Part shown: one piece after another, positions 1 through 15,390 of the stretch
Layout: the number at the start of each line of letters is the position of its first letter
Numbering within the stretch: position 1 is the stretch's first letter
Origin: Naegleria gruberi
Taxonomy: Eukaryota
Strand: one strand, 5' to 3'
DNA length: 15,390 nt
NCBI GenBank assembly: GCA_000004985.1
Contig: GG738966.1
Notes under the pieces: model-generated
Told to the model about the DNA's origin: nothing
The model's input: the letters and a program-made list of their open reading frames with translations, nothing else
The model's database searches: none
Made by a program: the position numbers and the translations under genes

Positions 1-1
1 G

Positions 2-265
2 AAGGTGATTGACCATTCACCAACAGGACTTGATGCAATCCTCTTGAATTCCTCCAGAACTCTCACCAACTTTGGTAATGAAGCTGTTGCCATTTATGTG
101 ACATGCCCAACATGTGCACCTGAAATTAAAACACCAGCCAAGAGTATTGCTAAGGAAAAGAAGAGAAGAGTCTTGATGTTGCACCAGAAACATTCGGAGA
201 GAAAGAATAATCATCATCAGCAGACGAGGAGATCTCATTCGGTGATTGGAATTGTTCATCATTGA
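2..265 (+). CDS. 3'-terminal fragment (about 88 codons) of a gene starting upstream of the window. It ends ...NEAVAIYVTCPTCAPEIKTPAKS followed by a basic, His-rich tail. Family not recognised.
   Basis: Frame 2 is open from the window edge to TGA at 263-265 and has no plausible start of its own. It carries a CxxC (zinc-ribbon-like) motif followed by KEKKRRV. It converges on the minus-strand gene that ends at 519. Confidence 0.4.
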   Translation, partial: KVIDHSPTGLDAILLNSSRTLTNFGNEAVAIYVTCPTCAPEIKTPAKSIAKEKKRRVLMLHQKHSERKNNHHQQTRRSHSVIGIVHH

Positions 266-518
266 TTTGCTTATTGGATGAGGAATTTAGAGATTTATTT
301 GCGAGAGAATTGATTTTTAATTTATTAAACTTTGTAATTTTAAATTGAAAGTATTTAAATGTAATATTTAATATTTAAAAAAAGTGTATTTACCCGCAAA
401 ATTCTTGCAGCAAGCTGGAACGTTTGTCTGCAAAGTCTGCAACAGACCTCAAGCGAAAAGTTAATAAAATGGATATGTTCTAAAAATAATCACTTTTTGA
501 ATTTGATTGAAAAAAAAT
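266..518. terminator. Convergent 3' intergenic region shared by the 2-265 (+) gene and the 519-2024 (-) gene. It is very AT-rich, except for a short GC-richer island at about 395-460, and has poly(A)-signal-like content.
   Basis: It lies between two stop codons (263-265 on the plus strand, 519-521 on the minus strand). It is AT-rich with TATTTA/TTTAAA-type elements, and there are no ORFs. Confidence 0.3.
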
Positions 519-2024
519 TTATTGTTCATTGTTGGTGTAGTACTTTGAATCGTACTCGGCAAAGTATTTCGGAAGAGGCTTCTTACTTGTTGGTATACCC
601 AGAAAGTTACTGTATGCCTTTAACAAAGGGTCTTTGTTTCTGTTCTCAACTGCTGATTCACGTGTACTTTGGAAGTATTTGTTGTATGTGACTAATTGAT
701 CAATAAGGGATGTTTTGAATTCTGGTGGACCTCGGATCTCATTATTAGAAATGATATTCATCTTCAGTAATTCAAAAAATACAAATGCAAATACTTGTCC
801 AGTATCTTTCTGCCTAATTTTGTCCCTTTGTTGAGGAGTTAAGTTAAATGTTTTACCATTTAATTCAATAGAAAAGCTTTCTTCAGTATTGGTGAGTACT
901 GAATGAAATTCTTCTGGAATGCGATCATTTCCAACCAATTTACAAGTTTCCATAATAGCATATTCTGGTTTTACATATTTGGAGTGGGAAACAATATCGT
1001 TAAATATTTGACTGAGATATTTGGATTTTTGATTTGATTCTACAGTTTTAAATTCAAGTCTCATTTTCAAGTCTTCTATTTCCTTGCTTTTCTTGGCTGA
1101 TTCTGAAGCAAAATGGTTTTGTAGACGATTGGATTCTGCTAATTTCTTCTCGAGTTCTGCATTTTCTTTCTTCAAAAAATGATTCTCTGAATTATCTTTT
1201 TCTGTATCCTTGTCATCATTAATTGGAGGAACAGCAAATAGATAATTTGTTGAGGTAACATTTTCCTCCTCTTCATCCATCTCTTCAGGGTCCAAACCAA
1301 GTGGTTTAGCATATAGATTACTCAATGGGAAATCATAATATTTTCCCTCTTGATATTTTTCAATCATTTCAGTTGAGCAACAAGTATCACAATCTATTTT
1401 CCAATGTAAAAATTTACAATTACACTCTTGCTTTGTAAACGAAATCAATTCAACAATTGCAACCTTAAGAGGCTCTGTTTCATGTTTGAGATAATATCTA
1501 TCATGTTCATGCAACTTATTATATGGAACATGAGCTACATTTTGAAGATTATTCACTTTACGAAATTGTAATTCTCTGTCAAAATCAAAAAATGGCTTTA
1601 GCACTTTCTGTATTTGTTCAATTTTTTCAATTAAAAACTGAAACAATTCTTCAACAGGGAGAGAGTAGGAGACAGTGGGAAAGTTTTCAAATTCACTGTT
1701 CTTTCTTTGTAAATGTTTCAAGTATTCATTGTAGAGAATAAGGATGTATACTAATTGATGCTTCTTAAATAATTGTTTGATAATGGATTTATCTGCTCGT
1801 ACTGTGATTTCTTGTTTTCTCAAATTCTCAATAAAGTTTGTCAATTTACCCACTTCAGGAGGTCCCTTGTTAATGGTTGCTGGTAATAATTCAACAGAAT
1901 ACCATTGCATTCCGACTGGCTCAAGTGGTTTCATTCTTAACTCAGACTCATCTTTCTTCTTCTTTGAGGAAGAAGAACTGTTGCTTGCACTTTTACGCTT
2001 TTGGGTTTGTTGACTAGTAGACAT
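519..2024 (-). CDS. Intact 501-aa protein of unknown function. The N-terminus is Ser/Lys-rich and NLS-like. A conserved-looking N-domain is followed by a Cys cluster (CNCKFLHWKIDCDTCC), an acidic stretch, a short coiled-coil and a C-terminal globular-looking domain. The motif GPPE[VF] appears in both the N- and C-terminal domains.
   Basis: This is a 1,506-nt uninterrupted ORF. Its start sits in a yeast-like context (aaaacaaaATGtct). Composition is non-random, with domain-like hydrophobic periodicity flanked by low-complexity linkers. I could not assign a family from memory. Confidence 0.7.
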   Translation of the reverse strand: MSTSQQTQKRKSASNSSSSSKKKKDESELRMKPLEPVGMQWYSVELLPATINKGPPEVGKLTNFIENLRKQEITVRADKSIIKQLFKKHQLVYILILYNEYLKHLQRKNSEFENFPTVSYSLPVEELFQFLIEKIEQIQKVLKPFFDFDRELQFRKVNNLQNVAHVPYNKLHEHDRYYLKHETEPLKVAIVELISFTKQECNCKFLHWKIDCDTCCSTEMIEKYQEGKYYDFPLSNLYAKPLGLDPEEMDEEEENVTSTNYLFAVPPINDDKDTEKDNSENHFLKKENAELEKKLAESNRLQNHFASESAKKSKEIEDLKMRLEFKTVESNQKSKYLSQIFNDIVSHSKYVKPEYAIMETCKLVGNDRIPEEFHSVLTNTEESFSIELNGKTFNLTPQQRDKIRQKDTGQVFAFVFFELLKMNIISNNEIRGPPEFKTSLIDQLVTYNKYFQSTRESAVENRNKDPLLKAYSNFLGIPTSKKPLPKYFAEYDSKYYTNNEQ

Positions 2025-2171
2025 TTTGTTTTTGATTCAGTTGTGGTTATTTTCCAAGTTTGATATATAGATAGTTGTTGTTCAATTTATTTAAAACAGA
2101 TTTGATCTTTTTTTAGATTGTTGTAAAAGAGTTGATTGAACCAGTCATTATTAAAAACTAATCCAAAAAAA
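2025..2171. promoter_or_regulatory. Short (about 147 bp) divergent promoter region between the start codons at 2024 (-) and 2172 (+). It contains the TATA-like element 'tatatagata' at 2064-2073 and an A-tract before 2172.
   Basis: It sits between two divergently oriented ATGs. There is a TATA-like motif, and A-rich -1..-8 contexts at both starts. Confidence 0.35.
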
Positions 2172-3159
2172 ATGGTTAAACATGCTTTTGCAAAATTTGC
2201 AACAGACTTTGAAAGGATTTCTGGTTTAAAATTTGTAAGTAATGGGAACCAATCACCAACCTTTCAAATGCCTGATTCTACTTCAAACACTACCCCTACA
2301 TCCAACAAAAGAAAAAGACAAATCTATGATTCCGAAATTTCTCCTGATGATAACAATTATTCAACATCAATACAATCTAAACAATACCATATTGGAGGTG
2401 ATGATACTTTTTCTTTTGCATTAAATATTGATAATGATTTGAATTCAATAACAACTTTAACATCACCAACACCCCTAGAACCTCATCAAATACAATCAGA
2501 AATATCTCCTATTAATAGTAATTCAACATCACTCAATTATCATCCTTTGAATGTTAAACCTGTTCATTTTACATCTCCAATAATTCAAAATAATAACCTT
2601 CTTTCCAAGCAATTATTTAATACATCATCAATGACAACCTATGAGTCAGTTATGGAAATATTATCATTTATTGTGGAAGCAAAGTTAAACAAAACTCAAT
2701 CACAAAGTTTTTTAAATCTACTTCACAAGTTATTACCTCCTTGTAATCTTCCAAATAAGATTTATGATTTGATGGATATGGTTACAGATATTGAGGATAA
2801 GTACTTCAAAGTTTACTTTTGTGAAGAATGTGAATCAGTTTCAAAACATTCTCAAACAATTTGTAAATGTGGTGAAATATTTGATATTAACAAATTCTTT
2901 TATATGATTGATTTTGATAAGGAATTATCTCTTAAATTTAATACACTTTCTTACTATGAGGCAACCAAATATTATTCTCATGAATATTTGAGAAAGAAGA
3001 AATCTCATGATATTATGCAAGAAATTTATGATGGGTCTACGTATCAAAAACAGATAAGTGCTTTTACAAGAATTCATAATAGTGAAGAAATTAATGTTTC
3101 CTATATTATTAACAATGATGGTGTTGCTGCTCATAAATCTAGTTCCAAATCCCCAGAGG
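2172..3159 (+). CDS. 5' part of a gene truncated by gap 1. About 230 aa of Ser/Thr/Asn-rich low complexity (with a KRKRQ NLS-like motif) lead into a region resembling the N-terminal zinc-finger/DG segment of Tnp2/Transposase_21 (CACTA/EnSpm-like) transposases. The gene is transposase-like or transposase-derived.
   Basis: The ORF is open from 2136, and the better start context is ATG 2172 (aaaaaaaATGg). It carries YFCEECESVSKHSQTICKCGEIF, which matches the Tnp2 pattern C-x2-C-x(about 10)-C-x-C-G. It also carries ...EIYDGSTYQKQISAFTRIHNSEEINVSYIINNDGVAAHKSSSKS, which matches the Tnp2 pattern ...D..W..F.......NV.LGL.TDGFNPF...SSS. The match is motif-level recall, not a database search. Confidence 0.5.
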
Positions 3160-5061
3160 NNNNNNNNNNNNNNNNNNNNNNNNNNNNNNNNNNNNNNNNN
3201 NNNNNNNNNNNNNNNNNNNNNNNNNNNNNNNNNNNNNNNNNNNNNNNNNNNNNNNNNNNNNNNNNNNNNNNNNNNNNNNNNNNNNNNNNNNNNNNNNNNN
3301 NNNNNNNNNNNNNNNNNNNNNNNNNNNNNNNNNNNNNNNNNNNNNNNNNNNNNNNNNNNNNNNNNNNNNNNNNNNNNNNNNNNNNNNNNNNNNNNNNNNN
3401 NNNNNNNNNNNNNNNNNNNNNNNNNNNNNNNNNNNNNNNNNNNNNNNNNNNNNNNNNNNNNNNNNNNNNNNNNNNNNNNNNNNNNNNNNNNNNNNNNNNN
3501 NNNNNNNNNNNNNNNNNNNNNNNNNNNNNNNNNNNNNNNNNNNNNNNNNNNNNNNNNNNNNNNNNNNNNNNNNNNNNNNNNNNNNNNNNNNNNNNNNNNN
3601 NNNNNNNNNNNNNNNNNNNNNNNNNNNNNNNNNNNNNNNNNNNNNNNNNNNNNNNNNNNNNNNNNNNNNNNNNNNNNNNNNNNNNNNNNNNNNNNNNNNN
3701 NNNNNNNNNNNNNNNNNNNNNNNNNNNNNNNNNNNNNNNNNNNNNNNNNNNNNNNNNNNNNNNNNNNNNNNNNNNNNNNNNNNNNNNNNNNNNNNNNNNN
3801 NNNNNNNNNNNNNNNNNNNNNNNNNNNNNNNNNNNNNNNNNNNNNNNNNNNNNNNNNNNNNNNNNNNNNNNNNNNNNNNNNNNNNNNNNNNNNNNNNNNN
3901 NNNNNNNNNNNNNNNNNNNNNNNNNNNNNNNNNNNNNNNNNNNNNNNNNNNNNNNNNNNNNNNNNNNNNNNNNNNNNNNNNNNNNNNNNNNNNNNNNNNN
4001 NNNNNNNNNNNNNNNNNNNNNNNNNNNNNNNNNNNNNNNNNNNNNNNNNNNNNNNNNNNNNNNNNNNNNNNNNNNNNNNNNNNNNNNNNNNNNNNNNNNN
4101 NNNNNNNNNNNNNNNNNNNNNNNNNNNNNNNNNNNNNNNNNNNNNNNNNNNNNNNNNNNNNNNNNNNNNNNNNNNNNNNNNNNNNNNNNNNNNNNNNNNN
4201 NNNNNNNNNNNNNNNNNNNNNNNNNNNNNNNNNNNNNNNNNNNNNNNNNNNNNNNNNNNNNNNNNNNNNNNNNNNNNNNNNNNNNNNNNNNNNNNNNNNN
4301 NNNNNNNNNNNNNNNNNNNNNNNNNNNNNNNNNNNNNNNNNNNNNNNNNNNNNNNNNNNNNNNNNNNNNNNNNNNNNNNNNNNNNNNNNNNNNNNNNNNN
4401 NNNNNNNNNNNNNNNNNNNNNNNNNNNNNNNNNNNNNNNNNNNNNNNNNNNNNNNNNNNNNNNNNNNNNNNNNNNNNNNNNNNNNNNNNNNNNNNNNNNN
4501 NNNNNNNNNNNNNNNNNNNNNNNNNNNNNNNNNNNNNNNNNNNNNNNNNNNNNNNNNNNNNNNNNNNNNNNNNNNNNNNNNNNNNNNNNNNNNNNNNNNN
4601 NNNNNNNNNNNNNNNNNNNNNNNNNNNNNNNNNNNNNNNNNNNNNNNNNNNNNNNNNNNNNNNNNNNNNNNNNNNNNNNNNNNNNNNNNNNNNNNNNNNN
4701 NNNNNNNNNNNNNNNNNNNNNNNNNNNNNNNNNNNNNNNNNNNNNNNNNNNNNNNNNNNNNNNNNNNNNNNNNNNNNNNNNNNNNNNNNNNNNNNNNNNN
4801 NNNNNNNNNNNNNNNNNNNNNNNNNNNNNNNNNNNNNNNNNNNNNNNNNNNNNNNNNNNNNNNNNNNNNNNNNNNNNNNNNNNNNNNNNNNNNNNNNNNN
4901 NNNNNNNNNNNNNNNNNNNNNNNNNNNNNNNNNNNNNNNNNNNNNNNNNNNNNNNNNNNNNNNNNNNNNNNNNNNNNNNNNNNNNNNNNNNNNNNNNNNN
5001 NNNNNNNNNNNNNNNNNNNNNNNNNNNNNNNNNNNNNNNNNNNNNNNNNNNNNNNNNNNNN
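3160..5061. other. Assembly gap 1 (1,902 N).
   Basis: Run of n characters. It hides the 3' part of the transposase-like gene and the 5' part of MAD1. Confidence 0.99.
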
Positions 5062-7744
5062 TCATCAACAAGTCTTAATGAATCTGTCAAGAATGTTCAA
5101 GGAACAAATGATGAAAATTTCGAAAATTATGTGCATGAAACTTTCGGAACAAATTCAAATAAGAATAATCAATCTATTGTGAATAGAAAACCAGCAATTA
5201 GTGTATTCGAGGATGAAAATATTGAAAAATCTACCATTGAGGAACAATATTTATTTGGTGCTGAGGATGAAGAACCATCGATGGAAACTAATGTAAATAG
5301 AAACTTTGAGAAAAGACCTTCTCAACAATCCAACAATCAATTTTCTTCTCCTTTGAAAAAGAGAAAATTAGCTTCACAACAATTAATTTCTAATGCTGGT
5401 CATACGGAAGTTGAGGATGAGGAAGAAGATTTGGCCAATTGTTCACTTGTCATTTCACCACCTCCTTTTGATGAAGAGGAAACATCCTCTGCTGCCAATA
5501 ACATGCTCTTTGGAAATGATGAAGAAAATGTGAGTGGACCAATATTGGAAGCAGGTCTCTACACTGGACGATCCAGGGATAGAAAGAGTAGAATTAAAAG
5601 TAGTTACTATGAGCCAGGATCACCACTCAATACTGGCCTTGAGAATAATCCTTCAATGATCATTTCGAGTTCACCACTCTTGAAATATACAGTACCATCG
5701 ACGGAGAGTGCCAGCAACAACAACATGCTAAATGATAGTATTACCAATAGAAGCTCTATTCTCAATGAGAGTCTCAGGGAGAGGGACGACATTATCGATC
5801 AATTGAATAATGAAGCTGAGGGAGAGAGAAGAAAACTCAAAGAATACAAGCTTCTCATCGAAAAACTTCAATCAGAGAATGCTCACCTCAAGCAACAAAA
5901 CTCTTCAATCAAAAAGAAGAATGAGGAAATACTGATAGAAACAGAAAAGGAAAATAACACTAGGGAACTTGAAATTCAATCTTTGAAAGAGAAAATTGCC
6001 GAACAACAAACCACTATTAACTTACAAAATCTTTCCAAGACTCAAAAAGAATCTAAATTTACAAGAAATTGAAAGTAAAATATCTGGAATCAACAAGACT
6101 GTAGAGACTTTGAAAAGTGATATTGTACAAAAGGACATTACCATAGAAACTCTCAATAGTCAAATTGAATCAATGAACAAACAATTGGAGGAAGCATCAA
6201 CTACCAATTCTGAACTAATGACCGTCTATCACTCTCAAAAACATGAATTTAATTTATTAAGCCATGAATATGAAATACTAACATTCAAGACTTCACAATA
6301 TGATTCAAAGATTCAAGAACTTGACCAATTACAAGATGAAATCAAGACACTCAAAGCAGAGCTAAATGAAAGAAATGAGGACAAGAAAAAGATACGAATC
6401 TTGGAAGCGGAATTGCAAAAGGCCAGTGAATCTCTCCAATCACAAGAAGTTCTCAAGGAAGCCATCAAGGACTTTGAATCTGAGTTGACCAAGTTGGAAG
6501 TTCTTCGAATTGAAAATAGTTCACTCGAGTCCAAGTTGTACAATACTGAATCACTTTTAAAGAGCTGGGAAAGTGCCTTCCCTAATAATACTCCATCGGA
6601 TGTAAACTACAATATCAAGTTACAAGCCAAGAAAATAACTCGCCTCGAAGAAACCATTCAAGAAGTGAATCAAGAAAAGTTTGACATTGCCAAGCATGTG
6701 GAACGTTTAACTGTGGAGTTGGAATCAAGGGAGACAGAATGTGCCGAGCTTCGAAATGAAAACAAGCAACTCGAAGAGAAACTGGCCAGCACTGAAGTAA
6801 AGCTCTTCGCTGCCAAGAACCAATTGGAGAGCTCTATGAAATTTGCTCACATCAACGACAAGGAAGAGGCTATGAATGCTGCTGCCGATGAGGAAACTAA
6901 GGAAAAGATAGGCCATCACATGAGTAGAATAGCTGCCCTTGAAAAGATCATTGAGGAGAAGGATGTAAATACTCGTGAACTATTTGAAAGATTGGATATT
7001 TTGCAAAAACAAATAATTGACAAACAGACTCTTATCGAAAACTTTGAACATGAAGTGGAGAAGGTTAATGCTCAAAAGTTGGAAGTTCAAACCAAATCAG
7101 ATGAATTACAGGTACGAGTTGAAAAATTGGAAAAGAACAGAGACGCTCTCGAATTGGAAATTGCAAACTATGAAAAGAGACTAGGAAAGGGAGAATACAA
7201 TAAGGAGAAATTCAAAATTCTTCACATGAAAATCAACCCAGAAATTGAGGCCAAAAAATCCAGTGACAATGACATTGAACGATTAAAGACAGAAAATAAG
7301 CTCCTCACCGAAGAAATTACCTCCCTCAAAGAGCAATTACAAATCTCCTCCAACGATAATGCCTCCAGCTCAATTAACAATCAACGAGAAATTGAAAAGC
7401 TCAAAGAAGAAAATGCAGATGCCCAACGCAGAATTACCAAGCTCAAAGAAGTTTTCCAAAAGAGAATTAACGAATTTAGAAAATCAATCTATCTCTTATT
7501 TGGTTTCAGAGTTGATGTCATTGAAAATAATCGATTCAGATTGAGCAGTATGTATGCAGAATCTCCAGAAGATTATCTCATCTTTGAAAGTGATGGAAAT
7601 GCCATGAAACTCTTAAACTCTGAATTTGCTTGTTCACTAGAGGAAAAATCCATGAGATTTTTAAAGAATTTCAGATCCATTCCTGGATTTTTATGTTCCA
7701 TTACTTTGGATTTATTCAACAAGCAAACCGTTTTCACCCAATAA
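5062..7744 (+). CDS. MAD1: Spindle assembly checkpoint protein MAD1. The 5' end is missing in gap 1. Frame 1 (5062-6072) and frame 2 (5996-7744) are two halves of one gene separated by a single-nucleotide frame disruption between about 6030 and 6072. The stop is TAA at 7742-7744.
   Basis: The C-terminal domain RINEFRKSIYLLFGFRVDVIENNRFRLSSMYAESPEDYLIFESDGN...SIPGFLCSITLDLFNKQTVF aligns with the Mad1 C-terminal/RLK region (compare S. cerevisiae ...FIDVVNSLLGFKLEF...QLPCFLATITLRLWEQRQ and human ...SIPAFLSSLTLELFSRQTVA). It is preceded by about 580 aa of heptad-rich coiled coil that continues seamlessly across the frame junction. Frame 1 has no stop from 5062 to 6072. Confidence 0.85.
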
Positions 7745-7821
7745 TAATTTTGATTCATTATTATTAATATAGTTAAAACTTTCATCAGTAAACAATCCAA
7801 ACTTGGAAAAACTATAAAAAC

Positions 7822-8993
7822 ATGAATATTACACAACCTAACTTTATCACCACGACATTGCAACAATTGTTGGAAATGGGATTTACGCACGAACAAGCCA
7901 CACAAATGATCATTGTTCTCGAACAAGAGAAAACAAAGCAATTGGAAATTAATTCAAAGAAGAGAAACATGGATGAAAATTCAGAATTTGATTCATTCGG
8001 AAAAAAGAGAAAACAAGATGAAGAATTGTTTCCTGATGAAATTATAGTTGAATTGTATCATATCTTTCTAATTTTGAAGGATTCCGATTAATGTTTGTCA
8101 GTAAACAATTTATGAAAGCTTGCCGATTAATTAGAAAATGGTTGATTACTTCGGATTGCACTACCGAATTATTAAGAATGTTTTGTGAATCGTCATTTGC
8201 TGAACAAATTCACTCTTTGGTGATTGATGTTCCAATCACTTGGGAATTATTCAATCAAATCAAACTTAATTTTACAAATTTGAAAGAGTTGAATCTGTAC
8301 GAAGTAGCATTTCTCGATTTTTCAAATTATTTTGAAAGCAACCATTTAGAATCTTTAATAGTTCGAAACTGTAATAACATTAATCTCAATTCATTGCATT
8401 TATTCAATTTACAACATATAGAATGTCCCCTAAAGTCATCCAGTGGTGTCAGTAATATCATTCATTCGAATACTTTCAGCTTAAAAAGTATTACACTGCA
8501 TGGGAATGGAAATGTGATTAAGGAGGCTCACTTGTTTAAAAATCTTCCAGCATTGGAATATCTTAAACTTGTCAGATTTAACATTCCAGTTTCACAATTT
8601 AAGGAAATATTGAATTGTAAAGGTTTAAAATCACTACATTTACAATTCATTACTAACACGAGTGCCATTCTTTTGGACCAAAAACATTCACAGTTGTTCA
8701 ATTTGCCAACATTAGAAAAATTAGAAAGTTATCGAGTAGATCTTGACCTTATGCAGATTCTTATCCAATCAATGATTGCTCCTCTATTGAAATATTTATC
8801 AATTGGGGTAAATGGTGTCTTTAATTTTACACTTTCAAAAGCCTTTAGAGAAAATACATCTCTATCAAATATTGAAAACTTGTCTATTGAGAATCAGATA
8901 GAAAATATGGAAATAATTGAAAATATTTGTGAAAAAATATCCAAGTTACCTTTAAACAAATTTGCCTTTTCTGGAAATTCACTGTGTTTCTCA
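7822..8993 (+). CDS. F-box/leucine-rich-repeat protein, an SCF substrate-adaptor-like protein, with a UBA-like N-terminus. It is a single gene interrupted by a -1 frame change at 8088-8091 (ORFs 7822-8091 and 8091-gap). The 3' end is lost in gap 2.
   Basis: The N-terminus LQQLLEMGFTHEQATQMIIVL matches the UBA pattern ..L.eMGF..e.a..AL. The F-box consensus LPdEIL..If..L...dL....VsK.W is reconstituted only by joining the end of ORF1 (FPDEIIVELYHIFLILKDSD) to the start of ORF2 (LMFVSKQFMKACRLIRKWL). Downstream there are at least 8 LRR-like L..L.L..C..I.D repeats (NLKELNLYEV, LESLIVRNCNNINL, LKSITLHGNGNVI, LEYLKLVRFNI, LKSLHLQFITN and others). Confidence 0.6.
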
Positions 8994-11900
8994 NNNNNNN
9001 NNNNNNNNNNNNNNNNNNNNNNNNNNNNNNNNNNNNNNNNNNNNNNNNNNNNNNNNNNNNNNNNNNNNNNNNNNNNNNNNNNNNNNNNNNNNNNNNNNNN
9101 NNNNNNNNNNNNNNNNNNNNNNNNNNNNNNNNNNNNNNNNNNNNNNNNNNNNNNNNNNNNNNNNNNNNNNNNNNNNNNNNNNNNNNNNNNNNNNNNNNNN
9201 NNNNNNNNNNNNNNNNNNNNNNNNNNNNNNNNNNNNNNNNNNNNNNNNNNNNNNNNNNNNNNNNNNNNNNNNNNNNNNNNNNNNNNNNNNNNNNNNNNNN
9301 NNNNNNNNNNNNNNNNNNNNNNNNNNNNNNNNNNNNNNNNNNNNNNNNNNNNNNNNNNNNNNNNNNNNNNNNNNNNNNNNNNNNNNNNNNNNNNNNNNNN
9401 NNNNNNNNNNNNNNNNNNNNNNNNNNNNNNNNNNNNNNNNNNNNNNNNNNNNNNNNNNNNNNNNNNNNNNNNNNNNNNNNNNNNNNNNNNNNNNNNNNNN
9501 NNNNNNNNNNNNNNNNNNNNNNNNNNNNNNNNNNNNNNNNNNNNNNNNNNNNNNNNNNNNNNNNNNNNNNNNNNNNNNNNNNNNNNNNNNNNNNNNNNNN
9601 NNNNNNNNNNNNNNNNNNNNNNNNNNNNNNNNNNNNNNNNNNNNNNNNNNNNNNNNNNNNNNNNNNNNNNNNNNNNNNNNNNNNNNNNNNNNNNNNNNNN
9701 NNNNNNNNNNNNNNNNNNNNNNNNNNNNNNNNNNNNNNNNNNNNNNNNNNNNNNNNNNNNNNNNNNNNNNNNNNNNNNNNNNNNNNNNNNNNNNNNNNNN
9801 NNNNNNNNNNNNNNNNNNNNNNNNNNNNNNNNNNNNNNNNNNNNNNNNNNNNNNNNNNNNNNNNNNNNNNNNNNNNNNNNNNNNNNNNNNNNNNNNNNNN
9901 NNNNNNNNNNNNNNNNNNNNNNNNNNNNNNNNNNNNNNNNNNNNNNNNNNNNNNNNNNNNNNNNNNNNNNNNNNNNNNNNNNNNNNNNNNNNNNNNNNNN
10001 NNNNNNNNNNNNNNNNNNNNNNNNNNNNNNNNNNNNNNNNNNNNNNNNNNNNNNNNNNNNNNNNNNNNNNNNNNNNNNNNNNNNNNNNNNNNNNNNNNNN
10101 NNNNNNNNNNNNNNNNNNNNNNNNNNNNNNNNNNNNNNNNNNNNNNNNNNNNNNNNNNNNNNNNNNNNNNNNNNNNNNNNNNNNNNNNNNNNNNNNNNNN
10201 NNNNNNNNNNNNNNNNNNNNNNNNNNNNNNNNNNNNNNNNNNNNNNNNNNNNNNNNNNNNNNNNNNNNNNNNNNNNNNNNNNNNNNNNNNNNNNNNNNNN
10301 NNNNNNNNNNNNNNNNNNNNNNNNNNNNNNNNNNNNNNNNNNNNNNNNNNNNNNNNNNNNNNNNNNNNNNNNNNNNNNNNNNNNNNNNNNNNNNNNNNNN
10401 NNNNNNNNNNNNNNNNNNNNNNNNNNNNNNNNNNNNNNNNNNNNNNNNNNNNNNNNNNNNNNNNNNNNNNNNNNNNNNNNNNNNNNNNNNNNNNNNNNNN
10501 NNNNNNNNNNNNNNNNNNNNNNNNNNNNNNNNNNNNNNNNNNNNNNNNNNNNNNNNNNNNNNNNNNNNNNNNNNNNNNNNNNNNNNNNNNNNNNNNNNNN
10601 NNNNNNNNNNNNNNNNNNNNNNNNNNNNNNNNNNNNNNNNNNNNNNNNNNNNNNNNNNNNNNNNNNNNNNNNNNNNNNNNNNNNNNNNNNNNNNNNNNNN
10701 NNNNNNNNNNNNNNNNNNNNNNNNNNNNNNNNNNNNNNNNNNNNNNNNNNNNNNNNNNNNNNNNNNNNNNNNNNNNNNNNNNNNNNNNNNNNNNNNNNNN
10801 NNNNNNNNNNNNNNNNNNNNNNNNNNNNNNNNNNNNNNNNNNNNNNNNNNNNNNNNNNNNNNNNNNNNNNNNNNNNNNNNNNNNNNNNNNNNNNNNNNNN
10901 NNNNNNNNNNNNNNNNNNNNNNNNNNNNNNNNNNNNNNNNNNNNNNNNNNNNNNNNNNNNNNNNNNNNNNNNNNNNNNNNNNNNNNNNNNNNNNNNNNNN
11001 NNNNNNNNNNNNNNNNNNNNNNNNNNNNNNNNNNNNNNNNNNNNNNNNNNNNNNNNNNNNNNNNNNNNNNNNNNNNNNNNNNNNNNNNNNNNNNNNNNNN
11101 NNNNNNNNNNNNNNNNNNNNNNNNNNNNNNNNNNNNNNNNNNNNNNNNNNNNNNNNNNNNNNNNNNNNNNNNNNNNNNNNNNNNNNNNNNNNNNNNNNNN
11201 NNNNNNNNNNNNNNNNNNNNNNNNNNNNNNNNNNNNNNNNNNNNNNNNNNNNNNNNNNNNNNNNNNNNNNNNNNNNNNNNNNNNNNNNNNNNNNNNNNNN
11301 NNNNNNNNNNNNNNNNNNNNNNNNNNNNNNNNNNNNNNNNNNNNNNNNNNNNNNNNNNNNNNNNNNNNNNNNNNNNNNNNNNNNNNNNNNNNNNNNNNNN
11401 NNNNNNNNNNNNNNNNNNNNNNNNNNNNNNNNNNNNNNNNNNNNNNNNNNNNNNNNNNNNNNNNNNNNNNNNNNNNNNNNNNNNNNNNNNNNNNNNNNNN
11501 NNNNNNNNNNNNNNNNNNNNNNNNNNNNNNNNNNNNNNNNNNNNNNNNNNNNNNNNNNNNNNNNNNNNNNNNNNNNNNNNNNNNNNNNNNNNNNNNNNNN
11601 NNNNNNNNNNNNNNNNNNNNNNNNNNNNNNNNNNNNNNNNNNNNNNNNNNNNNNNNNNNNNNNNNNNNNNNNNNNNNNNNNNNNNNNNNNNNNNNNNNNN
11701 NNNNNNNNNNNNNNNNNNNNNNNNNNNNNNNNNNNNNNNNNNNNNNNNNNNNNNNNNNNNNNNNNNNNNNNNNNNNNNNNNNNNNNNNNNNNNNNNNNNN
11801 NNNNNNNNNNNNNNNNNNNNNNNNNNNNNNNNNNNNNNNNNNNNNNNNNNNNNNNNNNNNNNNNNNNNNNNNNNNNNNNNNNNNNNNNNNNNNNNNNNNN

Positions 11901-13498
11901 NNNNNNNNNNNNNNNNNNNNNNNNNNNNNNNNNNNNNNNNNNNNNNNNNNNNNNNNNNNNNNNNNNNNNNNNNNNNNNNNNNNNNNNNNNNNNNNNNNNN
12001 NNNNNNNNNNNNNNNNNNNNNNNNNNNNNNNNNNNNNNNNNNNNNNNNNNNNNNNNNNNNNNNNNNNNNNNNNNNNNNNNNNNNNNNNNNNNNNNNNNNN
12101 NNNNNNNNNNNNNNNNNNNNNNNNNNNNNNNNNNNNNNNNNNNNNNNNNNNNNNNNNNNNNNNNNNNNNNNNNNNNNNNNNNNNNNNNNNNNNNNNNNNN
12201 NNNNNNNNNNNNNNNNNNNNNNNNNNNNNNNNNNNNNNNNNNNNNNNNNNNNNNNNNNNNNNNNNNNNNNNNNNNNNNNNNNNNNNNNNNNNNNNNNNNN
12301 NNNNNNNNNNNNNNNNNNNNNNNNNNNNNNNNNNNNNNNNNNNNNNNNNNNNNNNNNNNNNNNNNNNNNNNNNNNNNNNNNNNNNNNNNNNNNNNNNNNN
12401 NNNNNNNNNNNNNNNNNNNNNNNNNNNNNNNNNNNNNNNNNNNNNNNNNNNNNNNNNNNNNNNNNNNNNNNNNNNNNNNNNNNNNNNNNNNNNNNNNNNN
12501 NNNNNNNNNNNNNNNNNNNNNNNNNNNNNNNNNNNNNNNNNNNNNNNNNNNNNNNNNNNNNNNNNNNNNNNNNNNNNNNNNNNNNNNNNNNNNNNNNNNN
12601 NNNNNNNNNNNNNNNNNNNNNNNNNNNNNNNNNNNNNNNNNNNNNNNNNNNNNNNNNNNNNNNNNNNNNNNNNNNNNNNNNNNNNNNNNNNNNNNNNNNN
12701 NNNNNNNNNNNNNNNNNNNNNNNNNNNNNNNNNNNNNNNNNNNNNNNNNNNNNNNNNNNNNNNNNNNNNNNNNNNNNNNNNNNNNNNNNNNNNNNNNNNN
12801 NNNNNNNNNNNNNNNNNNNNNNNNNNNNNNNNNNNNNNNNNNNNNNNNNNNNNNNNNNNNNNNNNNNNNNNNNNNNNNNNNNNNNNNNNNNNNNNNNNNN
12901 NNNNNNNNNNNNNNNNNNNNNNNNNNNNNNNNNNNNNNNNNNNNNNNNNNNNNNNNNNNNNNNNNNNNNNNNNNNNNNNNNNNNNNNNNNNNNNNNNNNN
13001 NNNNNNNNNNNNNNNNNNNNNNNNNNNNNNNNNNNNNNNNNNNNNNNNNNNNNNNNNNNNNNNNNNNNNNNNNNNNNNNNNNNNNNNNNNNNNNNNNNNN
13101 NNNNNNNNNNNNNNNNNNNNNNNNNNNNNNNNNNNNNNNNNNNNNNNNNNNNNNNNNNNNNNNNNNNNNNNNNNNNNNNNNNNNNNNNNNNNNNNNNNNN
13201 NNNNNNNNNNNNNNNNNNNNNNNNNNNNNNNNNNNNNNNNNNNNNNNNNNNNNNNNNNNNNNNNNNNNNNNNNNNNNNNNNNNNNNNNNNNNNNNNNNNN
13301 NNNNNNNNNNNNNNNNNNNNNNNNNNNNNNNNNNNNNNNNNNNNNNNNNNNNNNNNNNNNNNNNNNNNNNNNNNNNNNNNNNNNNNNNNNNNNNNNNNNN
13401 NNNNNNNNNNNNNNNNNNNNNNNNNNNNNNNNNNNNNNNNNNNNNNNNNNNNNNNNNNNNNNNNNNNNNNNNNNNNNNNNNNNNNNNNNNNNNNNNNN
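8994..13498. other. Assembly gap 2 (4,505 N).
   Basis: Run of n characters. It hides the 3' part of the F-box/LRR gene and the 3' part of the Rho-family GTPase gene. Confidence 0.99.
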
Positions 13499-13686
13499 AG
13501 CAGAGTAGTTATCAAAGACAGTTGGAACGTATCTATTAGAAACTTGTTAATAAACTATAATTTTCTATTCGAAACCTACTCTTCAGGGAAGTGATTCTTA
13601 GCATAGACGTACAAGAGACATGTCTTACCGACAGCACCATCACCAACGATAACGCATTTAATATGTTGAACGGTTGTCTTGCTCAT
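13499..13686 (-). CDS. Rho-family small GTPase (Rac/Cdc42/Rho5-like), 5' part. Exon 1 is 13686..13580 (ATG at 13686-13684, 35 codons plus 2 nt). A 47-nt intron occupies 13579..13533. Exon 2 runs 13532..13499 and continues into gap 2.
   Basis: The minus-strand translation is [35 protein letters not shown]|[12 protein letters not shown]. The P-loop [11 protein letters not shown] and switch-[10 protein letters not shown] are diagnostic of Rho/Rac/Cdc42, and DNYSA is Rac-like. The spliced junction restores the frame exactly, whereas the unspliced read hits TAG after FPEE. Confidence 0.8.
13533..13579 (-). other. Spliceosomal intron (47 nt) in the Rho-family GTPase gene: gtaggtttcgaatagaaaattatagtttattaacaagtttctaatag.
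   Basis: The donor is GTAGGT. TATTAAC, a one-mismatch variant of the TACTAAC branch site, lies 14 nt from the 3' AG. It is the only acceptor that yields the conserved [10 protein letters not shown] continuation; the other three upstream AGs give immediate stops. Confidence 0.7.
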
Positions 13687-14415
13687 TGTATTGTTGGAGT
13701 GTTGACAATTTTTTTTTTTAAAGTTTTAAATGTGACAAGTGAATGACAGCTTGACAGAGGGCATGACTGTTTTGCCAACAAGAAGGATCCCTTAACGGTG
13801 AACTGTGAAGAATGACTTGATGAACACAGAAATTGAGAATTTAAATGTAAATTGAGGTAACGAATTTTTGTTTGAGGTTTTTAAATTGATGCCTGAAAGG
13901 TGGCAGCAGTTAATTTTCAACAATGGCACAGAAGAGAAGAAAAAGGATATTGGTGCTCTTCTCTTATTCATCATCTAGATTCCCAATTGGTGTTTAGATA
14001 ACCAATAGGAAGCTAGAACATGAATTACATTCGTGAAGGGAGAAGGAGGAACTCTGAAAAAGTGTTGGACCTTTCAAATTGATTGTGTTGATTCATCAGG
14101 AGCGAAGATTGTGTTGGAAAATAAAGAGCAATTCAAGAATAAGATTTGGGTTTTGGTGTTTTGTTGATTATTTCACAAGTTGTTGCAATTTGATCATCGA
14201 CAGTAAGTAATGTATAAAATGGATTGAAATAGAACATGATCATTGCTGACTAACTTCCTTTTAATGTTCTTGATATATTTCAATAGTTCAATGTTCTTGA
14301 TCATGATTCGTTCCCTTAAATTCAAAATTGGTTTGCTGTAACCTTTGGCGCCAAAATGAATTGTTCAACCTAAGGTAACTTTTACGAACACTAAAAAAAC
14401 AATTCAAAAAAAAAT
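13687..14415. promoter_or_regulatory. Divergent intergenic/promoter region (about 730 bp) between the GTPase start (-) and the Ser/Thr-rich gene start (+). It contains a 12-nt poly(dT) tract at 13711-13722 and an intron-like element at 14203-14286.
   Basis: It lies between divergent ATGs and holds only short spurious ORFs. A homopolymer dA:dT tract immediately upstream of the GTPase ATG is typical of nucleosome-excluding promoter elements in yeasts. Confidence 0.3.
14203..14286 (+). other. Putative 84-nt spliceosomal intron in the 5' leader upstream of the Ser/Thr-rich gene: GTAAGT...GACTAAC...(33 nt)...TAG.
   Basis: The donor GTAAGT is at 14203-14208. A branch-site-like GACTAAC lies at 14248-14254, and the first downstream AG is at 14285-14286. 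There is no ATG in the 180 nt upstream, so if real it is a 5'-UTR intron. Short uORFs remain downstream (ATG at 14291, 14303 and 14357). Confidence 0.35.
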
Positions 14416-15384
14416 ATGGTGTTCCTGCAGTTGATGAAGGAAGCAATGTNNNNNNNNNNNNNNNNNNNNNNNNNNNNNNNNNNNNNNNNNNNNNNNNNNT
14501 GCTCAAATTCAAGCAAAGCACAACACTTTCAAAATTCAAAGAGAGAATCTATACCCACTAATAGTAAGGATTCAAATTCGCCGAAATTAACAACATCCTT
14601 ATCGAATGAAACATTCTATTCAGAGAACCGCAGTGAAATAAGTCCTCCTGATCCATTTCAGTCTTCACAAAAGGGAGTTCCCTCCAAACTGTCCTCAACC
14701 AATTCTAATCAACAAGAAAAAGATTCTTCACCACTTAGTAAGGAAACTTTTACTCCAGTAGTTGCTTTTAGTCCAATTCTTACTGATATTGAAGATGATT
14801 CAAAGGCAATTTACATGCATCCATATCATGGAAGCTTGCCTCCCCTTAGTCCAAGCAATTCAACATGCTCTTCAAAGACCTCTTCAAGCAATTGCAGCAC
14901 TCTTTCATCTCCTAAAGAGAAGATCACATCCCCATCTCATTCATCATCGTACATTACTGCATCTGCTACATACTCATCTTCACCATCACCATCATCAACA
15001 ACATCAGGAGTTGCAACTAGCTCTTCTCCAACTACACTCATCCAACCATCGTCAACAGCATCTGTTAATGCATCTACATCTAACACAACACCAGAAACAA
15101 TAACATCCACCCCAATAATCTCAAAAGAAACACCCAAACCAACCATTGAGATCAGTAAAGTGTCGAATACTGCTCCGACTACATCTTCGCCAATTTCCAA
15201 AGATAAATTAAAGAGAGCTAGACCTCTTTCTGCAACCAAAAATCCACTGGTTCAATCTCTGACATTGGAAAAATTTAAAGACGATTTAGCTATTGGAAGA
15301 AAATCGAAATCAAATATCATTTCAGATAATTCAGTCAAAGTACCTTACAGCTCTTCACTAACTAGATCAGGGAAGAACCATTAA
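14416..15384 (+). CDS. Ser/Thr/Pro/Asn-rich low-complexity protein, possibly a regulatory or cell-surface protein. The candidate start ATG is at 14416 (aaaaaaaatATGg). The body is open in frame 1 from 14500 to TAA at 15382-15384 and is interrupted by the 50-N gap 14450-14499, so true length and phase across the gap are unknown.
   Basis: A continuous 295-codon open frame follows the gap, with strong Ser/Thr bias (SSSNCSTLSSPKEKITSPSHSSSYITASATYSSSPSPSSTTSG...). The first in-frame ATG after the gap is far downstream (about 14816), so the start must lie in or before the gap. Confidence 0.5.
   Translation: MVFLQLMKEAMXXXXXXXXXXXXXXXXXCSNSSKAQHFQNSKRESIPTNSKDSNSPKLTTSLSNETFYSENRSEISPPDPFQSSQKGVPSKLSSTNSNQQEKDSSPLSKETFTPVVAFSPILTDIEDDSKAIYMHPYHGSLPPLSPSNSTCSSKTSSSNCSTLSSPKEKITSPSHSSSYITASATYSSSPSPSSTTSGVATSSSPTTLIQPSSTASVNASTSNTTPETITSTPIISKETPKPTIEISKVSNTAPTTSSPISKDKLKRARPLSATKNPLVQSLTLEKFKDDLAIGRKSKSNIISDNSVKVPYSSSLTRSGKNH
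14450..14499. other. Assembly gap 3, exactly 50 N, a conventional placeholder for a gap of unknown size.
   Basis: Run of 50 n characters. This is not a multiple of 3, so the apparent in-frame continuity of the flanking ORF in the six-frame track is coincidental. Confidence 0.95.
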
Positions 15385-15390
15385 ATCACA

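What the first reader, a model, noticed from the sequence alone, without database searches (positions are those of the whole stretch)
2172..3159. Transposase-like (Tnp2/CACTA-type) zinc-finger gene wedged between conserved genes and cut off by an assembly gap
After a long Ser/Thr/Asn-rich N-terminus the protein carries a CxxC-x(about 10)-CxCG cluster (FCEECESVSKHSQTICKCGEIF). About 60 residues later it carries NVSYIINNDGVAAHKSSSKS. This follows the order and spacing of the conserved N-terminal core of plant and fungal Tnp2/Transposase_21 (EnSpm/CACTA; compare Plavaka and KDZ in fungi) transposases (aCPndC...CPvCG ... NVRLGLSTDGFNPFGNMSSS). Such elements are not a standard component of budding-yeast genomes, so this could be either an unrecognised DNA-transposon family or a domesticated transposase-derived nuclear protein. 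It shares a tight 147-bp divergent promoter with a host gene, which argues for domestication rather than a recent insertion. The assembly also breaks inside it, which is typical of multi-copy repeats.
Basis: partly seen in the sequence, partly recalled or inferred. Interest (0 to 1): 0.6.

Follow-up and report, generated by a model that had tools for sequence, protein, structure and literature searches.

The report
Truncated CACTA-type transposase gene in Naegleria
The ORF is the first third of a CACTA/Mirage/Chapaev-type ("Tnp2") DNA-transposase gene, cut off by a scaffold gap, in the amoeba Naegleria gruberi and not in a yeast; this is an ordinary kind of mobile-element gene whose public annotation wrongly fuses it to the neighbouring MAD1 checkpoint gene.

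Summary
An uninterrupted ORF runs from the ATG at 2172 to base 3159 (329 codons), then meets a 1,902-N run. Both quoted motifs are present.

The family call is right. The fragment has no Pfam hit of its own. An exhaustive phmmer search found 88 relatives (best non-self E = 1e-15). Of the 87 non-self hits, 52 carry Pfam Transposase_21 (Tnp2) and 46 carry DUF1258. A profile of 22 full-length relatives matches the ORF at 118 bits, over profile positions 51-257 of 810. The ORF keeps the four zinc-cluster cysteines, the (D/E)IYDG motif and the first catalytic Asp (NNDG). The second Asp, C(2)C, H(3)H and Glu would lie in the gap.

The context is wrong. The window is a whole 15,390-bp scaffold of Naegleria gruberi. 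CMC-EnSpm repeats are already listed for the genus, so the yeast-based novelty argument fails.

Transposon or domesticated gene is unresolved; I lean towards a low-copy transposon or relic:
- GC3 is 0.18, against 0.25-0.375 for the other ORFs.
- No counterpart lies beside MAD1 in N. fowleri or Willaertia.
- Some relatives are multi-copy.

The public model XP_002668720.1 is a chimera, spliced across the gap onto MAD1. Interest is low.

The parts
2025..2171 (.). 147-bp AT-rich spacer (23% GC) between the divergent upstream ORF and the transposase ATG. No CACTA-type terminus or inverted-repeat arm was detectable.
   Evidence: sequence, GC, no CACTR motif. (no inverted repeat with the sequence after the gap; 0 matches against 1.4 expected by chance).
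2172..3159 (+). Open reading frame of 329 codons: the 5' third of a CMC-superfamily (Tnp2/Transposase_21-like) DDE transposase gene, cut off by the scaffold gap.
   Evidence: translation. (88 phmmer hits). (relatives carry PF02992 and PF06869). (profile of 22 full-length relatives: 117.9 bits, profile positions 51-257 of 810).
2172..2588 (+). Low-complexity N-terminus rich in Ser, Thr and Asn (aa 1-139), with a KRKR motif (2307-2318) that could be a nuclear localisation signal (inferred). It is not conserved in relatives.
   Evidence: composition, motif position. (conserved alignment with relatives starts at about aa 143-150).
2634..2816 (+). Conserved helical region (consensus ...S.L.IL.F...H.LT...L..LL.LI....P..N..P.S.Y.F.K.F), predicted as three helices with pLDDT above 90.
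   Evidence: alignment A1. (AlphaFold model: helices 17-30, 35-48 and 58-71 of the 190-aa segment, block pLDDT 94-97).
2820..2870 (+). Cys cluster C217-x2-C220-x10-C231-x-C233, a putative zinc-binding motif. The four cysteines are invariant or at least 90% conserved in relatives.
   Evidence: C present in 21-22 of 22 full-length relatives. (coordinates). Zinc binding itself is inferred.
3021..3035 (+). EIYDG motif (family consensus D-I-Y-D-G-x2-Y), which lies inside the part of relatives covered by Pfam Transposase_21.
   Evidence: (in P0009, Transposase_21 covers 243-390, and the DIYDG motif is at 240-244).
3111..3122 (+). NNDG (family consensus N-T-D-G): Asp316 is the presumed first catalytic Asp of the DDE triad.
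   Evidence: D and G present in 22 of 22 full-length relatives. The catalytic role is inferred from the CMC motif order D..D..C(2)C..H(3-4)H..E described in PMC12730594.
3160..5061 (.). Scaffold gap of 1,902 N in the public assembly. It should hold the missing ~553 profile positions (about 1.66 kb: second Asp, C(2)C, H(3)H, Glu, C-terminal region), any 3' terminus of the element, and the 5' end of MAD1.
   Evidence: N run. (deposited model spliced across it). (length of the missing part). (the MAD1 frame is open at 5062, with no Met before the conserved SVFEDE motif).
5062..7744 (+). Neighbouring MAD1 spindle-checkpoint gene. It is not part of the transposase, although the deposited model joins its N-terminal part to the transposase fragment.
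   Evidence: Pfam MAD, 5.4e-57. (61% identity to N. fowleri MAD1). (the N-terminal part is also conserved with N. fowleri). (sequence of P0001).
519..2024 (-). Divergent upstream ORF of 501 aa with unknown function. Its GC3 is like the other genes of the scaffold. Whether it is a host gene or a second ORF of the element is untested.
   Evidence: no family, PDB or exact-gene record; structure model unusable. (GC3 0.279). (absent from the MAD1 loci of N. fowleri and W. magna).

Best explanation
Positions 2172-3159 encode the N-terminal third of a DDE transposase of the CMC (CACTA/EnSpm-Mirage-Chapaev; Pfam Transposase_21 'Tnp2') superfamily, in the heterolobosean amoeba Naegleria gruberi.

Shown:
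- The ORF is homologous to a family whose full-length members (about 740-920 aa) carry the complete CMC signature D...D...C(2)C...H(3)H...E.
- The ORF retains every conserved residue of that family up to and including the first catalytic Asp: a helical region, a C-x2-C...C-x-C cluster, (D/E)IYDG and N-x-D-G.
- The sequence then runs into a genuine scaffold gap.

Inferred:
- The rest of the catalytic domain lies in the 1.9-kb gap.
- The gene belongs to a low-copy cut-and-paste DNA transposon, or a relic of one. In such an element the transposase enters the nucleus, recognises the element's ends through its N-terminal helical and zinc region, and excises and reinserts the element with the RNase-H-like DDE centre, making short target-site duplications.
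- The gene sits between an unrelated upstream ORF and MAD1, not as a conserved host gene.

The confidence of 0.62 is for the whole statement, including 'transposon or relic rather than domesticated gene'. The homology alone I put at about 0.93.
For: Homology:
- phmmer of aa 140-329 against 1.84 billion representatives gave 88 hits at E <= 1e-3. The best non-self hit was E = 1e-15 at 32% identity over 180 aa.
- 52 of the 87 non-self hits match PF02992 Transposase_21, and 46 match PF06869 DUF1258.
- the window keeps all invariant and at least 90% conserved columns.
- 22 full-length relatives share D272, D358, C377-x2-C380, H593-x3-H597 and E617 (P0009 numbering). This matches the CMC definition quoted in PMC12730594.
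- a profile built without the window scores the ORF at 117.9 bits (E = 3.5e-36). The match covers profile positions 51-257 of 810 and ends exactly at the gap.

Organism and known occurrence:
- the window is a Naegleria gruberi scaffold.
- CMC-EnSpm repeats are listed for N. lovaniensis.

Leaning towards a transposon:
- GC3 is 0.18, against 0.25-0.375 for the five other ORFs of the scaffold.
- no Tnp2-like ORF lies within 10 kb of MAD1 in N. fowleri or Willaertia magna.
- some relatives are multi-copy. The 90% cluster of P0004 has 9 members on at least 5 contigs.
Against: - The fragment has no Pfam hit of its own. The family assignment is transitive.
- No terminal inverted repeat, CACTA-like terminus or target-site duplication was found.
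- Only 147 bp separate the ATG from the next ORF, which leaves little room for a transposon end.
- No second copy is visible. The 90% cluster of the deposited protein has one member on one contig. No other hit below E = 1e-15 exists in the 15-billion-protein collection. None of the 25 hits looked up is from Naegleria.
- About 1.66 kb of coding sequence is missing, and the MAD1 5' end also lies in the gap. The 1.9-kb gap estimate barely accommodates a full-length gene.
- The lack of synteny is weak evidence, because none of the other window genes is conserved beside MAD1 in the two comparison species either.
Confidence: 0.62

Rival explanations
1. A domesticated, transposase-derived host gene. 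On this reading it is a single-copy nuclear protein that has kept the DNA-binding and zinc region, and perhaps the DDE fold, of a CMC transposase. It has lost its transposon ends and is expressed from a short promoter shared with the upstream gene.
For: - The frame is intact over 329 codons, and all conserved residues are retained.
- No second copy is detectable among predicted proteins.
- No terminal repeat lies in the 147-bp spacer.
- The gene sits in a gene-dense setting.
Against: - No counterpart lies next to MAD1 in N. fowleri or W. magna.
- GC3 is 0.18, well below every other ORF on the scaffold. That is unlike a long-resident host gene.
- An intact frame and intact catalytic residues are equally expected for a young transposon copy.
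- Short intergenic spacers are usual in the compact Naegleria genome (my own knowledge, not tested here).
- The upstream ORF is not shown to be a host gene.
- The 3' end, where the second terminal repeat would be, is hidden in the gap.
Confidence: 0.2
2. A dead, truncated relic. On this reading only the 5' part of an old transposase gene survives here, and the gap does not hide the catalytic domain.
For: - The gap estimate (1,902 bp) must also hold the MAD1 5' end and promoter. That leaves barely enough room for the missing ~1.66 kb.
- The last residues before the gap (KSSSKS-PE) depart from the family consensus KSS..S.WP.
- No terminal repeat was found.
Against: - There is no stop or frameshift in 987 bp of AT-rich sequence, where stops arise easily.
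- All ten conserved positions are intact.
- Gap sizes in draft scaffolds are only estimates.
- Sequence next to a contig end is often of low quality, which could explain the odd last residues.
Confidence: 0.13
3. The ORF is a genuine N-terminal domain of the MAD1 protein, as the deposited model XP_002668720.1 implies. A weaker form of this rival is that it is an ordinary zinc-finger protein unrelated to transposases.
For: The deposited 646-aa model joins the ORF to the MAD1 N-terminal region by a GT..AG intron.
Against: - The 'intron' is the N run itself.
- MAD1 of Willaertia magna (795 aa) and the N. fowleri MAD1 locus contain nothing similar to the ORF.
- The ORF matches the transposase profile up to its very last residues and stops mid-domain.
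- 52 of 87 relatives are Transposase_21 proteins.
Confidence: 0.03

Closest known systems
CMC superfamily of DDE transposases (CACTA/EnSpm, Mirage, Chapaev); Pfam PF02992 Transposase_21 ('Tnp2') and PF06869 DUF1258
   Same: - The order of conserved elements is the same: a Cys cluster upstream of the catalytic domain, then DIYDG, then N-T-D-G-x3-F/K-S-S-x2-S-x-W-P carrying the first Asp.
- Full-length relatives of the window ORF continue with the second Asp, C(2)C, H(3)H and Glu.
- Those relatives match PF02992 and PF06869.
   Different: - Only the first third is available here.
- The fragment does not reach any Pfam threshold.
- Relatives score close to the gathering cut-offs of both PF02992 (28-50 bits against 28.6) and PF06869 (25-54 bits against 33.1). 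The lineage is therefore about equally far from plant Tnp2 and nematode DUF1258 models.
- Assignment to EnSpm, Mirage or Chapaev was not possible without Repbase references.
- No terminal repeats or target-site duplications were seen.
CMC-EnSpm repeats annotated in Naegleria lovaniensis (RepeatModeler/RepeatMasker table in PMC6125883)
   Same: Same genus and same superfamily label. This shows that such elements are an expected, minor component of Naegleria genomes (38 copies, 0.23% of the genome).
   Different: No sequences from that annotation were available, so I could not test whether the N. gruberi gene belongs to the same family. No Naegleria protein appeared among the 25 hits whose source I looked up.
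Metazoan uncharacterised Tnp2-like proteins (for example XP_053391217.1 Mercenaria mercenaria, XP_044003651.1 Aphidius gifuensis, XP_033114195.1 Anneissia japonica, OXA47476.1 Folsomia candida)
   Same: These are the closest named relatives. They share 24-32% identity over about 180 aa and the same conserved columns.
   Different: The identity is low and the host kingdom is different. The Naegleria protein has a longer low-complexity N-terminus. The divergence is too great to say anything about horizontal transfer.
   Same: They share the general layout of a Cys-rich region ahead of a DDE domain. Plavaka is placed in the wider CMCT clade by PMC12730594.
   Different: Only 2 of 87 relatives give a weak PF18759 Plavaka hit, and none gives a KDZ hit. 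These are not the nearest models.

Membership tests
CMC (CACTA/EnSpm-Mirage-Chapaev) DDE transposase superfamily | Direct significant match of the protein to a family model (PF02992 Transposase_21 or related) | tested here: not met
   the 329-aa fragment has no hit to PF02992, PF13963, PF13960, PF06869 or PF18759, even at E <= 10. The fragment holds only about the first 45 of the 213 profile positions of PF02992.
CMC (CACTA/EnSpm-Mirage-Chapaev) DDE transposase superfamily | Significant homology to proteins that are themselves members (transitive test) | tested here: met
   - 88 phmmer hits, with the best non-self at 1e-15.
- 52 of 87 match PF02992 (best 2.9e-17) and 46 of 87 match PF06869.
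- a profile of 22 full-length members scores the ORF at 117.9 bits.
CMC (CACTA/EnSpm-Mirage-Chapaev) DDE transposase superfamily | First catalytic Asp in its conserved context | tested here: met
   Asp316 in NNDG aligns with the invariant D of N-T-D-G (22 of 22 full-length relatives).
CMC (CACTA/EnSpm-Mirage-Chapaev) DDE transposase superfamily | Second Asp, C(2)C and H(3-4)H motifs, and catalytic Glu (definition cited in PMC12730594) | not testable with these tools
   These positions fall in the N run at 3160-5061. They are present in the full-length relatives, but they cannot be read for this gene.
CMC (CACTA/EnSpm-Mirage-Chapaev) DDE transposase superfamily | Element termini 5'-CA...TG-3' forming inverted repeats, with 2-5 bp target-site duplications | tested here: inconclusive
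   no inverted repeat between 1991-2200 and 5062-5500, and no CACTR in the spacer. The 3' end of any element would lie in the gap, so absence is not shown.
Active or recently active transposon family | Several near-identical copies in the same genome | not testable with these tools
   - The N. gruberi genome could not be searched. The genome-contig collection holds only bacteria and archaea, and (metagenome contigs) found nothing.
- Indirect evidence: the 90% cluster has 1 member on 1 contig, and no other hit below 1e-15 was found.
Domesticated transposase-derived gene | Orthologue at the same genomic position in related species | tested here: not met
   no Tnp2-like ORF lies within 10 kb of MAD1 in N. 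fowleri (L001) or Willaertia magna (L002). The best profile score was 13.5 bits, on an ORF about 5 kb downstream of MAD1. Caveat: the other window genes are not conserved there either.
Domesticated transposase-derived gene | Purifying selection across species, and loss of transposon ends | not testable with these tools
   No orthologue was found to compare, and the 3' end is hidden in the gap.
KDZ / Plavaka fungal transposases | Match to the Plavaka (PF18759) or KDZ models | tested here: not met
   no hit for the fragment; only 2 of 87 relatives give a weak Plavaka hit (best 2.2e-4), and none gives a KDZ hit.

The most novel reading that the evidence does not exclude
The gene could be a single-copy, domesticated CMC transposase derivative in Naegleria gruberi: a host protein that re-uses the transposase's helical and zinc DNA-binding module, and possibly its nuclease. 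It would be a rare documented transposase domestication in Discoba.

A milder novel reading is that it represents a previously uncharacterised CMC lineage in Heterolobosea, roughly equidistant from plant Tnp2 and nematode DUF1258 models.
Probability: 0.2. Interest if true: 0.4.

Novelty: new member of a known kind. Interest (0 to 1): 0.2.

Why it matters
- It gives a family assignment to a Naegleria gruberi 'predicted protein' (NAEGRDRAFT_76358). It adds a protein-level example of a CMC/Tnp2-type transposase in Heterolobosea, a group where DDE transposons are sparse.
- More practically, it exposes an annotation artefact. XP_002668720.1 is a chimera of a transposase N-terminus and the N-terminal part of MAD1, joined across a scaffold gap, and MAD1 itself is split.
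- Anyone surveying spindle-checkpoint or kinetochore genes, or transposase domestication, in Naegleria could be misled by that model.
- It does not open a new biological question unless the gene proves to be single-copy and conserved, that is, domesticated.

Tried and rejected
- **Word-indexed protein search.** The whole fragment found nothing. With profile A1 it found only 2 proteins. It seems to hide N. gruberi proteins and has low reach, so it could not be used to count paralogues.
- **Family and structure libraries.** Pfam, NCBIfam and PDB sequence searches of the fragment gave no meaningful hit.
- **Collection scans.** A genome-contig scan with the fragment was pointless in hindsight, because that collection holds only bacteria and archaea. 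The metagenome-contig scan found no relative.
- **Exact-protein look-ups.** The upstream ORF and P0001 are not on record.
- **Structure of aa 140-329.** The AlphaFold model had pLDDT 77, but Foldseek against the PDB gave no match with E < 0.3. The afdb50 library was unavailable.
- **Structure of the upstream ORF.** The single-sequence model had pLDDT 36 and was unusable.
- **Repeat searches.** Only chance-level short repeats were found.
- **Bacterial promoter/terminator scan.** It is irrelevant for a eukaryote.
- **tRNA and Rfam scans.** Nothing was found in the window.
- **Rejected ideas.** Budding-yeast origin. The N run as an artificial mask (the public gene model is spliced across it). The ORF as part of MAD1.

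Full report
**Observation.**
The window has three N runs: 3160-5061 (1,902 N), 8994-13498 (4,505 N) and 14450-14499 (50 N). An ORF starts at the ATG at 2172 and stays open for 329 codons, up to the last base before the first N run. The first 139 residues are rich in S, T and N and hold a KRKR motif. The spacer to the divergent upstream ORF (519-2024, minus strand, 501 aa) is 147 bp at 23% GC.

**Where the sequence comes from.**
An exhaustive phmmer search with aa 140-329 against 1.84 billion cluster representatives returned one near-identical protein, P0001 (646 aa, 99% identity). It is EFC35976.1 / XP_002668720.1, 'predicted protein NAEGRDRAFT_76358 [Naegleria gruberi]', on a contig of exactly 15,390 bp. 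The window is therefore a whole small scaffold of the N. gruberi draft genome, not a budding-yeast sequence.

P0001 reads ...NNDGVAAHKS|RTNDENFENY.... The deposited model leaves the ORF at about 3140 through a GT donor. It re-enters after the N run through an AG acceptor at about 5097, continuing into the N-terminal part of the neighbouring gene. This shows two things:
- The N run is part of the public assembly, so it is a true scaffold gap.
- The deposited protein is a chimera.

The neighbour is MAD1:
- ORF 5996-7744 matches Pfam MAD at 5.4e-57.
- It is 61% identical to N. fowleri MAD1.
- The stretch 5062-6072 is also conserved with the N. fowleri MAD1 locus.

**What the ORF is.**
The fragment matches no Pfam, NCBIfam or PDB entry on its own. 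The word-indexed protein search also found nothing. The exhaustive search, however, found 88 proteins at E <= 1e-3. The best non-self hit was E = 1e-15, 32% identical over 180 residues.

Scanning the 87 non-self hits against Pfam gave the following:
- 52 match PF02992 Transposase_21 ('Tnp2'; best 2.9e-17).
- 46 match PF06869 DUF1258.
- 2 match PF13960 DUF4218.
- 2 match PF18759 Plavaka weakly.
- Those without a hit are mostly short fragments.

In an alignment of the window segment with 27 relatives, these columns are invariant or at least 90% conserved: C-x2-C, C-x-C, a Phe, (D/E)-I-Y-D-G-x2-Y and D-G. The window has the family residue at each, apart from the conservative Glu at the first position of EIYDG.

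Twenty-two full-length relatives (about 640-920 aa) continue with W-P, N-E-L-P, a second invariant Asp (D-x-P-A), C-x2-C, H-x3-H and F-x2-E-x2-N-G. That is the D...D...C(2)C...H(3-4)H...E signature that defines the CMC lineage (EnSpm/CACTA, Mirage, Chapaev), as summarised in PMC12730594.

A profile built from those 22 proteins, without the window sequence, scores the window ORF at 117.9 bits (E = 3.5e-36 in the six-frame translation of the window). The match covers profile positions 51-257 of 810 and ends exactly at the gap. Nothing else in the window matches. Plavaka and KDZ are not the nearest models.

**What is missing.**
About 553 profile positions, roughly 1.66 kb, would follow. From the first Asp to the catalytic Glu is about 345 residues in relatives. 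The gap is estimated at 1,902 bp. It must also contain the start of MAD1, because the MAD1 frame is already open at 5062 with no Met before the conserved SVFEDE motif. A full-length gene fits only just. Either the gap estimate is short or the copy is truncated. This cannot be decided here.

**Transposon, relic or domesticated gene.**

Against domestication:
- I fetched the MAD1 loci of N. fowleri (L001) and Willaertia magna (L002) with 10-kb flanks. Neither tblastn, phmmer nor the family profile finds a Tnp2-like ORF there.
- The other window genes (upstream ORF, LRR-like ORF, Ser-rich ORF) are not there either, so the neighbourhood as a whole is not syntenic and the test is weak.
- Codon composition sets the ORF apart. 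Its GC3 is 0.18, against 0.28 (upstream ORF), 0.29 and 0.375 (MAD1 parts), 0.27 and 0.25.
- Relatives behave as repeats in their genomes. The 90% cluster of P0004 has nine members on at least five contigs.
- CMC-EnSpm repeats have been tabulated for N. lovaniensis at 38 copies and 0.23% of the genome (PMC6125883).

For domestication, or at least against an active family:
- No second copy is visible. The 90% cluster of P0001 has one member.
- No other protein in the collection scores better than 1e-15.
- None of 25 hits whose source I looked up is from Naegleria. The named ones are all animals: Aphidius, Mercenaria, Anneissia and Folsomia, and Mytilus among the profile-search hits.
- No inverted repeat or CACTA-like terminus is found in the 147-bp spacer or after the gap.

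The N. gruberi genome itself could not be searched with the tools provided, so copy number is unknown.

The 147-bp spacer is not good evidence for domestication. The upstream ORF has no detectable homologue, domain or usable structure model, so it is not shown to be a host gene. Naegleria genomes are also compact (my own knowledge).

The gap is not good evidence for a repeat either, because 42% of this scaffold is N, in three gaps.

I lean towards a low-copy transposon or its relic (about 0.6-0.75 when the relic case is included). Domestication stands at about 0.2.

**Mechanism.**
By homology, the product would be a cut-and-paste DDE transposase with these parts:
- a disordered N-terminus with a basic KRKR patch (possible nuclear import signal; inferred);
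- a three-helix region predicted with high confidence (pLDDT 94-97);
- a four-Cys cluster (probably zinc-binding, and probably involved in recognising element ends; inferred);
- the RNase-H-like catalytic domain, of which only the first Asp is visible.

No solved structure resembles the N-terminal module.

**Comparison and novelty.**
This is a new member of a known kind. It is a CMC/Tnp2-type transposase gene in a genus where that superfamily has already been flagged by repeat annotation. Its relatives score near the thresholds of both the plant Tnp2 and nematode DUF1258 models, so the lineage is divergent. I could not place it within EnSpm, Mirage or Chapaev without reference sets.

The most useful by-product is the correction of the chimeric gene model that joins the transposase fragment to MAD1. 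Interest is low (0.2). It would rise to about 0.4 if gap closure and genome-wide searches showed a single-copy, conserved, expressed gene.

Noticed in passing
window 2172-3150 joined to 5097-6072: The deposited protein XP_002668720.1 / EFC35976.1 (NAEGRDRAFT_76358, 646 aa) is a chimera. The transposase fragment is spliced by a GT..AG 'intron', which is simply the 1,902-N scaffold gap, onto the N-terminal region of MAD1.
   Followed up: yes
window 5996-6072: The MAD1 coding sequence changes frame here. Frame 2 (5062-6072) ends at a TGA at 6070-6072, while frame 3 is open from 5996 to 7744. Both parts are conserved with N. fowleri MAD1. There is no plausible intron (no GT before 6075), so this looks like a 1-nt indel near the A5 run at about 6040. 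It could be a draft-sequence error or a real frameshift, and it splits MAD1 into two gene models.
   Followed up: partly
L001 8158-10705 (N. fowleri VFQX01000040.1): The N. fowleri MAD1 region is also broken. Similarity to the N. gruberi protein jumps between frames at least three times between 9049 and 9413, and two separate gene models are called (610 aa and 408 aa). The cause was not examined (introns or assembly indel errors are both possible).
   Followed up: no
window 519-2024 (minus strand): A 501-aa ORF diverges from the transposase gene. It has no Pfam, NCBIfam or PDB match, and no exact gene record. It contains a Cys-rich patch (CNCKFLHWKIDCDTCC), an acidic stretch and a coiled-coil-like segment. 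Host gene or second ORF of a transposon is unknown.
   Followed up: partly
window 8091-8993, then gap 8994-13498: An ORF of at least 301 aa with a leucine-rich, repeat-like sequence (LxxLxLxxN patterns) is cut off by the larger 4,505-N gap. It has no Pfam or NCBIfam hit and no counterpart in the N. fowleri or Willaertia MAD1 loci.
   Followed up: partly
window 14416-15384 (with the 50-N gap at 14450-14499): A Ser/Thr/Pro-rich ORF runs to the end of the scaffold. It is low-complexity and has no family match.
   Followed up: no
window 5188-5210 and L001 6966-6995 / about 8040: A short acidic motif (I/F)(S/T)VF(E/D)D(E/S) recurs near the N-terminus of MAD1 in N. gruberi (ISVFEDEN). It occurs twice in the N. 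fowleri locus (MFTVFEDEEN at the start of the 610-aa model, and LFTVFDDSEAN further on). This may be a conserved N-terminal MAD1 motif in Naegleria.
   Followed up: no
window 3135-3159: The last residues before the gap (KSSSKS-PE) depart from the family consensus KSS..S.WP. Either this copy differs here or the sequence at the contig end is of low quality.
   Followed up: no

What the first reader, a model, noticed from the sequence alone, without database searches (positions are those of the whole stretch)
5996..6072. Frame disruption (+1) inside the MAD1 coiled-coil
The Mad1 coiled-coil reads in frame 1 up to ...TTINLQNLSKTQKESKFTRN* (stop 6070-6072) and continues in frame 2 as ...NLNLQEIESKISGINKTVETLKSD... 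through to the conserved C-terminal domain. The two frames overlap for 77 nt with no room or signals for an intron: there is no GTATGT or GTAAGT donor, no branch site, and the overlap is open in both frames. A single-base indel is implied, most plausibly at the A5 run 'caaaaagaa' at 6044-6049. The cause is either a homopolymer sequencing error in a low-quality draft, a genuine pseudogenising mutation of a checkpoint gene, or (least likely) programmed frameshifting.
Basis: seen in the sequence. Interest (0 to 1): 0.5.

Follow-up and report, generated by a model that had tools for sequence, protein, structure and literature searches.

The report
One extra base splits Naegleria MAD1
A single surplus A in a small, gap-ridden Naegleria gruberi draft scaffold breaks the otherwise intact spindle-checkpoint gene MAD1 into two reading frames; it is most likely a sequencing error and matters mainly because it truncates the public gene model.

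Summary
The window is a whole 15,390-bp Naegleria gruberi scaffold, 42% of it N. The upstream MAD1 frame ends at TGA 6070-6072. The +1 frame is open from 5996 to 7744 and carries the Pfam MAD domain, the Mad2-interaction motif (KILHMKINP) and the C-terminal domain.

The N. lovaniensis orthologue (1207 aa) aligns to frame 1 up to 6051 and to frame 2 from 6044. One surplus base therefore lies in 6044-6051. Removing an A from the A5 run (6044-6048) gives TQKNL. Removing an A from GAA (6050-6051) gives TQKDL, which matches the SQKDL that N. lovaniensis and N. fowleri both read in frame.

An intron is excluded. There is no GT anywhere in 5772-6072, and the homologue alignment leaves no gap at the junction.

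Programmed frameshifting is very unlikely:
- the site is not conserved;
- the next codon, GAA, is the commonest codon in the window;
- there is no known shift heptamer;
- downstream RNA structure is no better than shuffles (z = 0.36).

The 556 downstream codons have no other lesion, so this is not an old pseudogene.

The likeliest cause is a base-calling or assembly error in a low-coverage Sanger contig. A recent or allelic real mutation cannot be excluded without reads. The finding is ordinary and of low interest, with one practical consequence: the public model is a truncated chimera.

The parts
5062..6048 (+). MAD1, N-terminal part (disordered region plus the start of the coiled coil), upstream frame. 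The true start codon lies in the N gap 3160-5061.
   Evidence: tblastn of N. lovaniensis MAD1 residues 289-651 onto 5083-6051 in frame 1. The repaired protein matches Pfam MAD profile positions 12-661.
6044..6051 (+). Interval holding the one surplus base (CAAAAAGAA): either the A5 run at 6044-6048 or the AA at 6050-6051.
   Evidence: The frame-1 and frame-2 tblastn segments meet here. N. lovaniensis has TCA CAA AAG GAC TTG and N. fowleri has TCC CAA AAA GAC TTG, both in frame. The alignment is gapless across the junction after repair.
6070..6072 (+). Premature TGA in the upstream frame, 7 codons after the shift. It is the end of the public gene model P0002.
6049..7744 (+). MAD1, remainder of the coiled coil, Mad2-interaction motif (KILHMKINP, about 7223-7249) and C-terminal domain, in the +1 frame.
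   Evidence: Pfam PF05557 MAD, E = 5.4e-57, profile positions 95-661. phmmer to human MAD1 structures: 4DZO (CTD), E = 1.9e-25, and 1GO4 (Mad2-binding region), E = 7e-6, with fkilhmkinpe aligned to tkvlhmslnpt. tblastn of N. lovaniensis residues 649-1207 onto 6044-7741 at 58% identity.
3160..5061 (.). Scaffold gap of 1902 N. It hides the 5' end of MAD1 and is bridged as a false intron by the public gene model.

Best explanation
The window is a small draft scaffold of Naegleria gruberi NEG-M that carries the organism's only assembled MAD1 gene. The gene is intact apart from one surplus A within CAAAAAGAA (6044-6051). That base pushes the reading frame +1 and brings a TGA into frame 7 codons later. 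The most likely cause is a base-calling or consensus error in a thinly covered Sanger contig: a 3.9-kb contig between two gaps, with the site about 985 nt from the contig edge. In the organism the gene would then be one ORF encoding a normal MAD1 with N-terminal region, coiled coil, Mad2-interaction motif and C-terminal domain. What is shown: the location of the shift, the continuity of homology across it, the absence of intron and recoding signals, and the absence of any other lesion. What is inferred: that the surplus base is an artefact and not a mutation.
For: Organism and scaffold: P0002, 'predicted protein [Naegleria gruberi]', sits on a contig of 15,390 bp, the same length as the window. 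The scaffold has 6,457 N in three runs. PMC9928731 Table 1 lists N. gruberi NEG-M as sequenced by Sanger. Shift location: the N. lovaniensis MAD1 aligns to frame 1 up to 6051 and to frame 2 from 6044. The Pfam MAD match grows from profile positions 95-661 to 12-661 once one A is removed. [quoted passage not shown] Frame 2 (NLNLQEI) matches the orthologues (DLMIAEV, DLMLAEI) between the shift and the TGA, whereas frame 1 (ESKFTRN) does not. No other lesion: 0 stops in 556 downstream codons, P about 1e-20 at the off-frame stop rate, and the MIM and CTD are conserved with human MAD1. No second N. gruberi MAD1 turned up in 5.8 billion proteins. As precedent in the same gene, the N. fowleri Nanopore assembly carries four homopolymer deletions that split its MAD1 into two models.
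Against: No reads, quality values or transcripts were available, so the artefact itself is not demonstrated. Searches for an independent N. gruberi copy found nothing: the junction peptide search and the metagenome DNA pattern search. Sanger consensus is usually accurate where coverage is normal. NEG-M is a long-cultured, heterozygous laboratory strain in which a recent or allele-specific frameshift is possible. A suspected second frame break 2 kb downstream, which would have indicated poor sequence quality, could not be confirmed.
Confidence: 0.72

Rival explanations
1. It is a real, recent 1-nt insertion in MAD1 of strain NEG-M, either fixed or on one allele. It gives a truncated N-terminal product and possibly a separate C-terminal product from an internal ATG, so the laboratory strain has a weakened or lost spindle checkpoint.
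For: The sequence as deposited shows the frameshift. No second, intact N. gruberi copy exists in the protein collection. The strain is reported to be heterozygous (PMC9928731). Every sequence feature seen here is equally compatible with a very recent mutation.
Against: The gene is otherwise perfectly preserved: 556 open codons, and a MIM and CTD conserved with human MAD1. Any inactivation would therefore have to be very recent. The site lies in a short contig of a gap-rich scaffold, where consensus errors are expected.
Confidence: 0.22
2. It is programmed +1 ribosomal frameshifting, or transcriptional slippage, at CAA-AAA-G. Full-length MAD1 would be made by recoding and a short form by standard decoding.
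For: A tRNA-Lys on AAA (6046-6048) could in principle re-pair with AAG (6047-6049), and the result would be the homologous TQKNL reading (inference).
Against: The shift is not conserved: N. lovaniensis and N. fowleri are in frame at the same codons. The A-site codon GAA is the commonest codon in the window's genes, at 82 per 1000, so no pause is expected. No known +1 heptamer is present, and the shift is 7 codons before the stop, not at it. Downstream RNA folds no better than shuffles, z = 0.36. A run of 5 A is too short for efficient polymerase slippage (established knowledge). Ten other A5-A6 runs in the same gene are read normally.
Confidence: 0.02
3. It is a spliceosomal intron whose length is 3n+1 and which joins the two frames.
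For: Naegleria genes do have GT-AG introns: the N. lovaniensis MAD1 has one of 101 nt, GTAAGT...CAG. A TACTAAC string occurs at about 6273.
Against: There is no GT dinucleotide anywhere in 5772-6072. The only frame-compatible GT donors (5708, 5738, 5771) are poor and would remove at least 98 codons that align to intron-free N. lovaniensis coding sequence. Homology is contiguous residue by residue across the junction.
Confidence: 0.01

Closest known systems
MAD1 / MAD1L1 spindle assembly checkpoint protein (Pfam PF05557; human structures 1GO4 and 4DZO)
   Same: The repaired protein matches nearly the full-length Pfam MAD profile. It has a Mad2-interaction motif, KILHMKINP, against human KVLHMSLNP. 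It has a C-terminal domain with E = 1.9e-25 to human MAD1 CTD. It has a long N-terminal coiled coil and a 54%-identical orthologue in N. lovaniensis.
   Different: As deposited, the gene is split by a +1 frame change at 6044-6051, and its 5' end is hidden in a scaffold gap. The Naegleria proteins carry a long, poorly conserved N-terminal extension (1207 aa in N. lovaniensis).
Homopolymer indel errors in draft eukaryotic assemblies, for example MAD1 in the N. fowleri ATCC 30894 Nanopore assembly
   Same: It is a single-base length change in an A-rich run inside an otherwise conserved ORF, and it splits or truncates the gene model. Comparable frame errors in heterolobosean assemblies were repaired with read data in bioRxiv 10.64898/2026.08.18.745565.
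   Different: Here the change is an insertion in a Sanger assembly and there is only one. N. fowleri has four deletions in about 550 nt.
Programmed +1 frameshift sites (Ty1 CUU-AGG-C, antizyme UCC-UGA, Euplotes AAA-UAA)
   Same: Only the direction of the shift (+1) and a Lys AAA codon in the would-be P site.
   Different: There is no rare or stop codon in the A site, no conservation in orthologues and no stimulatory structure.

Membership tests
MAD1 (Pfam PF05557 MAD) | Significant match to the family profile over most of its length | tested here: met
   The downstream ORF alone scores 194 bits against a cutoff of 30, covering profile positions 95-661. The repaired protein covers profile positions 12-661.
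MAD1 (Pfam PF05557 MAD) | Mad2-interaction motif ([KR]-hydrophobic-hydrophobic-x-x-x-x-x-P) | tested here: met
   KILHMKINP aligns to human KVLHMSLNP in 1GO4.
MAD1 (Pfam PF05557 MAD) | Conserved C-terminal (RWD-like) domain | tested here: met
   E = 1.9e-25 to 4DZO, with 117 residues aligned. This is by sequence only; no structure was predicted.
Programmed +1 ribosomal frameshift | Shift site and frame change conserved in orthologues | tested here: not met
   N. lovaniensis and N. fowleri read the same codons in a single frame.
Programmed +1 ribosomal frameshift | Slowly decoded (rare or stop) codon in the A site at the shift | tested here: not met
   The A-site codon GAA is the most used codon in the window's ORFs, at 82 per 1000.
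Programmed +1 ribosomal frameshift | Stimulatory downstream RNA structure | tested here: not met
   For 6049-6150 the minimum free energy is -9.1 kcal/mol against a shuffle mean of -9.97, z = 0.36.
Spliceosomal intron | GT (or GC) donor and AG acceptor that bracket sequence absent from orthologous proteins | tested here: not met
   There is no GT in 5772-6072. Every frame-compatible candidate removes conserved coding sequence. The alignment is gapless at the junction.
Pseudogene (long-standing) | Several disabling lesions or loss of coding constraint | tested here: not met
   There is one lesion only and 556 downstream codons are open. Identity to N. lovaniensis is 58% downstream of the shift. 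A very recent inactivation is not excluded.
Sequencing or assembly error | Reads or independent sequence of the same strain that disagree with the consensus | not testable with these tools
   No reads or traces were available. Searches for an independent copy were empty.

The most novel reading that the evidence does not exclude
The extra A is real in strain NEG-M. The standard laboratory Naegleria gruberi would then lack full-length MAD1. It would either be making separate N- and C-terminal fragments or running mitosis with a crippled spindle checkpoint.
Probability: 0.2. Interest if true: 0.4.

Novelty: not a real feature. Interest (0 to 1): 0.12.

Why it matters
The consequence is practical, not biological. 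The only public N. gruberi protein that covers this gene (P0002, 646 aa) is a chimera of an unrelated upstream ORF and the N-terminal third of MAD1, and it ends at the false stop. The part carrying the Mad2-interaction motif and the C-terminal domain is in no retrieved protein model. A review (PMC5949338) notes that the MIM was reported absent from N. gruberi MAD1 and warns that annotated MAD1s may be partial. The motif is in fact present in the downstream ORF.

Tried and rejected
- Intron: I enumerated all GT/GC...AG pairs that would join the two frames. There is no GT in 5772-6072, and the remaining candidates delete conserved sequence.
- Frameshifting at the TGA itself (antizyme-like): rejected, because between 6049 and 6072 it is frame 2, not frame 1, that matches the orthologues.
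- Independent N. gruberi copy: a junction-spanning 123-aa peptide against 5.8 billion proteins gave no hit. A DNA pattern with a variable gap against metagenome contigs gave no hit. An exact look-up of P0002 in the contig collection found nothing on record.
- Second frame break in the neighbouring ORFs (7822-8091 and 8091-8993), as a sign of poor sequence: an F-box-like reading across the junction got no Pfam support and no homologues, so it is unconfirmed.
- Non-coding features: no Rfam family, tRNA or tandem repeat anywhere relevant.
- Literature: no paper found discusses this frameshift.
- dN/dS: not attempted, because the species are too divergent (about 54% protein identity) for synonymous rates to be informative about a recent event.

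Full report
**What the window is.** A protein search with the repaired MAD1 sequence returned a 100%-identical "predicted protein [Naegleria gruberi]" (P0002). Its contig is 15,390 bp, the same length as the window. The window is therefore a whole small scaffold of the N. gruberi NEG-M draft. It has 33% G+C and three N runs (3160-5061, 8994-13498, 14450-14499), which together make up 42% of the scaffold. PMC9928731 Table 1 lists the N. gruberi assembly as Sanger, N. fowleri ATCC 30894 as Nanopore and N. lovaniensis ATCC 30569 as PacBio.

**Checking the observation.** The frame in phase with 5062 reads ...SLKEKIAEQQTTINLQNLSKTQKESKFTRN and stops at TGA 6070-6072. The +1 frame is open from 5996 and runs to the stop at 7742-7744. 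The A5 run is at 6044-6048, not 6044-6049.
- Upstream of 5996 the coding frame has 0 stops in 311 codons, against 13 and 43 in the other two frames.
- Downstream of 6072 the +1 frame has 0 stops in 556 codons, against 56 and 32.
- At the off-frame stop rate, the chance of such an open stretch is about 1e-20.

**What the two halves are.**
- The downstream ORF alone matches Pfam MAD (PF05557) at E = 5.4e-57, starting at its residue 18 (about nt 6047) and at profile position 95.
- With one A removed, the joined protein matches profile positions 12-661.
- The C-terminal 265 residues match the human MAD1 C-terminal domain (4DZO, E = 1.9e-25) and the Mad2-binding segment (1GO4, E = 7e-6). In the latter, FKILHMKINPE aligns to human TKVLHMSLNPT, which is the Mad2-interaction motif.

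**Where the frame changes.** The best relative is N. lovaniensis MAD1 (P0001, 1207 aa, 54% identity over 97% of the query). In tblastn its residues 289-651 align to window 5083-6051 in frame 1, and residues 649-1207 align to 6044-7741 in frame 2. The switch therefore lies within 6044-6051. The sequences at that site are:

| Species | Codons | Reading |
|---|---|---|
| N. lovaniensis | TCA CAA AAG GAC TTG | S Q K D L |
| N. fowleri | TCC CAA AAA GAC TTG | S Q K D L |
| N. gruberi (as deposited) | ACT CAA AAA GAA TCT AAA | T Q K E S K |

Dropping one A from the A5 run gives TQKNL. Dropping one A from GAA (6050-6051) gives TQKDL, identical to the conserved QKDL. Both repairs give a gapless alignment across the junction; the only nearby indel is a one-residue gap about ten residues upstream. 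Between the shift and the TGA it is frame 2 (NLNLQEI) that resembles the orthologues (DLMIAEV, DLMLAEI), not frame 1 (ESKFTRN). The change of frame therefore happens at 6044-6051 and not at the stop codon.

**Intron.** Naegleria does splice. The N. lovaniensis MAD1 model has one 101-nt intron, GTAAGT...CAG, but it lies about 330 codons upstream of the orthologous site, and N. gruberi has none there. In the window there is no GT dinucleotide anywhere in 5772-6072. The only frame-compatible GT donors (5708, 5738, 5771) have poor sequences and would remove at least 98 codons that align to uninterrupted N. lovaniensis coding sequence. The conclusion is nevertheless correct.

**Recoding.** A +1 slip of tRNA-Lys from AAA to AAG would formally give the homologous protein. 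Several results speak against it:
- The orthologues are in frame at these codons.
- The codon that would sit in the A site, GAA, is the most frequent codon in the window's ORFs at 82 per 1000.
- No known +1 heptamer is present.
- The 102 nt downstream fold no better than shuffled sequence (z = 0.36).
- Ten other A5-A6 runs in the same gene are read without a shift.
- Five A's are too few for efficient transcriptional slippage (established knowledge).

**Pseudogene or error.** There is one lesion and no other sign of decay, so a long-standing pseudogene is excluded. A very recent or allele-specific mutation in this heterozygous laboratory strain is not excluded. The circumstantial case for an artefact has three parts:
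- The gene sits in a 3.9-kb contig (5062-8993) bounded by gaps in a tiny scaffold.
- The site is about 985 nt from the contig edge. This is roughly where the low-quality tail of an edge read would fall, which is an inference.
- The surplus base is an A in an A-rich string.

The same gene shows how such errors look in a sister genome. The N. fowleri Nanopore assembly has four homopolymer deletions relative to N. lovaniensis within about 550 nt (L002 about 7908, 8117, 8253, 8447). These split MAD1 into a 610-aa and a 408-aa model. None of them coincides with the N. gruberi site.

I could not find an independent N. gruberi sequence:
- the first protein search found no second copy;
- a junction peptide search found nothing;
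- a gapped DNA pattern found nothing in metagenome contigs.

The verdict on error versus mutation therefore rests on priors. I put error at about 0.72, real mutation at about 0.22, and recoding or an intron at about 0.03 together.

**Consequence for annotation.** P0002 (646 aa) starts at ATG 2172 in an unrelated Cys-rich ORF. It jumps the 1902-N gap as if it were an intron (GT at about 3152, AG at about 5108). It then continues in the MAD1 N-terminal region and ends at the false TGA. No N. gruberi protein covering the downstream 560 residues was retrieved. A review of MAD1 (PMC5949338) records that the MIM was reported absent from N. gruberi MAD1 and cautions that annotated sequences may be partial. 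The MIM is present in the unannotated downstream ORF. By comparison with N. lovaniensis residues 1-288, the real 5' end of the gene must lie inside the gap.

**Verdict.** It is an ordinary single-base frame error, or less probably a recent mutation, in a conserved gene of a draft assembly. It is not a new biological feature. N. gruberi RNA-seq data exist (bioRxiv 10.64898/2026.08.18.745565) and would settle the question in minutes.

Noticed in passing
window 2172-6072 (public model P0002): The public N. gruberi gene model is a chimera. An unrelated Cys-rich ORF (2172 to about 3151, no Pfam hit) is spliced across the 1902-N gap onto the MAD1 N-terminal region. The true MAD1 start must lie inside the gap.
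   Followed up: partly
window 7822-8993: An 89-aa ORF with a weak UBA-like hit ends at TAA 8089-8091, overlapping the ATG (8091) of the next, LRR-like ORF, which runs into the gap. Read together (…LFPDEIIVELYHIFLILKDSD / LMFVSKQFMKACRL…) they look F-box-like across a -1 frame change (GATTAATG against GATTTAATG), which would be a second indel in the same contig. Pfam gave no F-box hit and no homologues were found, so this is unconfirmed.
   Followed up: partly
L002 7900-8450 (N. fowleri VFQX01000040.1): MAD1 in the N. fowleri Nanopore assembly is broken by four homopolymer deletions relative to N. lovaniensis. It is annotated as two separate proteins (610 aa without a Pfam hit, and 408 aa with MAD).
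   Followed up: yes
window 6273-6279: A perfect TACTAAC branch-point-like string followed by AG lies inside the conserved coding frame (YEILTFK). There is no matching donor, so it is judged a chance occurrence.
   Followed up: yes
window 519-2024 (-) and 14416-15384 (+): Two long intact ORFs (501 aa and 322 aa) have no Pfam match. They were not investigated further.
   Followed up: no
window about 6015-6025 versus N. lovaniensis residues 636-640: There is a one-residue gap (TIN-LQ against AIQELQ) in the coiled coil about ten residues upstream of the frameshift. It may be a genuine lineage difference or a further small sequence problem in the same stretch.
   Followed up: no

What the first reader, a model, noticed from the sequence alone, without database searches (positions are those of the whole stretch)
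8040..8100. F-box motif split across a -1 frame junction with overlapping TAATG
The F-box consensus LPdEIL..If..L..kdL.rl..VsK.W is present only if the last residues of ORF 7822-8091 (FPDEIIVELYHIFLILKDSD, frame 1, stop TAA 8089-8091) are joined to the first residues of ORF 8091-gap (LMFVSKQFMKACRLIRKW, frame 3, ATG 8091-8093). A domain spanning the junction means the two ORFs are one gene with a single-nucleotide deletion or -1 shift within about 8077-8090. There is no homopolymer and no slippery heptamer here, unlike the MAD1 case. Together with the MAD1 +1 shift 2 kb upstream this makes two frame disruptions in two adjacent conserved genes.
Basis: partly seen in the sequence, partly recalled or inferred. 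Interest (0 to 1): 0.5.

Follow-up and report, generated by a model that had tools for sequence, protein, structure and literature searches.

The report
Frameshifted F-box/LRR gene, draft Naegleria scaffold

Summary
Joining frame 1 'LFPDEIIVE' (ends 8052) to frame 3 'IVSYLSNFEGFRLMFVSKQF…' (opens at 8052, after TGA 8049-8051) gives Pfam F-box PF00646 at 27.0 bits, E = 4e-6, above the curated cut-off of 20.5. The score falls steadily as the junction is moved 3' and disappears before 8077. One nucleotide is therefore missing at about 8050-8058. The TAATG overlap is incidental: its ATG is an internal Met of the F-box. An intron, a -1 ribosomal frameshift and two separate genes are all disfavoured. 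The gene reads UBA-like, F-box, LRR, and is cut off by the gap at 8994. No orthologue was found, so relatives could not be compared. MAD1, 2 kb upstream, has its own 1-nt indel in an A5 run that Willaertia and N. fowleri do not share. Two independent indels in a low-quality scaffold point to consensus errors, or less likely recent lab-strain mutations. Interest is low.

The parts
7822..8052 (+). Frame-1 part of the gene. ATG at 7822 is the first ATG after an in-frame stop ten codons upstream. Contains a UBA-like stretch, a KKRK-rich linker and the first F-box helix.
   Evidence: translation, upstream stop; Pfam UBA
7852..7917 (+). UBA-like motif TLQQLLEMGFTHEQATQMI, below the Pfam threshold.
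   Evidence: Pfam UBA PF00627 at 18.1 bits, E=0.0025, cut-off 22.4. Weak PDB match to the HUWE1 UBA domain 2ekk, E=0.85.
8029..8141 (+). F-box domain, residues 70-107 of the repaired protein. FPDEIIVE is in frame 1 (8029-8052). IVSYLSNFEGFRLMFVSKQFMKACRLIRKW is in frame 3 (8052-8141).
   Evidence: PF00646 at 27.0 bits, E=3.8e-6, above the 20.5 cut-off; PF12937 at 22.4 bits
8050..8058 (+). Frame junction, where one nucleotide is missing relative to an intact ORF. The best fit is an A lost from GAA|ATT (GTTGAATTG instead of GTTGAAATTG).
   Evidence: The frame-3 TGA at 8049-8051 sets the 5' limit. The Pfam score gradient sets the 3' limit. Variants with two bases removed instead score only 12.7-17.0 bits.
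8089..8093 (+). TAATG. The TAA is an out-of-frame stop reached only because of the upstream indel. The ATG is the internal Met of ...FRLMFVSK... The overlap is incidental.
8142..8993 (+). Leucine-rich-repeat region in frame 3, cut off by the scaffold gap. Together with the F-box part, frame 3 is open for 314 codons (8052-8993); the chance expectation for that is about 9e-12.
   Evidence: Full HMMER search finds only LRR proteins, best E=2.5e-9. The AF2 model has a beta/alpha solenoid pattern (pLDDT 52) and Foldseek returns LRR folds, including FBXL17, SKP2 and D3. Open-frame probability.
8994..13498 (.). Run of N (scaffold gap) that hides the 3' end of the gene.
6044..6048 (+). A5 run in MAD1 where the neighbouring gene changes frame (one base too many). 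Given as context for the quality of the scaffold.

Best explanation
Positions 7822 to 8993 and beyond are a single, unannotated Naegleria gruberi gene for an SCF-type substrate adaptor. It reads: UBA-like motif, basic linker, F-box, leucine-rich repeats. In the deposited sequence the reading frame is broken by one missing nucleotide at about 8050-8058, inside the first F-box helix. The most likely event is GAAATT read as GAATT. The most likely cause is a base-calling or consensus error in a low-coverage draft scaffold assembled from Sanger reads. The real gene would then be intact, with no recoding. Shown: the F-box spans the frame change at that position, the downstream frame is coding, and recoding signals are absent. 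Inferred: the missing base is an error and not a real mutation, and the protein binds Skp1.
For: The F-box passes the Pfam cut-off only when the frames are joined at 8050-8058, and the score falls steadily away from that site. The spacing from P to the conserved L and to VSK equals the consensus exactly, so nothing is missing at the protein level. Frame 3 then stays open for 314 codons in roughly 30% GC DNA, with a chance probability of about 9e-12. It also encodes LRRs, so there is no sign of decay after the break. The window is an entire 15,390-bp N. gruberi NEG-M scaffold: protein P0017/XP_002668723.1 is 100% identical and sits on a contig of exactly 15,390 bp. The scaffold has three N runs covering 42% of it. 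The genome was sequenced by Sanger (PMC9928731). The adjacent MAD1 gene has an independent indel of the opposite sign in an A5 run. Removing one A makes it collinear in a single frame with Willaertia MAD1. N. fowleri is unbroken at that site. Neither broken gene has a protein model in the databases, whereas the intact ORF at 519-2024 does.
Against: No reads, ESTs or second assembly could be examined, so an error cannot be told apart from a real mutation. The site has no homopolymer longer than 2, where indel errors are most common. Sanger consensus is usually accurate. The link between many gaps and low coverage is an inference. No orthologue exists to show what the intact sequence looks like.
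Confidence: 0.68

Rival explanations
1. The one-base deletion is real. It would be either a recent inactivating mutation (a young pseudogene) or one allele of the polyploid, long-cultured NEG-M strain that happened to be the one assembled.
For: The sequence as deposited carries it. The gene is lineage-specific, with no detectable orthologue, so it may be dispensable. There is no long homopolymer at the site.
Against: There are no further lesions in 314 downstream codons. A second, independent indel sits in the conserved checkpoint gene MAD1 on the same small, gap-ridden scaffold. That is explained more simply by poor sequence quality than by two real knock-outs side by side.
Confidence: 0.22
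2. Programmed -1 ribosomal frameshifting, or transcriptional slippage, joins the two frames in vivo.
For: The frame change is -1, and both frames are open over 8052-8091.
Against: There is no X XXY YYZ heptamer in phase between 8026 and 8091. The only such heptamer in this ORF, A AAA AAG at 8001-8007, lies upstream of the frame-3 stops that run up to 8049-8051, so it cannot deliver ribosomes into the F-box frame. The 80 nt downstream (8056-8135) fold no better than shuffles: -9.4 kcal/mol, z=+0.31. There is no homopolymer for polymerase slippage. The neighbouring MAD1 shift has the opposite sign and is not conserved in relatives.
Confidence: 0.03
3. A 47-nt spliceosomal intron (8055-8101, GTATCA...TGTCAG) restores the frame, and the F-box resemblance is partly accidental.
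For: It is the shortest of the 13 GT-AG candidates that restore an open frame. It is the same length as the confirmed 47-nt intron of the Rac-like gene in this window, and it contains TTTCTAAT and ATTAAT elements that resemble branch points.
Against: Splicing it would delete IVSYLSNFEGFRLMFVS, the core of an F-box that passes the Pfam cut-off. The spliced product gives no F-box hit. Its donor, GTATCA, lacks the GT at positions +5/+6 seen in the introns that could be inferred here and in relatives: GTAGGT, GTAAGT, GTACGT. Frame-restoring GT-AG pairs are common by chance in AT-rich DNA; 13 were found.
Confidence: 0.04
4. These are two separate genes, a small UBA protein and an LRR protein starting at ATG 8091, with a true stop/start overlap.
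For: Both ORFs exist as written, and TAATG overlaps are a known arrangement in prokaryotes.
Against: The organism is a eukaryote. The F-box needs residues from both ORFs, plus 13 frame-3 codons upstream of the ATG. The second gene would have no room for a promoter or 5' UTR.
Confidence: 0.02

Closest known systems
FBXL-class F-box proteins (F-box followed by leucine-rich repeats; e.g. human SKP2 and FBXL2, yeast Grr1)
   Same: An N-terminal F-box of about 40 residues with LPxEI(L/I)...I.SYL...VSK.(W/F), followed directly by an LRR solenoid. The Pfam F-box score is above the cut-off after repair. LRR is supported by sequence and fold.
   Different: No orthology to any named FBXL protein; only generic LRR similarity. 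There is an extra UBA-like motif upstream, below threshold. The conserved Trp is replaced by Phe (VSKQF). The C-terminus is unknown because of the gap. The ORF is broken in the deposited sequence.
Single-base indel errors in draft eukaryotic assemblies that split genes into adjacent ORFs
   Same: A one-base frame change with intact coding sequence on both sides and no recoding signals. A second indel lies in the neighbouring gene. The scaffold is small and full of gaps, and the broken genes have no gene models. The N. fowleri nanopore assembly shows the same kind of artefact in its MAD1, at different sites.
   Different: Reads were not available, so the error is inferred and not shown. The site is not a long homopolymer.
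Programmed -1 ribosomal frameshifting (e.g. E. coli dnaX A AAA AAG, retroviral gag-pol)
   Same: The direction of the shift, and an overlap zone in which both frames are open.
   Different: No slippery heptamer at the junction, no downstream structure, and no conservation.

Membership tests
F-box domain (Pfam PF00646 / PF12937) | Profile match at or above the curated gathering score | tested here: met
After repair at 8052: PF00646 at 27.0 bits (cut-off 20.5), E=3.8e-6; whole protein 23.4 bits. PF12937 at 22.4 bits is just under its 24.3 cut-off. The frame-3 piece alone scores 15.1 bits.
F-box domain (Pfam PF00646 / PF12937) | Encoded as one continuous reading frame | tested here: not met
   In the deposited sequence the domain changes from frame 1 to frame 3 at 8050-8058.
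F-box domain (Pfam PF00646 / PF12937) | Binds Skp1 and assembles into an SCF ubiquitin ligase | not testable with these tools
   Needs biochemistry.
FBXL subclass (F-box + LRR) | Leucine-rich repeats C-terminal to the F-box | tested here: met
   HMMER hits only to LRR proteins, best E=2.5e-9. Pfam LRR_8 is weak, E=0.03-0.04. PDB LRIG1 LRR, E=0.013. Foldseek returns LRR folds with E down to 1.4e-4 from a low-confidence model, pLDDT 52.
UBA domain (PF00627) | Profile match at or above the gathering score | tested here: inconclusive
   18.1 bits against a cut-off of 22.4, E=0.0025. HUWE1 UBA match, E=0.85.
Programmed -1 ribosomal frameshift site | Slippery heptamer X XXY YYZ at the shift site | tested here: not met
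   None in phase between 8026 and 8091. The A AAA AAG at 8001-8007 is separated from the frame-3 ORF by stops.
Programmed -1 ribosomal frameshift site | Stable stimulatory RNA structure 5-9 nt downstream | tested here: not met
   8056-8135: MFE -9.4 kcal/mol, z=+0.31; 113 of 200 shuffles fold at least as well.
Programmed -1 ribosomal frameshift site | The frame change is conserved in relatives | not testable with these tools
   No orthologue found.
Spliceosomal intron | GT-AG boundaries that restore the frame and leave a sensible protein | tested here: not met
   Thirteen frame-restoring GT-AG pairs exist, but all of them remove part of the F-box. The best, 8055-8101, has a poor donor (GTATCA).

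The most novel reading that the evidence does not exclude
The deposited sequence is correct. Naegleria would then express both this F-box/LRR protein (-1) and MAD1 (+1) from frame-disrupted genes, by a recoding or RNA-level correction mechanism that needs no canonical slippery site or stimulatory structure.
Probability: 0.02. Interest if true: 0.7.

Novelty: new member of a known kind. Interest (0 to 1): 0.1.

Why it matters
It matters little beyond annotation. It adds one unannotated F-box/LRR gene, possibly with an unusual UBA-like N-terminus, to the N. gruberi gene set. It also flags this scaffold as unreliable at single-base level. The practical lesson concerns method. When a domain is split across frames, the break should be located by scoring the domain profile across all possible junctions, not by assuming it lies at the stop/start overlap. 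The neighbouring MAD1 case is more useful. The unannotated, frame-broken N. gruberi MAD1 carries a MAD2-interaction-like motif, so it could bear on the published suggestion that N. gruberi MAD1 lacks this motif; I did not check which sequence that claim was based on.

Tried and rejected
1. This nearly led me to dismiss the F-box, until all junction positions were scanned.

2. Intron hypothesis. I enumerated 13 frame-restoring GT-AG pairs and inferred Naegleria and Willaertia intron donors from gene spans and product lengths. It was rejected because every candidate deletes F-box core residues.

3. Orthologue and synteny test.
- The N. fowleri and Willaertia MAD1 loci were fetched, but the downstream genes differ: an RRM gene and a synaptobrevin gene.
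- No homologue of the F-box/LRR protein turned up in the word-indexed search.
- Full HMMER returned only four generic LRR hits.
- The PDB sequence search returned nothing relevant, and metagenome contigs returned nothing.

4. Exact look-ups of the window's proteins on contigs returned nothing.

Only the frame-3 piece could be modelled. The result was poor (pLDDT 52) and shows only a generic LRR fold.

6. My 10-sequence F-box HMM ranks the 8052 join first, but with a small margin (8.4 against 7.3 bits). It served only to choose decoys for the Pfam control.

7. The A AAA AAG heptamer at 8001-8007 was considered and rejected as the shift site.

8. The N. gruberi genome paper is not held in the library.

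Full report
**What the window is**

The 501-aa ORF at 519-2024 (minus strand) is 100% identical to N. gruberi XP_002668723.1 / NAEGRDRAFT_54639. That protein's only contig is 15,390 bp long, the same length as the window. The window is therefore a complete small scaffold of the N. gruberi NEG-M draft genome. That genome was sequenced by Sanger (PMC9928731). Three N runs (3160-5061, 8994-13498, 14450-14499) make up 42% of the scaffold. The MAD1 homologue at 5062-7744 is 61% identical to N. fowleri MAD1 and 43% identical to Willaertia MAD1.

**Checking the observation**

A variant repaired at the T4 run also gives none.

I then scanned every possible junction with a small HMM built from ten F-box sequences. 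I had recalled those sequences from memory and confirmed each against Pfam. The best junction lies much further 5'. Frame 3 is open from 8052, directly after TGA 8049-8051, and reads IVSYLSNFEGFRLMFVSKQFMKACRLIRKW. This is the 'IlsyLdpkdLlrlrlVsKrW' part of the F-box consensus. Frame 1 supplies LFPDEIIVE, ending at 8052.

Pfam results for this join:
- The joined peptide scores 27.0 bits on PF00646, E=3.8e-6, against a curated cut-off of 20.5.
- It scores 22.4 bits on PF12937.
- The repaired 391-aa protein scores 23.4 bits on PF00646.
- The frame-3 piece alone already matches profile positions 12-41 (15.1 bits, E=0.022).

Moving the assumed junction 3' lowers the score step by step:

| Junction position | PF00646 score (bits) |
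|---|---|
| 8052 | 27.0 |
| 8056 | 24.8 |
| 8055 | 22.6 |
| 8054 | 21.0 |
| 8058 | 20.6 |
| 8061 | 18.5 |
| 8064 | 15.2 |
| 8067 | 13.0 |
| 8069 and beyond | no hit |

Removing two bases instead of adding one gives only 12.7-17.0 bits. So exactly one nucleotide is missing, between the frame-3 TGA (5' limit) and about 8058. The best-scoring repair turns GAATT into GAAATT.

As a control, I made -1 joins at every position of the window on both strands; 929 were free of stops. The 8052 join ranked first. None of nine high-ranking decoys (seven -1 joins and two in-frame windows) hit any F-box family in Pfam.

**What the gene is**

The ATG at 7822 follows an in-frame stop ten codons upstream. The gene has four parts:
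- Residues 11-32 resemble a UBA domain. Pfam gives 18.1 bits, below the 22.4 cut-off, and there is a weak match to the HUWE1 UBA domain.
- A KKRK-rich linker follows.
- The F-box covers repaired residues 70-107 (8029-8141).
- Leucine-rich repeats follow the F-box.

The evidence for the repeats comes from four sources:
- A full HMMER search of 1.84 billion representatives finds only four proteins, three of which Pfam shows to carry leucine-rich repeats (best E=2.5e-9).
- The PDB sequence search finds the LRIG1 LRR domain.
- A single-sequence AlphaFold model is poor (pLDDT 52) but shows a strand/helix solenoid.
- Foldseek matches that model to LRR folds, FBXL17, SKP2 and D3 among them.

Frame 3 stays open for 314 codons up to the gap. 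By base composition this has a chance probability of about 9e-12. The architecture is that of an FBXL-type SCF substrate adaptor. Skp1 binding is inferred and was not tested.

**How the frame break arose**

*Intron.* Thirteen GT-AG pairs would restore an open frame. The most attractive is 8055-8101. At 47 nt it is the same length as the Rac-like gene's intron at 13579-13533. However, it would delete the F-box core, and its donor, GTATCA, lacks the GT at +5/+6 seen in the introns I could infer. Rejected.

*Programmed -1 frameshift.* There is no X XXY YYZ heptamer in phase between 8026 and 8091. The A AAA AAG at 8001-8007 is cut off from the frame-3 ORF by stops up to 8049-8051. The downstream 80 nt fold no better than shuffles (z=+0.31). 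Rejected.

*Two genes.* This is excluded because the domain needs both ORFs, plus 13 frame-3 codons upstream of the ATG. The organism is also a eukaryote.

What remains is a one-base deletion, either an error or a real mutation. Four things favour an error:
- MAD1, 2 kb upstream, changes frame at an A5 run (6044-6048).
- Deleting one A from that run gives an 893-residue reading that aligns with Willaertia MAD1 in a single frame (residues 236-891).
- The N. fowleri sequence is continuous across that site.
- Neither disrupted gene has a protein model in the databases, while the intact neighbour does.

Two independent indels of opposite sign in adjacent genes, on a small scaffold that is 42% gap, with no further decay in either gene, are most simply explained by poor consensus quality. 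A real recent mutation, or one allele of the polyploid lab strain, cannot be excluded without reads.

**Comparison with relatives**

The N. fowleri and Willaertia MAD1 loci are not syntenic downstream. No orthologue or paralogue of the F-box/LRR protein was found anywhere.

**Verdict**

The TAATG overlap is a red herring. The thing itself is an ordinary F-box/LRR gene, so far unannotated, carrying a one-base indel that is probably an assembly artefact. Interest is low.

Noticed in passing
window 5062-7744 (+); break at 6044-6048; motif at 7214-7240: N. gruberi MAD1 appears to have no protein model covering the part after the break, and it changes frame at an A5 run. Removing one A gives a reading collinear with Willaertia MAD1. 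It contains KILHMKINP, which to my knowledge resembles the MAD2-interaction motif of human MAD1. A review (PMC5949338) relays a claim that N. gruberi MAD1 lacks this motif and warns that annotated sequences may be partial. The indel and the gap could be relevant to that claim, but I did not check which sequence it was based on.
   Followed up: partly
L001 8158-10705 (N. fowleri GCA_008403515.1, VFQX01000040.1): N. fowleri MAD1 aligns in three different frames (8158-9216, 9240-9422, 9413-10705) and is annotated as two genes. These are probably indel errors in that assembly. The break sites differ from the one in N. gruberi.
   Followed up: partly
window 13499-13686 (-): A Rac/Cdc42-like GTPase gene ([25 protein letters not shown]...) with its ATG at 13686-13684. 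It has a 47-nt intron at 13579-13533 (GTAGGT...TTTCTAATAG). The rest of the gene is lost in the gap.
   Followed up: partly
window 7852-7917 (+): A UBA-like motif (LQQLLEMGFTHEQATQMI) lies upstream of the F-box. To my knowledge UBA plus F-box plus LRR is not a common architecture. The match is below the Pfam threshold.
   Followed up: partly
window 8001-8007 (+): An A AAA AAG heptamer, in phase with frame 1, inside the KKRK-rich linker (A6 run at 8001-8006). It cannot serve the junction because of downstream frame-3 stops. It is, however, another homopolymer where indel errors could occur.
   Followed up: yes
window 2136-3159 (+) and 14416-15384 (+): Two further long ORFs border the gaps: a Ser/Asn-rich protein with a Cys-rich stretch, and a Ser/Thr/Pro-rich ORF. 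They were not characterised.
   Followed up: no

Follow-up and report, generated by a model that had tools for sequence, protein, structure and literature searches.

The Rho family is highly expanded in Naegleria gruberi, which carries at least 23 Rho genes (PMC8305917), and in its amoeboid lineage Rho, Dbl and DOCK genes are noted to occur in many copies (PMC5499878). The described counterparts of the present locus within the genus are N. lovaniensis C9374_008393 (XP_044545512.1, 209 aa) and N. fowleri FDP41_006281 (XP_044559520.1, 210 aa), both labelled 'Rho family small GTPase'. Outside the genus, Willaertia magna ABK040_014449 (KAL9651804.1, 199 aa), which contains DTAGQE, TKxD, SAK and a terminal CMLL, stands beside Rac-like proteins with the segment LLWVYANN from Heterolobosea sp. 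BB2 and Acrasis kona ('Ras-related protein Rac'). Full-length members of this Willaertia type show every Rho/Rac motif together with a CAAX motif; G3 DxxGQE, G4 [NT]KxD and G5 SAK or SAL were found in the full-length relatives, and their C-termini were CMLL, CTLL or CNLL.

The window analysed here (15,390 bp) makes up one whole scaffold, a small one, in the draft genome of N. gruberi and contains three runs of N. The GC content of its sequenced parts is 29-40% (about 33%), in agreement with the published N. gruberi value of 33% (PMC8296547). The product of the minus-strand ORF at 519-2024 was 100% identical over all of its 501 residues to the NCBI entry 'predicted protein [Naegleria gruberi]'. 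Rfam and tRNA scans of the window gave no matches. The Rac-like GTPase feature is located on the minus strand, and its parts are listed in Table 1 along with other features of the scaffold.

Table 1. Features of the N. gruberi scaffold (positions on the minus strand run from high to low)
Feature	Position	Strand	Description
Start codon ATG	13686	-	in-frame upstream stop and N-termini of homologues
In-frame TAA upstream of ATG	13728-13726	-	bounds the ORF
Exon 1, 107 nt	13686-13580	-	35 residues plus GA (2 nt of codon 36); G1/P-loop GDGAVGKT
Intron, 47 nt	13579-13533	-	phase 2, GT-AG; donor GTAGGT, acceptor AATAG
TATTAAC, candidate branch site	13552-13546	-	motif match; A at 13547, 14 nt from the last base of the intron
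Exon 2, first part, 34 nt	13532-13499	-	completes codon E36; encodes switch I/G2 with the conserved Thr
Scaffold gap, 4,505 N	8994-13498	.	adjoins exon 2
ORF, 501 residues	519-2024	-	
MAD1-like spindle-checkpoint gene	5062-7744	+	frame change at junction 5996-6072
Intron-like element, 84 nt	14203-14286	+	GTAAGT ... GACTAAC ... AATAG; A 33 nt from the end
Ser/Thr-rich ORF	14416-15384	+	

The ATG at 13686 is backed as the start codon because an in-frame TAA upstream bounds the ORF and homologues start at an equivalent place, the N-terminus of the Willaertia homologue being MSKAAQHIKCV. In tblastn, heterolobosean Rac proteins aligned onto the window over 13686-13579. Exon 1 ends with ...NHFPE plus GA, exactly as an earlier note on this DNA had read it. 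If the frame is followed without splicing, it reads ...PEE and then TAG; as retention would give this 36-aa product, removal of the 47-nt intron would be needed in the pre-mRNA. All GT..AG pairs of the region were enumerated, and 13579/13533 was the single solution that restored the homologous frame, with the P-loop kept and switch I free of deletions; the earlier note had proposed a 47-nt GT-AG intron at the same place. The alternative pairs were rejected; an 80-nt one (13612/13533), for instance, also kept the frame but lost 11 conserved residues.

The letters of the intron are GTAGGTTTCGAATAGAAAATTATAGTTTATTAACAAGTTTCTAATAG, with a GC content of 23% against 41% for the exons. AG dinucleotides within it end at positions 4, 15, 25, 37 and 47, and the acceptor is the fourth AG after the donor hexamer, in agreement with the earlier count, or the fifth when the AG inside GTAGGT is included. 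The donor and the TATTAAC motif, with the distance of its A from the intron end, had likewise been described correctly. TATTAAC conforms to the general yUnAy branch pattern, and naming it the branch site is a motif-based guess. Exon 2 breaks off at the N run, so that the visible coding sequence amounts to 141 nt or 47 aa, and it directly abuts the 4.5-kb gap to which the remainder of the gene had been assigned. This gap would hold G3-G5, the Rho insert and the CAAX motif, and two more introns probably lie within it, judging from the gene structures in N. lovaniensis and N. fowleri, where one interrupts the gene in phase 0 after ...DGQ[KR] and another in phase 2 in the codon that follows GQE. 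No further exons were detected beyond the far side of the gap when four full-length Rac homologues were compared with the window by tblastn.

The spliced 47-aa peptide matched Ras in Pfam (E = 1.5e-11), and in PDB it matched RhoG (66.8 bits), Rac1 (66.2 bits) and Cdc42 (64.5 bits) with E of about 5e-18; these matches are far beyond chance. The P-loop pattern GxxxxGK[ST] is present in exon 1 as GDGAVGKT. Splicing also yields switch I: its conserved Thr stands in the Rho-type context YxPTVF[DE]NY, and it aligns to RhoG, Rac1 and Cdc42. The human proteins (structures such as 7y4a, 2yin and 1aje) share this P-loop and the switch I form (E)Y[VI]PTVFDNY with the fragment, whereas LLYVYAKN of N. gruberi stands where they have LLISYTTN, and the equivalents of Rac1 A27 and G30 are H and E. 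Taken together, these motifs identify the product as a predicted Rho-family GTPase of the Rac/RhoG/Cdc42 group, consistent with the original reading of the fragment as the 5′ end of a Rac/Cdc42-like gene. The DNYSA sequence fits Rac and RhoG and leans towards one of these; Trp56 falls outside the visible part, the PDB scores are nearly equal, and 47 residues are too few to separate Rac from RhoG or Cdc42.

The segment LLYVYAKN had been taken as the mark of a divergent paralogue. The best database matches were Rac-like proteins with LLWVYANN, LLHVYANN or similar (78-87% identity), and LL[W/H/Y/F]VYA[N/K] proved to be common to Rac-like proteins of Willaertia, Acrasis, Heterolobosea sp. BB2, N. 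lovaniensis, N. fowleri, Carpediemonas and Hexamita. The form is LLYVYAKGKF in N. lovaniensis and N. fowleri, and LLFVYANN and LLYVYTNN in the metamonads Carpediemonas and Hexamita, respectively. LLYVYAKN is therefore the normal form of a Rac clade in Heterolobosea and some metamonads and does not point to an aberrant paralogue.

The exons of the homologous genes in N. lovaniensis (L001:6001-6907) and N. fowleri (L004:6001-7140) were mapped onto the respective proteins. In both genes, intron 1 interrupts the codon (...GA|A) that is also split in N. gruberi, and its phase is the same. The junctions are ctctgaaga|GTAAGT in N. lovaniensis (intron of 107 nt), ctctgagga|GTAAGT in N. fowleri (228 nt) and ccctgaaga|GTAGGT in N. 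gruberi (47 nt), and the exon end ...tgaRga|GT is common to all three. The position has thus been kept in three Naegleria species over a five-fold range of intron length. The Willaertia gene has a single intron, in phase 1 after DT, and none at the N. gruberi site; the Acrasis gene model has introns of 36, 41 and 33 nt, one of them 5 nt downstream of the N. gruberi site; and three metagenomic relatives read straight through. Because Willaertia, Acrasis and the three metagenomic relatives are without an intron at the exact site, the intron is a shared character specific to Naegleria. As position and phase are identical to those of intron 1 in the N. lovaniensis and N. fowleri homologues, there is good comparative support for a genuine U2-type spliceosomal intron.

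These comparisons also bear on the frame of reference used before, in which the size of the intron was measured against the lower limit for hemiascomycetes and its donor against GTATGT. A divergent hemiascomycete Rac/Cdc42 paralogue with an intron exceptional in size, donor and branch distance would suit AT-rich DNA whose few short introns look superficially yeast-like, and the splice motifs themselves had been described accurately. The scaffold, however, is from N. gruberi, a member of Heterolobosea, the closest relatives of the fragment are all heterolobosean or metamonad, and the intron position is common to N. fowleri and N. lovaniensis; the reading as such a paralogue is accordingly refuted. 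The yeast yardsticks (GTATGT donor, TACTAAC branch, minimum intron size) do not apply to this host, in which the donor is GTAGGT and the branch-like motif TATTAAC, and heterolobosean Acrasis models have introns of 33-41 nt. The published mean intron length of N. gruberi is 203 bp, with 1.7 exons per gene; 47 nt is well under that mean, which says little about the mode. When N. fowleri reads were mapped, the smallest intron allowed was 30 bp, a value 'based on an assessment of predicted genes' (PMC8296547). The literature searched gave summary numbers only, and neither a splice-site consensus nor a distribution of intron lengths for Naegleria. The methodological lesson is that the 'unusual' features stemmed from the wrong assumed organism and look ordinary beside Naegleria relatives.

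The peculiarity of the donor likewise takes another form once Naegleria is the reference. Among the six Naegleria introns examined here, five had GTAAGT donors and one had GTATGA. With these six introns as the reference, GTAGGT differs from the common GTAAGT at +4 alone. A G at +4 can still form a G-U/pseudouridine wobble pair with U1 snRNA; among eukaryotes at large it is a common minor donor variant. The gene and intron could be real and GTAGGT be a base-calling error for GTAAGT at a low-coverage gap edge, in which case the one 'unusual' splice signal would be an artefact: the N. lovaniensis and N. fowleri homologues both carry GTAAGT here, the region lies less than 100 nt from the gap edge on a small scaffold, and elsewhere on this scaffold a frame break (5996-6072) is unexplained and a stop overlaps an ATG (8089-8093). 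On the other hand, the donor itself shows no direct sign of error, and a G at this position is tolerable for U1 pairing; we consider such an error unlikely.

We regard the feature as very probably the 5′ end of an ordinary N. gruberi Rac-type GTPase gene, split by a 47-nt intron at a conserved position and cut by the gap. In such a gene, transcription would run leftwards from about 13.7 kb, and the first exon of 107 nt would encode the N-terminus and the P-loop. The U2-type spliceosomal intron (GUAGGU...AG, phase 2) would be removed from the transcript, and exon 2 would carry switch I onward into the unsequenced gap. The intron would have been inherited, given that intron 1 of the N. lovaniensis and N. 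fowleri genes falls in the same codon, with identical phase. By analogy with its family, the product would be a prenylated Rac-type GDP/GTP switch acting on the actin cytoskeleton or its regulators.

A duplicated Rho-family gene of which a non-functional 5′ piece is left, unexpressed or not productively spliced, would look similar in several respects. The visible part ends after 47 codons, neither protein search found an annotated or transcript-derived protein that has the N. gruberi N-terminus, the Rho family is highly expanded in this species (PMC8305917; PMC5499878), and another gene of the scaffold has a frame break. Nevertheless, the visible part is without defect, with the ATG, P-loop, switch I residues, GT and AG all intact and the intron position conserved, and the gap suffices to account for the missing annotation. 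We therefore judge a pseudogene or relic to be quite improbable.

The two protein searches were made with the 47-aa peptide and with a 200-aa chimera of the N. gruberi N-terminus and the Willaertia remainder, which served as a search device only. Neither retrieved a protein carrying the N. gruberi N-terminus, and the best core identity was 22/25. Exact-sequence look-ups for the 501-aa neighbour ORF, its database twin and the 36-aa unspliced ORF found none on record. A metagenome scan with the spliced peptide plus one predicted residue, N (48 aa), returned generic Rac genes at 81% identity or less, and no close relative or complete copy. The gene is thus probably an unannotated Rho-family paralogue, absent from the N. 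gruberi proteome in the searched collection; that annotation missed it because the gap truncates it is the simplest reading. The gain is mainly one of annotation hygiene, with one probably unannotated Rho-family gene added to the large N. gruberi repertoire.

As for the relationship within the genus, orthology with FDP41_006281 and C9374_008393 is probable, because the intron character and the Y and K of LLYVYAK are shared. It is not secure, since plain identity is higher to LLWVYANN-type proteins than to the Naegleria ones: over 39 ungapped residues (the IKCV...DNYS block), the fragment was identical to LLWVYANN proteins of heteroloboseans at 36/39 and to both Naegleria proteins at 32/39. The Naegleria proteins further differ from the fragment in the switch I flank (GKFSEEHI, against NHFPEEYV in N. 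gruberi), and their N-termini are 6-7 residues longer. The Willaertia-type proteins, including those of sp. BB2 and Acrasis kona, share 35-36/39 residues of the visible block and the N-terminal layout MSK..QHIKCV, but have W or H for the Y and N for the K of the N. gruberi segment and no intron at the N. gruberi site. A tblastn comparison of all window ORFs with the N. lovaniensis locus gave no match that would indicate synteny, which likewise speaks against orthology. It is conceivable, though we hold it only tentatively, that an excavate-wide 'LLxVYA' Rac clade (Heterolobosea and some metamonads) has a sole Naegleria member and that the fragment is its orthologue in N. gruberi, missing from the reference proteome solely through the gap. 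If so, Rho/Rac surveys of N. gruberi would have missed a conserved Rac, and perhaps the one nearest to the ancestral form in Heterolobosea.

Several observations were made on the loci of the relatives. Gene order around the Rac-like gene is kept between N. lovaniensis PYSW02000034.1 (L001) and N. fowleri VFQX01000051.1 (L004), running TyrRS, IF4E, a 502-511-aa unknown, Rac, kinase-RasGEF, Serinc and then a YqeH-like GTPase gene (PF01926 MMR_HSR1, PF21516 YqeH-like_C); none of these neighbours was detectable on the N. gruberi scaffold. Willaertia magna JBEGDK010000069.1 carries two tandem Rho-family genes on the same strand (L005:1665-2585 and 3001-3803), of which the upstream one (230 aa) is a more divergent paralogue. 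In the Rac model of Acrasis kona JAOPGA020000270.1 (L003:3001-3722), an odd 'IS' interrupts DYDR-LRPLSYP, a stretch that is otherwise invariant; this suggests that the boundaries of the model's third intron are mis-annotated.

On the N. gruberi scaffold itself, the ORF at 5996-7741 of the MAD1-like gene matched Pfam MAD (PF05557) with E = 5.4e-57 over profile positions 95-661; the coiled-coil part before it is read in another frame, in an ORF ending at 6072. As the 77-nt zone that is open in both frames contains no GT, a GT-AG intron does not explain the frame change, which is due to an indel error of 1 nt or else to a genuine frameshift. Given this break, base-level quality near the gap may be poor. 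Further downstream, within 7822-8993 on the plus strand, an 89-aa ORF ends ...FPDEIIVELYHIFLILKDSD and is F-box-like by eye, with a weak UBA match. Its TAA overlaps the ATG of the next ORF (TAATG) around 8089-8093, and that ORF, MFVSKQFMKACRLIRKW..., resembles the rest of that motif, after which leucine-rich repeats extend into the gap. The overlap is possibly another 1-nt frameshift on the scaffold.

The second intron-like element that had been contrasted with the GTPase intron exists as a motif, with the length, GTAAGT, GACTAAC and branch distance given for it (Table 1). It falls in the intergenic stretch from which the GTPase gene and the Ser/Thr-rich ORF diverge. After its AG, stops follow soon in all three frames, and no ATG-started ORF enters its donor; if real, the element would therefore be a 5′-UTR intron. 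A 12-nt direct repeat, AATGTTCTTGAT, flanks its acceptor at 14263-14274 and 14290-14301.
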